Assembly: GCA_965205865.1 (NCBI GenBank)
Contig: CBDBHR010000028.1
Span: 512,001-576,000 of the forward strand
From: a bacterium
GTDB taxonomy: Bacteria > SAR324 > NAC60-12
Reading direction: 5' to 3'
Length of the DNA stretch: 64,000 nt
Shown here piece after piece: positions 1-64,000 of the stretch. A program made the position numbers and the translations under genes. Position 1 is the stretch's first letter; each line of letters starts with the position of its first letter. The notes under the pieces were generated by a model that was given only the letters and a program-made list of their open reading frames with translations, ran no database searches and was not told the DNA's origin.

Positions 1-293
1 CCTTTTGAGGGTATGGATAGTTCTCAATAAATACTCCCATCTCATAAAAAATCGAACAAGCGGACCGAGTTGACCAGAGAGGGCGAGTTTTAGCCCTGTT
101 TTTATCGGCATTAATCGTTTTAATCGAGCCTGGAAATCCCCGTCCTCTGGACGGGGTAAAAAACTAAGGCTTTGCCGTTTTTTTTCACACGCAAACCCTG
201 CGTTCTGCCTTGTGCGCTTGCGCAGTCAAAAACTTATCCCCTTTTAGGGGTTTTCAATGTCTCCCTTTTTAGGGGAGGTTGTTTACAAATTCT

Positions 294-307
294 GTAACTA
301 TTCAGGT
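294..307 (+). repeat. Isolated terminal repeat GTAACTATTCAGGT (MITE family D end)
   Basis: Identical to the first 14 nt of the terminal inverted repeat of the element at 22552-22695; no partner end seen nearby. Confidence 0.5.
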
Positions 308-329
308 CTCTGAAAAACTCGCTTAGTTA

Positions 330-545
330 ACCTGAGTTCGACATATATCTTCAATAATATGAGTATCCTAGTGTATATGTCATCCTCGCGAAACTTGTCC
401 CCGCGAAAGCGGGGAGCGGGGATCCAGATTTTAGTCTGGCTGCATACCTCTGGATTCGTGCTTTCGCAGGAATGACAAGGTTTCTCTAAGATATGAAGAT
501 TCCATAACATATTGAATTTATTAAATTCTTATCTCGAACTCAGGT
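330..545. mobile_element. MITE family B, copy 1 (216 bp), possibly IS982-derived
   Basis: Perfect 12-bp TIR ACCTGAGTTCGA...TCGAACTCAGGT; 6-bp target duplication TAGTTA at 324-329 and 546-551; near-identical copy at 54906-55137; internal REP-like palindrome. Family assignment rests only on the AC...GT ends and TSD length. Confidence 0.88.
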
Positions 546-551
546 TAGTTA

Positions 552-755
552 GTGCCTGACAGAAAATTACTCAAATTGCTGATATTAAATGACAATTCTT
601 CAATTTCACAGGATGAAGATTGGTTTGATGCAGTGTTCAGATGGCCAAAATCAGCAAAAAATGGGATTTTTATGAGTTTCTCCAAAATCTTCGTTTCTTA
701 AAAATAGGTGAATACCATTAAATATCATGTAGTTATCTAATTTTAGGCCAAGCAC
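552..755. mobile_element. MITE family C, copy 1 (204 bp)
   Basis: Imperfect TIR GTGCCTGAC...GCCAAGCAC; flanked by TAGTTA at 546-551 and 756-761; bases 614-755 recur inverted at 39059-39201. Confidence 0.8.
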
Positions 756-810
756 TAGTTAAATATCGTTTAAAAAAGATTCCCGGGGAGGATCCATCGT
801 TTTCAAGTCC

Positions 811-881
811 TCCCACGATATTGTTCAATCGAGCGAGCGGGAAGCTTCCCACGATATTGTTCAATCGATCGAGCGGGAAGC
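811..881. repeat. 36-bp tandem duplication (2 units, 1 mismatch)
   Basis: TCCCACGATATTGTTCAATCGA(G/T)CGAGCGGGAAGC at 811 and 847. Confidence 0.9.
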
Positions 882-1444
882 CTCTCCTTCCTTGAACCAA
901 CAAGGCACAATATTAGCACTACTACTACTACGCAATGTCAACCCCCTGCTGTAAAATAAATGCAGAATTCGCAAAAAAAATTAAAAAATCAGCAAATCAG
1001 AGAGACCCGCTCCTGTATGATAGGGATAAAGCAAAAGGAGTTATTGGGGAACAAATACGGAAGATTAAAAAATCCTTTAGCAAGTCAGGATTGGGAGAAT
1101 TGCGCAACAATGGAGGTCAGCTATAAAAAATCTTTAGCGGTTCATTTTCTGCATAAGTTAAAAAGATTCCCGGGGAACAGGTATTCTTTTCACTTCAACT
1201 CACTTCAGCTTCCCCAAACAAACTTAAGGCATACAGTATGCAGAGAGAGTCAAATTTCATTTTCATTTTGGCTCATTTTTTTGATTTTGGGTAAAAATAG
1301 ATTGAATGGCACTTCGATGCTCTCTGGCTTTGGGCAGGATTTCCGGGGTTTGGAGGGGACCTCAGGGGGCTGAGGAGGGAGGGCAAGCAGAAGGAAAAAA
1401 GATCAAAGATCGATATCATTTCTCAGGACTATCGAAAAAGTCCC

Positions 1445-4400
1445 ATGGCTGTATTGGAAAAACTTTGGGAAATGCTTCCTACGGTGATGCTGAAAGATCG
1501 TTGGCGTTTCCGCATTCGCTTGCAAGGTCTTGATTCCGGTAAAGGCTGGCAACAGGAATACGAACGGTTGCTGAAAAACATGGATGCTTCAGCAAAACTC
1601 CGGCAAGAGCGTTTCCAGCGGATTCCGCAGATCAGCTATCCTGAGGAACTCCCCATCACTTCGTACCGAGACGCTATCGTCTCCGCCATTCAGTCCCACC
1701 AGGTTCTGATTATTGCAGGAGAAACGGGCTCCGGGAAAACGACTCAACTTCCCAAAATGTGTTTGCAAGCCGGACGAGGTGTTGCCGCTAAAATCGGCTG
1801 CACCCAACCCCGGCGAATCGCAGCCACTTCCATGACCCATCGTATCAGCAATGAACTGAATTCAGAGATCGGTAAAGCGGTGGGTTATAAAATCCGCTTT
1901 TCCGATAATACTTCTCCTCACACCTTCATCCAGATGATGACCGATGGGATTCTTCTCAACGAAATTCAACAGGACCGTTACCTCAGCGCCTATGACACCC
2001 TCATCGTGGATGAAGCTCACGAACGCTCCCTCAACATTGACTTTCTATTGGGATACTTGAAACGCTTGTTACTGAAACGACCTGATTTAAAATTGCTCAT
2101 CTCTTCGGCCAACTTGGACATTCCTCGATTTTCAAAAGCCTTCTTCCGCGTCTGGGAACCCCTGGCCCCTGTTATTGAGGTTTCAGGCCGGCTTTATCCG
2201 GTGGAAGTCCAATATCAGCCCATTGATGAAGAACTCGAAGAGCAGGGAGAGCAGACCATATGCGATGCTGTTGTGGTTAGTATCCGGGAAATCCTCGACT
2301 CCAGCTGGCAGGGCAACGTCCTCGCATTCATGCCTGGTGAGCAAGAAATACGCGAAGTATTGGGCCGTCTCGAATCATGCAAGCAACCCGTGGAATTTTT
2401 ACCACTTTACGGACGACTGAGCAATCGGGAACAAAACCGTATTTTTCAGAATACGACTCGCAGGAAAGTCATCATTGCCACCAACATTGCGGAAACTTCG
2501 CTGACAATCCCTGGTATCCGCTACGTCATCGATTCCGGGCTTGCTCGAATCAGCCGTTATAGCAACCGCTCCCACACTCAGCGTCTCTCTGTGGAAGCCA
2601 TCTCCAAAAGCAGCGCAAATCAACGCAAAGGGAGAGCGGGACGGGTGCAGTCCGGGGTATGCATCCGGCTTTATTCCCAAGAAACTTTTTATAAGCTGAG
2701 AGAGTTCACCGATCCGGAAATTCTTCGTGCATCCCTGGCAGAAGTGATATTGCGCATGAAGTCTCTGGGTCTGGGAAACATCAGAGAATTTCCTTTCATC
2801 GATCCTCCATCGGCTGTTGCCGTGCGGGAAGGAATCACTCTTTTGAAAGAATTGGGCGCCCTCGATGATTCCGGAAAATTGACGGTACTTGGAAAAGAAA
2901 TGGCACGTCTGCCCATCGAACCAAGAATTGCTCGAATGCTATTGGCAGCCCGCCAGGAACATGCGCTTTGGGAAGTGCTGGTGATTGCCGCTGCAATCTC
3001 CATTCAGGACCCCAGGGAATTTCCCCTGGACAAAATCGAGCATGCCCGGCAAATGCATAGTCTTTTTGTTGACAAAACCTCGGATTTTTTGACGCTGCTC
3101 AATATCTGGAAAAAATATCACGAAGAATGGGAAATGATCAAAAGCGAAAACAAGATGCGCAAATTCTGCAAACAGCATTTCCTTTCTTTTTCTCGCCTGC
3201 GTGAATGGCGCGACATTTACCGTCAGTTGAGTATCATCCTCAGTGAATTGCCTGACTTCCAGCTGGAAAAAGAACCCGCCAATTACCGCTCAATCCATGT
3301 TGCCATCCTTTCAGGTTATCTTCATCGAATCGCACTAAAAAAAGAGAAAAACCTTTACCAGACAACTGGTGACAAGGAAGTCATGATTTTTCCAGGATCC
3401 GGAATATTCCACAAAGGACGAACTTGGATTGTGGCGGCAGAATTCGTGGAAACTTCCCGCTTGTTTGCCCGCATGGTGGCAAACATCGAAGTCGATTGGC
3501 TGGAATCCATTGGAAAAAATCTATGCCATCATACCTATTCGGAACCTCATTTCGACAGCGATTCCGGCAGCGTGAAGGCGTATGAGAAAGTCACCCTCTA
3601 TGGCTTAGTGATTGTTCCCCGACGACACGTGGTTTTTGCAAAAATCAATCCTGCTGAAGCAACTTCCGTTTTCATTCGAGAAGGATTGGTTGAAGGAAAA
3701 CTCCACACGCATCATTCCTTTTTTAAACACAACCTGGCCTTGAAGCGAAAAATGATCCGGACTGGCGCCAAGATGAGGCGTGACTATGAGTTTGAAGTGG
3801 AAGCTGCTATGGAAGATTTTTATAGCAAGCGGCTTTTTAATATCGCCTCGCTCCACGATTTGAACGGGTTGCTCAAACAAAAACGTAAGGAACGGCACCC
3901 TAATTTTCTCTTCATGACAGAGGAAGATTTTGCCCCCAATTCCTGTGTCATTCCTCCAGCGGATAGATTCCCCGATCATTGGACCATCGGCGAACATCAA
4001 CTGAGATTGGAGTATCAGTTTGCCCCGGAAAAAGACAACGATGGAGTGACCCTCCACATCCCGGAAAATCTTTTACCGTATCTTGACCCTGATGCTCTGG
4101 ATTGGCTTGTTCCCGGGCACTGGGAAGAAAAAATCCTGTATTTGCTGAAGGGATTGCCCAAGAGGTTACGAAAAGAACTGGTTCCTTTGCCACAGACCGT
4201 ACAAATGATCGTGCGGGAACTGAAGTTCACTCATTCCAATTTTTTATCGGCATTGGCATCTCATGTATACAATAGGTATGGCTTGGCCATTACCCCTGCC
4301 GATTGGGATGAACGGCGATTGCCGGAGTATTTGAAAATTCGCGTAGAAATCCGAGACCACCACAACAAGTTGGTGTCGGAAGGACGGGATGTTGTGGCGC

Positions 4401-5374
4401 TCCTCAAAAAAGGACAGAAACGCTTTCAAGATAAAAATAAGACCGGAGAATATACGGTTGAAATTCCACAATGGAAGGAAGCTTCCCTGCAGTGGGAACG
4501 GAAAAACATCACCAATTGGTCCTTTAAGACCCTACCCTCGCGTATCACGTTCCCCACCATCAATGGCATCCCTTTGTATGCATATCCAGGATTGAAAACC
4601 GATGAAGAAGGAATCCATTGTTGTTTGTTTCATCATCAAACAGACGCCCTACGATTCACAAAAACGAGTATGATGAAATTGTTAGCCCTCAATGCGGGTA
4701 AAGATATCGCCTGGTTGGACCAGGATCTGCAGGAATTGCGAGCATTCAAGGAACTCTACCATCCTTTTGGAAATGTTGAACAATTGAAACTACAGGCCAG
4801 GATCAATTTGCATGAATATCTTTTCAAAGTCCCTTGGATTGAAAGCAAAGCAGAATTCAGCAAAGCCCTCAGTCAAGCCCAATATAAAACCAAAGGGTTA
4901 TGGCCGCGTTTCAAAAAACAACTGGGAGGGATTTTGCAACAATATGCCGAGACCCGCCATGCTTTGAACAAATACCTGGCCACCCCTGCTTTTGAAGAGT
5001 ATTATCAAGACCTTGATCTTCACCTTGATGAGTTGATGCCTGCGGATTTTGTACAAGTCATTTCCTTTTTCCAATGGCGGCATATTCCACGCTATCTGAA
5101 AGGGATCAGCATTCGTGCCGAACGGCTGGCGCGCAATCCTTGTAAAGATGATGAAAAATCAGAAAACCTGGCTTCTTATCAAGAACCTTACCTGCGACTG
5201 CAACGGCGGGACAGCCTGTCAGAGTCTCAAAAAATCGTTTTGGAAGAATTTCGTTGGATGCTTGAAGAATTCAAAGTTTCTTTGTTTGCTCCCGAACTCA
5301 AAACCGCGTTTCCCGTCTCTAACAAACGATTGGATAAAATTATAGAAAAGCTCCATTCCCCACCAAAACAATAA
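1445..5374 (+). CDS. hrpA: ATP-dependent RNA helicase HrpA
   Basis: GETGSGKTTQLP, DEAH, QRKGRAGR motifs; C-terminal RWMLEEFKVSLFAPELKT typical of HrpA; 1309 aa. Confidence 0.95.
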   Translation: MAVLEKLWEMLPTVMLKDRWRFRIRLQGLDSGKGWQQEYERLLKNMDASAKLRQERFQRIPQISYPEELPITSYRDAIVSAIQSHQVLIIAGETGSGKTTQLPKMCLQAGRGVAAKIGCTQPRRIAATSMTHRISNELNSEIGKAVGYKIRFSDNTSPHTFIQMMTDGILLNEIQQDRYLSAYDTLIVDEAHERSLNIDFLLGYLKRLLLKRPDLKLLISSANLDIPRFSKAFFRVWEPLAPVIEVSGRLYPVEVQYQPIDEELEEQGEQTICDAVVVSIREILDSSWQGNVLAFMPGEQEIREVLGRLESCKQPVEFLPLYGRLSNREQNRIFQNTTRRKVIIATNIAETSLTIPGIRYVIDSGLARISRYSNRSHTQRLSVEAISKSSANQRKGRAGRVQSGVCIRLYSQETFYKLREFTDPEILRASLAEVILRMKSLGLGNIREFPFIDPPSAVAVREGITLLKELGALDDSGKLTVLGKEMARLPIEPRIARMLLAARQEHALWEVLVIAAAISIQDPREFPLDKIEHARQMHSLFVDKTSDFLTLLNIWKKYHEEWEMIKSENKMRKFCKQHFLSFSRLREWRDIYRQLSIILSELPDFQLEKEPANYRSIHVAILSGYLHRIALKKEKNLYQTTGDKEVMIFPGSGIFHKGRTWIVAAEFVETSRLFARMVANIEVDWLESIGKNLCHHTYSEPHFDSDSGSVKAYEKVTLYGLVIVPRRHVVFAKINPAEATSVFIREGLVEGKLHTHHSFFKHNLALKRKMIRTGAKMRRDYEFEVEAAMEDFYSKRLFNIASLHDLNGLLKQKRKERHPNFLFMTEEDFAPNSCVIPPADRFPDHWTIGEHQLRLEYQFAPEKDNDGVTLHIPENLLPYLDPDALDWLVPGHWEEKILYLLKGLPKRLRKELVPLPQTVQMIVRELKFTHSNFLSALASHVYNRYGLAITPADWDERRLPEYLKIRVEIRDHHNKLVSEGRDVVALLKKGQKRFQDKNKTGEYTVEIPQWKEASLQWERKNITNWSFKTLPSRITFPTINGIPLYAYPGLKTDEEGIHCCLFHHQTDALRFTKTSMMKLLALNAGKDIAWLDQDLQELRAFKELYHPFGNVEQLKLQARINLHEYLFKVPWIESKAEFSKALSQAQYKTKGLWPRFKKQLGGILQQYAETRHALNKYLATPAFEEYYQDLDLHLDELMPADFVQVISFFQWRHIPRYLKGISIRAERLARNPCKDDEKSENLASYQEPYLRLQRRDSLSESQKIVLEEFRWMLEEFKVSLFAPELKTAFPVSNKRLDKIIEKLHSPPKQ

Positions 5375-5398
5375 ATTGCCCGAAATTATTCTGAAGCA

Positions 5399-5584
5399 TT
5401 GATTGTCAAGCAAATTAATTTTGAAGTACGATTTATCAGGCAACGAGGTAAAGGAAGTCATGGCACACTCTTTAATGGAGATTGTTTTACCATTGTAAGA
5501 AATCCAAAAGATGAACTTAAAAAAGGAACCCTACATACCATGCTCGATCAACTTGATCTTAGCTTAGGAATGAAATTTAAATAA
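5399..5584 (+). pseudogene. hicA: HicA-family toxin remnant; 5' end degraded, 3' end replaced by MITE A
   Basis: RGKGSHGTL motif; close paralog at 34131-34343; last codons come from the MITE. Confidence 0.8.
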
Positions 5585-5724
5585 GTTAGAAGTATGGATA
5601 CGCAAAATTAGGGGACACGTAACAGCAGGCATAAAACAGTAAAGTTGGGATGCGCAGCAGTGTACATGTCCCCCAATTTTGCTCACACCATTGGAAGAAT
5701 TACAGGTTATTTAAGGTTTGTTCC
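5567..5724 (+). mobile_element. MITE family A, copy 1 (158 bp)
   Basis: Ends GGAATGAAATTTAAATAA...TTATTTAAGGTTTGTTCC (imperfect TIR); TTA target duplication; five copies in the window. Confidence 0.93.
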
Positions 5725-5748
5725 TTAGAAGATTTATAGGAGGACGTT

Positions 5749-5922
5749 ATGCAAAACTTTGTTTATCCAGTGAAACTCACTCCCGATAATGAAGCGGGAG
5801 GATACGTCGCGACATTTCGGGATTTTCCTGAAGCAATTTCCCAAGGGGAAAATATCAAAGATGCATTATCAGATGCAGTGGACTGTCTTGAAGAAGCAAT
5901 TGCCAATCGTAAAGAATTTTGA
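5749..5922 (+). pseudogene. hicB: HicB-family antitoxin, truncated to the N-terminal domain (57 aa)
   Basis: MQNFVYPVKLTPDNEAGGYVATFRDFPEAISQGE..., RBS AGGAGG; paralog of 34353; early TGA removes the DNA-binding domain. Confidence 0.8.
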
Positions 5923-5983
5923 CTTGCTCCAAAGCATATGAAATACTTTTCATGTAGGAAACAAATATAAAAAAAGTAATACC

Positions 5984-6274
5984 ATGAATAGAAACGACGT
6001 TTTGAAGATAATGCGAATACACAAAGCAACCCTTGCAGAACGCTTTGGTGTGACAGATCTCGCCCTATTCGGGTCGATGGCTCGTAACGAAGCATCGGAG
6101 GATAGTGATATTGACATCCTTGTGCATTTCAACAAGCCGACAACTTCCAAAAATTTCTTCGGCACACAATTTTATTTGGAGGACTTGCTGGGTCGTCCCA
6201 TAGATTTGGTGACTGACAAAGCGTTGCGCGTGGAATTGCGTCCCTTTGTGGAGGCAGAGGCTGTCCATGTCTAA
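5984..6274 (+). CDS. Minimal nucleotidyltransferase (MNT) antitoxin
   Basis: LFGSMARNEASEDSDID (GS-x10-DxD) and LEDLLGRPIDLVT. Confidence 0.92.
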   Translation: MNRNDVLKIMRIHKATLAERFGVTDLALFGSMARNEASEDSDIDILVHFNKPTTSKNFFGTQFYLEDLLGRPIDLVTDKALRVELRPFVEAEAVHV

Positions 6275-6632
6275 CGAGAAGCAAAGGGAATGGCATTTCT
6301 ATGTGCAGGATATGATTGAATTCAGTAAGAAGGTATTGGCTTATACCTCCAATATGGATCAAACCTCCTTCCTTTCCAATACAACTGTCTACGATGCTAC
6401 ACTCCGTAATTTGGAATTGATCGGAGAAGCAGCAATTCACATTCCGACCGCAGTACGTGATTTTCATAATGAAATCCCCTGGCGTGAGATCATTGGTGTT
6501 CGAAATCGCTTGGCACACGGTTATCTGAGTATCGATGATGACCTTATTTGGAACATTATACAGGTCGACATTCCGAAATTGCTGCCCGCATTACGAGACC
6601 TGAAAAATGCAACAAGTAAGGGCTCAGCTTAA
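6267..6632 (+). CDS. HEPN (DUF86) ribonuclease toxin
   Basis: RNRLAHGY (R-x4-H), LELIGEAA and IPWREI motifs; overlaps the MNT stop codon. Confidence 0.92.
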   Translation: MSNEKQREWHFYVQDMIEFSKKVLAYTSNMDQTSFLSNTTVYDATLRNLELIGEAAIHIPTAVRDFHNEIPWREIIGVRNRLAHGYLSIDDDLIWNIIQVDIPKLLPALRDLKNATSKGSA

Positions 6633-6686
6633 GGGTTGTTTCGTGATAGAGTCTTTATTCGTTGTTGACTTCCAGACTTCAGGCAT

Positions 6687-7727
6687 TTGATGATCCGTCC
6701 AGGACCTAAAAATTCAATCAGTGATATCCCGGGAATCCAAGTAGGCAATGTGGATTCTTTGGTGTGGAGAAGTGGCGTGACCAGCATCGTTCCGGAAAAA
6801 CCGGTGGTGGCTGCCGTCGATGTTCGCGGGGGAGGACCCGGAACGAGAGAAACCGATGCCCTCAACGCTGATTGTTTGGTCGACAAAATTCATGCGATCG
6901 TGCTCAGTGGAGGGTCTGCATTCGGACTGGCTGCAGCCGACGGCGTGATGTGCCACCTTGCTCAGAAAAAAATTGGCTTTCAACTGGGAGATGCCATCAT
7001 TCCTGTTGTACCAGCAGCCATTCTCTTTGATCTCCTCAATGGCGGTGACAAAAATTGGAGGCAGCGTCCTCCTTATTTTGACATGGGATATCAATCCGTA
7101 GAGCAATTGCAAGACACATTCAAACAGGGCAATGTGGGAGCAGGGATGGGCGCTATCGCAGGCGCTCTCAAGGGAGGATTGGGCAGCGCTTCTTTTATTT
7201 ACCAACAAGGGACGGAAGAGGTAAGCGTCGGTGCTTTGGCTGCTGTGAATTCGGTAGGGTCCGTTCTCCTGCCTGACAGTCCGGTCATGTGGGCAGCTCC
7301 ATATGAACAGAAAAATGAATTGGGAGGACAGGCAAAACTTGATTTAGATTATAAAATGAAGCTCGATTTCACTTTTCCGGATTTAGAAGGAGCCAATACC
7401 ACTTTAGTCGTAGTTGCCACTAATATTTCCCTGAGCCAGGCACAAGCCAAACGGATCGCCATCATGGCCCAAGACGGTCTTGCAAGAGCCATTCGACCCG
7501 TCCACTCTCCCTTTGACGGAGATACTGTTTTTGTGTTGTCGACGGAGGGAAAAATTCTTTCTAATCCGGCAACCAATCTGGCGAAGTTGGGAATGTTAGC
7601 TGCCGATTGTGTGACACGAGCCGTTGCTCGTGGCGTCTTTGAAGCCGAAACACTGGGTGACTGGGAGAGCTATCAATCTCGCTATGGCCCTTTTCTCAAT
7701 AAATTAAATAGAGGAGAATTCGAATGA
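6687..7727 (+). CDS. P1/S58-family peptidase (DmpA-like)
   Basis: VDVRGGGPGTRETD, LSGGSAFGL, ANTTLVVVAT, HSPFDGDTVF. Confidence 0.9.
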   Translation: MMIRPGPKNSISDIPGIQVGNVDSLVWRSGVTSIVPEKPVVAAVDVRGGGPGTRETDALNADCLVDKIHAIVLSGGSAFGLAAADGVMCHLAQKKIGFQLGDAIIPVVPAAILFDLLNGGDKNWRQRPPYFDMGYQSVEQLQDTFKQGNVGAGMGAIAGALKGGLGSASFIYQQGTEEVSVGALAAVNSVGSVLLPDSPVMWAAPYEQKNELGGQAKLDLDYKMKLDFTFPDLEGANTTLVVVATNISLSQAQAKRIAIMAQDGLARAIRPVHSPFDGDTVFVLSTEGKILSNPATNLAKLGMLAADCVTRAVARGVFEAETLGDWESYQSRYGPFLNKLNRGEFE

Positions 7728-9214
7728 ATTTGAAACGATCCATCAAAGGGCTATTGGTGGCAGTCAGTCTGGCAATACTCACTCCATTAGCAATGGCAGC
7801 AAAAACGAGCTTGACGATGGGAGTCGTGCTGGAGCCTCCCCATCTGGACCCTACGGCTGGCGCGGCCGCTGCCATTGATGAAATCGTTTATGCCAATGTG
7901 TTTGAAGGATTGACGCAAATTGATCAATATGGCGTCGTGCAACCCGCCCTTGCCAAGAGTTGGACAATATCGGAAGACCAATTGAATTATACTTTTCTGT
8001 TGCGCAAGGGCGTGACATTTCACGACGGTACAGACTTGAATGCGGATGATGTGATCTTCTCCTTCAAGCGGGCCACTGCGGAAAACAGTGTCAATGCCCA
8101 AAAAAAGCTTTTTGAGCCCATCGCCCAAATCAATAAAGGAGGACCCCATACCATCAGCATCACCCTGAAACGTCCCACAGGAAATTTCCTTTTCAACCTG
8201 GGATGGGGAGATGCTGTCATCGTTGCGCCAGAAAGTGTGGGTCAGAATAAATCCCGCCCGATTGGAAGCGGACCTTTCAAATTCAGCAAATGGAGTCGAG
8301 GAAATCGTATAGAACTGGTCCGTAACGACCACTACTGGGGGGCGCCAGCCAAACTGACTAAAGCCGTTTTCAAAATCATTCCCGACCCTGCTGCTGCCGT
8401 TGCTGCCATGATGGCAGGGGATATCGACGCGTTTGCCAATTTCCCGGCGCCTGAGAGTTTGCAGCAGTTTCAAGCCGACCCGCGCTTCAAGGTTGTGATT
8501 GGAAATACGGAAGGTGAAACGATTCTTTCCACCAATAATGCCGTAATCCCCTTTAACAATCTCAAAGTCCGGCAAGCGATTGCCTACGCTCTGGACCGGC
8601 AGGCCATCATCGATGGAGCAATGTTTGGTTATGGCACACCCATTGGCAGCCATTTTGCCCCCCATCATCCGGCATACATTGATTTGACCGGACTCTTTTC
8701 GCACGACTTGGAAAAAGCCAGGCAATTGATGGTAGAAGCAGGTTATGCCAATGGATTCCAGGCAACCATCAAGCTCCCGCCTCCCAGCTATGCCCGGCGT
8801 GGTGGAGAAATTATTGCGGCTCAACTGAAAAAAATCGGCATTGAATTGGAAATCATACCGGTAGAATGGGCACAATGGCTGGATCAAGTCTTCAAGAAAA
8901 CCGATTATCATCTGACAATCGTTTCCCATACAGAACCCATTGACATTGGGATTTATGCCCGCGATACTTACTACTTCAATTACCATAATACTCAGTTTCA
9001 AGCCCTCATGCAGCAACTCAGTGAAACCGTCAGCACCACAAAACGCTATGCCATTTTGGCAGAAGCGCAGAAAATGATAACGGAAGACGCAGTCAATGGT
9101 TTTTTGTTCCAATTGGCCAAACACGGAGTTTGGAACAAAGAGCTCCGGGGACTATGGGAAAATAGCCCGGTGCAGGCCAATAACCTCACTCAAGCGTATT
9201 GGGCGAATGAATAA
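7724..9214 (+). CDS. Peptide/nickel ABC transporter substrate-binding protein (family 5)
   Basis: Signal peptide; LAKSW...YTFLLRKGVTFHDG signature. Confidence 0.92.
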   Translation: MNLKRSIKGLLVAVSLAILTPLAMAAKTSLTMGVVLEPPHLDPTAGAAAAIDEIVYANVFEGLTQIDQYGVVQPALAKSWTISEDQLNYTFLLRKGVTFHDGTDLNADDVIFSFKRATAENSVNAQKKLFEPIAQINKGGPHTISITLKRPTGNFLFNLGWGDAVIVAPESVGQNKSRPIGSGPFKFSKWSRGNRIELVRNDHYWGAPAKLTKAVFKIIPDPAAAVAAMMAGDIDAFANFPAPESLQQFQADPRFKVVIGNTEGETILSTNNAVIPFNNLKVRQAIAYALDRQAIIDGAMFGYGTPIGSHFAPHHPAYIDLTGLFSHDLEKARQLMVEAGYANGFQATIKLPPPSYARRGGEIIAAQLKKIGIELEIIPVEWAQWLDQVFKKTDYHLTIVSHTEPIDIGIYARDTYYFNYHNTQFQALMQQLSETVSTTKRYAILAEAQKMITEDAVNGFLFQLAKHGVWNKELRGLWENSPVQANNLTQAYWANE

Positions 9215-9217
9215 CGG

Positions 9218-10171
9218 ATGAGTTATTTTTTATTGAAACGGTTGATCACCATGGCCCTCACATTGATGGTGGCCAGTATGGTGATTTTCGTCGTCTTGGA
9301 AATCCTTCCGGGCGACCCCGCCTCTTACATGCTGGGATTGGATGCGAGGGAAGACACCTTGGCTGCGTTGCGGGCTCAACTCGGTCTGGACAAACCGGCA
9401 ATCGTGCGTTATTTCAACTGGATCGGAGGATTGTTGAGTGGAGACTTGGGAATTAGCTATACCTACGATGTCCCTGTTTCCGAACTGATCCTGGAACGCA
9501 TGGTGGTCAGCGTCCCTCTGGCGCTATTTGCCATGATCCTTTCCACATTGATTGCCATCCCTCTCGGAATGATTGCCGCATCCCGGCACAACAAACCCCA
9601 CGATTTGATCATCATGAGTCTTTCACAGCTCAGCATTGCCATTCCCAACTTCTGGTTTGCCATACTGCTGACGATCGTTTTTGCCGTCGTGTTACGTTGG
9701 TTACCTGCGGGAGGATTCCCCGGATGGGATGCCGGACTGATGCCGGCTTTGATTGCGTTAGTAATGCCGACCATCGCCTTGGCATTGCCGCAATCGGCGG
9801 TCTTGGCCCGGGTGACCCGCTCTTCCTTATTAGAGGTGCTCCAAGAGGACTATATGCGCACCGCTCGTGCCAAAGGACTAAGCCGGAGTGCCGCTCTCTG
9901 GCACCATGCCTTACGCAATGCGATGATTCCGGTGGTGACAATTTTGGGGTTACAATTTTCTTTCCTGCTGGCAGGAACCATCATCATTGAAAATGTCTTT
10001 TATCTTCCCGGTATCGGACGTCTCATCTTTCAGGCGATTTCACAGAGGGACTTGATTGTAGTGAAAGATCTGGTGGTTTTGCTTTCTGCCGCAGTGATCA
10101 TCATTAATTTCACAGTCGATGTCTTGTATGCCATGATCGACCCACGACTGAAAGGATTCGACCATGGTTAG
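9218..10171 (+). CDS. Peptide ABC transporter permease (DppB/OppB-like)
   Basis: PGDPA, EDYMRTARAKGL, IENVFYLPGIG. Confidence 0.93.
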   Translation: MSYFLLKRLITMALTLMVASMVIFVVLEILPGDPASYMLGLDAREDTLAALRAQLGLDKPAIVRYFNWIGGLLSGDLGISYTYDVPVSELILERMVVSVPLALFAMILSTLIAIPLGMIAASRHNKPHDLIIMSLSQLSIAIPNFWFAILLTIVFAVVLRWLPAGGFPGWDAGLMPALIALVMPTIALALPQSAVLARVTRSSLLEVLQEDYMRTARAKGLSRSAALWHHALRNAMIPVVTILGLQFSFLLAGTIIIENVFYLPGIGRLIFQAISQRDLIVVKDLVVLLSAAVIIINFTVDVLYAMIDPRLKGFDHG

Positions 10172-11015
10172 CCGTATTCAGGTACTGTTCAAGGAAGGAA
10201 GGTGTCATCTCAACTTTATCATTGGCGGATACCTGACTTTGCTATTTTTCTTGATTGCAATGGCTTCGTACGCCTGGACCCCCCATTCCATTGAAAATTT
10301 CGATATTGCCGCCAGATTCTCCGCACCCACTCGACAATTTTGGCTGGGGACCGATCATTTCGGCCGCGATATTGTTTCTATGCTGATGATTGGAGCGAGA
10401 AACTCGGTGATGGTGGCTTTTGTTGCCATAGCCATTGGTGCCTTGGGGGTGCCCTTGGGATTGATAGCTGCTGCAAAAAAAGGCTGGATCGATGAATTGA
10501 TCATGCGCTTCAACGATTTCACTTTCGCCTTTCCCGCATTGATATCCGCTATCATGATTACTGCAATTTTGGGACCTGGCGCTCTGAATTCCATCATTGC
10601 CATTGGCATATTCAATATTCCAGTCTTTGCACGGGTAACACGGGGCTCAGCCTTGAGTATCTGGCCCCGGGAATTCATTTTGGCCGCCCGCAGCGCCGGG
10701 AAAGGAAGCATTCTCATCTCCGTCGAGCACATTTTGCCGAACATCGTCGGCATCCTGATCGTGCAAGCAACCATTCAATTCGCCCTCGGCATCCTGGCAG
10801 AAGCAGGACTGAGCTACCTGGGCCTGGGGACCCAACCTCCAAATCCCAGTTGGGGGAAAATGTTGAATGATGCTCAGACCTTGATTTTTATCGCACCCCA
10901 GTTAGCGATTTACCCGGGGATTGCTATTGGCCTGACGGTGCTCGGATTGAATCTGTTTGGCGACGGTCTGCGTGATGTTCTCGATCCAAAATTGCGTCGC
11001 AGTCGACAATTCTGA
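10164..11015 (+). CDS. Peptide ABC transporter permease (DppC/OppC-like)
   Basis: LGTDHFGRD, EAGLSYLGLG, GDGLRDVLDP. Confidence 0.93.
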   Translation: MVSRIQVLFKEGRCHLNFIIGGYLTLLFFLIAMASYAWTPHSIENFDIAARFSAPTRQFWLGTDHFGRDIVSMLMIGARNSVMVAFVAIAIGALGVPLGLIAAAKKGWIDELIMRFNDFTFAFPALISAIMITAILGPGALNSIIAIGIFNIPVFARVTRGSALSIWPREFILAARSAGKGSILISVEHILPNIVGILIVQATIQFALGILAEAGLSYLGLGTQPPNPSWGKMLNDAQTLIFIAPQLAIYPGIAIGLTVLGLNLFGDGLRDVLDPKLRRSRQF

Positions 11016-11104
11016 ATGACTGATTACATGTACTTGTTTGATTGCTTGTTAGCCATTCAAGATGGCTCATTCCGAACGAATGTGAAGAACCTTGACAAGA
11101 TAAA

Positions 11105-12088
11105 ATGTCTCTGCTTGAAGTGAAGAATCTGTCGATTGCTCTGGAAACGCCGCGAGGAAAAGTGAATTTGATCCGGCATGTGGAATTTTCCCTGCAAACT
11201 GGAGAAAAGCTGGGCATCGTTGGAGAATCGGGATGCGGTAAAACGCTAACCGCCTTGGCAATTATGGCTTTGCTCCCCAGGAAAGTTTCGGTGCGCGGCG
11301 TGGCGCGTTTTCAGGGAGTAAATCTACTGGACCTGCAGGAAAAGCGCATGCAACAGATCCGTGGGAATCGCATTGCCATGATTTTTCAGGAACCAATGAA
11401 CTCCCTCAATCCTGTCAAAACGATCGGTTCCCAAATTGCCGAAGGCCTGAGGTTGCACCTCGGTTTGAATAAAAGTGATGCGGTTACCAGAACCCAAACC
11501 GTCATGGATGGAGTGGGATTGCCGGTCTCCCGTTTTCCCTTGAAACTCTATCCCCATCAACTTTCGGGGGGACAACGACAACGTGTAATGATTGCGCAGG
11601 CCATTGCCTGCGAACCGGACCTTTTAATCGCAGACGAACCCACCACCGCATTGGATGTCACTGTTCAGGAAAAAATCCTGGAACTGATCAATAAAATTGT
11701 CGAAAAATCTGGAATGAGTTTGATCATGATCAGTCATGATCTCGGTATAATTGCCCAAACAACGGAACAGACGATGGTGATGTATGCCGGAAACACCGTG
11801 GAAAACGGGACGACCCAGGAAGTCTTCCGGAATATGCGACACCCTTATACTTACGGGCTCCTGGCTTCCATGCTCAAACCAAAATCCGCAGAATCCGGCA
11901 GTCGACAGCCTTTGTACAGCATTCCTGGCCAAGTTCCGCAACCTGGAGTCCGGATGGCAGGTTGCGCATTTGTCGAACGCTGTTTTAAGGCAAAGGAAAA
12001 TTGCCGGCAACAAACACCGCCCTTGCAAGTCCTCAAACAGGAACACAAGGTCGCTTGCTATCATCCTCTGATAGAAAGCAGTCTATGA
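11105..12088 (+). CDS. Peptide ABC transporter ATPase (DppD-like)
   Basis: [25 protein letters not shown]-terminal Cys cluster. Confidence 0.93.
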
Positions 12089-13047
12089 TGAGTGACATGT
12101 TGCTAATAGTCGAAAATGTTAAAAAAGACTATCTGCTTCCTAAAACTCACATTTTCCAACCCGCCCCCATTTTTCGTGCTTTGCACGGTGTGAGCTTAAA
12201 GATCCCCAAGGGTACCAATTTCGGTATTGTGGGAGAATCAGGGTGTGGCAAATCCACTTTGGCTCGTATCGTGATGGGACTGGACACTCCCACGGGAGGG
12301 ACTGTTTATTTCCAGAATCAGGATATATTCCGCATGTCGGCCAAAAAACTGCGGCATTTACGCAGCCAATTTCAGATGGTTTTTCAAGATCCTCATGGTT
12401 CCCTCAATCCCAGACATAACGTCCTGCGTATTGTTTCCGAACCCCTGGATACCTTGGCCGAAAAACTGAGTTTGTCGGAAAAAAAGGGAAGGGTGCGAAC
12501 CCTCCTGCGGGAAGTTGGATTAAATGATGGAGACTTGGACAAATTCCCTCACGAATTCTCCGGAGGTCAACGACAACGGATTGGCATTGCCAGAGCCCTG
12601 ATCACTCGTCCTTTCTTGATTGTGGCAGATGAAGCCGTTTCGGCACTGGATGTTTCGGTGCAAGCTCAGGTCCTGAATTTAATGATGGCCTTGCAGGAAA
12701 AATACCAGCTGACTTATATGTTCATCAGCCACGATTTGAGTGTCGTGGAATACCTGTGCGACGAAACGGCCGTGCTTTATTCAGGGAGGATTGTCGAAAT
12801 GGGAAAAACCCGGAACATTTTTCAAAATCCAAACCATCCCTACACCCGACTTCTCCTGGAAGCAGTGCCAATACCAGACCCGCTTCACAAAAAGAAAAAA
12901 ATCCTTCCAATGCCTGTCCAAGGAGAGGATGAGAATACGGGTTGTCCGTTTAAGACACGCTGCAGCCTGGCAACCGAAATCTGCTCCCAATCGATGCCGA
13001 AACTGCTTCTCAAGGGTCGGCAGCAAGTCGCTTGCCATCATGCCTGA
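12085..13047 (+). CDS. Peptide ABC transporter ATPase (DppF-like)
   Basis: GESGCGKS, FSGGQRQR; ATGA overlap with the previous gene sets the start at 12085. Confidence 0.92.
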   Translation: MMSDMLLIVENVKKDYLLPKTHIFQPAPIFRALHGVSLKIPKGTNFGIVGESGCGKSTLARIVMGLDTPTGGTVYFQNQDIFRMSAKKLRHLRSQFQMVFQDPHGSLNPRHNVLRIVSEPLDTLAEKLSLSEKKGRVRTLLREVGLNDGDLDKFPHEFSGGQRQRIGIARALITRPFLIVADEAVSALDVSVQAQVLNLMMALQEKYQLTYMFISHDLSVVEYLCDETAVLYSGRIVEMGKTRNIFQNPNHPYTRLLLEAVPIPDPLHKKKKILPMPVQGEDENTGCPFKTRCSLATEICSQSMPKLLLKGRQQVACHHA

Positions 13048-13069
13048 AAAAGTGGCAACCCGAGGATTG

Positions 13070-14161
13070 TCAAGACAAGGGTGGGGTGCGTGGGATATAT
13101 ACCTGGAAGACGGAACCTTGCTGGCCTGCCGGTTTGTATTGCAACAACCCGCCGTGACCTGCAATAATTTGAAAGGAGATGGATAATCCCAAGCCATTTC
13201 CTTGTCGTTTTGTGGTGAAGAGGGGTTTGAAAATGTGATCCCGATGCGCCTCTGCGATGCCACTTCCCTGGTCTTCAAACTCGATGAGGAAATATTCCTG
13301 ATGCAGGTCCAGTTGTTTATCAACCATTTCCCATTCCGGACAGTAGCTGGAACGAATGGTGATCCCTCCTTTTTTTGGCGAAGCTTCCGTAGCATTTTTA
13401 ATCAAATTGAGAAACACCTGGTGCAGTTTGTCCCGGTCGGCAGTGATGTCAGGCAGAGATGGGTCAAAAAGCCGCTGGAATGTCAGTTCAGAATTCGAAG
13501 AATTCTCCTCGAACCAAATAACGGTATCCAGCAATTCATGCAGATTGAAGACTGTGGTTTGCAGTGGAATTGGTTGAGAATACAACAACAGTTCCTTGAC
13601 CATCCGGTCAATCCGCCCCAACTCTCTTAAAATCATTTCCGTAGACGTGGTTGGAATTTGAGATTTTTTCAAATCCCGCTGTAGTAATTGAGCAACCCCT
13701 TTAATCCCGCTCAATGGATTTTGAATCTCATGGGCAATGGAAGAGACAAACACCCCAATGGAATCCAAAATGTCTTTTTCACGTTCCTTGGCTTTGATTT
13801 GATGATGATACGTCAAATCTTGAAAGGTGAGGATTGCCTGATAGATCTTTCTGTTTTTTTTGAAGACCGGATTCATAGAGACACTTACTACCTTGCGATG
13901 GTGCGGTGAAACCTGCAAAAGATGATCATTGACGGAAAAATCTTTTCCATCTTGCAGTACTTTTTGCAGAGGCGCGAGAATGACCTGGTCTTCCCACAAA
14001 AGCATCTTGATGGATTTACCGAGCATTTTATTCTTGTCTCGTTCCCAGAACTGCGTGACGGCATCATTGCACCAGATCACTTCCATTTTTTGATTGATCA
14101 CAAAAATAGGGTAGCTCAGGTTGCGGAATATTGTTTTTTCAGAAGGACCTCTCTTGATCAT
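13070..14161 (-). CDS. PAS-domain sensor histidine kinase, NtrB/GlnL-like
   Basis: H-box AHEIQNPLSGIKGVAQLL, N-box QVFLNLIKNA, DQGSGI, GNGLGL. Confidence 0.88.
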   Translation of the reverse strand: MIKRGPSEKTIFRNLSYPIFVINQKMEVIWCNDAVTQFWERDKNKMLGKSIKMLLWEDQVILAPLQKVLQDGKDFSVNDHLLQVSPHHRKVVSVSMNPVFKKNRKIYQAILTFQDLTYHHQIKAKEREKDILDSIGVFVSSIAHEIQNPLSGIKGVAQLLQRDLKKSQIPTTSTEMILRELGRIDRMVKELLLYSQPIPLQTTVFNLHELLDTVIWFEENSSNSELTFQRLFDPSLPDITADRDKLHQVFLNLIKNATEASPKKGGITIRSSYCPEWEMVDKQLDLHQEYFLIEFEDQGSGIAEAHRDHIFKPLFTTKRQGNGLGLSISFQIIAGHGGLLQYKPAGQQGSVFQVYIPRTPPLS

Positions 14162-14204
14162 CGTTTAAAATGGATGGTTAAAAGATCTCTATTTCATTTG
14201 CTAA

Positions 14205-14362
14205 GGAACAAACCTTAAAAAACCTGTAATTCTTCCAATGGTGTGAGCAAAATTGGGGGACATGTACACCGCTGTGCATCCCAACTCTACTGTTGTATGC
14301 CTGCTGTTACGTGTCCCCTAATTTTGCGCATCCATACTTCTAACTTATTTAAATTTCATTCC
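14205..14362 (-). mobile_element. MITE family A, copy 2 (158 bp)
   Basis: Reverse complement of 5567-5724; TAA duplicated at 14202-14204 and 14363-14365. Confidence 0.93.
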
Positions 14363-15730
14363 TAAGAGCCTCTGCAACAATTCTTTGTTGAGGTCGACAA
14401 GGATCGACTTGTTTTGTGAGTAGGTCACCGTTCCGGGCTCACTTCCCTTGATTTTCCGCACATATTTTTGTTGGGTATAATCGACTTCTATTTTGCCAAG
14501 ACTACGAGCTTTGCAGTAATAAGCCGCCAGATGAGCTGCTTCCAGCAGCGTTTGGGAGGGCAGTGCCGGTCTCGTGTTTTTGACAATGACATGCGCTCCC
14601 GAAATTCCTTGCGCATGAAACCACCAATCATTGCCACGAGCAACCGTGAAGGTGACATATGCGTTTTGTTGCTTGTTGCGACCTACCGCAATCATCAGTC
14701 CATCAGAACTGAGACGAAATAAAGGTGTGGGAGCGGGAGTGGGTTCTTTGCTTTTGGACTGTGTGGCAACATGTGGAATTTTAAGGAATCCGGGAAGTGT
14801 CTTGTCCCAGATTTGAAAGGATTCCGCAGTTTCTTTTTTTTTAAGTTCATCTTGTTGTTCAAGCAAGATTTTTTGTTCCTGCAAAGTTTGTCGGATCCTC
14901 TCTTGAACGTGTGGCAGCGCTTTTTTCAGTTTGTCCGCTTTCTGAAAGAGACGGACCAAATTCCCTGATGGGCTATATCCGGGGTCCAAGGGAATCACGG
15001 TTTGTGGAAAACTATCATCAAAGTAATCCGTTACCGTGATCTCGGTTTGTCCGCATTGGATTTGGTGGAGATGGGGTTTTAGCAACTCTCCCCATCGTCG
15101 CATTTTTTCGGCACTCTGACAATTTTCCAAATCCTGTTCTTGCTTTGCCAAGCGTCGTATCAGCTTTTTTTTCAGAGTTTTGAAATACTTACGATAGCGG
15201 ACCTGCTGGGCGCTGACGGCTTCTTGCTGTTCTAAATTCCAATAGTAGGCATCCAGTTTTCCCGCCTCTGTGGGAATGCCAGGGAATAGAGTGAGGGTTT
15301 CCCATTGAACCGGAGGAACATACGGAAGGGTTTGCTTCAAAACGCGCCCTTTTTGGTTGGGATTACGCAGAGCAGCCAAGAGACAATGTTGCGCGTCCAA
15401 TAACAGAAGATTGCTTTGAGGACCATTGTTTTCCCACATTAAAAAATATTCTGTCTTATGCTGCTTCAAAGTAAACTGCCTGAGACGGGGTCCGTGTTCT
15501 TCGAGCGCAACCAATTCTGCATGGAGAATCCGAGTGCGCAACCACAAGCAAAAAAGGGGAGGTAGAGGGGGATTATTGAATTGTCGACCACTCCGACAAA
15601 TCCGAGGAAAGCGGGGATGGGCCGAAAAAAGCCACTGCTGTCGACCCTCCTGTCCGTACATCTCCATTACCACCCCATGGGAGAAGGGTTGATTGATTTT
15701 TTGAACACGGGTATCGAGGAGCGCGTCCAT
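14345..15730 (-). CDS. NFACT-family (RqcH/FbpA-like) protein; stop codon supplied by MITE A
   Basis: SAHPRFPR and F..WLR N-terminal motifs, coiled coil, NFACT-R domain VGRNKQQN...DWWFHAQGISGAHV...VDYTQQKYVRK. Confidence 0.85.
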   Translation of the reverse strand: MDALLDTRVQKINQPFSHGVVMEMYGQEGRQQWLFSAHPRFPRICRSGRQFNNPPLPPLFCLWLRTRILHAELVALEEHGPRLRQFTLKQHKTEYFLMWENNGPQSNLLLLDAQHCLLAALRNPNQKGRVLKQTLPYVPPVQWETLTLFPGIPTEAGKLDAYYWNLEQQEAVSAQQVRYRKYFKTLKKKLIRRLAKQEQDLENCQSAEKMRRWGELLKPHLHQIQCGQTEITVTDYFDDSFPQTVIPLDPGYSPSGNLVRLFQKADKLKKALPHVQERIRQTLQEQKILLEQQDELKKKETAESFQIWDKTLPGFLKIPHVATQSKSKEPTPAPTPLFRLSSDGLMIAVGRNKQQNAYVTFTVARGNDWWFHAQGISGAHVIVKNTRPALPSQTLLEAAHLAAYYCKARSLGKIEVDYTQQKYVRKIKGSEPGTVTYSQNKSILVDLNKELLQRLLGMKFK

Positions 15731-15761
15731 ACTGACTTGTTGCTTGCCTTCAATGAGAAAA

Positions 15762-16601
15762 TTAATCTACAATCACTGGAGTGAATCGAGGGGCTCGCTT
15801 TTGTATAAAAGACTCCACGCCCTCTTTAAAGTCGGGACGTGCCAGGCTTTCCGCCATAAGACGGTGGGATTCGTACATTGCGTCTTTCAAAGACATGTTC
15901 AGGTGCCTGTAAATTTGTTGTTTCATGACCATCAAGGAAAGAGGCGCAGTCGTTTCTGCCAGCTCTTCCAAATAAGCTTGGGCTTTAGGAACGACTTCTT
16001 CTCGAGGCAGGACCCGATCGACCAATCCCAGTCTTTCCGCCTCGATTCCATCAAAGCGACGAGAACTCCAAAGCAGATCAAGTGCCCGGGAAGGTCCGAC
16101 TACTCGAGGTAAAATCCAACTTTGTCCGTGCTCCGCAACGAGCCCTCGCTGGGAAAAGGCAGTGGTGAAAATGGCATTTCCCGCCGCAAATCTCATGTCG
16201 CATAACAATGCAAGGGACAATCCTAAGCCCGCGCAAGGGCCATTGATGGCAGCAATCAATGGTTTGCGAATCGACATCAGATAGGTGAAAGCGATTCGAA
16301 AATCCTCTCCCATATTGGGGTCCCCCGGTTCGGCATTGAGATGAACTCGCTTATCTTTCTTATTGGCTACTTCCCCGGCATTGGCTTGCTCATCCAAAGC
16401 ATTCATGTCCATGCCTGCGCTGAACCCTCTTCCTGCGCCTGTCAAAACAATACCTATGACCTGTTTTTCCTTTTCCGCTTGTGCTAATGCATGTCGCAAC
16501 TCATCCATCATGATATAAGTAAATGCATTCAAGCGTTCGGGACGATTGAAACAAATCGTTGCCACCGGTCCCGATATTTCATAAAGAATTTCTTCATACA
16601 T
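15762..16601 (-). CDS. Enoyl-CoA hydratase/isomerase family protein
   Basis: NRPERLNA, GFSAGMD, KPLIAAINGPCAGLG. Confidence 0.92.
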   Translation of the reverse strand: MYEEILYEISGPVATICFNRPERLNAFTYIMMDELRHALAQAEKEKQVIGIVLTGAGRGFSAGMDMNALDEQANAGEVANKKDKRVHLNAEPGDPNMGEDFRIAFTYLMSIRKPLIAAINGPCAGLGLSLALLCDMRFAAGNAIFTTAFSQRGLVAEHGQSWILPRVVGPSRALDLLWSSRRFDGIEAERLGLVDRVLPREEVVPKAQAYLEELAETTAPLSLMVMKQQIYRHLNMSLKDAMYESHRLMAESLARPDFKEGVESFIQKRAPRFTPVIVD

Positions 16602-16669
16602 CTTGAACTTCCTTTCCGTGTTTGATCCAAACCATTGGCTACTTCAATCCCATTGTCCAGCTAATTTTT

Positions 16670-18409
16670 TTATTCATTGGGATCTCTGCCGCTCAGTCGC
16701 TTTTTCATGCCGGCATCAATCCATGCGTATTTGTATATGTGGATGTATGTGTCCATATAGCCTTGTCCCCCTTCAAGTCCATATAGCCAAGGTTGCCAGT
16801 AGTGATGACCGGTAGTCACCATCAATGGCATGAACCACGATTCGTCGAGGACCCAGTAAGTCAAGTTTCTCCATTTTTCGAGATACTCACCAGCATCCAT
16901 GGTAGCTTTCAAATCGTCCCACATTTTAATGTATTTTTGACCGAGTTCGCTGTCTTCAAATTCTTTATTTCCCTGCCCCTGCCAGGTCAATGAACTCCGA
17001 GGATCCAGGAAAAACTCGTATTGACAGGCGCCGTACAGAAAAGGGCAGGCATTATCAGAGGTCGCCAATCCCTTGTAGGAGGGATCCGGATTGCGGGTCA
17101 TCGTCATACGATACATATTCTTCATTTTCACGACATCGACTTGTAAGGCTATCCCCACCAAATTGAGATAGCGTGAAATGGCATGCGCCGCTTCAGCCAG
17201 AGGACCCTCACCGGCAATTATATTGGTCGTAAAACCATTGGGATAGCCCGCTTCCGCCAAAAGTCGCTTGGCTTCTTTTGGGTGATATTCAAAAAGCTTG
17301 GCGGTTTCCGGTTGTTCTTTTTGCATCTCTTCCAGGGAGATGTAAAAGGGGGCGAGTCCCGGTAAAGTGGGAAAGACAGGGTAGATAGCATTTCCCCGGT
17401 AGAAGCCGTCCCGCATCTCCTGATGGTTGACTGCCAGCATCAAGGCCTGTCGCACCCGCTTGTCATTGAAGGGGGCTTTGGTAATGTTTGCCGTCAAAGT
17501 GATGTGTTGCAACGGCTGGTGCGTAAACTTGAGATGAGGATTGCTCTTTACAAGAATCTTGTTGTAGCGGACCGGCAACACGCCTGGAGCGGTATCTACT
17601 CTTCCTGTACGCAGAGCAGCGACTTTTAAGGCCTCCCCCAATTCGACATAGCGGAAGCCGTCCAGATAAGGGAGTTGATTCTGAGGACGTAAGGGATCTT
17701 TCTGCCAGTAATTTGGGTTACGTTTATAAACGGTTTGAATTCCCTTGACATAATCAGAGATGAAAAACGGTCCTGTACCAACAGCATATTTCCAGTCATT
17801 CCGGTCGATCTCTTGATCGAATACTTCACGAGGCGCCACCATCCATTCCACAAGAAACGCTGCCATTGGGGTGAGATCCGCGACCGGATTTTTCCACTTC
17901 AGTTCGACCGTCCATTGATTCAATGCAGTCCAGGTAAATTGGCTTTTCATTTCACTTTGTCGAGTCAGCGGATTGGAGCTCACCGCATCCCATGACGCCA
18001 CCACATCGTGGGCATTCATTTCCCGACCATTGGCAGGCGCTTTATCCCAAAAGTGGACCCCTTGGCGGATTTTAAAGAGCAGGCTGATGGGGGTAGGGCG
18101 TTCATAAGATTCAGCCAAAGCGCCGCTAAAGACCTCAAAAGCGGCGCCCCAGGAGTTGTATGGAAATTCGCCGGTCCCTGCCGGCCCGCGAGACCAATCT
18201 ACCTGAAGTAATGGATCATAAGCGGGCTGGGCGAGGGGATTATCAGGGAGGTGTCCCACCGGATCGAATCCAAATAGATCATCCCCTTGCGCGGAGGTAA
18301 TGAAGCCCCCGTACACGGGAAAGAGGGCCAGATCAAAATTTTGGGCTGCCAAGTTGCCTGCCAGGCTTATCCCTACGAAGAGGATCAATAATTTTTTGTT
18401 CAATTTCAT
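16670..18409 (-). CDS. Orphan family-5 ABC substrate-binding protein
   Basis: Signal peptide; LAESYE...FKIRQGVHFWDK, VGTGPF, RVRQALMLAVN. Confidence 0.85.
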   Translation of the reverse strand: MKLNKKLLILFVGISLAGNLAAQNFDLALFPVYGGFITSAQGDDLFGFDPVGHLPDNPLAQPAYDPLLQVDWSRGPAGTGEFPYNSWGAAFEVFSGALAESYERPTPISLLFKIRQGVHFWDKAPANGREMNAHDVVASWDAVSSNPLTRQSEMKSQFTWTALNQWTVELKWKNPVADLTPMAAFLVEWMVAPREVFDQEIDRNDWKYAVGTGPFFISDYVKGIQTVYKRNPNYWQKDPLRPQNQLPYLDGFRYVELGEALKVAALRTGRVDTAPGVLPVRYNKILVKSNPHLKFTHQPLQHITLTANITKAPFNDKRVRQALMLAVNHQEMRDGFYRGNAIYPVFPTLPGLAPFYISLEEMQKEQPETAKLFEYHPKEAKRLLAEAGYPNGFTTNIIAGEGPLAEAAHAISRYLNLVGIALQVDVVKMKNMYRMTMTRNPDPSYKGLATSDNACPFLYGACQYEFFLDPRSSLTWQGQGNKEFEDSELGQKYIKMWDDLKATMDAGEYLEKWRNLTYWVLDESWFMPLMVTTGHHYWQPWLYGLEGGQGYMDTYIHIYKYAWIDAGMKKRLSGRDPNE

Positions 18410-18935
18410 AGTTTCATTGAATTGGGTTATGAGAAAATCCGACTCACTCTGATGAGTGAACTCAATCAGCCTATTCCTCTCCTTAGAATAATCAGAAAAA
18501 GAATTGCAAACTTTTTAACATCTACATACCAATACCTGGAACAACCGCATCCATACCCAAGTGTTTTTCAATCCAGGCGCGTAAAGGAATATCTTCTGGC
18601 TTAGGAGAAGTATATCCGTATTTTCCGGTCGGAGTAGCCCCCAATAGTTGACGACGAATCGGATCACTGCGATCCAGAAATCACATATTAAAATTCTCTT
18701 GCTTCTTTGTTGTCACTAATGCATTTTTACTCCATTTTTAAAAAAATGAGTAGCAAAAATAAAAGGGAAATGGTAGTTGATCCATGTAAATTAAGGTGAA
18801 GAAGATAAGCTAAGTAAATCACATCATTCAGAGAGGACATTTAACGAAGAATATCCTGGTTCCGCAGCCCTTTTCAGCACGAGAGGGGTTGTGATTCGGC
18901 GGGATAACACTCTCCTGTTAAAGAACGGTGAAATT

Positions 18936-20189
18936 ATGACCAACGAAGATGAGACAGTGGGAAGGAGTGCGATGAAGGGAGTGAGAGTGTTGGATCTCTC
19001 ACGTCTGGTTGCAGGTAATTTGGCTTCACTTTTAATGGCGGATTTTGGTGCGGATGTCATCAAAATCGAAAGACCCGGAGTGGGGGATGATCTGCGCAAC
19101 TGGCGCGAAGATGGAATCGAGATTTTTTGGAAAACATATGCAAGGAATAAGCGTAGTGTCTGCTGGGATCTGAATGAGGAAACCGATCGCAAGAAATTAT
19201 TCCTTCTTATTGAAACCACACAAGTCTTTATCGAAAATTTTGTGCCCGGAAAACTGGAAGAATTCGGCATGGGACCGGATGTCTTATTTCGCCTCAATCC
19301 CAATTTGATCATACTTCGCATATCCGGATGGGGGCAGACCGGACCTTTGCGCAACAAACCAGGGTTTGGAACTTTGGTGGAAGGCATGTCCGGTTTTGCT
19401 CATTTGAATGGTTTCCCTGACAGACCACCTGCTCTGCCGCCTATCGCAACGGCCGACATGATTACGGGTTTGTATGGGGCTTATGCCGTTATGCTCGCCT
19501 TACGAAACGTGGAGACGCACTCTGGCAAAGGTCAGGTGATTGACCTGTCACTTTTCGAAAGCTTGTTTTCCTTTGTGGCCTCCGAAGCTGTCAAGCATCG
19601 TGTTTCCGGAAAAATCAGTATGCGTTCGGGAAGTCGTTCCACACACACGGCACCACGCAATGTGTATGCCTGCCAGGATGGTAAATTCATGGCCTTGTCA
19701 GGATCGATGCAAAGCATGTGTGAGCAGTTGTTGACTGCAATCGGACGTCCCGAGTTGATTCACAGGATGGATCCTCGCATTGCAATCGTCCCAGCAATGA
19801 TTTCGCGCAATGACGATCGCGTGCAAAATCACGATGCTTTGGATGAGATCATTGGTGCTTTCATCGAAAAGCGTAGCTTGAAGGAAAATCTCCGTTTTTT
19901 TGAAACAGCAAACGTCACCGTTGGACCAGTGCTGGCAATGGACGATCTCTTGCAGCATCCTTACTTAAAAGGCCGTCGAGTAGTGACCGAGTTTGCCGAC
20001 CCGGATGTTGGAAGCATCCCGGCCCATGTTCCAGTTCCGCGCATGAGTGAGACTCCCGGCAGTTTGATCAATCCGGCACCGCCACTTGGCGCGCATAATC
20101 AGGAAATTGAATACGAATTGGATTGCAGGAAGGACAACAGTCAAATGCGTCCGGTTGTCTTCCGGAGCAATGCTCCGGTGAAGACGTAA
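18936..20189 (+). CDS. CaiB/BaiF family III CoA-transferase
   Basis: GVRVLDLSRLVAG, DFGADVIKIE, RNKRS, SGWGQTGP. Confidence 0.92.
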   Translation: MTNEDETVGRSAMKGVRVLDLSRLVAGNLASLLMADFGADVIKIERPGVGDDLRNWREDGIEIFWKTYARNKRSVCWDLNEETDRKKLFLLIETTQVFIENFVPGKLEEFGMGPDVLFRLNPNLIILRISGWGQTGPLRNKPGFGTLVEGMSGFAHLNGFPDRPPALPPIATADMITGLYGAYAVMLALRNVETHSGKGQVIDLSLFESLFSFVASEAVKHRVSGKISMRSGSRSTHTAPRNVYACQDGKFMALSGSMQSMCEQLLTAIGRPELIHRMDPRIAIVPAMISRNDDRVQNHDALDEIIGAFIEKRSLKENLRFFETANVTVGPVLAMDDLLQHPYLKGRRVVTEFADPDVGSIPAHVPVPRMSETPGSLINPAPPLGAHNQEIEYELDCRKDNSQMRPVVFRSNAPVKT

Positions 20190-20211
20190 TCATAGTTTCA
20201 GAGTATATTTT

Positions 20212-22143
20212 ATGAGTTGGACATATTTAATATTGTTGTCGTTAATCTCTATTTCGTATTTTCTCATAAACGAACAGCGTCAGCCCTCCGTGGCCCGTCT
20301 GTGGAATGAAGCATTATTGAGTGCGATCCGCACGGATTACGCCCGCCCCACGGTTCACGCTCGCAACCTGTTCCACACCTCGATTGCCATGTATGATGCC
20401 TGGGCTGCTTACGACGATACTACCGAAACCTACATACTGGGAAAAACAGTTGGAGAATTTACTTGCCCTTTTAAAGGATTGAAAGTCCCAAGAAATATAC
20501 ACCGAGCTCGGGAAGAGGCCATCAGTTATGCCATGTATCGCCTGATCCGTGAGCGTTTTCGTCTATCTCCGGGAGCAAGATTGTCTCTTGCCCGGATCGA
20601 TGCTTTATTGAAAGATTTAGGATATGACAAAGCGATCACGGGGACGGATTATACGACCGGATCTCCTGCAACGCTGGGTAATTACATTGCTCAATGCCTG
20701 CTTAATTTTGGCTTACAGGACGGCGCCAACGAGCGGAATCAATATGAAAACCAATACTACAAACCTGTCAATCCTCCCTTGGATCTGTTGGCATCGGGGA
20801 ACCCTGATATTGTCGATCCCAACCGCTGGCAACCCCTGCGTTTCGATGTTTTCATAGATCAGTCCGGAAATGTTTTTCCTGGTGCAGCGCCCCAATTCGT
20901 CAGCCCGGAATGGGGTGAGGTTTCCGCATTTGCCCTCGACAAAACCGATCTCTCTTTTCATGTGCGCGATGGCTATCAATTTTGGGTCTATCATGATCCG
21001 GGGGCGCCTCCTTATATAAACCCGAGCCAAGAAACCGGGCTCTCTGACGACTATAAATGGGGATTTGTCCTGGTCGCTATCTGGTCTGCGCATCTCGATC
21101 CTGCAGATGGTGTCATGTGGGACGTTTCGCCGTCATCGATCGGAAATATTCAGGAGTTTCCTCAGACCTCTGAAGCGTATCACGAATTTTATGACTTGCT
21201 GGGCGGTGGTGATTCCGGGATTGGACACGCTATCAATCCTCACACAGGGGCGCCTTATGAACCCCAGTGGGTTCCCAGGGCAGACTATGCCAGGGCTCTT
21301 GCCGAATTCTGGGCAGATGGCCCGGATTCGGAAACACCACCCGGCCACTGGTTCACTATCCTGAACTATGTCAATGATCAGCCTGAATTCGAGAAGCGAT
21401 TCCAGGGGCGGGGACCACTTCTTGATAATTTGCAATGGGATGTGAAGTCCTATTTTACGATGGGAGGAGCCGTTCATGATGCAGCCATTGCAGCATGGGG
21501 GATCAAGGGATGGTACGACTACATCCGTCCCATTTCCGCAATCCGGGGGATGGCGGAGCGTGGACAGAGTTCGCACCCGAATCTTCCCAGATATCATCCG
21601 GGTGGCATTCCACTGGTCGACGGTTTCATTGAAATGGTTGCGGAAAGAGACCCACTTGCAGGAGAGCAAGGGGAACACGTTGACAAGATCAAGTTATATG
21701 CCTGGCGGGGACCGGCGCATATCGAAAATCCGGATACTGATGTAGCGGGTGTGGGTTGGATTCTGGCGGAAAACTGGTGGCCCTACCAAAGACCTACCTT
21801 TGTCACACCTCCTTTTGCCGGATATATTTCAGGCCATTCTACTTTTTCTCGCGCAGCTGCGGAAGTGATGACCCTCTTAACAGGTGACGCCTTCTTTCCT
21901 GGGGGTATGGGGGAATTCCATACGAAACAGAATGAGTTTCTGGTTTTCGAGGATGGCCCTAGTGTCGACGTTACCCTGCAATGGGCCACCTACCGGGACG
22001 CCTCTGATCAGACCAGCCTCTCGAGGATCTGGGGAGGAATTCATCCTCCGGCTGATGATATTCCGGGACGTTTGATTGGTGAAAAAATTGGAATCGCAGC
22101 CTTTCATAAAGCAGAGCGCTATTTTTCAGGCCAGCTTCAATAA
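20212..22143 (+). CDS. Vanadium-dependent haloperoxidase-like protein (PAP2 superfamily), probably exported
   Basis: K-x6-RP (KGWYDYIRP), YISGHS and SR-x5-H-x3-D (SRIWGGIHPPAD); hydrophobic N-terminus. Confidence 0.8.
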   Translation: MSWTYLILLSLISISYFLINEQRQPSVARLWNEALLSAIRTDYARPTVHARNLFHTSIAMYDAWAAYDDTTETYILGKTVGEFTCPFKGLKVPRNIHRAREEAISYAMYRLIRERFRLSPGARLSLARIDALLKDLGYDKAITGTDYTTGSPATLGNYIAQCLLNFGLQDGANERNQYENQYYKPVNPPLDLLASGNPDIVDPNRWQPLRFDVFIDQSGNVFPGAAPQFVSPEWGEVSAFALDKTDLSFHVRDGYQFWVYHDPGAPPYINPSQETGLSDDYKWGFVLVAIWSAHLDPADGVMWDVSPSSIGNIQEFPQTSEAYHEFYDLLGGGDSGIGHAINPHTGAPYEPQWVPRADYARALAEFWADGPDSETPPGHWFTILNYVNDQPEFEKRFQGRGPLLDNLQWDVKSYFTMGGAVHDAAIAAWGIKGWYDYIRPISAIRGMAERGQSSHPNLPRYHPGGIPLVDGFIEMVAERDPLAGEQGEHVDKIKLYAWRGPAHIENPDTDVAGVGWILAENWWPYQRPTFVTPPFAGYISGHSTFSRAAAEVMTLLTGDAFFPGGMGEFHTKQNEFLVFEDGPSVDVTLQWATYRDASDQTSLSRIWGGIHPPADDIPGRLIGEKIGIAAFHKAERYFSGQLQ

Positions 22144-22148
22144 ATGAG

Positions 22149-22285
22149 GTGGTGATGCGCGCTGCGGCCTTGTTGGTCGTCATTGCCGGCCTGGGGTATC
22201 GGCGGACGGCTTGGCTGTTGCGCCAGCTTTTCCTTATCGAGACCTCGAAATCGGCACTGCATCGCTGGGTCGAAGAGATCGCCAG
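22149..22285 (+). pseudogene. Transposase HTH fragment
   Basis: GLGYRRTAWLLRQLFLIETSKSALHRWV resembles transposase HTH segments; GC-richer than its flanks. Confidence 0.5.
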
Positions 22286-22310
22286 CCAGTCTTTGAATAA
22301 AATGAGGAAT

Positions 22311-22507
22311 CGAAGAGGTCAAATTCTTATGAGCCCAGCCAGGTTATATCATTCTGCATTTCAAGGAAAAATCATAAAACATTTATTTACATTAATGGGT
22401 AATGGTGAGGCTTTTCCTGACTGTGCCATATCAACTACTAAAGGAACTAAAGATGTTGTCTGGTGTTCTTTGGAAAAAAATCAAGAATGAATTTGAAAGC
22501 ATTGCTC
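22311..22507 (+). pseudogene. Uma2-family endonuclease fragment between 30-bp direct repeats
   Basis: RGQILMSPARLYHSAFQGKI...DCAISTTKGTKDVVWCS; CCAGCCAGTCTTTGAATAAAATGAGGAATC at 22282-22311 and 22508-22537. Confidence 0.6.
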
Positions 22508-22551
22508 CCAGCCAGTCTTTGAATAAAATGAGGAATCTGATAAAATTAAGG

Positions 22552-22695
22552 GTAACTATTCAGGTGCGGGTTTCCTGGGCTTGCGGGCATTTCCCTTTGA
22601 AAAAGCGCACTAAATCATCCACTTTTGAGATATTTTGACGCAATTTAGAGGTTCTGTCGACCTCTAGCCCAGTTTTTTCGCACCTGAATAGTTAC
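22552..22695. mobile_element. MITE-like element, family D (144 bp)
   Basis: Perfect 17-bp TIR GTAACTATTCAGGTGCG...CGCACCTGAATAGTTAC; no target duplication visible. Confidence 0.7.
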
Positions 22696-22711
22696 ATCCG
22701 ATTTATGCTAA

Positions 22712-22856
22712 GCAACAAACCTCAAATAACCTGTAATTCTTCCAATGGTGTGAGCAAAATTGGGGGACATGTACACCGCTGCGCATCCCAACTCTACTGC
22801 TTTATGCCTGCTGTTACGTGTCCCCTAATTTTGCGTATCCATATAAATTTCATTCC
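22712..22856 (-). mobile_element. MITE family A, copy 3 (145 bp; 13-bp deletion, one terminus mutated)
   Basis: Reverse complement of copy 1; TAA on both sides; terminal GG changed to GC. Confidence 0.9.
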
Positions 22857-22966
22857 TAAGCAATTTTTACTCGTAATTGCTGTCTCTATCACTATTTGCT
22901 GTTTCCCCTCTGATATGTTATGTTTGATAATCAGTATTTTCTCCCCATTATTCTTATGGAGGCTCC

Positions 22967-25567
22967 ATGGAAACTCGCGAATCCATTATCAGTAATTCCT
23001 CTCAGAACCCCTCATTCCAGGAACACCATCGGATCAGTGAGGACCTCCCGCCGCTGGCGGGGCATCGGGTCATCGACTTCGGCCACTACCTCGCGGGGCC
23101 GCTCGCCGGCATGCTGTTGGCCGACCAGGGCGCCGAGGTCATCAAGGTGGATCGCCCCGGCCACCCTTCCTGCGCCACCCCCGCGGGCGCGGTATTCAAC
23201 CGCGGCAAGCAGGTCCTGGAGCTGGACCTGAAGAGCGCTGCCGGCCGCGAGGCCGCATGGCGACTGGTGGCCTCGGCGGACGTGGTGATCGAGAACTTCC
23301 GTCCCGGGGTGATGGAACGGCTCGGGCTGGGCTCCGCCGCCATGGCGGCCGCCAACCCACGGCTGGTGTACCTGTCGCTGCCGGGCTTCGGCGCCGGCGA
23401 GGAACGCGCTTCGCTGCGCGCCTTCGAAGGGGTCCTCGGCGCCGCCACCGGGTTGTTTACCGACCTGCATTCGATTCGCCGCGAGCTGGAGGCGCCGCCG
23501 CAGTATACGCCGATCCCGCTGGCCTCCGCCTACGGCGCCGTCCACGGAGCGCTGGCGGTAGCCCTTTCGCTCTACGCCCGCGAGGAGAGCGGGCGCGGCG
23601 AGGTGATCGAGGTGCCGCTGGCCGGGGCCGCGATGTCGGCGATGGGCGCCTTCCTGCTGCGCGTTGCCGATGCGCCGGCGCGCTACGGCAAGCGTCCCAA
23701 TCCCGCCAACGACGAACTGCGCGCACGCATGCGGCAGGCCGACGCGGCCGAGCGCCGCCGGTTGATAGACCAGATCCGCCCCTGGCTGCCGCCGCTGTTC
23801 GACAGCTACCGAGCTAGCAACGGCCGCTGGGTGTTCCTGCTCGCCGGAAACAGCCGCCGCAACTCGGTCCAGCTCGCCAAGGCGCTGGGGATCTACGACG
23901 GCCTGATCGCCGACGGCATGGTCGACCTGCCGCCCTACCCCGACCTCACGCGGCCCAACAACATCCAGGACGTCGACGGCCTGTCGCGGGAGTGGAAGAA
24001 AACCCTCCGCGACCGCGTGGCGGCTGCCTTCCGGCAGCAGCCGGCGCACGACTGGACGCCGATCATGCGCCAGTTCGGGGTGCCGTTCAGCGTCCACCGC
24101 AGCACACAGGAGTGGTTGCACGCGCCGGAGACCGATGTCGCGGCGCTCACCGTGGAGGTCGTGGACCCGGCGCATGGAGCGATTCGCCAGCTCGGCGTGC
24201 AGACCTCGCTGGGCCGCACCGACCGGCGGTGGCACGTGCCGCGGCCGGCGCGGCCCGTCGACCTCGACGCCCTGCTGCGCGATCTCCCGGCCGCGACGAC
24301 CAACGGCGCCGGCGCCGCCGGCGGGGCGGCCCACGCGGCCACGCGCCCGGCGCCCATTCTCGCCGGTATCAAGGTGCTCGACCTGTCCACCGTGCTGGCC
24401 GGCCCCGGTTGCGCCCGCACCCTGGCGGAGTATGGCGCCGACGTGATCAAGATCGACGCACCCGATCCCTACTTCGGTCCCGGGACCGCGTACATGCTGC
24501 ACGTGGAAGTAGGCCAGGGCAAGCGCAGCATGATCCTGGACCTCAAGCAGGAGGAAGGCAGACGCCTGTTCGAGCAATTGGCCGGCGGCGCCGACGTGAT
24601 CGTGCACAACTTCCGGCCCGGCGTCGCCGAGCGGCTCGGCATCGACTACGCCAGCCTGGCGCGCATCAACCCCGGCATCGTCTACCTCAACCTGACCGCG
24701 TTCAATGGGCCGCGGCGCGGTCCGTGGACCGAGCTGCCCGGCTTCGATCCGGTGCTGCAGGCGGCTACGGGTATCCAGAACCGTTACGGCGGCCCCGGCG
24801 CGCCGCCCGAGCTGCACGGCTTCGCCTCCTGCATCGACTACCTGACCGGATACTCCGGCACCTACGGCATCGCCCTGGCCCTGCTGCGCCGCAAGCGCGA
24901 GGGCGGCGGCGACCTGGTGTTCACCTCCCTGGCGCAGGGCGGGCAACTGGTGCAGGCGCCCTTCGTGTGGGCCACCGCCGATGCCCGGCCCGACGACGGT
25001 CCACAGGGGCAGGAGGTCCTGGGCGCGCACTCCCTGGAGCACATGTACCGCGCCACCGACGGCTGGCTGATGCTGACCGGGCTGCCGGAGGATCTGCCGC
25101 GGCTGCACGAGATCCCGGAGCTGGCGGCAGTGCCGGTCGAGGTGGCCGAAGAGGCCGCGCGGATCGCCGCCCTGCAGGCTGCCATCGCGGAGCGGACGGT
25201 GTCCCACTGGGAGACCGCGTTCAACGCCGCGGGATTCGGCTGCCACCGGGTCGACTGCATCGAAGACGTGCGCCGCGCCGGCTTGCGCGAGATGACCGAC
25301 GCTGAACGCGCAGCGTGGAGCGACGGGCCGTCGATCTCGGTGATCCGCCTGCTCGACCACCCGGCCGGCAGTCCGGTCGACAATCCGGCCCCCACCTACG
25401 CGCGCTTCGCCGGCACGTCGCTGCGCCTCACCAACCCGATGCCCAAGATCGGCAGCCACACCCGCGCCATCCTGCGCGAGCTGGGCCACGACGACGCCCG
25501 GATCGACCGCTGGATCGACTCCGGCGTCGCCGCCGAGCAGATCCACGACGCCTACCTGCCGCACTGA
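22967..25567 (+). CDS. Tandem two-domain CaiB/BaiF CoA-transferase, very GC-rich (foreign origin)
   Basis: Two domains (LAGHRVIDFG...DQGAEVIKVD; LAGIKVLDLS...EYGADVIKID); third codon positions almost all G/C from about 23040. Confidence 0.9.
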   Translation: METRESIISNSSQNPSFQEHHRISEDLPPLAGHRVIDFGHYLAGPLAGMLLADQGAEVIKVDRPGHPSCATPAGAVFNRGKQVLELDLKSAAGREAAWRLVASADVVIENFRPGVMERLGLGSAAMAAANPRLVYLSLPGFGAGEERASLRAFEGVLGAATGLFTDLHSIRRELEAPPQYTPIPLASAYGAVHGALAVALSLYAREESGRGEVIEVPLAGAAMSAMGAFLLRVADAPARYGKRPNPANDELRARMRQADAAERRRLIDQIRPWLPPLFDSYRASNGRWVFLLAGNSRRNSVQLAKALGIYDGLIADGMVDLPPYPDLTRPNNIQDVDGLSREWKKTLRDRVAAAFRQQPAHDWTPIMRQFGVPFSVHRSTQEWLHAPETDVAALTVEVVDPAHGAIRQLGVQTSLGRTDRRWHVPRPARPVDLDALLRDLPAATTNGAGAAGGAAHAATRPAPILAGIKVLDLSTVLAGPGCARTLAEYGADVIKIDAPDPYFGPGTAYMLHVEVGQGKRSMILDLKQEEGRRLFEQLAGGADVIVHNFRPGVAERLGIDYASLARINPGIVYLNLTAFNGPRRGPWTELPGFDPVLQAATGIQNRYGGPGAPPELHGFASCIDYLTGYSGTYGIALALLRRKREGGGDLVFTSLAQGGQLVQAPFVWATADARPDDGPQGQEVLGAHSLEHMYRATDGWLMLTGLPEDLPRLHEIPELAAVPVEVAEEAARIAALQAAIAERTVSHWETAFNAAGFGCHRVDCIEDVRRAGLREMTDAERAAWSDGPSISVIRLLDHPAGSPVDNPAPTYARFAGTSLRLTNPMPKIGSHTRAILRELGHDDARIDRWIDSGVAAEQIHDAYLPH

Positions 25568-25637
25568 CCAAGCCGGCGGGCGCCCTTGCTCCTGACCTGA
25601 TTATGGTCCATATTCAGTCTACCTGAGATCGCTGCAT

Positions 25638-25940
25638 GAGACAGACGGAATCCTATTTTGTGAGATATCCCTTTGGGAAATTGCCATGCTCGTGCAAAAG
25701 GAGAGAATGGTTATCGATACCTCTAATCAGAAATTCATTAAATTAGTTTTAACTGCCAAGCAGTATCAACTTCAAGGCATGACTCCGGCAATAGCAGAAT
25801 TATCCACTCAACTTCCGGAAGAAGTGAGTAAAGATCCTGCAGATAGGATCATTGCCGCAACTGCCATTACTGAGAAAGTTTCCCTGGTAACGACCGATAG
25901 AAATTTGATTAAAGCCAATTGTGTTCCAACAATATGGTAA
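25638..25940 (+). pseudogene. PIN-domain (VapC) toxin, 5'-truncated
   Basis: In frame: CEISLWEIAML...DPADRIIAATA...LVTTD; N-terminal catalytic segment absent at the junction with the GC-rich block. Confidence 0.75.
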
Positions 25941-26058
25941 AGAAAAAGAATTAGTTAATTTTTTTTGCTGAGGAATTGATTCTCTTTTTGTTTGACTATT
26001 CCGCAATGTATTGCTAAATAGTCATGACTATTTAGCAATACAATTCATAATGGTCAGC

Positions 26059-27180
26059 ATGGAAAGAAGGCAGACAAACAGAATCCTGCAGGATCTCAAA
26101 AAGAAGATGGTCTTTCTCACAGGTCCGCGTCAGGTGGGAAAAACTTGGTTAGCCCACGAGATTGCCAAGTCTTATTCCAATAGCCTTTATTTGACCTATG
26201 ATCGCCGGGAAGACCGAAAAATCATGGAAACGGAAGCCTGGTTATCAGATATTGATCTTTTGATTTTAGATGAACTTCACAAGATGCCGCAATGGAAAAA
26301 CTACCTCAAAGGGATCTATGATACCAAATCGGAGCGACTTTCCATTTTGGTGACCGGGAGTGCCCGTTTAGAAACTTTCCGCCAAAGCGGAGACTCGTTG
26401 GCCGGCCGATTCTTCCGCCATAGATTACTGCCGTTTACCCCTTCCGAAGTCGATCCATCCTTGGTGACAGAAGATCTGAATCGATTTATGATCCGAGGTG
26501 GTTTTCCCGAACCTTTCCTAGCGGAGGATCCCCAAGACGCCGACCGATGGAGGTTACAATATACCGACGGGCTGATCCGAAATGACATATTAGACTTCGA
26601 AAAAATCCATGATCTGAAAGCCATTCAGTTGGTGTTTGATCTTCTAAGGCAACGGGTAGGATCTCCCATTTCGTTTACTTCCCTTGCCCGGGATGTGGGG
26701 ATTTCGCCCAACACGGTCAAAAAACACATCCAGGTTTTTGAAGCCCTGTTTATCATTTTCCGTGTCGTTCCCTATTCCAAAAATATCGCCCGCTCGATCT
26801 TAAAAGAACCCAAAATTTATTTTTATGATACGGGCCTGGTTGATGCTGAGATAGGCATCAAGTATGAGAATATGGTGGCTGTCAGTCTGTTAAAATATGT
26901 CTATGGCCTGGAAGATGAAGAGGGGAAACCCTACCACCTCCATTATTTGAGAACAAAAGAGGGGAGGGAAGTGGATTTTTGTATCACTCACAACAATGTT
27001 GCCCAGTTGATGATTGAAACCAAATATGCAGACCTCTCCCTCAGTAAAGCCCTGGTGCAGTTCCATCAAAAATACCACATTCCAGGAATTCAGCTACTCT
27101 CCACTTTGAAACACGAAAAAAAAGAGCAAGCCATTGAAATCCGTCAGGCTAGTAAGTATTTATTCCTGTTGAAGTATTGA
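26059..27180 (+). CDS. AAA+ ATPase with DUF4143-type C-terminal domain
   Basis: GPRQVGKT, LILDE, VTGS, DSLAGR, GGFPE, KIYFYDTG, EVDF...IETK. Confidence 0.88.
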   Translation: MERRQTNRILQDLKKKMVFLTGPRQVGKTWLAHEIAKSYSNSLYLTYDRREDRKIMETEAWLSDIDLLILDELHKMPQWKNYLKGIYDTKSERLSILVTGSARLETFRQSGDSLAGRFFRHRLLPFTPSEVDPSLVTEDLNRFMIRGGFPEPFLAEDPQDADRWRLQYTDGLIRNDILDFEKIHDLKAIQLVFDLLRQRVGSPISFTSLARDVGISPNTVKKHIQVFEALFIIFRVVPYSKNIARSILKEPKIYFYDTGLVDAEIGIKYENMVAVSLLKYVYGLEDEEGKPYHLHYLRTKEGREVDFCITHNNVAQLMIETKYADLSLSKALVQFHQKYHIPGIQLLSTLKHEKKEQAIEIRQASKYLFLLKY

Positions 27181-27203
27181 GAAAAAACAGTGATTCTCAG
27201 GAA

Positions 27204-27232
27204 GGAAAAAGGGAGGGGCTCCTCCCCGTTTT
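27204..27232. terminator. Probable bidirectional terminator between convergent genes
   Basis: GGAAAAAGGGAGG-GGCT-CCTCCCCGTTTTC hairpin. Confidence 0.5.
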
Positions 27233-27254
27233 CACGAGGACAAGTTTGGTGCGC

Positions 27255-28226
27255 TTACCCATTGAAAGGATTGATCAGCCGGGCCAGGAGGCCTCTTTTG
27301 CGTTTCACCACCGCAGTGCCGTAACTGCCCTCACCGCCCCGCAGTCGGGGGTCGAGCAGGTCCCTGAGGGCATCACCGAACATGTTGAGGGAGTAGACGA
27401 CAATTGTCAGGCAGAGCCCCGGCCAGAGCGCCAGCCAGGGCGCCATCTCCATGTAGGTGCGTCCTTCCCGGCTGAGCAGACCACCCCAGCTAGGAATCTG
27501 GGCTGGCAGACCGAATCCCAGGAAGCTCAGAGAAGCCTCAGACATAATCACCCCCCCGATGCTGATGCTGAAGATGATGATGACAGTCGCCATAATATTG
27601 GGCAGGACATGGCGTAAGAGGATTTGGGTCGTGGGGGTGCCCACAGCCCTGGCTGCCAGAAAATAGTCATTCTCTTTAACACCGATAACGGCGCTTCTGA
27701 CTATTCTTGAAGCGGCGATGCCTCCGGCGATCCCCAGGACCACGATGATTTGCGGCAAACCCCGCCCCACCAGGGACATGATGGTTAACAAGATGAGTAG
27801 TCCCGGGAAAGCCATCCAGGCATCGACAAATCTCTGCACAGCCAGGTCCAATTTACCGCCAAGGAACCCTGAAATGCCGCCTATCAGGACAGCGACGACA
27901 ACATTGAGAGTGGTCGCCGCCAGACCGACGATTAACGAAAGACGAGCCCCGACGATAAGACGGCTCAACAAGTCTCGCCCCAACTGGTCGGCACCCAGGA
28001 GATACTGGGCTGATGAGCCCTGCAGCATGTCTGCCGGGTGCACTTCCCAATATGGATAAGGGGCCAGAACATCGGCAAAGATAGCGACAAAAATCAATAT
28101 CAATATGATTATCCCGCTGATAGTACCCAGCGGCTTTTCCTTGACCAGCCTGATAAAGAAATCAGCCAGCCGGCCCCGTCGCTTGGGTTCAATGATTTCG
28201 GTTGGTGTCTCTGTGGTGTTGCTCAT
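27255..28226 (-). CDS. Peptide ABC permease (DppC-like)
   Basis: LGADQLGRD, EASLSFLGFG, GDALRDLLDPRLRG. Confidence 0.92.
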   Translation of the reverse strand: MSNTTETPTEIIEPKRRGRLADFFIRLVKEKPLGTISGIIILILIFVAIFADVLAPYPYWEVHPADMLQGSSAQYLLGADQLGRDLLSRLIVGARLSLIVGLAATTLNVVVAVLIGGISGFLGGKLDLAVQRFVDAWMAFPGLLILLTIMSLVGRGLPQIIVVLGIAGGIAASRIVRSAVIGVKENDYFLAARAVGTPTTQILLRHVLPNIMATVIIIFSISIGGVIMSEASLSFLGFGLPAQIPSWGGLLSREGRTYMEMAPWLALWPGLCLTIVVYSLNMFGDALRDLLDPRLRGGEGSYGTAVVKRKRGLLARLINPFNG

Positions 28227-28228
28227 AA

Positions 28229-28313
28229 TTCAGGTATTTAGGATGAAGGCTTTCAGGTATAAGGTATTAGGTGTCAGCTTTGCGCTAATACCTGAAACCT
28301 AACACCTAATACC
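28229..28313. repeat. Degenerate 7-bp repeats arranged as an inverted pair (intergenic stem-loop)
   Basis: CAGGTAT/AAGGTAT/TAGGTGT followed by ATACCTG/AAACCTA/ACACCTA/ATACCT. Confidence 0.6.
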
Positions 28314-28329
28314 TTTGTCGCGCCAGCGA

Positions 28330-29337
28330 CTATTCATACCTCACTCTCGGGTCCAAATAAGGATAAATCAGGTCGATAAACAGATTGACCCCAACAACCA
28401 TGACGGCGAAAACCAGGTTTACTCCGGAGACCACCGGATAGTCTCTCGCACTGAGTGCATCCAGCATGAGACGACCTAACCCCGGCAGGTTGAATATGTT
28501 CTCCATGATAACGGCGCCACCTACCAGGATAGGCAACTGCATGCCTACCAGGGTAACTATCGGGATGAGGGCATTTTTGACAGCGTGTCTCATAACAACT
28601 ACCCTCTCCTTGAGGCCCTTGGACCAGGCTGTCCTGATATAGTCCTGCCTCAGCACTTCCAGTATCATGGTGCGCGTCATCCGCATTGTGCTTGCAGACA
28701 GGGCCGTCCCCAGAATCAGGCTGGGAATGAGGAACATTCCAAGATTCCCCAGCGGGTCTTCCGTGAAAGCAATCAGCACCATCGATGGCGCCCAGCCCCA
28801 CCAGATTGCCGGGAAGATCATGACCATAATTCCCAGCCAGAAGTTAGGCGTTGCCATGCCAATGATGGCGATCGAGCGCCCCGCGTAGTCAGCGGTCGTA
28901 TCCTGGCGAATCGCCGAGTAGATGCCGACTGGCAGCGCGATCAACTGCCCGATTAAGAGTGCCATGACGCCAAGCTCAATGGTTACTGGCAATCTTTCTA
29001 ATATCTGATCCTCTACCGATGAACCGCCAAACAGTGATTCGCCAAGGGTGCCCTGGAGGAGACCGTTGAAGTGGGACTCACCGGTAACCCAGTCAGGGGT
29101 CGGCAACACTCCTATCCAGCGTCCATACTGCACGTGAACAGGCACGTCTAATCCCAGCATACGCTCAATGGCTTCACGGTCCATCTCGATGCCCGAACTC
29201 ATGTTGTATCCCATACTAGCTTCTATTACGTCTATTACGTCGCCGGGGATGAAGCGAACCAAGAGAAAGACCAGGATAGTCAATATAAACAAGGTGGGGA
29301 TTATAAGCAATAACCGCCTGATGATATAGACTCTCAT
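28330..29337 (-). CDS. Peptide ABC permease (DppB-like)
   Basis: MRVYIIRRLL, QDYIRTAWSKGL, ENIFNLPGLG. Confidence 0.92.
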   Translation of the reverse strand: MRVYIIRRLLLIIPTLFILTILVFLLVRFIPGDVIDVIEASMGYNMSSGIEMDREAIERMLGLDVPVHVQYGRWIGVLPTPDWVTGESHFNGLLQGTLGESLFGGSSVEDQILERLPVTIELGVMALLIGQLIALPVGIYSAIRQDTTADYAGRSIAIIGMATPNFWLGIMVMIFPAIWWGWAPSMVLIAFTEDPLGNLGMFLIPSLILGTALSASTMRMTRTMILEVLRQDYIRTAWSKGLKERVVVMRHAVKNALIPIVTLVGMQLPILVGGAVIMENIFNLPGLGRLMLDALSARDYPVVSGVNLVFAVMVVGVNLFIDLIYPYLDPRVRYE

Positions 29338-29399
29338 GTGACACACCTTATCAGTCGTTGGATGAGGACAGAATCTCCTCTTCGATGATTCAATGAGTA

Positions 29400-29438
29400 A
29401 GGGAGCCGGGAGGCTTGAGCCTCTCGGCTCCCTTTTTC
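29400..29438. terminator. Strong hairpin downstream of the SBP gene (terminator or mRNA stabiliser)
   Basis: AGGGAGCCGGGAGGC-TTGA-GCCTCTCGGCTCCCT. Confidence 0.65.
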
Positions 29439-29467
29439 CCCGAGGTCAGCCAGAAGGGGTGAAACCC

Positions 29468-31267
29468 CTAAAATCCCATTCGTTTCTTCAGCTCACTATC
29501 AATCCACAGGTATTGGAAGAGAACGTGATTTGTGTTTCCTCCCAGGATGCCCTCGCCGTCATAACCCATCAGCCACGGCTGGCCCACGTTAAACTGTGGA
29601 GCCAAAGGTCCAAAGAGCTGCCAGTGCTGCTCTATCATGCGCATGTCCATCTTTTTAATCAGCCCCTTCATCTCTTCCACAGTGGTAGCCGCTATGGCGG
29701 CTTCATACCAGGCGTCATATTGAGCGTCGACAACTGACATGCGGCTATTGCTGATTTTCGAGTAAAAGGTACTCATTTGCCAGATTGGATCAGCTTTGAT
29801 GCCCGAAATGTCCGAATGCATATCATAATCTACAGCCGCGGCTCTAGCATTATATTCTGCTTGCGGTGGTGTCTCAATATCAATATCAATACCAATCCCA
29901 CGCCAGTACGCAACCATGAATTCTGTCCAGCTCACAGGAAACCGATCGAAGTGCATATACGTGCTCTTGAATCTGATGCCGTCGGCGCCGCGCGGATACC
30001 CAGCGGCATCAAGCAACGCTTCTGCCCCATCCGGGTCATACATATAGGTTTTCTTGAGCTCTTCGGGCCACTCTTCAAATAGGGTAATAAAATCCTTATT
30101 TATCCTGCCTACAAATCCCTGGGGTATCGTATCTCCTAACCCCTTAAAGTAGGATTCGTTCATTGTCTCCAGGTCCAGTGCCATCTGCATCGCCTGGCGC
30201 ACCCTGACGTCGTCAAAGGGCGGCTTGGTTATGTTAAAATGAGCACTATTATCCGATCGCATTGACCACGGGTACTGCAAGATTTCGGGGTTGGTCCGCT
30301 GGAGGCTTAAATGCTGGTTGATCTCAAATATTTGAGTGGAGCCCGGCAAACCTATGTAATCGAGCTGACCTGAGCGCAGTCCCGCCAGACGTGTTGCATG
30401 TTCCACGATAACAAGACCCTTTACCTCGTCAACATAGGGCAGGCGGTTCTCCGGGTATTTTGGGTCGTAGCCCCAGTAGTTAGGGTTCTTGGTGTAGGTA
30501 AAAAAACTGCCATGGACCCAGTGAGTCAGCTCGTAGGGCCCGGTGCCAACCAGGTTCCTCCAATCGGAAATGTCGCCGTGTTCCTCGATTACCTCGCGGG
30601 GCTGAACACCCATAGACCAGTAGTCCAAGATAAGTTTTAGGGCACTGACAGCTGGCTGCTCCTTCATCTTCATAACAACCGTATATTTGTCGGTGGCCGT
30701 TACCGATTCCCAAGGCAAAGCTATGAAGGGTCCTCCGAATGGGGGAGGATCGGCTTCACTGAACTCGGTCCCTGTCAATTTATTTCCCAAATAGCGCTGA
30801 TAGCTGTATTCTACATCCTTGGCAGTTAGCTCCCGCCCACGCATCGGTGGCTTATCATGCCAGTGAACGCCCTGGCGGATTTGGAAGACATACGTTAGTG
30901 GGTCGGGCTGTTCCCAGCTTTCCGCAAGCGTCCCCATCAGGGCGAATACCTGCGTCATGTAACCGCCGCTAAAAGGATATAGGTCCCTTTTTAGTCCCCA
31001 GTTCAGCGTGGCCAGTCTCTCAGTAACGAGAGCGATCATGTTCATCGCCCCACCATTCACTGTGAGGTCAACATTAGTGCTAGTATAATCGCTTTGTTTG
31101 GCGAAGGTTATTGTCCCGCCCCACTCTGGCGCAGAGTACACCTTGCCGTTGGTGGAGTCGGTCACGTACTTGGCTGCCCAGACCTGGCCAGCCATGAAGA
31201 CGCTTGCTCCCAGGATGAGAGCCAGCAGGGTTGCGCTCAAAGTTGAGCTGCTTTTTTTACGGTTCAT
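29468..31267 (-). CDS. Family-5 ABC substrate-binding protein
   Basis: Signal peptide begins MNRKKSS at 31267; LAESWEQPD...FQIRQGVHWHDK, VGTGPY. The longer ORF to 31477 runs through a duplicated upstream segment. Confidence 0.88.
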   Translation of the reverse strand: MNRKKSSSTLSATLLALILGASVFMAGQVWAAKYVTDSTNGKVYSAPEWGGTITFAKQSDYTSTNVDLTVNGGAMNMIALVTERLATLNWGLKRDLYPFSGGYMTQVFALMGTLAESWEQPDPLTYVFQIRQGVHWHDKPPMRGRELTAKDVEYSYQRYLGNKLTGTEFSEADPPPFGGPFIALPWESVTATDKYTVVMKMKEQPAVSALKLILDYWSMGVQPREVIEEHGDISDWRNLVGTGPYELTHWVHGSFFTYTKNPNYWGYDPKYPENRLPYVDEVKGLVIVEHATRLAGLRSGQLDYIGLPGSTQIFEINQHLSLQRTNPEILQYPWSMRSDNSAHFNITKPPFDDVRVRQAMQMALDLETMNESYFKGLGDTIPQGFVGRINKDFITLFEEWPEELKKTYMYDPDGAEALLDAAGYPRGADGIRFKSTYMHFDRFPVSWTEFMVAYWRGIGIDIDIETPPQAEYNARAAAVDYDMHSDISGIKADPIWQMSTFYSKISNSRMSVVDAQYDAWYEAAIAATTVEEMKGLIKKMDMRMIEQHWQLFGPLAPQFNVGQPWLMGYDGEGILGGNTNHVLFQYLWIDSELKKRMGF

Positions 31268-31460
31268 CTTAGTCCTTTCTGCTTTTTGATTAAAAACAAG
31301 ATTATTAAAACCTGCTTTGATTCCCGAAAGCACGTTCTCGACGATTCCTCTACTTTTTTGACGGTTCATGGTACTCCTTTCTGCTTTTTGATTAAAAACA
31401 AGATTTCGGGTGGTTTTAAAGCCTGCTTTCATTCCCGAAAGCAGGTTCTCGACGATTTCT
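31251..31460. repeat. Diverged tandem duplication (about 102-bp period) covering the SBP start region
   Basis: Translates as two copies of IVENxLSGxKAGF..NLVFNQKAERxxMNRxKS. Confidence 0.85.
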
Positions 31461-31728
31461 CTAATGATTAGTTTCATTTTTTACCTTTATTATTATTTAG
31501 GTTGAAGGAATAAAAATTCATTTTCTGCTTACGTGATTTCACCATAGGCTTCTCCTTATAAGACTAATGACTAAAAAAAGGACGAACTCAGGTGTCCATG
31601 ATTTTCCAAATTCATTGACGTTCCCTTCCCGAAACGGGGAACGAGGAATCTTAGGGATCTCTCCCTGAAGTCGAGATAATATAAGGGGGTAGAACTTGTG
31701 ATTGGGAGCTTGGTGCTCGGAACTAATT

Positions 31729-31776
31729 ACTGGGAACTGGGAACTGGGAACTGGGAACTGGGAACTGGGAACTGGG
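31729..31776. repeat. Heptanucleotide microsatellite (ACTGGGA) x about 6.9
   Basis: Directly visible perfect repeat. Confidence 0.95.
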
Positions 31777-31861
31777 TGTTTAAGATTACTCTCATATCCA
31801 CCTTATTATCAAGGGATTTTTTATAATTGAAAATGGGTTAATTTCAGACTTTCATGTCATC

Positions 31862-32180
31862 CTGATTGATAGCTGACAGCTAAAAGCCATTTCGCGACAG
31901 CGACTCTTTAAGGATAATATTTTATATCAAGAAATAAATCAACATTTTTTTTAAGACATATCCGATTTAGTCATTTAAGGCAAATTTTTCATATCCAGAA
32001 ATAGTATAATCGCTCTGCAAGTATTTTACAAGCATTAAAGGCTATCTGTTCTCAGCTAACCGTTTTCACTTACAAAAAAACGGTATATCAATATGATTCA
32101 AAAACTGATAGCTGACAGCAGACGGCTAAAAGCTATTTCGCTACAGCGACTATTTAAGGCAAATTTTCTCATATCTAGAA
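31862..32180. repeat. Dispersed imperfect direct repeats in a long AT-rich intergenic region
   Basis: TGATAGCTGACAGC...TAAAAGC(C/T)ATTTCGC(G/T)ACAGCGACT near 31868 and 32106; TTTAAGGCAAATTTT..CATATC(C/T)AGAAA near 31974 and 32153. Confidence 0.7.
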
Positions 32181-32866
32181 AAGTAAGTCAATATGTTTTT
32201 TTTAAGAATATCCGGCACTTTTCAATTCTCAGTTGACAGTTTCTAAAAATCCTCTGGTGATGATATGATGTTTTACATGACTTTCGGCTAAATAAGTAGC
32301 GAAATTGAAATAAAACTTTCAGCAAAAGGCGATTTCTTGGAAACTATCACAAAAGAAAACGAAAGACCAGCAGAAATTCTTTAACCCTCTTTGAGGCCTC
32401 AGAGGGGGTGAAGGCCTCTTTTGATCGTTGGCCCTCTTGTGAAAAACAAGAGGCCCTGAGGAAGGCCACGACTTGTTTGCCTTCCCCCTCACAAGCCTGA
32501 ACTTTGCGATTGGCACCGCAGAACAACTCGACAGAATAGACAAATTTTCTAAAAATCAACGATTCTCTCCAAAAAGGAATCCCCTCACCATATTGAGCTC
32601 AGCGCCTTACCAAGGAAGAAAAAGCAGCGGATGAGGAAACCATTTCCAGCAGGGAAACCCTCTTTGCTTTCCTGGAGCACCCGAGGGAGGAGGTCAAATA
32701 CTCCGTGAGGCGCCTTCATCCCTTGACCATTTTGAAAGAGGTATTTTTTCTTACAATTGCTCCTCTCCCTTTCTCTTCCCCTTGCGAATCATTGTATGTT
32801 GTTTCCTTTGAGGTCAATATGTTATCGTTTATTTTGATTCGACTGGTAACAACTTAAGAAAAAAGC

Positions 32867-32990
32867 GCCCACCAGGCAGTTCACTGGACGCCCACCCCTG
32901 CGCTTTTCATGAAGTTTTGTGGCAGACTGTCAGTTCATCTCTATTCCAATGGTCATTATCGGGTGGGCGCAAGTGATCTTTGCGTTAGTC
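32867..32990 (+). other. attC-like recombination site 1 (124 bp)
   Basis: R'' GCCCACC (degenerate RYYYAAC), arms TCACTGGACGCCCACCC / GGGTGGGCGCAAGTGA, R' GTTAGTC. Confidence 0.72.
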
Positions 32991-33020
32991 TTTTGAAGAA
33001 GTTAAACTTAAGAAAACCCA

Positions 33021-33506
33021 ATGAGTAGTGAATTAAGAGAAATCACCGGATTTCGTGGTGAAAAGATCGTCGAGCTTTGTTTGACCGATTATCAAGCATT
33101 TTCACAACCTCTTTTTCGCCCTGGATTTCTCGGTGACAAGTGGCCGGCTATTGACTTATATGTTGAATTAACCGCTGTTCGTGGAAAACGTTTATACTTT
33201 TTTGGACAAGCGAAAGCGACAACCTCTCCGTTGACAGTGCGGTCAATAAATCTTAGTATCTCAACAAAGAAAAAGGACATTGATCATCTCCTACGGATTC
33301 CCGGACCGACGTACATTCTTGGAGTTCATGAACCCTCTAAAAGAGTATTTGTCCGATCTGTTCATACCGGTATTCCTGTTAAAGCCATTACTCGAATACC
33401 ATTAGCATATGAACTCACTGGTGCAAACCTCCAAAAATTGCATGAGGAGGTTCGTAATTATTGGTCAACAACTGACCATAAACCTACATCTTCTGTATTC
33501 GCATGA
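33021..33506 (+). CDS. Small PD-(D/E)XK-fold protein, DUF4365-like (ID...QAK)
   Basis: N-terminal helix GFRGE, then KWPAIDLYVEL...FFGQAKATT. Confidence 0.7.
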   Translation: MSSELREITGFRGEKIVELCLTDYQAFSQPLFRPGFLGDKWPAIDLYVELTAVRGKRLYFFGQAKATTSPLTVRSINLSISTKKKDIDHLLRIPGPTYILGVHEPSKRVFVRSVHTGIPVKAITRIPLAYELTGANLQKLHEEVRNYWSTTDHKPTSSVFA

Positions 33507-33925
33507 CAGCTAAACAATCCCAGGCATACATGATTGGGCGCAGGGCCGAGCTAATCGTAGAGTTGTTTCTTCAAGAGTTCAATCCGTCCTTCGTCGCTAA
33601 ACCAACAACTGACTTTGGTTACGATTTTTTTGTTGGCTTTCCAAACGCTGATGGTGGCATTAACAATTATGCTATTGAAGTCAAAGCGACTGAGCGGCAA
33701 GTTCCATCGCGTTTCCGCATGAAGACTTCCTTGTATGAGCGTTTGGCTTATTCAAATATTCCGGCATTATTGCTCGTTGTAGACGTGAAACAAAATCGGA
33801 TGTTTTATGCATGGCTCACTCCTGAGGCAACTCAGAGTCGTAACGAAGCTCAAACAGTTTCAATTCCCGTCACAGAAGTAGATGATGCGGCCAAGGAGAA
33901 ACTGCTCAATCAACTTACTAGCTAA
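33503..33925 (+). CDS. DUF4365-like PD-(D/E)XK nuclease-fold protein
   Basis: GRRAE, DFGYDFFV, AIEVKAT, NIPALLLVVDVK; ATGA overlap with the upstream gene. Confidence 0.8.
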   Translation: MTAKQSQAYMIGRRAELIVELFLQEFNPSFVAKPTTDFGYDFFVGFPNADGGINNYAIEVKATERQVPSRFRMKTSLYERLAYSNIPALLLVVDVKQNRMFYAWLTPEATQSRNEAQTVSIPVTEVDDAAKEKLLNQLTS

Positions 33926-34047
33926 TAAAGCGTTCCACCGGATTTCATGGGGCCGCGCTCCGATCGATACTTCACGCAAGTTTTAAAATTTGTTCCATCA
34001 GCCACGTTCATTGTAGCCCCATGAACCCGGTGAACTTGTCGTTCTGT
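33920..34047 (+). other. attC-like recombination site 2 (128 bp)
   Basis: R'' AGCTAAT overlaps the TAA stop; arms GTTC[C]ACCGG[A]TTTCATGGGGC / GCCCCATGAACCCGGTGAAC with two unpaired bases; R' GTTCTGT. Confidence 0.8.
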
Positions 34048-34095
34048 CACTCTTCTCCATCGAACCCTCTATCCTGCTGTTGCATTCTATCCAGC

Positions 34096-34124
34096 TTGAC
34101 ATTCGGTCATTTTTGTCCGATTCT
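34096..34124 (+). promoter_or_regulatory. Putative hicAB promoter with palindromic operator
   Basis: TTGACA-17 nt-GATTCT; TCGGTCA-TTTT-TGTCCGA inverted repeat in the spacer; ATG lies 7 nt past the -10. Confidence 0.6.
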
Positions 34125-34130
34125 ATTCAT

Positions 34131-34343
34131 ATGACTGGCAATGAATTTATTCGAAAACTTAAGAAGTTGGGACGCAAGAATGGCGTTGAAGTTCGCTTTG
34201 TCGCACAACGTGGTAAAGGAAGTCATGGGACGCTCTTTTATGGAGCAGCCTTTACAGTTGTAAGAAATCCAAAGGACGAACTCAAAAAAGGGACGTTGCA
34301 CGCCATGCTCGCTCAACTCAACCTAGAATTGGAAGATTTATAA
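34131..34343 (+). CDS. hicA: HicA-family toxin (intact)
   Basis: MTGNEFIRKLKKLG...RGKGSHGTL...ELKKGTLHAMLAQL. Confidence 0.88.
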   Translation: MTGNEFIRKLKKLGRKNGVEVRFVAQRGKGSHGTLFYGAAFTVVRNPKDELKKGTLHAMLAQLNLELEDL

Positions 34344-34352
34344 GAGGTCGTT

Positions 34353-34573
34353 ATGCAGAGTTTTGTTTATCCAGTGAAACTTACAGCTGATAAAGAGGAT
34401 GGAGGGTTTGTTGTCACCTTTCGAGATTTGCCCGAAGCAATTAGCCAAGGAGAAAACATCAAAGATGCCTTATCTGAGGCAGTCGATTGTCTTGAAGAAG
34501 CGATCGCCAATCGGATCGTGATGGATTTGTCTATTCCAATCCCATCTAATTGTAAAAAAGGAGAATATTTGAT
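34353..34573 (+). pseudogene. hicB: HicB antitoxin, C-terminus replaced by inserted DNA (reading frame continues to 34874)
   Basis: HicB N-domain to IPIPSNCKKGEYL, then non-homologous, low-complexity sequence. Confidence 0.78.
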
Positions 34574-34860
34574 GGGTGGTCTCCGCAAACTGCTTAGCAT
34601 AATAGGCTTCCTTTTGGAAGAAGATGGTAGTACCACAACTACCACTTCTCTCCAACAAGGAAGCCATGAATCCATTAAATACAGAGTTACGCTTATTTTG
34701 TCCATGTCCTCACTGTCCACATTATCAGCAACCAGAGAATCGGATTTGGAAGATGGGGACCTATCCGGTGCAATCCGAATCCGGACGACGCCAATTGTAT
34801 TGGTGTTCAAGGCCAACACAAATTTTTGGAAACGCATTTCAGTGAAGAGAATTTTAAGAG
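34574..34860 (+). mobile_element. IS1-family-like remnant (InsA-type zinc-ribbon N-terminus)
   Basis: RBS plus ORF from 34666: FCPCPHCPHY...IWKMGTY...RRQLYWC; truncated. Confidence 0.5.
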
Positions 34861-34911
34861 AGCCGCCTGGATAAGGGGGTGTATCCCTAATCGTAATTCT
34901 GCCGACTCCCC

Positions 34912-35697
34912 CTATTTTCTGTATAGTTCCCGTTTTTTTTCATTACTGCTGCCATACCACTTTGCTTCCCAAGAGTCTTCCCTCCAAACATTTTCAAAGG
35001 GGTAAACATCAAAGACGGGAGTGTAGGCACGCGGATGTTGGGTGACAGCAAGTAAAATCACTGCTGCGATATCTTCAGGCTGCATAAGTTTTTCACGATA
35101 GACATCATGATTATCATGCTGCATCTTTGTATCGACGTTTCCTGGACGAATGAGTATCGCCCTCACCCCATGGGGATGCCCCTCTTCTTGTGTAATCCCC
35201 GTGAGACCTCCTAACCCCCACTTGGCTGAGGCATAGGCCGCCATCTTGTAAGGGTAGTACTTTCCTGCAAGAGAAGAGACATTGACGATGTGCCCACTTC
35301 CTTGCTGACACATATGACTGAACACTGCTTGAGTACAAAGAAAAACAGCTTTGAGGTTGACGTTGATTTGAATGTCCCAGTCCTCCTCACTGATATCAGG
35401 AATAGCTTTATGATCAGCAAATCCGGCATTATTCACCAGGATATCGACCTTGCCAAAACGGTCTGAGGTTTGTTGGACCATGGCATCCACATCCGCCTTC
35501 TTAGCAACGTCTGTTGCCACCGCAAGCACTTCCCTGCTTATACTGCGAATTTCCTCAGCAACGACTTCGATCTCAGAGACAGTGCGCGCTGCCAGAACCA
35601 AGTGAGCGCCTTCCTGAGCCAAGGCCAGTGCCGTGGCTCTGCCAATGCCCCTACCGGCGCCTGTGACGATAGCCACTTTTCCTTCCAGTTTCATCAT
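34912..35697 (-). CDS. Short-chain dehydrogenase/reductase
   Basis: TGAGRGIG, NNAG, YASAK. Confidence 0.92.
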   Translation of the reverse strand: MMKLEGKVAIVTGAGRGIGRATALALAQEGAHLVLAARTVSEIEVVAEEIRSISREVLAVATDVAKKADVDAMVQQTSDRFGKVDILVNNAGFADHKAIPDISEEDWDIQINVNLKAVFLCTQAVFSHMCQQGSGHIVNVSSLAGKYYPYKMAAYASAKWGLGGLTGITQEEGHPHGVRAILIRPGNVDTKMQHDNHDVYREKLMQPEDIAAVILLAVTQHPRAYTPVFDVYPFENVWREDSWEAKWYGSSNEKKRELYRK

Positions 35698-35973
35698 AAT
35701 TTTTCCTTAAAGATTGATAATTAGTATCTTGTGATTTTCTCCATATTTCGAATTTTATCGGACTTTCAGCCTCCTAACGGGTAGAATTCTTTTAGAACAA
35801 GAAAGCACCTTTGAGGGTGTTTTTGAAGAATTCATCCATCAAGAAGTAGCCTCATGATAGAATCAAATTATGAAGAAGTCCACTCTCAGGAGTGAATTAA
35901 GAGAAATATTTCAGATTCGACATGAGCCAAAAAAAACAAAAAAAGGGCTCGGCTTGGCAGGTTTGTCAGTCAA

Positions 35974-37952
35974 TCAGTACCAGTGGTAGTCGGAATCTTC
36001 GGGGTATTTGGTTTGGTTCCAGAATTCGAGCAAGGTGAAGGGCCAATTCTGGCTCACCCGGCCTTTGACGCTTTTGTACCAGCTATTGACATGGGGGGCG
36101 CCCCAGGGGCGATTGAGATTCCCTTCATCGATCCATTGGTTGTAGGAGTCATGGACTGCCGATTTGCAATCGAGGGCCGCCTGACCGGATCTGAGCAGTT
36201 GTTCAAAACATCCCAGGATGTAGCGCATTTCGCATTCGGAAAAGAATATGATACTGCCGTTGGCCACAATATTCGTATTGGGGCCATACATGCAAAACAG
36301 ATTGGGAAATTGGGGAATGGTGATGCCCAAGTAAGCCCGTGGATCGCCGTCCCAGTGTTCTTGCAGGTCGACCCCACCCCGCCCTTTGATGGTCATCGGC
36401 CAGAGCATGCGACTGGGATAAAATCCGCAGGCATAGAGGATCACGTCCACCTCATAATTTTTATTGGTTTTGCTCCTCAGCCCCGTCTCCGTGATGGCAT
36501 CAATCGGATCGGTGATGAGATGAACATTCTCGCGTTTCAGGGCCCGGAGCCAATGCCCGTTGTCGAGCAGCATCCGCTTACCTGCCGGGGGATAGGGCGG
36601 GATACATTTTTCTAATAATTCCTTATCGTCTCCAACAATTTTAGTGATGCCTTCGGTGAACAACTCCCGAATCTCTTCATTGAGCGCACTGATGGAGCGG
36701 GTTTGGTACGGCCAGGCTTCGTCTTTTTGCACGTATTTGAGGATCCCTTCGGCATTTTGCCAGAATAAGAACAACCGGAACCATTTGGCATAATAGGGCA
36801 AATGGTGGTTCAGCCAATGCCCCTCCTCCGAGTAATCGTCATGGTATTCAGGAATGTGTATGATCCAATTCGGCGTGCGTTGAAACACATAAACTTTCTC
36901 AGCTTGTTGGGCGATCTCCGGAACAGACTGAAAGGCACTGGCGCCTGTGCCCACGACGGCAATCCGCTTACCGGTCAAATCATGCTCGTGCTGCCAGCGG
37001 GCGGTATGAAAGGCAATCCCTTTAAACGACTTCCGTCCTTCAATTTCAGGGAGTTTGGGACGATTGAGTTGACCGACCGCACTGATGATGGCGTTGGCCT
37101 GCAGGGTTTCTCGCGCACCATCCTGCCCTTCAATCCGGACGGTCCAGGTGTTTGTGATTTCATCGTATTCGGCGGATTCCACCGAGGTTTTGAAGCGGAT
37201 ATTCGGCCGGATGCCAAATTCATCGGCACAGCGGGTGAAGTACTCCCGCAGTACCGGTTGCGTCGAAAAAATCTTAGGCCAGTCCTGAGGTTTGAAGGAG
37301 TAGGAATATGTATGGTTGGGATTGTCCACCCGGCACCCCGGATAAGTATTCTCATACCAGGTGCCTCCCACATTCGCGTTTTTCTCAATGACGGTATAGG
37401 CAATGCCGGTTTCCTCGAGCCGGAAAGCGGCCAAGATCCCGGACATCCCGGAACCGATGATGATGACGTGAAACGCGGCTCGTTTCTCAGGCGGGATCTC
37501 TTGTAACCCCGGTTGTTCAAACGGGTCTCTTCCGTCTAAAAGCAATTCAGCCATCAAGAATTTCCCATAATCCGCAGGCAGGGGTTCCCATTTTAATAGA
37601 TCGACCATGAAATCCATCATTTCCCGCACCTGCTCCACATTGGAAGGGGGAGCCAACGGGCAGCCCATTGGAAGGGGGAGCCAACGGGCAGCTCATCCCT
37701 GTCGCGATAATTCTTGAGGATCTCCAAGGCTTGTGCCCGCACCTGCGCTTGTTGCTCTTCACTGACGCCAAACGTACGATCAAACGGTGTGCGGGATTTC
37801 GGGCGAATCTCCCCCCGGATGAGGGACATGTCTCCTGTCACCATGGCCAGCGAGACTATCAACACTGGGATATTGGCTTTCTCCAAAACCGCTTTGAGGG
37901 TTTCATCGTCTTCGCTGATCGGCTCCCAGCTATCAAATTGCGTTTTACTCAT
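35974..37952 (-). pseudogene. Baeyer-Villiger monooxygenase (HAPMO-like N-terminal extension), frameshifted near 37638-37696
   Basis: GSGMSG, GGTWYENTYPG, FKGIAFHTARW (FxGxxxHxxxW), GTGASA; N-terminal part in another frame, joined at a 27-bp duplication. Confidence 0.85.
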
Positions 37953-38029
37953 GATTCTCCATTTTAATAGATCGTCAAATGTTTCTTCCAGGTTTGATTG
38001 AAAAAGGCAAAATTCAAGACTTGAGCTCT

Positions 38030-38800
38030 TTAACACCGTTTAGCCACACCCCCATCAACCATATAAATGCTACCGGTGCAATGTCGACTTTCATCACTGG
38101 CCAGAAAGAGAATCATCCGGGCAATGTCACGGGGGGTCGCATAATGTTTCAGGCTGATCCCTTGTTCAATCTTTCGTTTGGCTTCTTCGCTGTCCTCTGG
38201 TGATATTTGTTCCTCAATGGAGCGCATCATACGGGTCTCAGTAGATCCGGGATTGATAGTGTTGACCCGAATGCCCATGGGACCACATTCGGTGGCAGCG
38301 GTACGCATAAGACCGATGACGGCGTGTTTGCTGGCCACATAGGCCGACATGCAGTTATCGCCGCTGAGACCGGAGGTGGAGGAAGTGATGACAATGCTGC
38401 CGCCAACTCCTTTTTGCATCTCCGGGATGACATATTTGAGCCCTAACCACACCCCACGGACATTTATGGCCATCACTTTATCAAAGGTCTCAATGGAGTA
38501 GTCCGGTATCGGTTTGATCTCTCCTTCGATGCCGGCATTGTTGATGAAGACATCGATGCCCCCCCACCGTTCAACGGCTGTCCGGGTGTAGTGTTGGACT
38601 TGCTCCGGCTGGGTCACATCGGCCACCACATAACTGGCGGTATCGCTGCCGATGGTGGCCACCGCCTCTTGCAGGGCATTTTCATTCAGGTCCACCAGCA
38701 GCACTTTTGCGCCCTCCTGAACAAAAAGGGTGCTGGTTGCCAGGCCGATCCCGCCTGTGCCTCCGGTGACAATCGCTCTTTTTTCAGCTAATCGTGTCAT
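38030..38800 (-). CDS. Short-chain dehydrogenase/reductase
   Basis: TGGTGGIG, NNAGI, YVASK. Confidence 0.93.
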   Translation of the reverse strand: MTRLAEKRAIVTGGTGGIGLATSTLFVQEGAKVLLVDLNENALQEAVATIGSDTASYVVADVTQPEQVQHYTRTAVERWGGIDVFINNAGIEGEIKPIPDYSIETFDKVMAINVRGVWLGLKYVIPEMQKGVGGSIVITSSTSGLSGDNCMSAYVASKHAVIGLMRTAATECGPMGIRVNTINPGSTETRMMRSIEEQISPEDSEEAKRKIEQGISLKHYATPRDIARMILFLASDESRHCTGSIYMVDGGVAKRC

Positions 38801-38819
38801 GCTTTATCTCCTTTGAAAA

Positions 38820-38920
38820 TCAATCCTTGCAGAAATCTGTGATCAATTGGTTGACCTCGGTGGCACTTTCCATCCGGAGCATGTGACCGCCGTCTTCAAT
38901 GATATGGACATTCTTCGACC
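38820..38920 (-). pseudogene. C-terminal fragment of an alpha/beta hydrolase
   Basis: VHIIEDGGHMLRMESATEVNQLITDF resembles the catalytic-His end of the fold. Confidence 0.5.
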
Positions 38921-39058
38921 TCTTTGCTGACGCCCTCACTGCCTCCTTCCTCAACTCCGCCCCCGATCTGCGCTGGCTGTCCGACGCCTGATCCGGATGA
39001 TGATCAGAGAGGCTGACATCCTCTGAACGCTTACCTTGCTTCACTCCTGTTTTAGTTA

Positions 39059-39350
39059 GTGCTTGGCTGAAAATCAGGTAACTACAAGATATTTAAAGGT
39101 ATTCACCTATTTTCAAGAAACGAGGATTTTGAGGAAACTCATCAAAAATCCCATTTTTTGCTGATTTTGGCCATCTGAACACTGTATCAAACAAATCTTC
39201 AGATTTTCAAGATGATTTTTTTGCCTGAGAAAGGCAATCATTCTGAAATCAGATTTTGATCATCAAATCCATGGATGTTTGAGTGAGAATGAGCATCAAA
39301 ATGCTGTTTTCAGATGTGGAAAATCTTCATTTCTCATGTCTTGGACGCAC
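39059..39350. mobile_element. MITE family C-related element (variant or composite)
   Basis: 39059-39201 is an inverted copy of 614-755; starts GTGCTTGGC after TAGTTA and ends GGACGCAC; no matching right-hand TSD. Confidence 0.65.
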
Positions 39351-39361
39351 TCATCCCCTTA

Positions 39362-39516
39362 GGAATGAAATTTAAATAAGTTAGAAGTATGGATACGCAA
39401 AATTAGGGTACAGGTAACAGCAGGAAAACAGTAGAGTTGGGATGCGCAGCGTTGTACATGTCCCCCAATTTTGCTCACACCATTGGAAGAATTACAGGTT
39501 ATTTAAGGTTTGTTCC
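39362..39516 (+). mobile_element. MITE family A, copy 4 (155 bp)
   Basis: Same sequence as copy 1 with small deletions; TTA duplication. Confidence 0.92.
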
Positions 39517-39693
39517 TTAACTTTAATGTTTTTGTTTTTTAATTGAAGCGAAACCCGTTGATCAGATTGGCGCCAATGCATGCTGGCAGGTGGCAAAAAG
39601 TTGGCCCAATTGCAAGCGCTCAAAGGTCGTTTTGGGTATTTTCAAGATCAGTTTTCCGGCATGTTGAAGTGTCCGGAGACACTCTGAAAGAAT

Positions 39694-39769
39694 TGGAGCG
39701 AGAAACGAGGTTCGAACTCGCGACCTCAACCTTGGCAAGGTTGCGCTCTACCTACTGAGCTATTCTCGC
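39694..39769 (-). tRNA. tRNA-Gly (GCC)
   Basis: GCGAGAATAGCTCAGTAGGTAGAGCGCAACCTTGCCAAGGTTGAGGTCGCGAGTTCGAACCTCGTTTCTCGCTCCA; 76 nt, CCA encoded. Confidence 0.97.
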
Positions 39770-39787
39770 TCGGGAAGAAAGTGTGAC

Positions 39788-39816
39788 AATTTAATCAATT
39801 TTTAACAGAGAGTCAA
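39788..39816 (-). promoter_or_regulatory. Sigma70 promoter of tRNA-Gly
   Basis: TTGACT-17 nt-TAAATT on the minus strand. Confidence 0.65.
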
Positions 39817-39936
39817 TATTATTTTTAAATGGCGACCTCCTACTCTCAATCGTTTCGATTTTTCTGAATTATTAGAAATTCGACAGAGGATAGCAAACAC
39901 TCCCCAAAAAATTTAAAGATCCAACTAAATCATTTT

Positions 39937-41001
39937 TCAATGACAGGTCATGCGAGAATGAGAAAAAACCGTAAAATGTTTAATCCGAATGGTGACGCGC
40001 TGATCACGCTGCCAATTTTCTCGGGAGGAGACACGGGCTTTGATCTGATTTCCTGTCAGGAGTTGGATTTTCAGTATTTGTTGATCCCCTGAAAAATCAA
40101 TGTGTTGAATTATTCCGTGATCTTTTTTATAGTCGGCGCCTTCAACCAGAATATCTTCAGGACGAACCATCAAGTGTTGTGATTTTTTTTGCAGAGTCGA
40201 ATTGCCGTTGAGATCGACAACATCATGCTTTTGCGAAAAGGGATCCAAATAACTTGAAGCCGTTTCAAAGGGTAAGAAGTTGGCTTCTCCCACAAAAGTG
40301 GCCACCCAGGAATCTATGGGGGCATGATAAATCCCTGTGGGTGTTCCTTCTTGAATGATATTTCCTTGTTTCATGATCACCATTCGATCTGCAAAAGTAA
40401 ATGCTTCAGATTGGTCATGGGTCACCAAAATAACGCTGACTTCTTTCTGACGCAAAATATCGCGAATATCTTGCCGTAACTGAACTCGGAGTTGATAATC
40501 CAAACTACTAAAAGGTTCGTCCAGTAAAATCAATGCGGGCGAAGGAGCGAGGGAACGTGCGACAGCAACCCGTTGTTGTTGCCCGCCAGAGAGCATGTGT
40601 GGCATTTTGTCCGCACAATCTGCCAAACTGACCAGTGCCAGCATTTCTTTCACTCGTCGTCGCTTTTCTTTATTGCTGCCTTTTAACCCGAAAGCAATGT
40701 TTTCGCTGACATTCAAATGAGGGAACAAAGAAATATCCTGAAAGACCATCCCCAAGCCGCGTTGTTCAGGAACAACCAACCTCTCCCGTTCAGAAACGAC
40801 TTGATTTTGCAGCAATACTTTTCCGCGGTCCAGTGTTTCCAAGCCGGCAATCATACGTAAAATAGTCGATTTGCCACAACCGGAAGGTCCCAGAATCGCC
40901 AGAAATTCTCTGCGATAGAGTTGGAAACTTACATTGCTTACTGCTTTGAGGGGGCCAAAGTTTTTGCTGACGGATTGACATTCCAGAATAAGTGTTTTCA
41001 A
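39937..41001 (-). CDS. Fe3+ ABC transporter ATPase (FbpC-like)
   Basis: GPSGCGKS, LSGGQQQR, DEPFSSLD; operon context. Confidence 0.9.
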   Translation of the reverse strand: MKTLILECQSVSKNFGPLKAVSNVSFQLYRREFLAILGPSGCGKSTILRMIAGLETLDRGKVLLQNQVVSERERLVVPEQRGLGMVFQDISLFPHLNVSENIAFGLKGSNKEKRRRVKEMLALVSLADCADKMPHMLSGGQQQRVAVARSLAPSPALILLDEPFSSLDYQLRVQLRQDIRDILRQKEVSVILVTHDQSEAFTFADRMVIMKQGNIIQEGTPTGIYHAPIDSWVATFVGEANFLPFETASSYLDPFSQKHDVVDLNGNSTLQKKSQHLMVRPEDILVEGADYKKDHGIIQHIDFSGDQQILKIQLLTGNQIKARVSSRENWQRDQRVTIRIKHFTVFSHSRMTCH

Positions 41002-41065
41002 TTTTATAAACTAACCTCCATTTGGCGTAAATCTGCAAAGCCAGCATAACCTACAACTTTTTATC

Positions 41066-42775
41066 TCAATCTTCAACGGCTTTCCATTTTTCGATCCACA
41101 AGAGAGCATTGGAGGTCTCGGAAGAACTTTGCTCTGCGTGAGACTTTGTAATACCCCGACTCAAAATGATAACCGGTAGAATACCGACCATGACAATCGT
41201 TACTGACCATAAAGAGGATTCGTGCAAACGTTCATCGGAAGCATATTCATAGATACGAGTTGCGAGCGTACTGAAGTTGAAAGGTTGCAGCATCAAGGTC
41301 AACGGCAGTTCCTTCATCACATCGACAAAGACTAAAATCGCCGCAGTGAGCGCACTTCCCTGCAAAAGAGGAAAATGAACCCGTCTCAGGGTGGCAAATG
41401 TTCCCTGCCCAAGGGTTTTTGAAACCTCTTCGAGATTTTTGGTGATTTTTGTCAATCCTGCTTCGAGGGTTCCGAAGGATAATGCCAGAAAACGAACAAG
41501 ATAAGCAAAGACGACAGCGACAATCGTACCACTGAGAATTAGTCCGGTCGAAACGTCAAAGAAGTCTCGCATAAAGCGATCAACTGCGTTATCCAACCCG
41601 GCAAAAGGAAGCAGCACGCCAAGCGCAATAATAGGACCAGGCACTGCATAACCCAATGTGGCGATACGGGTGGTTATCCGCACCAATTTTGTGGGGCGGA
41701 GCCTTACTCCGTAAGCTGTCAACAATGCCAATAAAACAGATAATACTGCCGCAATACCGGCAAGCATGACACTATTGGACGCATCACTGATAAATCGATG
41801 AGTGAGGGTTTGTTCATAGGTTTCGAAAACCCACTTGAGCAGAAGTAAAAACGGGATCAAAAATCCAAATAAAATAGGTAAAAAACAACAGAGAAATGCC
41901 ATCAACGCATGTCCACCGGAAAGCCGAGGTTTCTTTTTATCCATCCTGTTTTGTTTATTGTGATGATAGCGTTTCCGGCGTCGTGACAGTCGTTCCAGAA
42001 ATACTAAAATCGCCACAAAAACCAACAATGTAGTAGCCAATTGCGCTGCGCCAGGTGCGTTGTACATTCCCAACCAGACGCTATATATGCCTGTTGTAAA
42101 AGTACTGACAGCAAAGATTTGCACCGTTCCAAAATCACCTATGGTTTCCATCAATGCCAGAATTAAACCCACTACAATCGCTGGTCTTGATAAAGGCAGG
42201 GCAACTTGCCAAAAATTCTTCCAGGCTCCCTTTCCCAAAAGTTGTCCCACTTCCATGACATTCATGGAAAGATCCAAAAAGGAAGCCCTGGCAAGTAAAT
42301 AGACATAAGGATACAAAACCAGGACCAACATCGCTATCGCTCCCTCCAGTGAAACGATATGAGGGAACCAATAATCCTTGGCGCTTTGCCAGCCAAATAA
42401 AAGTCTTAGAAAGGATTGGACGGGACCGGCAAACTCGAGGATTTGAACATAAACCGTGGCAATGACATAGGCTGGCATGGCGAGAGGCAAAAACAGAGCC
42501 CATTCAAAGACCCGCTGCCCTGGAAAACGATACATGGTTACCAACCATGCAGTGCTGATTCCAATCACTAAAACGCCCGCCCCGACGCCGAGCATCAACA
42601 AAAATGTGTTGCGCGCATATCGGGGAAGGACGGTTGTTGATAGATGAGACCAAACTTCATCGCTTGGTGTGAAAGCCAGTCCGATTACCGCAAAAATGGG
42701 AATTGAAAAAATCAATGCCAGTAAAACAGTAAAAACGGACCAGCTATCCACGCTTTTTTTTATAGTTGAGTTCAC
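41066..42775 (-). CDS. Fe3+ ABC transporter permease (FbpB/FutB-like)
   Basis: LPLAMPAYV, LYPYVYLLAR, DVMKELPLTL. Confidence 0.92.
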   Translation of the reverse strand: MNSTIKKSVDSWSVFTVLLALIFSIPIFAVIGLAFTPSDEVWSHLSTTVLPRYARNTFLLMLGVGAGVLVIGISTAWLVTMYRFPGQRVFEWALFLPLAMPAYVIATVYVQILEFAGPVQSFLRLLFGWQSAKDYWFPHIVSLEGAIAMLVLVLYPYVYLLARASFLDLSMNVMEVGQLLGKGAWKNFWQVALPLSRPAIVVGLILALMETIGDFGTVQIFAVSTFTTGIYSVWLGMYNAPGAAQLATTLLVFVAILVFLERLSRRRKRYHHNKQNRMDKKKPRLSGGHALMAFLCCFLPILFGFLIPFLLLLKWVFETYEQTLTHRFISDASNSVMLAGIAAVLSVLLALLTAYGVRLRPTKLVRITTRIATLGYAVPGPIIALGVLLPFAGLDNAVDRFMRDFFDVSTGLILSGTIVAVVFAYLVRFLALSFGTLEAGLTKITKNLEEVSKTLGQGTFATLRRVHFPLLQGSALTAAILVFVDVMKELPLTLMLQPFNFSTLATRIYEYASDERLHESSLWSVTIVMVGILPVIILSRGITKSHAEQSSSETSNALLWIEKWKAVED

Positions 42776-43812
42776 TCGTAACCGGCTTCATTCATAATCT
42801 CGAACGCCTCAGTCCGAAAGTTGCCAATTGTCGCGAGATTCACCGTATCACGCTTGAAAACGCCATTCTCGATTCCGGGTTGTCCTTCTCCAAAAGATTT
42901 CACAATTCCCGATAACATCACTCCCTCTTTCAAAGGATATTCATGATTGACCCGGGCATACATTTGCTGAGCCAGATCATCCGTCAAAAACTCAAGCAGC
43001 TTAATGGCGTTTTTCAGATTTTGAGAACTTTTAGTGACACCTCCACCACTGATATTCATGTGCGTCCCTCGCTCATCTTGATTGGGGAAAAAAATACTGG
43101 CAGAAGCCGCCCAGTCACGTTGTTGCGGATTTTCCAACATTTTTCCCATGTAGTAAGAGTTGCCCAGGGAAAAATCACACTCACCTTCGGAAATGGCCTT
43201 AACTTGGGCACGATCATTACCTTGCGGTTTGCGAGCTAAATTTGCCCGCAGACCTTTGGCCCAATTTAACGCATATTCCTTGCCATGATGCGCAATAATC
43301 GAAGATAAAAGCGCAATGTTGTAATTGTGTAAGCCGGAACGTGAGCAGATTCTTCCTTTAAACTTTGCATCGATCAAATCTTCGTAGGTGGACAGCTCAC
43401 TGACCTCAACCCGCTCTTTGGAATAATAAATCACCCTGGCCCGCGCTGTCAATCCCGTCCACAATCCTCCGGGATTACGAAACTCCGCTGGAATATTCGC
43501 CTCGATCACTTTGGATTCGATCGATTGAAGCAGACCCTCATCAGCTAGCTTGGTCAGATTGGAAATATCCACGGTTAAAACAACATCTGCAGGACTATTC
43601 ATCCCCTCCGCTTTCAGTCGCTCTAACAGTCCCGATTTAATATACACCACATTGACACCGATGCCCGTCTGTTGCTCATATACGTTCAAAAATGGACGCA
43701 TTAAAAACTCCTGACGTGTGGAATACACGTTTACTTCTTCCGCTTGTAAGAAAGTCGGAATCAACAACACAATTGATACTGCCAAACTTAAAATAAATTT
43801 ATGGATTCTCAT
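42772..43812 (-). CDS. Fe3+ ABC transporter substrate-binding protein (FbpA/FutA-like)
   Basis: EVNVYS, SPADVVLTVD, KPQGNDRAQ, GNSYY. Confidence 0.92.
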   Translation of the reverse strand: MRIHKFILSLAVSIVLLIPTFLQAEEVNVYSTRQEFLMRPFLNVYEQQTGIGVNVVYIKSGLLERLKAEGMNSPADVVLTVDISNLTKLADEGLLQSIESKVIEANIPAEFRNPGGLWTGLTARARVIYYSKERVEVSELSTYEDLIDAKFKGRICSRSGLHNYNIALLSSIIAHHGKEYALNWAKGLRANLARKPQGNDRAQVKAISEGECDFSLGNSYYMGKMLENPQQRDWAASASIFFPNQDERGTHMNISGGGVTKSSQNLKNAIKLLEFLTDDLAQQMYARVNHEYPLKEGVMLSGIVKSFGEGQPGIENGVFKRDTVNLATIGNFRTEAFEIMNEAGYE

Positions 43813-43848
43813 ATTTCTCCTTTAATTTAATAAAATTTTTCGAATAAA

Positions 43849-43908
43849 TAACAATGGAAATTTCTTTGGAAAACATCACTAACAATGGAAATTTCTTTGG
43901 AAAACATC
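43849..43908. repeat. 31-bp period tandem duplication
   Basis: TAACAATGGAAATTTCTTTGGAAAACATC at 43849 and 43880. Confidence 0.92.
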
Positions 43909-43942
43909 CCTGACCATCAAAATCTGATTCTTTACGCTCTTT

Positions 43943-44297
43943 TCCGACACGCTTGTTGGAAACTCGGAGGAAGAATTATATTGAGGACCGATGCGCTCCA
44001 TTCCATAAGTTGTTAGCATATAAGGTTAAAATATATTAGTATATACGAAATAAAATATTAATATACGCGAAATTAATTTGATTGTCTATACTAATTAATT
44101 AAAAATAAAAAAATTCGTCATCCGACACGCTTGTTGGAAACTCGGAGGAAGAATTATATTGAGGACCGATGCGCTCCATTCCATAAGTTGTTAGCATATA
44201 AGGTTAAAATATATTAGTATATACGAAATAAAATATTAATATACACGAAATTAATTTGATTGTCTATACTAATTAATTAAAAATAAAAAATTCGTCA
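43943..44297. repeat. 178/177-bp tandem duplication upstream of the iron-uptake operon
   Basis: Units 43943-44120 and 44121-44297 differ by one substitution and one A in a homopolymer. Confidence 0.93.
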
Positions 44298-44578
44298 GAG
44301 GCAGGTAAAAGCTGAAGAAAACAAGTTTGCGGTTAAGGATTCGCTTCAGAAAAGTCGAAAATGCAGGAAGGTCTGTTCAATTCCCCACAGAATACAAATT
44401 CGCCAGTTCATTTCGTATTATCAGGGAACAAAGGACTTGGCGTTACTCATTAAATAAATTACGTAAGTAATGAGGAAGACGTCAATTAGATGATTACGTT
44501 TATAGGTTTGCCTGCCTCCTCGAAATTTGTTAGGATTTTGACATATGCGCTTTCATAAATTTTTATCACGAAATCCAA

Positions 44579-45127
44579 ATGCCTCGTTTGTTTATTGCCA
44601 TCGATTTTCCGGATACGGTGATAGATCAGTTGATTGAACTATGTGACTGGAGTTTTGAGAATGCAAGTTGGACCGATGATGATCAATTTCACTTGACGCT
44701 GCGTTTTATTGGAGAGGCCGATGGCATAAGCTTCGCTGACATCCGAAAAGATCTTTTTCAAATTCGGCAACCGGCTTTTCCTCTGACTTTAAAAGGGATC
44801 GGCTTTTTTCCTCCCCGGAAACAGCCTCGTGTCCTTTGGGCTGGCGTGGAAAAAAACGATGCGCTGTATCAGCTTCAAAAAAAGATCGACACCCGTTTGG
44901 ACAGGCTCCACATGCCTTCGGACAAACGAAAATTTCATCCTCATGTCACTCTGGCGAAACTGCGCCACCTTTCCGTAGAAAGAATCGGTTCTTATCTCAG
45001 AGAGAACAATTTGTTCAAAACAGAACCATTTTACGTCCGGGAGTTCTTCCTGTATTCCAGTGTCCTTACCCCCCGGAGAGCCATCCACACTCAGGAAGCG
45101 TCCTATCCCCTCATTTCTCAAAAATGA
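44579..45127 (+). CDS. thpR: RNA 2',3'-cyclic phosphodiesterase
   Basis: RLFIAI plus two HxT motifs (FHLTLRF, PHVTLAK). Confidence 0.92.
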   Translation: MPRLFIAIDFPDTVIDQLIELCDWSFENASWTDDDQFHLTLRFIGEADGISFADIRKDLFQIRQPAFPLTLKGIGFFPPRKQPRVLWAGVEKNDALYQLQKKIDTRLDRLHMPSDKRKFHPHVTLAKLRHLSVERIGSYLRENNLFKTEPFYVREFFLYSSVLTPRRAIHTQEASYPLISQK

Positions 45128-45131
45128 GCTC

Positions 45132-45515
45132 TCAGTTAATCACACCGGGCACGGAGAGCGTGAAACAGGGAATCTCCGCATCAAACATTCCACCGTCCAG
45201 TATTTGCATTTGATAACTCCCTTCCATTGTTCCCATTGGCGACTTCAAATGGGAGCCACTCATGTATTCATGTTCCTCTCCGGGAGCCAGGATTGGTTGT
45301 TTTCCCACCACTCCTTCCCCTTTTACTTCGGAAATCTCCCCGTTGCTATCGGTGATGATCCAATGCCTACTGATCAATTGCGCTGTTTGGGAACTTTGAT
45401 TTTTTATACGGACCCGATAGGCAAAAACATAATGATTCTGTTGGGAATTGGAATGTTCTTCAATATAGAACGATTCAACAGAAACGATGATTCCCCGTGT
45501 GGTTGCTGTCTCCAT
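45132..45515 (-). CDS. apaG: ApaG protein
   Basis: YVFAYRVRI, QLISRHWIITD, GEGVVGKQP. Confidence 0.95.
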   Translation of the reverse strand: METATTRGIIVSVESFYIEEHSNSQQNHYVFAYRVRIKNQSSQTAQLISRHWIITDSNGEISEVKGEGVVGKQPILAPGEEHEYMSGSHLKSPMGTMEGSYQMQILDGGMFDAEIPCFTLSVPGVIN

Positions 45516-45786
45516 GGATAATTTCAGGTGCAAAAATGGTTAGATGATGGCGCGGGACGCATGTTTGTACGAAACAAAGAAACTCGCAATTGGATTTAAA
45601 ATTTGTCATACTGACCCAGTGTTTGTCTCAAAAATATTTTTCAGTGCTCGAAATATACCATGCCGGACAGGAACAATGCACTGCAAAAAAAATCTCGCAA
45701 CATTATCCCATAAAATCCATGACCACCAATTCCGATGACAAACTATTTTTTAACCCCAACAATTCGGTTCAACCAAAAAGGAGTGC

Positions 45787-46764
45787 ATGTCAACCACAGT
45801 AAAAATCGCAGTTACCGGAGCAGCGGGACAGATTGATTATTCGCTTTTGTTTCGTTTAGCTTCTGGTGAAACATTTGGTCCGGAAACCCTGGTGGAACTA
45901 CAATTGATCGAGATCGAACCAGCGCTGACCGCCCTCGAAGGAGTCGTGTTGGAGTTGGAAGACTGCGCGTTTCCGCTATTGCAGAAAATTTCAATGACTG
46001 CAGACCCCAATGAAGGCTTCTCAGGCGTCAACTGGGCTCTCCTCGTGGGAGCCGCACCCCGAAAAGCCGGGATGGAGCGAAGAGATTTGATCAAAACCAA
46101 CAGTGGTATCTTTGTGGACCAGGGAGCGGCATTGAATCAAGCCGCATCCGATGTTCGTATTCTCGTCGTGGGGAATCCTTGCAACACCAACTGTCTGATT
46201 GCCATGAAGCAGACCAATGACATTCCACGGCACCGTTGGTTTGCTATGACTGCCTTGGATGCCAATCGCGCCAAATTCCAGTTGGCTCAAAAGTCAGGAT
46301 ACCCGGTGCGTGAGGTGAGTAACCTGACGATTTGGGGAAATCACAGTGCCACTCAGTATCCGGATTTCTACAATGCGAAAATCGCTGGAAAACCCGTCAC
46401 GGAAGTGATTCCCGATTTAAACTGGTTGCAAAGCGATTTCATTTCCACTGTGCAGAAACGTGGAGCCATGGTGATTGAAGCGCGGAGTGCCTCTTCGGCT
46501 GCTTCGGCTGCCAATGCCGTCATTGACACTATCAAAAATTTGATTCAACCCACTGCCGCAGGAAACTGGTTCAGCGCTGCTGTCCCCAGTGATGGGAGCT
46601 ATGGCATTCCGGAAGGAATCGTATTCGGATTTCCTCTGCGTAGTGACGGATGCCAGTATGAAATCGTACGAGGCATTACATTGAATGAATTTGCCCAAGA
46701 AAAAATAATGATAACCCTGGCGGAACTAAAGCAAGAGCAGGAAACTGTTAAAAACACTCTTTAA
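45787..46764 (+). CDS. mdh: Malate dehydrogenase
   Basis: [37 protein letters not shown]. Confidence 0.95.
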
Positions 46765-46778
46765 ACGAGGAGACTTCA

Positions 46779-47954
46779 GTGAAAATTCACGAATTCCAGG
46801 CCAAGCGAATGCTTGCCGAATATGGAGCGACAGTTCCTCGAGGTGATGTGGCTGAAACTCCGGAACAAGCCGTTCAGATCGCAAAATCTCTCGCAAGTGA
46901 AGTCTGTGTGGTCAAAGCCCAAATCCATGCCGGAGGTCGAGGCAAAGGCGGAGGCGTGAAAGTTTCCAAAGGACAGGATGAAGTAAAAACAAATGCATCA
47001 GCCATCTTGGGAATGCAGTTGGTCACCCATCAAACTGGTCCGCAGGGCCGGAAAGTAAAAAGAGTCCTCATTGAAGAAAGCATGGTCATTAAAAAAGAAC
47101 TCTACTGCTCGGTGCTGGTTGATCGTACTTCTCAATCCGTGATTTTTTTGACCTCCACTGCAGGAGGGATGGATATCGAAAAAGTCGCAGCCAAAACCCC
47201 GGAGAAAATTAACAAAGTCTTTGTGGACCCCACGATAGGATTGCGCCCGTTTCAAGCGACCCGACTGGCTTATCATCTGAAGGTCGATGACGTCGACCCC
47301 AAATTGGTCCGTCCCACGGCAGCATTAATGACTTCCCTTTACCACGCCTTTATCCACGAGGATTGTTCACTCGTGGAAATCAATCCTCTGGTCTTGACCG
47401 ACGATGGCAGGGTGATCGTCCTCGATGCCAAACTGACCTATGACGACAATGCTCTGTTCCGGCACAAGAACATTGTCGATCTGCGGGACATGGATGAGGA
47501 AGAACCTGCTGAGGTGGAAGCCAATCAAAACGATCTCAGTTACATCAAACTCCATGGGGCCATCGGTTGCATTGTCAATGGGGCAGGTTTGGCCATGGGT
47601 ACGATGGACATAATCAAGAATTTTGGAGGAGAACCGGCTAATTTTCTCGATGTGGGTGGCACTGCAACTCAGCAAAGGGTGGCTACCGCATTTAGAATCA
47701 TTAGTGCCGATTCTAACGTGAAATGCATCTTGGTCAATATATTCGGTGGCATCGTGCGTTGTGATGTGGTGGCCGAAGGTATCGTGGCAGCGTTCAAGGA
47801 AGTGAATCCGCAAGTGCCGGTAGTGGTTCGCCTTGCCGGAAACAATGCCGATCAAGCCATGAATATTATTGCGCAATCAGGCTTCGGAGACAAGCTGCAG
47901 ATGGTCCGGGGACTGCGTGGGGCTGCCGAAACGGCGGTTGCTGCCTCCAATTAG
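46779..47954 (+). CDS. sucC: Succinyl-CoA synthetase beta subunit
   Basis: KIHEFQAK, KAQIHAGGRGKGGGV, NGAGLAM. Confidence 0.96.
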   Translation: MKIHEFQAKRMLAEYGATVPRGDVAETPEQAVQIAKSLASEVCVVKAQIHAGGRGKGGGVKVSKGQDEVKTNASAILGMQLVTHQTGPQGRKVKRVLIEESMVIKKELYCSVLVDRTSQSVIFLTSTAGGMDIEKVAAKTPEKINKVFVDPTIGLRPFQATRLAYHLKVDDVDPKLVRPTAALMTSLYHAFIHEDCSLVEINPLVLTDDGRVIVLDAKLTYDDNALFRHKNIVDLRDMDEEEPAEVEANQNDLSYIKLHGAIGCIVNGAGLAMGTMDIIKNFGGEPANFLDVGGTATQQRVATAFRIISADSNVKCILVNIFGGIVRCDVVAEGIVAAFKEVNPQVPVVVRLAGNNADQAMNIIAQSGFGDKLQMVRGLRGAAETAVAASN

Positions 47955-48014
47955 GATATGACGTCGCCCAATTTTATCGAGCATTTTTGTTGGTTCCTTT
48001 AAAACAGAGGATTT

Positions 48015-48887
48015 ATGGCGGTTTTAGTTGATAAAAATACCAAGCTACTAGTCCAGGGAATGACCGGATCCCAGGGTGCCTTGCATACGAGAGGCTGCCT
48101 TGACTATGGCACCAATGTTGTCGCAGGCGTCACTCCGGGGAAAGGCGGTCAGTATTTTGAGGGCATACCCGTTTTCAATTCCGTAGAAGAAGCGGTGGAT
48201 GCTACGGCTGCCAACGCTTCCATGATTCTCGTACCACCTCCCTTCGCTGCAGATGCCGTCATTGAAGCCGCGGCCGCCGGGGTGAAACTGATTGTTGCGA
48301 TCACAGAAGGAATTCCGGTGATTGATATGGTCATTGCAGTGCGTTTTGTCCGTGATCAGGGTATGTGTTTGATTGGTCCCAATTGTCCTGGAATTATCAC
48401 CCCGGGACAATGCAAAATTGGCATCATGCCGGGCTTCATCCACAAACCCGGCACTATTGGAGTAGTATCACGCTCCGGAACATTGACTTATGAAGCCGTT
48501 GACCAATTGACACAGGTGGGTTTGGGACAAAGCACCTGCATCGGAATCGGTGGGGATCCCGTCAATGGCACCAATTTTGTGGATTGCCTCCAGTGGTTTC
48601 AGAATGACGCGGAAACTGAAGCGATTGTCATGATTGGCGAAATAGGCGGTGATGCCGAAGAGCAAGCGGCCGCCTTTGCTGAAGAACAGGTCTCTAAACC
48701 CATTGTCAGCTTCATTGCTGGTCAAACAGCCCCTCCGGGACGTCGCATGGGACATGCCGGCGCAATCATCTCCAGCGGAAAAGGCACGGCTGCCGAAAAA
48801 ATGAAAACCCTCAGCGAAGCAGGAATTCACGTTGTGTCCAATCCGGACTTGATTGGACAGAAGATGCTGGAAATCCTTGGAAAATAA
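48015..48887 (+). CDS. sucD: Succinyl-CoA synthetase alpha subunit
   Basis: [23 protein letters not shown]. Confidence 0.96.
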
Positions 48888-48904
48888 TGTCTTTTTTGCA
48901 TAAA

Positions 48905-48940
48905 TAAAAAAAGCCGGTGAGACTTTAGACCCCACCGGCT
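48905..48940. terminator. Terminator between sucD and hsp20
   Basis: A-tract then AGCCGGTG...CACCGGCT hairpin (U-tail on the minus strand). Confidence 0.7.
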
Positions 48941-48969
48941 ATCCAATGAAGATTTTTCAGATCAACGCA

Positions 48970-49389
48970 TTAATTAATCGCGATCTGCTTTCTCTCCGGT
49001 TGCTCGGACTTTGGAAGCGTGATTTCCAGGATCCCAGTTTCTAAACGGGCCTCCACTTGATCTCCTTTGGCATCTTCAGGCAAACGGACCGTGCGCTGAA
49101 AAGAACCATAGGAGCGCTCTACACAGGAATAGCCATCCTTGTCTTCTTTTCCATCCTGCTTCTTCTCTCCCTTAACAACCAAAACATGGTCCTGCAGAGA
49201 AATCTCGATATCCTCTTTGGCAATGCCAGGAACTTCTATCGAAATATGATAGGTCTTCTCATCTCCCCGTATATCCAAACGGGGAGAAAACCACTGACCC
49301 TCCGTTGCTGTAACACCCCTGAAAAATTCATCCAATTCTGAATGAAATCTGGGAATAACTCTTCTACTATGACTCGGAACTAACCACAT
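48970..49389 (-). CDS. Hsp20/alpha-crystallin small heat-shock protein
   Basis: EVPGI, ERSYGSFQRTVRLP, GILEITLPK; RBS AGGAGG. Confidence 0.93.
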   Translation of the reverse strand: MWLVPSHSRRVIPRFHSELDEFFRGVTATEGQWFSPRLDIRGDEKTYHISIEVPGIAKEDIEISLQDHVLVVKGEKKQDGKEDKDGYSCVERSYGSFQRTVRLPEDAKGDQVEARLETGILEITLPKSEQPERKQIAIN

Positions 49390-49442
49390 AAGTCCTCCTT
49401 CTATTTTTGAGGTTTTTTAAAAAAATAAAATTAACTAAATTG

Positions 49443-49480
49443 TTAGCACTCATTATATAGGAGTGCTAACAATTTGTCAA
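49443..49480 (-). promoter_or_regulatory. CIRCE element (HrcA operator) overlapping a consensus sigma70 promoter
   Basis: TTAGCACTC-N9-GAGTGCTAA at 49443-49469; minus-strand TTGACA (49480-49475)-17 nt-TATAAT (49457-49452). Confidence 0.95.
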
Positions 49481-49556
49481 CTATTTTTATTTTTTAATAA
49501 AGACATACAATATCAGGGATTTGAAGTGCAAACGGGTGAAATTTTCAAGAAGGAGT

Positions 49557-50525
49557 TCAACTCGCTTGAAGCAGCAAATCGTTCTGGTCCATCCATATTA
49601 GGTCTTCCATGAGACGAATGAATTGGGATTCCCCCCGGACTTCCATCAAAGTTTGTCGATATTCCTTTGCCCGATAAAATCCTTGCGCATACTCTCCCAG
49701 GTATTTGCGAAATTCTTTGAGTGCAATGGGCTCCGTATTGATTTTTCGCAACAGATAATAATGTTCCAAGGCCAGCGTAATTCGACTGGACAAACAGGGT
49801 TGGGGATATTTTCGACTGTCCTGAAAAACCCATGGGTTACCGATCGCTTTGCGTCCAATCATGAATCCATCCAGATTTCGCATGCGATTCAAACCATCGC
49901 AATAATCCTGCACATCCCCGTTCCCCAGGACCGGGATTCCAAGATGCTCCTTGAGGAGATAGATAGGATCCCAGTTCGCCTTTCCTTTGAATGCTTGCCG
50001 ATATGTACGACCGTGGATAGTGAGCAGGGAAACTCCCGCCATTTCAAGCCGCTTGCCGAATGCAATCAAATTGTCTGCATTTTCCCACCCAAGACGGGTT
50101 TTGACGGAAACATCCAACGTGCAGGCGTTGCGGATGGCTTCGATTAGACGGCAGGCCGTGTCCACATCCTTCATCAATGCGCTTCCATGCTGGGAATGGA
50201 CGATTCGTTTGGAAGGGCAACCCATATTGATGTCGATCCCCATGATTCCACGATCTTCCACAATGCGGGATGCTTCTGCAAAAGAATGTGGATTGTTGCC
50301 AAATAGCTGCACAAAAAAGGGATGTTCTGTCGGATGATAATCCAGACGTCGACGGACAAATTCACTGCGGATCAATCCATCCACGTTGGTGAATTCACTG
50401 AAGAGGAGCACTTGCTTGTTGATTTTGCGTACAATTTGACGGAATGCTGTGTTGGTCACCCCATCCATGGGGGCTAAACAAACGATAGGGCTTTCGAATC
50501 TGGACCAAAACATCATATTCTTCAA
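49557..50525 (-). CDS. tRNA-dihydrouridine synthase (DusB/C-like)
   Basis: LAPMDGVT, IDINMGCP, TIHGRT, GNGDV. Confidence 0.92.
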   Translation of the reverse strand: MKNMMFWSRFESPIVCLAPMDGVTNTAFRQIVRKINKQVLLFSEFTNVDGLIRSEFVRRRLDYHPTEHPFFVQLFGNNPHSFAEASRIVEDRGIMGIDINMGCPSKRIVHSQHGSALMKDVDTACRLIEAIRNACTLDVSVKTRLGWENADNLIAFGKRLEMAGVSLLTIHGRTYRQAFKGKANWDPIYLLKEHLGIPVLGNGDVQDYCDGLNRMRNLDGFMIGRKAIGNPWVFQDSRKYPQPCLSSRITLALEHYYLLRKINTEPIALKEFRKYLGEYAQGFYRAKEYRQTLMEVRGESQFIRLMEDLIWMDQNDLLLQAS

Positions 50526-50706
50526 TGATAATGAGGAAATGAAGTGACAACATCCCCAACTTCACGTCCCTGCATGTGAAAAGGATGCTGTATTTAAACT
50601 AGTAGTTTATGCTAAACTAGCGTAATGCGCTTTTCCTGTCCAGTCGATTATGGAAGACTCATGCATGCCATTCGTCCCCAACAACGATCATTCCAATTGA
50701 GAATCG

Positions 50707-51117
50707 ATGACTGAGCGAAACTATCAAAAACGAAATCAAAACCCAGTCTTATTCTCCCGTCAGTTTTATTCCCCCGTTGCTCAAATAAACAATTCGAATG
50801 AAAAATCATTAGAAGTTGAGAAGTGGCTCGGATTGACTCTGGTTCTATTTCTTTTATCAGGAACATTCATCATTTTGATTGCCTTTCTGGGAGAATATGG
50901 AATTCTGGCATTTCAGGATTTGAAGCAGAGAGAGCAACAGCTCAATGAAAGGATTCAGACCCTTACACAGAAAGAGCAAAAACTCCTTCAGGAAATTGAT
51001 GCTCTGAAAAATAACCTCGATTATATTGAAGCCCTGGCGCGAAAAGATCTGGGACTGATACGAAAGGATGAAGTTATTTATTTCCTGTCCGGCAAATCAT
51101 CTCCCGAAATACCGTGA
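50707..51117 (+). CDS. ftsB: Septum formation initiator (FtsB/DivIC family)
   Basis: TM helix, coiled coil, YIEALARKDLGLIRKDE. Confidence 0.8.
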   Translation: MTERNYQKRNQNPVLFSRQFYSPVAQINNSNEKSLEVEKWLGLTLVLFLLSGTFIILIAFLGEYGILAFQDLKQREQQLNERIQTLTQKEQKLLQEIDALKNNLDYIEALARKDLGLIRKDEVIYFLSGKSSPEIP

Positions 51118-51140
51118 TCCTCTATGTGAGCTGCTGATTC

Positions 51141-51860
51141 ATGAAGTTGGTTGATTTGGTTCAAGGACGTTATCTGAAACGTTATAAACGATTCTTCGTC
51201 GATGTGGAGTTGACTAGCGGAAAGATGGTGACAGCCCATTGCAATAATACAGGGAGCATGAAATCTCTGCTGCACTCCAACAACCCGGTTTGGCTGCAGT
51301 TTCATGAGCACCCGAAACGGAAGCTCAAATATACGCTCCACCTCATGCGGATGCCCACCGGAGCCCTTGTCTGCGTGAACACGCTTTTTCCCAATCAAAT
51401 CGTATTCGAGGCCATAAAAAATCAAAAACTACCAGCATTCCGTCATGCTGAATTCCTGAAAAAAGAAGTCCGTTTTGGTCGAGAAAATTCCAGGGTGGAT
51501 CTTTATCTGGAGAAAGCGGGAAAACCGACTTTTATTGAAATAAAAAATACCACCCTTGCGGAAGACAATCTCCCCGGGGTCGCTCAATTCCCGGATGCCG
51601 TCACTGAGCGAGGACGGAGACACTTGAACGAATTGAGTTACGAAGCGAGCAAAGGGCATCAAGCAGTGATTCTCTATCTGGTCAACCGTACCGATTGCAA
51701 CTCCTTTAGAATTGCGGAACATATCGACCCTCTTTATGCAAACGCCTTGCGGAAAGCCGCGGAGTGCGGAGTGGAAATCCAAATCCATCAAACCCGCATT
51801 GAAATATCTCAGGACCAAGCTATCATTGAAATTGATAGACCCTTGACAATTAAAAAATAG
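51141..51860 (+). CDS. sfsA: DNA/RNA nuclease SfsA
   Basis: RYKRFFVD, AHCNNTGSM, SRVD, IEIK, FPDAVTERG. Confidence 0.93.
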   Translation: MKLVDLVQGRYLKRYKRFFVDVELTSGKMVTAHCNNTGSMKSLLHSNNPVWLQFHEHPKRKLKYTLHLMRMPTGALVCVNTLFPNQIVFEAIKNQKLPAFRHAEFLKKEVRFGRENSRVDLYLEKAGKPTFIEIKNTTLAEDNLPGVAQFPDAVTERGRRHLNELSYEASKGHQAVILYLVNRTDCNSFRIAEHIDPLYANALRKAAECGVEIQIHQTRIEISQDQAIIEIDRPLTIKK

Positions 51861-51869
51861 GTCAAGAGA

Positions 51870-52103
51870 GCCGATCATTAGCCACACATTACTTGGGGGA
51901 ATATTCAAAACTACAAGAATATAATCGGGCATGGTATGCCCTTCTGCCGGATCAAGCCCCTTGCGTTTACAAAAATTACGCAAGATGGGATCCATCTGTT
52001 GGCGTTTGGCTCCATTAAATTGTTTTGCCCGATTTTTCGGAACAAACACAATATGATACTTGCGTATCCATTCAAACTGGGATAGTATTTAATACTCTCA
52101 CAT
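51870..52103 (-). pseudogene. IS200/IS605 TnpA remnant
   Basis: M*EY*ILS...W.RKYHIVFVPK...EGHTMPDYIL...NIPP; in-frame stops, HUH motif lost, truncated. Confidence 0.8.
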
Positions 52104-52272
52104 AGAATACTCTATGAGAGCTAACTCCTGAATTAGCAGTCTGTGGGGATTAATATCAGGCTGATTGGATGATCAATTATGGCAATTTCATTTCATAGGT
52201 CAAAAGCGTGTGATCAAAGTGTTACGACAACATTGATACAACTTTTGCCTCTGCAATATCTATAAAATCAAC

Positions 52273-54438
52273 ATGTCAAAGATTCATATACCTGTCTGGT
52301 TGAAACAAAGACCGATATTTCAAAATGATATATCTGAATTGCGACAAATGTTCTCAGAGACGGACAATCAGCAATTTGGCAATATCACTTCCCAATTCCT
52401 GAAGGAATGTTATCGACGGTTGCCAGCCAGGTCCTTTTATAAACTGGTAAGGGTCCTAGGCTTTTATGGAGTCCAATTTAGTGGGAAACTTGCTCCTTAT
52501 AGTATTCACCTGGAACCTTTGCCCCTTCTTATAAATATTCCCCAACGCTACTGGGAAGAACCATGTCCATCTTTTGATTCCTCTCTTTCCTCTTATTTTC
52601 TCTCATTAGGCATTCATCAGCTCAAGCAATTGCATGGTATTCCAAGGGTTAGTCTCAATCATGCTACCAAATTTTGGGGAAATTTGCATCACAGACAAAA
52701 AATTTCTCCTGAAATTGCATCAAGATGGTTTCATGCTTCATTCACCAAAGCTCATAAAGATTTTTTTAAGCGCAATACTCAAACAGATGTTTATGCGGCA
52801 AAAGAAAATTCAGTAAAAATAATCCTGGAAAATAAGGCAGTCAAACAAGTTTTGTTGCAACCGATTGACATACTAAACCTGTCAGAACGTTCTGGTAATT
52901 GTCTAAAATCCGTTGATATCCACACAATAGGAGAGTTGATTCAAAAAAATGAGAAGGAATTGCTTAAAATATGGAGCTTTGGAAGAAAATCTCTTCGTGA
53001 AATAAATCAAAAGCTATCCGGTTTCGGACTTCATTTAGGTATGAATAATGCCCCTCCGGATATTATAAAACCAATAATCGGAGTAGATTTAGTTTCAGAA
53101 GAAACCCTCTCTAAATTGAACACCTTATTATCTGATATAAAACTTACAGTAAGGAGTAAGAACGCTTTAGAATTACGTGGTATGAAATACATTTGGGAGC
53201 TGATTATCTTAAAGGAATCTGCTTTGAAACAAACAAAAAATATAGGAAGGAAATCCATTGATGAGTTTAAAAAGATTGTTGCGGATATAGGCTTCCAATT
53301 AGGAATGCAATTCACTCCGGATCAAATCGAAACGATTCAAAAATATCAAATAGATACACCGGAATTTTCCGGTAAATGGTTTGTTCATATAGTGCAAGAC
53401 CCGCTCTTGCTTCATCTGGACTTTCTCAACAAAAACAAGAAAATTATTGTTCACGAGAGAGTATGGAAACGTGAAAAAAAATACAAATTGATAGATATTG
53501 CGCAAAAATTGAATATAAGTCGTGAACGTGCTCGTCAAATTGAAAGCCAAGCTCTCAAGGAAATCAAACAACAATTTCAAAAAGAATTGAGAGATGCTAC
53601 GGCTGATATACGGGAGCAAGTTGAGGCATTGGGAGGAATCGCCAATCTGGAGGATCTCAAATTTCAAATAGATTTCTCTGTACAGGAACAAATCATCATG
53701 GATAGTTTGCTGTCATTGCAGGATGAACCAGTTTATATTGACTGGGAATGCAGATTGATTTGCAACAAAGGCAACTCTTGGATTGTCTCTCTGTGTAGTG
53801 ACATAAAAAAACTGTTGCAAAAAAATATTTCCCAAAGTGTTTTCTTTACTCTGCAGGAAGTTGAAAATGCTGTTGAACAAATTAGCAGTCAATATAAAAT
53901 ATTCCGAAACAGCCACATTCAGAATTTAGTCCGGCGATTTCTTCATGAAGAAGAAATATCTGAAGTTGGAAGATATTTACATTTTGGACGCACAACTAAA
54001 CGAGATAAATTGGCATTTGCTTTCAAAGAACTATTCCCTCAAGGATTGGAAATTTACAAGCAACGAGAATTGCTCTTGAAGAGGATTATAGAATTTGATC
54101 CTCAAACTTACCGGAATATGAAAATGCAGAGGATTGAGATCTTATTGACCGCTCATTCGGACATCATGCTTTGGGGAAAAAGATTTATGATTCATAAAGA
54201 ACATCTTTCATTTGATATCGATATTGCTAAACATGTTACTGCCTGGATCAAGCAACGATTCGAACAGGGATATTCCCAATTTCGGGTTCATTTACCCTAC
54301 AATCAATTTAAAACTCAATTACAACAAAATGGCATTCCCAATCCTTATGCGCTTTACACCGTTTTGAGAAATATCCAGGATGAACGAATTGGACAAAAAA
54401 GATTTCCAACAATTGTTGATTTGGATGCAGACGTCTAA
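52273..54438 (+). CDS. Protein with two RNA polymerase alpha-CTD domains and a sigma70 region-4 HTH; probably 3'-truncated
   Basis: [12 protein letters not shown]...GRKSLREI...[15 protein letters not shown]...NIGRKSIDE...[29 protein letters not shown]; low GC; coding-like sequence continues past the stop. Confidence 0.8.
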
Positions 54439-54667
54439 CTGAAAGAATGCGCCTCAGAAGAACTCGAAAACTATTTTTGAGAAAAATGACACTGTTCCAA
54501 ATGAAGTTCTAAAAAGAGAATTTCTCACGAAGAAAGGATGGAAAGAATATCATTTGCAACAAAATTTAAATCGTTCTGAAAAAGCTTCTTTTCAAAAACT
54601 ACACGCCATCAATGCTTCTCTTGCTTTATAAATCCATCTTGAGCAAGTTGTCTGCCCGTAACATCAG

Positions 54668-54899
54668 CTAATTTACACTATCAATTTGTTCACGAAATGC
54701 TGCTTCGCTAAATCGGAGAGCAAGCGAATCCCGAGAGATTCCCAAACCGAAATTGATAACCGCCGAAACAACCCATTCTCCGTCTAGCAGTATTATTCCA
54801 GTTGCTCTGGCCCGAAATTCTTCGTTACCACTGAAACGACCTGTTGTCACCAACATGCCAATCGACCCTTTTCGCTCTCCTTTAGAAGCATTTGAGTCA
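54668..54899 (-). pseudogene. C-terminal fragment of an Mrr-like restriction endonuclease, interrupted by MITE B
   Basis: GMLVTTGRFS...ARATGIILLDGE...FGLGI matches the Mrr C-terminal pattern. Confidence 0.6.
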
Positions 54900-54905
54900 T
54901 AAGTA

Positions 54906-55137
54906 ACCTGAGTTCGACATAAATCTTCAATAATATGAGTATCCTAGTGTATATGTCATCCTCGCGAAACTTGTCCTCGCGAAAGCGGGGAGCGGGGATC
55001 CGGATTTCAGTCTGGCTGTATACCTCCGGATTCCTTCCCTGCGTACGCAGGGATCTCGCAGGAATGACAAGGTTTCTCTAAGATATGAAGATTCCATAAC
55101 ATATTGAATTTATTAAATTCTTATCTCGAACTCAGGT
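54906..55137. mobile_element. MITE family B, copy 2 (232 bp)
   Basis: Same TIR as 330-545; TAAGTA duplicated at 54900-54905 and 55138-55143. Confidence 0.9.
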
Positions 55138-55735
55138 TAAGTAGTCATCCTCTGGAGTGTTGGTGCCTGTTCTCAGCAAAATTCACCCTGTGAAGTGTTG
55201 GGATTTTGCAAATAGATGGTGTTTTCCGGTGCGTTTCCCCCGGTTTTCAGGGTAACAACACTCAAGAGGGAGACTATCAGTTTTTTTGAAGTGACAAAAA
55301 AGTTATATTATCCAGTCAGGACAAAATTTCCCAATTCACTTTGCTCTCTCTTGCCTTACCCGGTGACGAGAGGATCGATCAGCGTCAACAAAGGCAGATT
55401 GGATTTTGACATGCCGGAGCAAACGATTGACAAGGAAAAATTGATTGTAGCATTGAACCGCTTGATTTCGGAAAACCATTGTGTGGAAACTCAATGGAAC
55501 CACGAACCAGAACTGTAAGCCATTCAAAACTTGGAGGTGGCACCATGTCCGCGCAACCGCCAAGAGGGCAAGGAAGAGTTCGTCTGGTCCATGTCAAGGG
55601 GTTAGATTTGCAATCCTGCGGATGCGCCTAACTTTCCAGAGCCGGCGAAATCGGCAAGTTTCTTCTCAGAAAAATAGAAAAGAAAGGGAAACAGAATCGT
55701 CGGGTAACAATTGTCTTTGATGAAAGACTGATCCT

Positions 55736-56572
55736 TCAAGAATAGTTTCCGGCTATCTCAGCACAGCGCTGCAACAATGGCAAAACAGAGTCCGCCGGTT
55801 CGGGCGGTAAAGGGAAAAGCAGGCGATCCACTCCCAGTGCCACGTACTTTTCCACTACTTCAGCTTTTGCCGGAATCCCAAATACAGTCACCGGGATTGG
55901 TTCCCTGCCTGCTTCTTCGGTCAGTTGCTTTAATTCTAAAATGCGGTCCTTGAGATCTTCGCTTCGTCCAATGGGCATCCATTCGTCTCCATAACGCAAA
56001 ACCCGCTTGAGCGTGTTGGCGCCATTGCCTCCCACAATAATGGGAGGATGTGGTTTTTGCGCAGGTTTCGGCCAAGACCAGATGGAATCGAAATTGACGA
56101 ATTCGCCGTGGTATTCTGCTTCGTCCTCGGTCCAAATTGCTTTCATGGCTTCAATCCGTTCTCGCAGCACTTTCCAGCGACGGGTTGGGTCGGTGCCATG
56201 ATTTTCCATCTCCTCGAGGTTCCATCCCCCACCAATTCCAAAGAGCACACGCCCATTGGAGAGAAAATCAAGACTGGCGACTTCTTTGGCCAGGACAATG
56301 GGATCCCGTTCGATGACCAGACAAATTCCGGTGCCCAGTTTGATGTCTTTGGTGGCGGCCGCCACAGCTCCAAGTGCGACAAAAGGATCGTGGGTATGTG
56401 AGTACTCCCGGGGGAGTTCTGCGCCTCCAGGCCAGGGACTGAGCCGACTCGTCGGAATATGGGTGTGCTCTGGGAAAAAAATCGATTCAAACCCGTGGGC
56501 TTCGGCCGCCTTTCCCAGTTCAACCGGTTGGATGGCATAATCGGTTGGAAACATGCAAATACCAAACTTCAT
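55736..56572 (-). CDS. LLM-class, probably F420-dependent oxidoreductase
   Basis: PEHTHIP, DPFVAL, IKLGTGICLV, GIGGGWN, PKPAQKPHPPI; RBS AGGAG before 56572. Confidence 0.88.
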   Translation of the reverse strand: MKFGICMFPTDYAIQPVELGKAAEAHGFESIFFPEHTHIPTSRLSPWPGGAELPREYSHTHDPFVALGAVAAATKDIKLGTGICLVIERDPIVLAKEVASLDFLSNGRVLFGIGGGWNLEEMENHGTDPTRRWKVLRERIEAMKAIWTEDEAEYHGEFVNFDSIWSWPKPAQKPHPPIIVGGNGANTLKRVLRYGDEWMPIGRSEDLKDRILELKQLTEEAGREPIPVTVFGIPAKAEVVEKYVALGVDRLLFPLPPEPADSVLPLLQRCAEIAGNYS

Positions 56573-56882
56573 AAATATCTCCTGTAATGTAACGAAAAAT
56601 TTGAGAGTCGATTCAACAAAAAGGTTGTTTTCTTGTGACAAAAACAACTGCTTACCCCTGTGAAATAGATCACTCTTGCAAGATTCGCAACCTTTTTCTA
56701 TAGTACTGCAAATAATCATTTCAGAAAGTTCGCGTGGGCGGGATGCTCCCTCTACTCATCCAATTATCTGAAAGTCGATAGAAACTTTTATGCATATCTG
56801 GTTACCATGCAGGAAAAAATCATTTGCACGATCAGTGGATTGAAATGTACGGGAATGAATCGTGATGATTTCATGTCAATAA

Positions 56883-57040
56883 GGAATGAAATTTAAATAA
56901 GTTAGAAGTATGGATACGCAAAATTAGGGTACACGTAACAGCAGGCATAAAACAGTAGAGTTGGGATGCGAAGCGGTGTACATGTCCCCCAATTTTGCTC
57001 ACACCATTGGAAGAATTACAGGTTATTTAAGGTTTGTTCC
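56883..57040 (+). mobile_element. MITE family A, copy 5 (158 bp)
   Basis: Same sequence as copy 1; TAA duplicated at 56880-56882 and 57041-57043. Confidence 0.93.
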
Positions 57041-57070
57041 TAAACATAAACAGAAAGGAAAGGTTTAGAA

Positions 57071-57793
57071 ATGCCAGTATTCAATCGCGACGATATTCAA
57101 ATTTATTTTGAAGATAATGGATCCGGATTCCCGATTTTGTTCATTGCCCCTGGAGGGATGCGCTCCTCCATACCCATGTGGAAAGGGCAAGCCTGGAATC
57201 TCATCGAGCAACTCTCATCCAGCTACCGTGTAATTGCAATGGATCAACGCAACGCGGGTCAATCCAGTGCCCCTATTCGAGCAAGTGATGGCTGGCACGT
57301 ATACAAGGAAGATCAACTCGCCTTGCTGGATCATCTTGGAGTGGATCGTTTTCATATCGTGGGAATGTGCATCGGTGGCCCATACGGCATGGGGCTCATC
57401 CAAGCAGTTCCGCAAAGAGTGGCATCCTTCGTTATTTTTCAGTCCATTGGGCTGTTCAACAACCGCGATGTATTTTTTGGACTGTTCGACAGTTGGGCGG
57501 ATGAACTGAAACCCAGCCGTCCTGAAGTATGCGGAGAAATTTGGGCTGCTTTCAAAAAATCGATGTTTCAAGGTGAATTTCTTTTCAACGTCTCCCGTGA
57601 GTTTGTCTCACAGTGCGAAACCCCCATGCTGGTCCTGCAGGGCAACGACCAATTCCATCCTGCGGAAATATCAAAAGAAATTGTATCCCTGGCGCCGAAT
57701 GCGACCCTTGTCGAATTTTGGCAAGAACCCAAACATCTACCAGATGCCAAGCAGGAAGTGGAGCGATTTCTTGCAACATGGAGTAAAGAATAA
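57071..57793 (+). CDS. Alpha/beta hydrolase (Cys at the nucleophile elbow)
   Basis: VIAMDQRNAG, GMCIGG, GNDQFHP. Confidence 0.85.
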   Translation: MPVFNRDDIQIYFEDNGSGFPILFIAPGGMRSSIPMWKGQAWNLIEQLSSSYRVIAMDQRNAGQSSAPIRASDGWHVYKEDQLALLDHLGVDRFHIVGMCIGGPYGMGLIQAVPQRVASFVIFQSIGLFNNRDVFFGLFDSWADELKPSRPEVCGEIWAAFKKSMFQGEFLFNVSREFVSQCETPMLVLQGNDQFHPAEISKEIVSLAPNATLVEFWQEPKHLPDAKQEVERFLATWSKE

Positions 57794-57899
57794 CGGGCAA
57801 GGATATCGAGTTTCATGATAGTGTCGTCTGCCACTATCGTCGGCACTAACTCGGTAAATAGGCTTCGTGGAATTTTTCCTTCACGATCCCTTTCGAAAT

Positions 57900-58331
57900 C
57901 CATTCATAAATCTGCTCGCGCGAGTACCCGAGTTGCATCAGCTGCGCGCATCCATGCTTGCGTAGCGCAATGAATGCTAAAGGGCGCACCGGCGTCGTTC
58001 ATCAACTCGATCCAATGCGTGGCTGGTTTTTCAACGATTCATCACACCAATTCTGAAATTCTCAATCACAACATCGGCAAACTGAATCAACCGCCCGGCA
58101 CTTTTCAAACCCTCCGATGTCTTCAAATCAAATTGGAGTGTTTTCTTACCCCTGCTTGAACACTGCGTTGACCGGTCCGTGATTGTCGGGCTTGTTCGGT
58201 CGATCGTTTTTTATCATCTCAGCTCCCTGGTCTGCCAACAACATGCCAGTCAATGGTCCGGCAATATAGCGCCCAAAATCTATAACTCGAATCCCAGCTA
58301 GGGGAGTTCGTGCATCCGATGACGTATCCAT
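57900..58331 (-). pseudogene. Decayed CaiB/BaiF CoA-transferase, homolog of 22967-25567
   Basis: Fragments [44 protein letters not shown] and PATHWIELM...PFSIH..TQAW in shifting frames. Confidence 0.8.
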
Positions 58332-58425
58332 TATGAAAGACCTTTCAAAGAATGTGGAAAATTGAAGGAGTTTGTCTTTCCAAGGAGTCGAAAAGGAAAC
58401 GTTCGTGCTAGTTTGCTCATTTTGC

Positions 58426-59670
58426 TCAGTAGACTTCGACAGATCGTTGTCTGGCGGAATAGACAAGAGGCACAACGATTAAAATCATGAAAATAGTGAC
58501 TATTCCGATGATAGGAACACCTACGAGTCGTTCATTTTTAATCGTGAGCAGAGGCGTAGCCCAGAGGCCTCCTACTCCCATGGAAAGATTGGCAACGATC
58601 ATGCTCATCGACATCAACCGTCCTCTCTTGTATATGGGGACTGATTCGGTTAGCATCAAATAGAGAATCAAATAGTTGAAACGCGGGCATTCTCATCGAA
58701 CCGCCTAACATCATGCCTGCCATAAATAATCCTGCCAGAATCGCGGGAAAAGGAATATTGGTAAAAAAGAATAAGACAATTCCCATGATCATCGATCCCA
58801 TAATGACAACATTCGATTCGATTTTGAAAAAAACCTCAACATAAGTCCGGATAGTTGATTGCCAATCACGCCCCCAATTCCCCCTTGCATATAGCAAAGA
58901 CCAACCTGGGTTGCACTCATTCCCATATTCATTGTAAGCCAAATCCCCATATTGGGGATCAAACCAAAAAGTCCTACTAACATAAAGAACTGAGCAAGAA
59001 AAAGTTTCCGCGGTACTTTCAAGTTCCACAATTGAAACAGTTCGAGATACTGGATAATAATTTTATCCGGTTTGATCCCGGTCTCGGCAGGTCTCATCTT
59101 GGTTATACCAAAGATGCAAAAAATCGTAGCAAATGCGACGATATAAAAAGGAGCTTGCCAGGAGAAATAATCTCCAGTCCAGGCGCCAAAAGGAACGCCA
59201 AGAATAGAGGAGGTCGCAAAACCGAGCATGACGGTCGTCATGGCTTTGGTCCGTTGCTCTCCCTGAAAAAGGTCTCCCGTGAAGGCGAGGATATTGGGCA
59301 TGATAGGGCCGCCAAAGAGAGCAGAGACAATTCGAAAAGTAAAAATCGTCAAAACATTGTATGAAAGCGCACAACCTAAGGTGGCAAGGCAGAATCCGCA
59401 GGAGAGAATGATCAACATCTTTTTTCGACCCCACCGATCTGAAAAAGGGGCTGTCACCAATGCGGAAATCGCAGCCACCAAAGGATAGACGGCAATTAAA
59501 TAACCACTTCTCTCCGGAGCCAGCCCAACGGCTTCAGAAATGCTGGCACCCAGTGGAACCATCATGAGATGGTCCATAAAAACAAAGAAAAATAATAAAA
59601 AAAGTGGAAGAACTTGAAAAAACACGTTGCCGTGTCTGTCAGGATAATCGGGTTGGGGGGAATTTGTCAT
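58426..59670 (-). pseudogene. MFS transporter split over three frames
   Basis: SDRWGRK motif and TM pattern; frameshifts at a 5-bp duplication (58811-58820) and a CTATTTGAT duplication (about 58655-58675). Confidence 0.8.
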
Positions 59671-59803
59671 AAAATATCTAAATTAGTTTTTAAAATCTAT
59701 CTATCCGACTTGCCAATGCATGAAAACAATCCACTTTCCTGCAAATCGTTTTTTCACGTCATCACGTCGTATCTCCACAACTTTCCGGACCGCATCGATT
59801 TTT

Positions 59804-61060
59804 TCAGTCCAGCAAGCTCGCGAATTCACGACGCAGCAGATCCAGCGATTCCGCAGTCCCCATACGTTGGATGCGTATTGGGTCGCCAAAAGTAAGCAAT
59901 TGGCGTTGACGTGTCTTGTGAGGAGTGGCGAGAGCTACAAATACGATACCGGTATTTCGGTCGCCGGCACCTTTTTTAATCTTTCCAATGCCAGTCGTTG
60001 CCAAACCATAAGTCGCCCCACTGCGTCTGCGAATGGACTGGGCCAGAGCACAGGCCACTGGAGCGGAAACCGGCCCATGTTCAAATAAGAGATGTTCAGA
60101 AACCCCGAATTCATACAAAGAATCATGGGGGCCCAAGACAAGCGACTGGGCAAGCCAGTCAGACTGGGCATTGAAGGCGCTACAAGTGGCTGTCAAGTGG
60201 CCTCCGGTACTGATTTCCAGCAGGGCAATCCGTTCTTGGCGATTTAGCAACTGTCGCGCGACCACTTCCACGAGGCTTCCTCCAGGCTCTGCCAATCCTT
60301 CAGTGGCAAAAATAGAATTTCCAATGCGAGCTGCAACGTCCCGGACAACGGCCTGCAGTTCGTTATCCGGAAAATCGCCGGGAAAACGCAATTTGACTTG
60401 GTTTTCCGGATGCATGGTCCGAAAACTGAGCGTCACCCTAGGGTGGTTGAAGGAACCTATCTGTTCCTGCAGGGTGGACTCGCCAATGCCCACGGTACGA
60501 AAGGTAATCAGACGGCTGGGCTCGAGTTGGAATCGCTTGTACAGTAAAGGTTCCACGCGATGTGGGATCATTTGTTTCATCTCGCGCGGCACTCCCGGTA
60601 AAAAGGCCAACCAGGAATGTCCTTGCTCGATTGCAAAACCGGGTGCCGTTCCCCAGTGGTTGTCCAATCGGATGGCGCCTCGAGGCAAATATGCCTGCTT
60701 GCGGTTGACATCGGACATAGGACGATTCACCCGTTTGAAAAAACCGGCAATATGTTCCAAAGCAATAGTATCCAGTTGCAAGGGGCGATCAAAGGCTTCC
60801 GCGACTGCTTGTGCCGTCAAATCATCTTCCGTGGGACCCAAGCCTCCGGTGCAGATACAAAGAGAGGATCGCGCTGCAGCGTCGCGGACCAGATCACGAA
60901 TGTCTCCGAGCCGGTCTCCGACCGCAGTATGGCGCAGGACAGTGAATCCCAGTTCAGTCAAGCGTTCCGAAATCCAAGCGGCATTCGTATCCACCGTCTG
61001 TCCGGTGACCACCTCATCTCCCTGTGACAGTATTTCAGCGCTGTGTGCCGTCGTTGTCAT
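59804..61060 (-). CDS. cinA: CinA-like protein (MocF domain plus degenerate PncC domain)
   Basis: GDEVVTGQTVDTNA, TGGLGPTEDDLT, GTAPG, LPGVPREM. Confidence 0.88.
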   Translation of the reverse strand: MTTTAHSAEILSQGDEVVTGQTVDTNAAWISERLTELGFTVLRHTAVGDRLGDIRDLVRDAAARSSLCICTGGLGPTEDDLTAQAVAEAFDRPLQLDTIALEHIAGFFKRVNRPMSDVNRKQAYLPRGAIRLDNHWGTAPGFAIEQGHSWLAFLPGVPREMKQMIPHRVEPLLYKRFQLEPSRLITFRTVGIGESTLQEQIGSFNHPRVTLSFRTMHPENQVKLRFPGDFPDNELQAVVRDVAARIGNSIFATEGLAEPGGSLVEVVARQLLNRQERIALLEISTGGHLTATCSAFNAQSDWLAQSLVLGPHDSLYEFGVSEHLLFEHGPVSAPVACALAQSIRRRSGATYGLATTGIGKIKKGAGDRNTGIVFVALATPHKTRQRQLLTFGDPIRIQRMGTAESLDLLRREFASLLD

Positions 61061-61080
61061 GGTTTCCAATGGCGTTGGCG

Positions 61081-61473
61081 TTAAGCCCAATAATTCAATT
61101 CGACCTTGATCCCGTTGGGATCATGCAGGAAAATCTGATACAATCCCGTTCCAGGTACTTCTCTTTCTTCGAATTCAATAGAATGACGTTTGATACGTTT
61201 ACGCAGTTTGTTGGGCTCTGTGATATTGAAGGCAATGTGATCGACAGCCCCGGAGCCTTTCATTTCTTTAGTATCCTTACGTTTCTTCAAGGTTTTGCGG
61301 TCCACTCCAATCAAGTGTACGACGGGCACTTTTCCTATATAAAGCCAGTAACCGGGAAAATTAAAATCGGGGCGCTTCCCGTCTTTCATTCCCAATACAT
61401 CCACAAAAAAATTACGAGTTTTCTTCAACTCAATAGTACGAATCGAACAATGGTGAAGTACAGTCAGAGGCAT
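61081..61473 (-). CDS. VOC/glyoxalase family protein
   Basis: LHH, FFVDVLG, VDHIAF, DPNGIKVEL. Confidence 0.88.
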   Translation of the reverse strand: MPLTVLHHCSIRTIELKKTRNFFVDVLGMKDGKRPDFNFPGYWLYIGKVPVVHLIGVDRKTLKKRKDTKEMKGSGAVDHIAFNITEPNKLRKRIKRHSIEFEEREVPGTGLYQIFLHDPNGIKVELNYWA

Positions 61474-61638
61474 AGGATTCCTGTTAGAGTAAGGTGAAAG
61501 AAATTTACTTTTTCAAGAAAGTGAAAGATTATAGAGAGCTAGAAGATAACACCACTTCCGCATAAATTTCAACTCGAATTATGACAATAGCGCTGACGCA
61601 TCGATATTAGCTCTTTTATACCTCTTTTCAGCAAGAAA

Positions 61639-63597
61639 ATGCCAAGAATCCGACTTTCTCGAGAAGAGAAAGAGCAAATGGCTGCTCCCCACCTCATGGC
61701 AATTGATAGTAAATTGTTCTGCCAGGGAAATCACCACCAGATTTATCGCAAACTGGGGGCCCACCCCGTCACATTGGAAGGAGTCTCCGGAACGATGTTT
61801 GCCGTTTGGGCTCCCAATGCCAAACAGGTGAGCATCGTTGGTTCCTTCAACCACTGGCACGGTCGCAATCATCCGATGCAAAAGCATGCGGAGGCTGGTA
61901 TTTGGGAATTGTTTATTCCGGAGGCGCAGACAGGAGATTTGTACAAATATCAAATCAAAGCGCCGGATGATCAAATTATCCTCAAATCCGATCCCTTTGG
62001 CTTTGCCATGGAGAAGCGACCTTCCACGGCTTCCATCGTGAGCAACTTGGAAGGATTTGCCTGGCATGATCAGGCTTGGCTTAACAAGCGTGAATCCCAA
62101 GACATTTTAAAGCAACCGATCAATATATACGAAGTTCACCTCGGTTCCTGGAAGCGCGTCCCGGAAGAGGGGAATCGGTTTTTGACTTACACGGAAGCGG
62201 CAGCAGCACTCATCCCCTACGTCAAAGAAATGGGATACACGCACGTCGAATTGTTGCCTGTTGCCGAACATCCCTTGGACGAATCTTGGGGATATCAAGT
62301 GACGGGTTATTATGCCCCAACGTCACGATTCGGAAAACCTCGGGAATTCATGGCTTTTGTCGACCAATGCCACCAGCAAGGGATTGGCGTAATTCTGGAT
62401 TGGGTACCCGGGCACTTCCCCAAAGACGAGCATGGACTGGCACGTTTCGATGGCACTTTTCTTTATGAGCACATGGACGATCGCCGGGGTGAGCATAAGG
62501 AATGGGGAACCTTAACCTTCAACTATGGTCGCCATGAAGTACGAAATTTTCTCATCGCCAATGCCGTTTTTTGGTGTGACATGTACCATATCGATGGTAT
62601 TCGGGTCGACGCTGTGTCGTCAATGCTTTATCTGGATTACAATCGAGAAGCCGGACAATGGCTTCCTAACCGTAATGGAGGTAATGAGCATCTCGAGGCA
62701 ATTGATTTTTTGCGGCAACTCCATAAAGCCCTTTCTCAACGTTTTCCTGGTATACTTTCTATTGCAGAAGAGGACACTGCCTGGCCTGGGGTGAGCCATC
62801 CGACATACGCAGGAGGTCTGGGGTTCAATCTCAAATGGAACATGGGATGGATGAATGACACGTTGCGATATATGGCGTTGGATCCGATTTATCGTAGGTA
62901 TGAGCACCACCTCTTCACTTTTTCATTGGTTTATGCGTTTTCCGAAAATTATGTTCTACCGATTTCACACGACGAAGTTGTACACGGAAAACGTTCCTTG
63001 TTGGACAAAATGCCTGGAGATTCTTGGCAAAAACGGGCTCATTTTCGGCTTTATTTGACTTACCAGATGGCCCACCCCGGGAAGAACCTGCTCTTCATGG
63101 GATCGGAATTCGGACAATGGCAGGAATGGAAAGTATCCGAAAGCCTGGATTGGCACTTGCTGGAAGCTCCGGAGCATCAACATTTGCAGGAATATTGCAA
63201 AACCCTCAACTGGTTTTATCGCACACATCCCGCGCTTTTCAGCAATGACTTCCACAGTACGGGATTCCAGTGGATCGATTTACATAACAACGAGCAGAGT
63301 ATCTTCTCGTTTATGCGTAGAGATGGCGCAGACCCAGCAGAAGCACCTTTGATTTTTGTTTTCAATTTCACCCCAGTGCCCAGAGATCAATACCTGGTGG
63401 GTGCCCCACAAGAGGGACGATACTACAAAATTTTGGACAGCGACAGTGAGCAATTTGGCGGTTCCGGGTACAATCAACAAAAAAAAATATGGGCTGACTC
63501 CACACCGTGGCAGGGGCAATCTTGTCGGATTGCGCTGAAGTTGCCTCCGCTGGGAGCATTGGTACTACAGTGGTTTCAGAAAGGGCAACATCAATAA
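61639..63597 (+). CDS. glgB: 1,4-alpha-glucan branching enzyme (start may be 61678)
   Basis: FAVWAPNA, IYEVHLGSW, SWGYQ, GIRVDAVSSMLY, SHDEVVHGK. Confidence 0.96.
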   Translation: MPRIRLSREEKEQMAAPHLMAIDSKLFCQGNHHQIYRKLGAHPVTLEGVSGTMFAVWAPNAKQVSIVGSFNHWHGRNHPMQKHAEAGIWELFIPEAQTGDLYKYQIKAPDDQIILKSDPFGFAMEKRPSTASIVSNLEGFAWHDQAWLNKRESQDILKQPINIYEVHLGSWKRVPEEGNRFLTYTEAAAALIPYVKEMGYTHVELLPVAEHPLDESWGYQVTGYYAPTSRFGKPREFMAFVDQCHQQGIGVILDWVPGHFPKDEHGLARFDGTFLYEHMDDRRGEHKEWGTLTFNYGRHEVRNFLIANAVFWCDMYHIDGIRVDAVSSMLYLDYNREAGQWLPNRNGGNEHLEAIDFLRQLHKALSQRFPGILSIAEEDTAWPGVSHPTYAGGLGFNLKWNMGWMNDTLRYMALDPIYRRYEHHLFTFSLVYAFSENYVLPISHDEVVHGKRSLLDKMPGDSWQKRAHFRLYLTYQMAHPGKNLLFMGSEFGQWQEWKVSESLDWHLLEAPEHQHLQEYCKTLNWFYRTHPALFSNDFHSTGFQWIDLHNNEQSIFSFMRRDGADPAEAPLIFVFNFTPVPRDQYLVGAPQEGRYYKILDSDSEQFGGSGYNQQKKIWADSTPWQGQSCRIALKLPPLGALVLQWFQKGQHQ

Positions 63598-63622
63598 GAA
63601 TGGCGTCCTCAACGATTTCAGA

Positions 63623-64000
63623 ATGATTGTAAGAATGAGAATCAAATTATTTTTTTCGCTTGTTATACCAATAATATTCTTCATATTTTTGGCAACGCTG
63701 TTTGCTCAGACGCAATCCATTGAAATTCCGTATTATATCGGCAACGCCTTTGATCAACGATCCAAACAACTGCTTTATGTCGAGGAGTTCCAGGAAATTC
63801 CCGATGATCAACAAAATCGTTCTGCTCAGGTCATTTATCAAACCCCGGATGGGAAAATAATTGCGCAAAAAGACCTTCTATTTCACGAAAATCTTTTGAT
63901 TCCCGAATACCGCTTGGAAGATTTTCGCGATGGTTATCTGGAAGGAGCCTCCATTTCCGATGATTCTGTCACAGTATACTGGCGTGAAAACCGCGAAGCG
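63623..64000 (+). CDS. Exported hypothetical protein, runs off the window
   Basis: Open frame MIVRMRIKLFFSLVIPIIFFIFLATLFAQ... to the end of the window; signal-peptide-like N-terminus. Confidence 0.65.
   Translation, partial: MIVRMRIKLFFSLVIPIIFFIFLATLFAQTQSIEIPYYIGNAFDQRSKQLLYVEEFQEIPDDQQNRSAQVIYQTPDGKIIAQKDLLFHENLLIPEYRLEDFRDGYLEGASISDDSVTVYWRENREA

Follow-up and report, generated by a model that had tools for sequence, protein, structure and literature searches.

We found that a gene in the window, the whole 64,000-nt stretch of bacterial DNA analyzed here, is the relic of a defense cassette, with the 3′ third of the gene and all of its partner genes gone. It belongs to a protein family that we label X, in which RNA polymerase alpha C-terminal domains (alpha-CTDs) and sigma-70 region 4 (sigma-4) are followed by a probable winged-helix region. 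Elsewhere X joins PbeABCD/CxC-ABC systems as an optional fifth gene. Judging from sequence, we rate it slightly better than an even bet that the intact family is an enzyme-free DNA-reading subunit added to these CxC-ABC ATPase operons. Domain order, operon order, residue conservation, and an X stop that overlaps the start of pbeA were all directly observed. Coordinates of the window features are collected in Table 1.

Table 1. Features of the X gene and its surroundings in the window.
Feature	Position	Strand	Basis
Accessory island between sfsA and LLM-class oxidoreductase gene	51851..55718	.	Comparison with same-genus genome G001
IS200 tnpA remnant	51855..52088	-	Y1_Tnp E 4.1e-10, profile positions 6-62 of 121 (Pfam)
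X, truncated allele, 721 aa	52273..54438	+	ORF; 66% identical to 1,080-aa homolog P0002
X N-terminal region, ~165 aa	52273..52770	+	No Pfam match; conserved in alignments of close homologs
Alpha-CTD copy 1, residues 191-257	52843..53043	+	Pfam, own profile, PDB alignment
Alpha-CTD copy 2, residues 282-345	53116..53307	+	Pfam, own profile
Sigma-70 region 4 helix-turn-helix	53422..53586	+	Pfam; recognition helix SRERARQIE intact; F563 to V
First half of probable tandem winged-helix array	53590..54435	+	Suggested by P0002 model and weak structure matches
Premature TAA, lineage-fixed; Glu in homologs	54436..54438	+	tblastn, allele lengths, run contigs
Decaying coding remnant past stop	54439..54580	+	tblastn; frameshift near 54477-54481
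Mrr-like nuclease gene, C-terminal piece, cut by repeat	54671..54895	-	Weak matches
Dispersed repeat, terminal inverted repeats, MITE/REP-like	54904..55140	.	Genome blastn

An earlier note, made from the sequence alone, had described tandem alpha-CTDs, both with their Arg, ahead of a sigma-4 helix-turn-helix in an AT-rich gene. Pfam, our own profile and PDB alignment agree on the domains, and the gene has GC 0.361 versus 0.479 for the contig. Pfam matched RNA_pol_A_CTD over two stretches of the 721-aa protein (E 9.6e-33) and Sigma70_r4 at residues 385-432 (E 4.7e-8). PDB alignment equates the Arg of both alpha-CTD motifs (LSERS and LTVRS) with E. coli R265; it is residue 206 in copy 1, where E261 is replaced by N and N294 by S, and residue 294 in copy 2, where E261 is replaced by K. 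The homolog model of copy 1 superimposes on the RNA polymerase alpha-CTD with Z 13.3 and rmsd 0.9 over 67 aligned residues. RpoA and RpoD are the source of the X modules, with about 45-50% identity over the alpha-CTD, but the alpha N-terminal domain of RpoA and sigma regions 1-3 of RpoD are absent from X, and the best NCBIfam score to the RpoA family was 137.7 bits (cut-off 302), covering the CTD only. A misassembled rpoA or rpoD was ruled out; the true host rpoA and rpoD are at other sites.

Protein-like sequence had also been seen past the TAA, and this was confirmed with the homolog P0002, whose tblastn match stays in frame across the TAA up to residue 736, changes frame close to 54477, and is lost after residue 771 (about 54580), leaving the final ~310 aa missing in the window. 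Intact relatives from the close clade have 1,050-1,180 aa. A word-indexed search with residues 330-721 found four clusters among 4,019 candidates: three have 1,066-1,089 aa and the fourth, at 94% identity, 721 aa. Every one of the 12 proteins in that fourth cluster has 721 aa and shares 95-100% identity with the window protein; the stop is therefore fixed in the lineage. A check of reads over 54436-54480 had been proposed: contigs from two runs, each of a different study, cover the stop and show zero differences at it, and together with the 12/12 alleles of 721 aa they rule out an assembly error at the TAA. Strain comparison covered 4 of 24 runs; among the 40 of 144 differences listed were deletions past the stop (54550 to 55451, 54609 to 55708, and one base at 54481) and no indels within the X ORF. 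With the 3′ third and the partner genes gone, the window locus cannot work as Pbe.

X occupies a 3.87-kb island. The same-genus genome, a single contig here, matches the window until 51850 and resumes at 55719, with ~75 bp between; a same-family genome (G004) has other genes at the site. Housekeeping synteny is ruled out by these two genomes. Homologs run ~360 aa further than the window copy, are patchily distributed and lie in defense operons; the earlier suggestion of a defense association in a decayed locus is thereby upheld, the 3′ third and partners being lost here. As to the flanks, the IS200 remnant stands, and tblastn found no second copy in the genome. The Mrr-like remnant is plausible, if weak: Mrr_cat matched below cut-off (E 0.041, profile positions 75-112 of 115) and PADLOC PDC-S02 matched with E 5.4e-4. 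It lies on the opposite strand and was ruled out as the partner of X; the Mrr-type gene of another X locus (L018) had no tblastn match in the host genome. The dispersed repeat had 53 blastn matches of at least 200 nt in the genome, the window's own counted; it is ~240 bp long with an inner REP-like palindrome, and copies also occur in the same-genus genome. A promoter scan of the island found 9 sites versus 11.2 expected. In the host genome (completeness 91.9%), PbeC, PbeD, DndC, DndD and DndE had no match, and PbeA had weak generic helicase matches only. Elsewhere in the window, positions 23001-25500 have ~71-72% GC within a contig of 48% GC.

The family was collected by a profile-free scan with 272 residues after sigma-4, which gave 155 representatives, 150 of them listed. 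Sigma-4 is found in all but 11 of 152 collected proteins plus that of the window; the 11 are fragment-like, at 150-665 aa. An alpha-CTD is detectable in 44 of the 124 homologs whose C-terminal part is long, and always lies ahead of sigma-4; in 115 of the 124 the length from sigma-4 to the end is 645-722 aa. The earlier note supposed that an effector end had been lost, perhaps a nuclease. A C-terminal part has indeed been lost, but no C-terminal nuclease or other enzyme family was found in 86 homologs scanned with Pfam, and these scans, the constant length, and the repeated helix-strand pattern of the model described below all speak against a nuclease there. N-terminal extras among the 86 are DUF4145 (8), TPR, DUF7226, zinc ribbon, and a RuvC-like domain (1). 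The DUF4145 carriers (P0025, P0033, P0042, P0043, P0068, P0069, P0073 and P0119) are Bacillota-type proteins of ~1,400 aa. We take DUF4145 to be HEPN-related; it is a candidate built-in effector. No X homolog longer than 1,263 aa was found among 7,043 candidates, which is weak evidence.

An AlphaFold2 model of P0002 from a 13-row alignment had mean pLDDT 75 and pTM 0.40. After sigma-4 its secondary structure, read by eye, has about eight helix-helix-helix-strand-strand repeats. Foldseek with the whole model found alpha-CTDs as the only clear matches. In a structure search, four stretches after sigma-4 matched winged-helix-type chains at Z 6.7-7.9, where the tool's mark is 8: 2od5 (Z 7.9, rmsd 3.0, 75 aligned), 5aim (Z 6.8, rmsd 2.6, 68 aligned), 9j89 (Z 6.7, rmsd 2.3, 62 aligned) and 8ylf (Z 6.7, rmsd 3.4, 81 aligned). 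We take these chains to be winged helices. The modeled region after sigma-4 is probably a tandem winged-helix array, and the part lost from the window copy looks like more winged-helix domains rather than a nuclease. Two further predictions carry no weight here: a single-sequence fold of the C-terminal fragment P0005 (pLDDT 37) was left unused, and a complex of PbeA with X residues 770-1066 (score 0.01) was counted neither way.

X was found in 2/88 genomes of the host's phylum: that of the window and another whose copy is a partner-less fragment of 501 aa. Counts in the phyla of Desulfocapsa, Paenibacillus and Scalindua were 3/401, 11/401 and 1/301, each including the centre genome. Two collection scans gave 22 X loci, with near-duplicates L001/L014, L004/L020 and L012/L013. 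pbeA directly follows X in 14 of these, and then come pbeB, pbeC and pbeD; pbeA was assigned by PADLOC in 5, by alignment or motif in 5, and by ORF-start likeness in 4. In two further loci pbeC is the next gene, in four X abuts PDC-M26, Zorya or type III restriction (twice), and the remaining two are a truncated copy without partner and a contig too short. Type I or III restriction genes also occur among the neighbors of X across loci. The pbeA ATG lies inside the last X codons at 10/13 junctions; at the remaining three it either abuts the stop or overlaps it. Six of the 14 pbeA loci have dnd genes that converge on the operon (4 by PADLOC, 2 by ORF likeness). A neighboring nuclease had been proposed as partner; intact loci do have one, the product of the adjacent pbeA, while the Mrr remnant is not the usual partner.

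Of the 11 loci fetched from 401 evenly sampled genomes of the Paenibacillus phylum, 5 are X-pbeA-pbeC-pbeD, one with an X of 720 aa; 2 have X ahead of brxP-brxC-pglZ, 1 is a broken orphan, and 3 have short X forms of 571-580 aa. The BrxP-type BREX cases, with X relatives directly upstream of brxP-brxC-pglZ, are at L119:3181-15669 and L122:3-13141; the family is therefore not tied to Pbe only. The short forms (L120:730-2457, L121:5246-6985 and L124:10452-12164) are alpha-CTD/sigma-4 proteins that share a non-defense neighborhood with dnaE and nrdG, and are possibly a domesticated branch. Among 401 genomes of one phylum, six have a strong PbeA match, with X upstream in three, absent in one, and a contig edge in two.

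On plasmids, 26 records have a PbeA-like helicase, and among seven examined X is present in two and absent in five. These plasmid X cassettes were found through PbeA only; the P0005 C-terminal fragment had no tblastn match among plasmids and phages. The L. plantarum plasmids, among them NZ_CP023177.1, likewise have the order X-pbeA-pbeB-pbeC-pbeD, and their X proteins match the C-terminal profile with E 4e-20 and 1e-5. Both X-bearing cassettes (L101:4771-12046 and L112:2573-10020) have a helicase without HKD domain, so no nuclease is evident in them, while X-less cassettes from L. plantarum and Leuconostoc retain the HKD domain. Small cassettes that differ in having or lacking X and the nuclease domain thus offer a ready-made comparison in a host convenient for laboratory work.

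The partner genes were identified individually. PbeA matched PADLOC with E 1e-208 to 1e-221 in 5/5 loci scanned, and its HxK and GSxN motifs are present in 10/10 aligned X-adjacent copies from chromosomal or metagenomic loci. PbeC has PADLOC matches, with CxC in 10 of 11 examined and CxxC in the L. plantarum copy. PbeB is identified from its size and position rather than from a profile, as a conserved ~60-aa frame in the pbeA-pbeC gap in the 10 loci translated; plasmid genes at this position are annotated at 56-60 aa. The PbeD-like protein of ~150 aa matched TIGR04062 above cut-off in 1/5, below it in 3/5 and not at all in 1/5, and PADLOC gave no match. In many loci pbeD is followed by a radical-SAM-like gene (start ILLVEP..Y..KYPPLGLMK), in some cases together with an HSP90-like ATPase gene (L004:6205-7305, L010:16313-17722, L105:8909-10306, L115:13986-16040, L116:3280-5310 and L117:3355-4836); the radical-SAM-like gene could be a DNA-modifying partner where dnd genes are absent. 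PbeA-like helicases of ~530 aa, matching the helicase part of the profile only, occur in other contexts (L096 and L097, from G166 and G116).

The combination of alpha-CTD, sigma-4 and winged helix has probably been noted already: Aravind and Iyer are said to have described, in 2012, bacterial proteins in which features of the alpha subunit and of sigma factors occur together with a winged-helix (HARE-HTH) domain. HARE-HTH (PF05066) had no Pfam match in X or the 86 scanned homologs, and the pointer to it for X was an Atlas lead at 0.83 only. Sigma-70 factors have regions 2 and 4 together, whereas X matches region 4 only. MzaA of the Mza anti-phage system is a sigma-70-like first gene of a defense operon; its match to X is weak (27 bits versus the 800 cut-off) and covers region 4 only, and X differs in having no sigma region 2 match and other partners. 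PglW of type 2 BREX resembles X in that its alpha-CTD-like domain precedes three winged helices (PMC12839542). PglW profile matches cover the alpha-CTD/sigma-4 part of X (33 bits versus the 990 cut-off), but PglW has NERD nuclease, kinase and STAND domains and X has no enzyme domain.

PbeABCD was described as four genes (Xiong et al., 2019; PMC6459918) and re-annotated as a CxC ABC-ATPase/DndE system (Rakesh, Aravind and Krishnan, 2024; PMC10853773). The genes downstream of intact X match its HKD-nuclease/SF2 helicase, ~60-aa protein, CxC ABC ATPase and ~150-aa dnd_assoc_4-like protein, and intact X loci, like PbeABCD, often adjoin dnd genes; the genome of the window lacks all four of the described genes. 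The main text on PbeABCD counts 320/553 pbeAC pairs without dnd genes (PMC6459918). An alpha-CTD/sigma-4 fifth gene is absent from both main texts, though their supplements may list it, and the words sigma and RNA polymerase are absent from that of PMC6459918. A literature search found no description of the five-gene X-Pbe form.

We aligned 115 alpha-CTD copies from 54 proteins with 31 RpoA controls, a narrow set made up of the host and the 30 top-scoring among 41 genomes from a single phylum, and 141 sigma-4 copies with host RpoD, taking E. coli numbering from PDB alignments. In the alpha-CTD, R265 (101/113), G296 (105/114) and N294 (80/114) are kept; N268 is found in 70/115, K298 in 63/114, and S or T at 299 in 87/114. 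E261 is kept in 6/106 versus 31/31 RpoA controls, and T292 (kept in 5/115) and K271 (17/115) are likewise mostly lost in X but nearly invariant in RpoA. We take E261 to be a sigma contact and presume DNA-contact roles for the alpha-CTD positions other than R265. In sigma-4, Q589 (141/141), T or S at 583 (141/141), R586 (138/141), R588 (135/141), E585 (133/141), L573 (130/141) and R584 (129/141) are kept. Some -35 contacts are not, namely D570 (1/141), Y571 and R596 (21/139), and core-only contacts are mostly lost: E555 (24/138), F563 (25/139), I565 (9/126) and L598 (58/132). The -35 and core contacts are those listed in PMC4943231, and R584 and E585 are given as base-reading residues in PMC2613000. 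R265 contacts the UP element and is also the Alt/ModA target; AsiA touches the sigma-4 residues that contact -35 DNA plus the beta-flap, and a change at F563 weakens AsiA binding (PMC2988021). Selection thus acts on the DNA faces of the X modules. With DNA contacts kept and protein contacts lost, a DNA or promoter reader is favored over an AsiA/ModA decoy, with the caveat that G296 and N294 are also structural.

On the subunit reading, two or three alpha-CTDs would grip A/T-rich DNA, as on UP elements, sigma-4 would read a -35-like hexamer, and the winged-helix array would wrap DNA and hold partners. At promoter-like sites such as strong early promoters of phages, X might in this way load, or license, both the HKD-nuclease/SF2 helicase PbeA and the PbeC-PbeD scanner. 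A promoter-module fifth subunit would offer a candidate answer to how PbeABCD chooses its target, by recognition of promoter-like DNA. However, X also heads BREX operons and is found beside Zorya, restriction or PDC-M26 genes, and a regulator or a free module fits this equally with a Pbe subunit. Also weighing against the subunit reading are the optional presence of X in Pbe loci, the short forms in a non-defense neighborhood, the detection of an alpha-CTD in just 44 of 124 homologs, the -35 contacts that are not kept, and winged-helix matches with Z below 8. One broader version, possible though distinctly less probable, has X as a promoter sensor that marks exposed strong promoters on incoming DNA as foreign and serves Pbe, BREX and possibly others, the 721-aa version being kept for a second DNA-binding use. 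As a transcriptional regulator, X would bind its own promoter through the UP and -35 modules and occlude RNA polymerase from the defense operon that it leads until infection. X comes first in both the Pbe and the BREX operons seen, and several different systems partner with it; its DNA-contact residues are conserved, short relatives occur outside defense islands, and a truncated copy could stay as a regulator after partner loss. We nevertheless think a regulator unlikely: the ~690 aa of constant length after sigma-4 would be far beyond the needs of a repressor, the stop/start overlap suggests equal amounts of X and PbeA, and Pfam found no ligand-sensing domain in X and the 86 scanned homologs.

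The earlier note proposed a bait for phage proteins or, alternatively, a promoter-binding regulator; the conserved residues fit a promoter-binding protein better. As an integrated decoy, X would release PbeA once its alpha-CTD or sigma-4 became the target of an ADP-ribosyltransferase, an anti-sigma factor or an activator from a phage. Conservation of R265 is compatible with this because that residue is both DNA contact and Alt/ModA target, the conserved sigma-4 helix is partly an AsiA surface (PMC2988021), and PglW likewise bears an alpha-CTD-like domain (PMC12839542). Yet F563, important for AsiA binding, is among the residues mostly lost, as is alpha E261; the alpha-CTD copies diverge from RpoA at many near-invariant surface positions, where good bait should resemble its target; and most homologs have lost a recognizable alpha-CTD while keeping the recognition helix. 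We regard the decoy as quite improbable. More improbable still is X as an effector, released by the helicase or ATPase to occupy promoters and stop transcription in abortive infection, or delivering an N-terminal toxin domain. It would suit the two L. plantarum plasmid cassettes that pair X with an HKD-less helicase when X-less ones retain HKD, the N-terminal DUF4145 and RuvC-like domains (8/86 and 1/86), and the block of viral replication by PbeABCD with no visible DNA cleavage (PMC6459918). Against it, the PbeA nuclease motif is kept in most cassettes, and the partner-less 721-aa copy persists in 12 alleles with all its promoter-binding modules, which argues against strong toxicity if the protein is expressed.

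We give a little less than an even chance that the 721-aa product persists as a DNA-binding protein acting on its own; slow decay may be happening instead. On whether purifying selection has continued, the sequence gives mixed signs. Across the 12 alleles, 9/147 family-conserved sites vary versus 74/574 others (Fisher p 0.02), and changes at the former are mostly conservative; the 92 allele changes have a mean BLOSUM62 score of 0.38 versus about -0.3 for random single-base missense (p < 0.001). No nonsense change was observed where ~6.5 were expected, although broken alleles may fall outside the cluster, and there were no near-identical X fragments of 30-395 aa among 4,450 candidates. On the other side, one strain contig has 13 non-synonymous and 6 synonymous changes (pN/pS 0.59, p 0.27 against neutrality), while four intact X pairs have dN/dS 0.17-0.37. 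The truncated lineage has also fixed changes at the equivalents of sigma T572 and E574 and alpha N294. The alleles look mosaic, so some variation may predate the stop. Contigs of one RNA run cover the X gene but also its non-coding flanks, and are thus uninformative on X expression. Truncated and alone, the window copy is a poor test object, though it may show a defense gene kept after system loss. X truncation and partner loss seem to go together. Two other independently truncated, partner-less copies, L057:8822-10324 (501 aa) and L017:2051-4078 (676 aa), have kept their alpha-CTDs.
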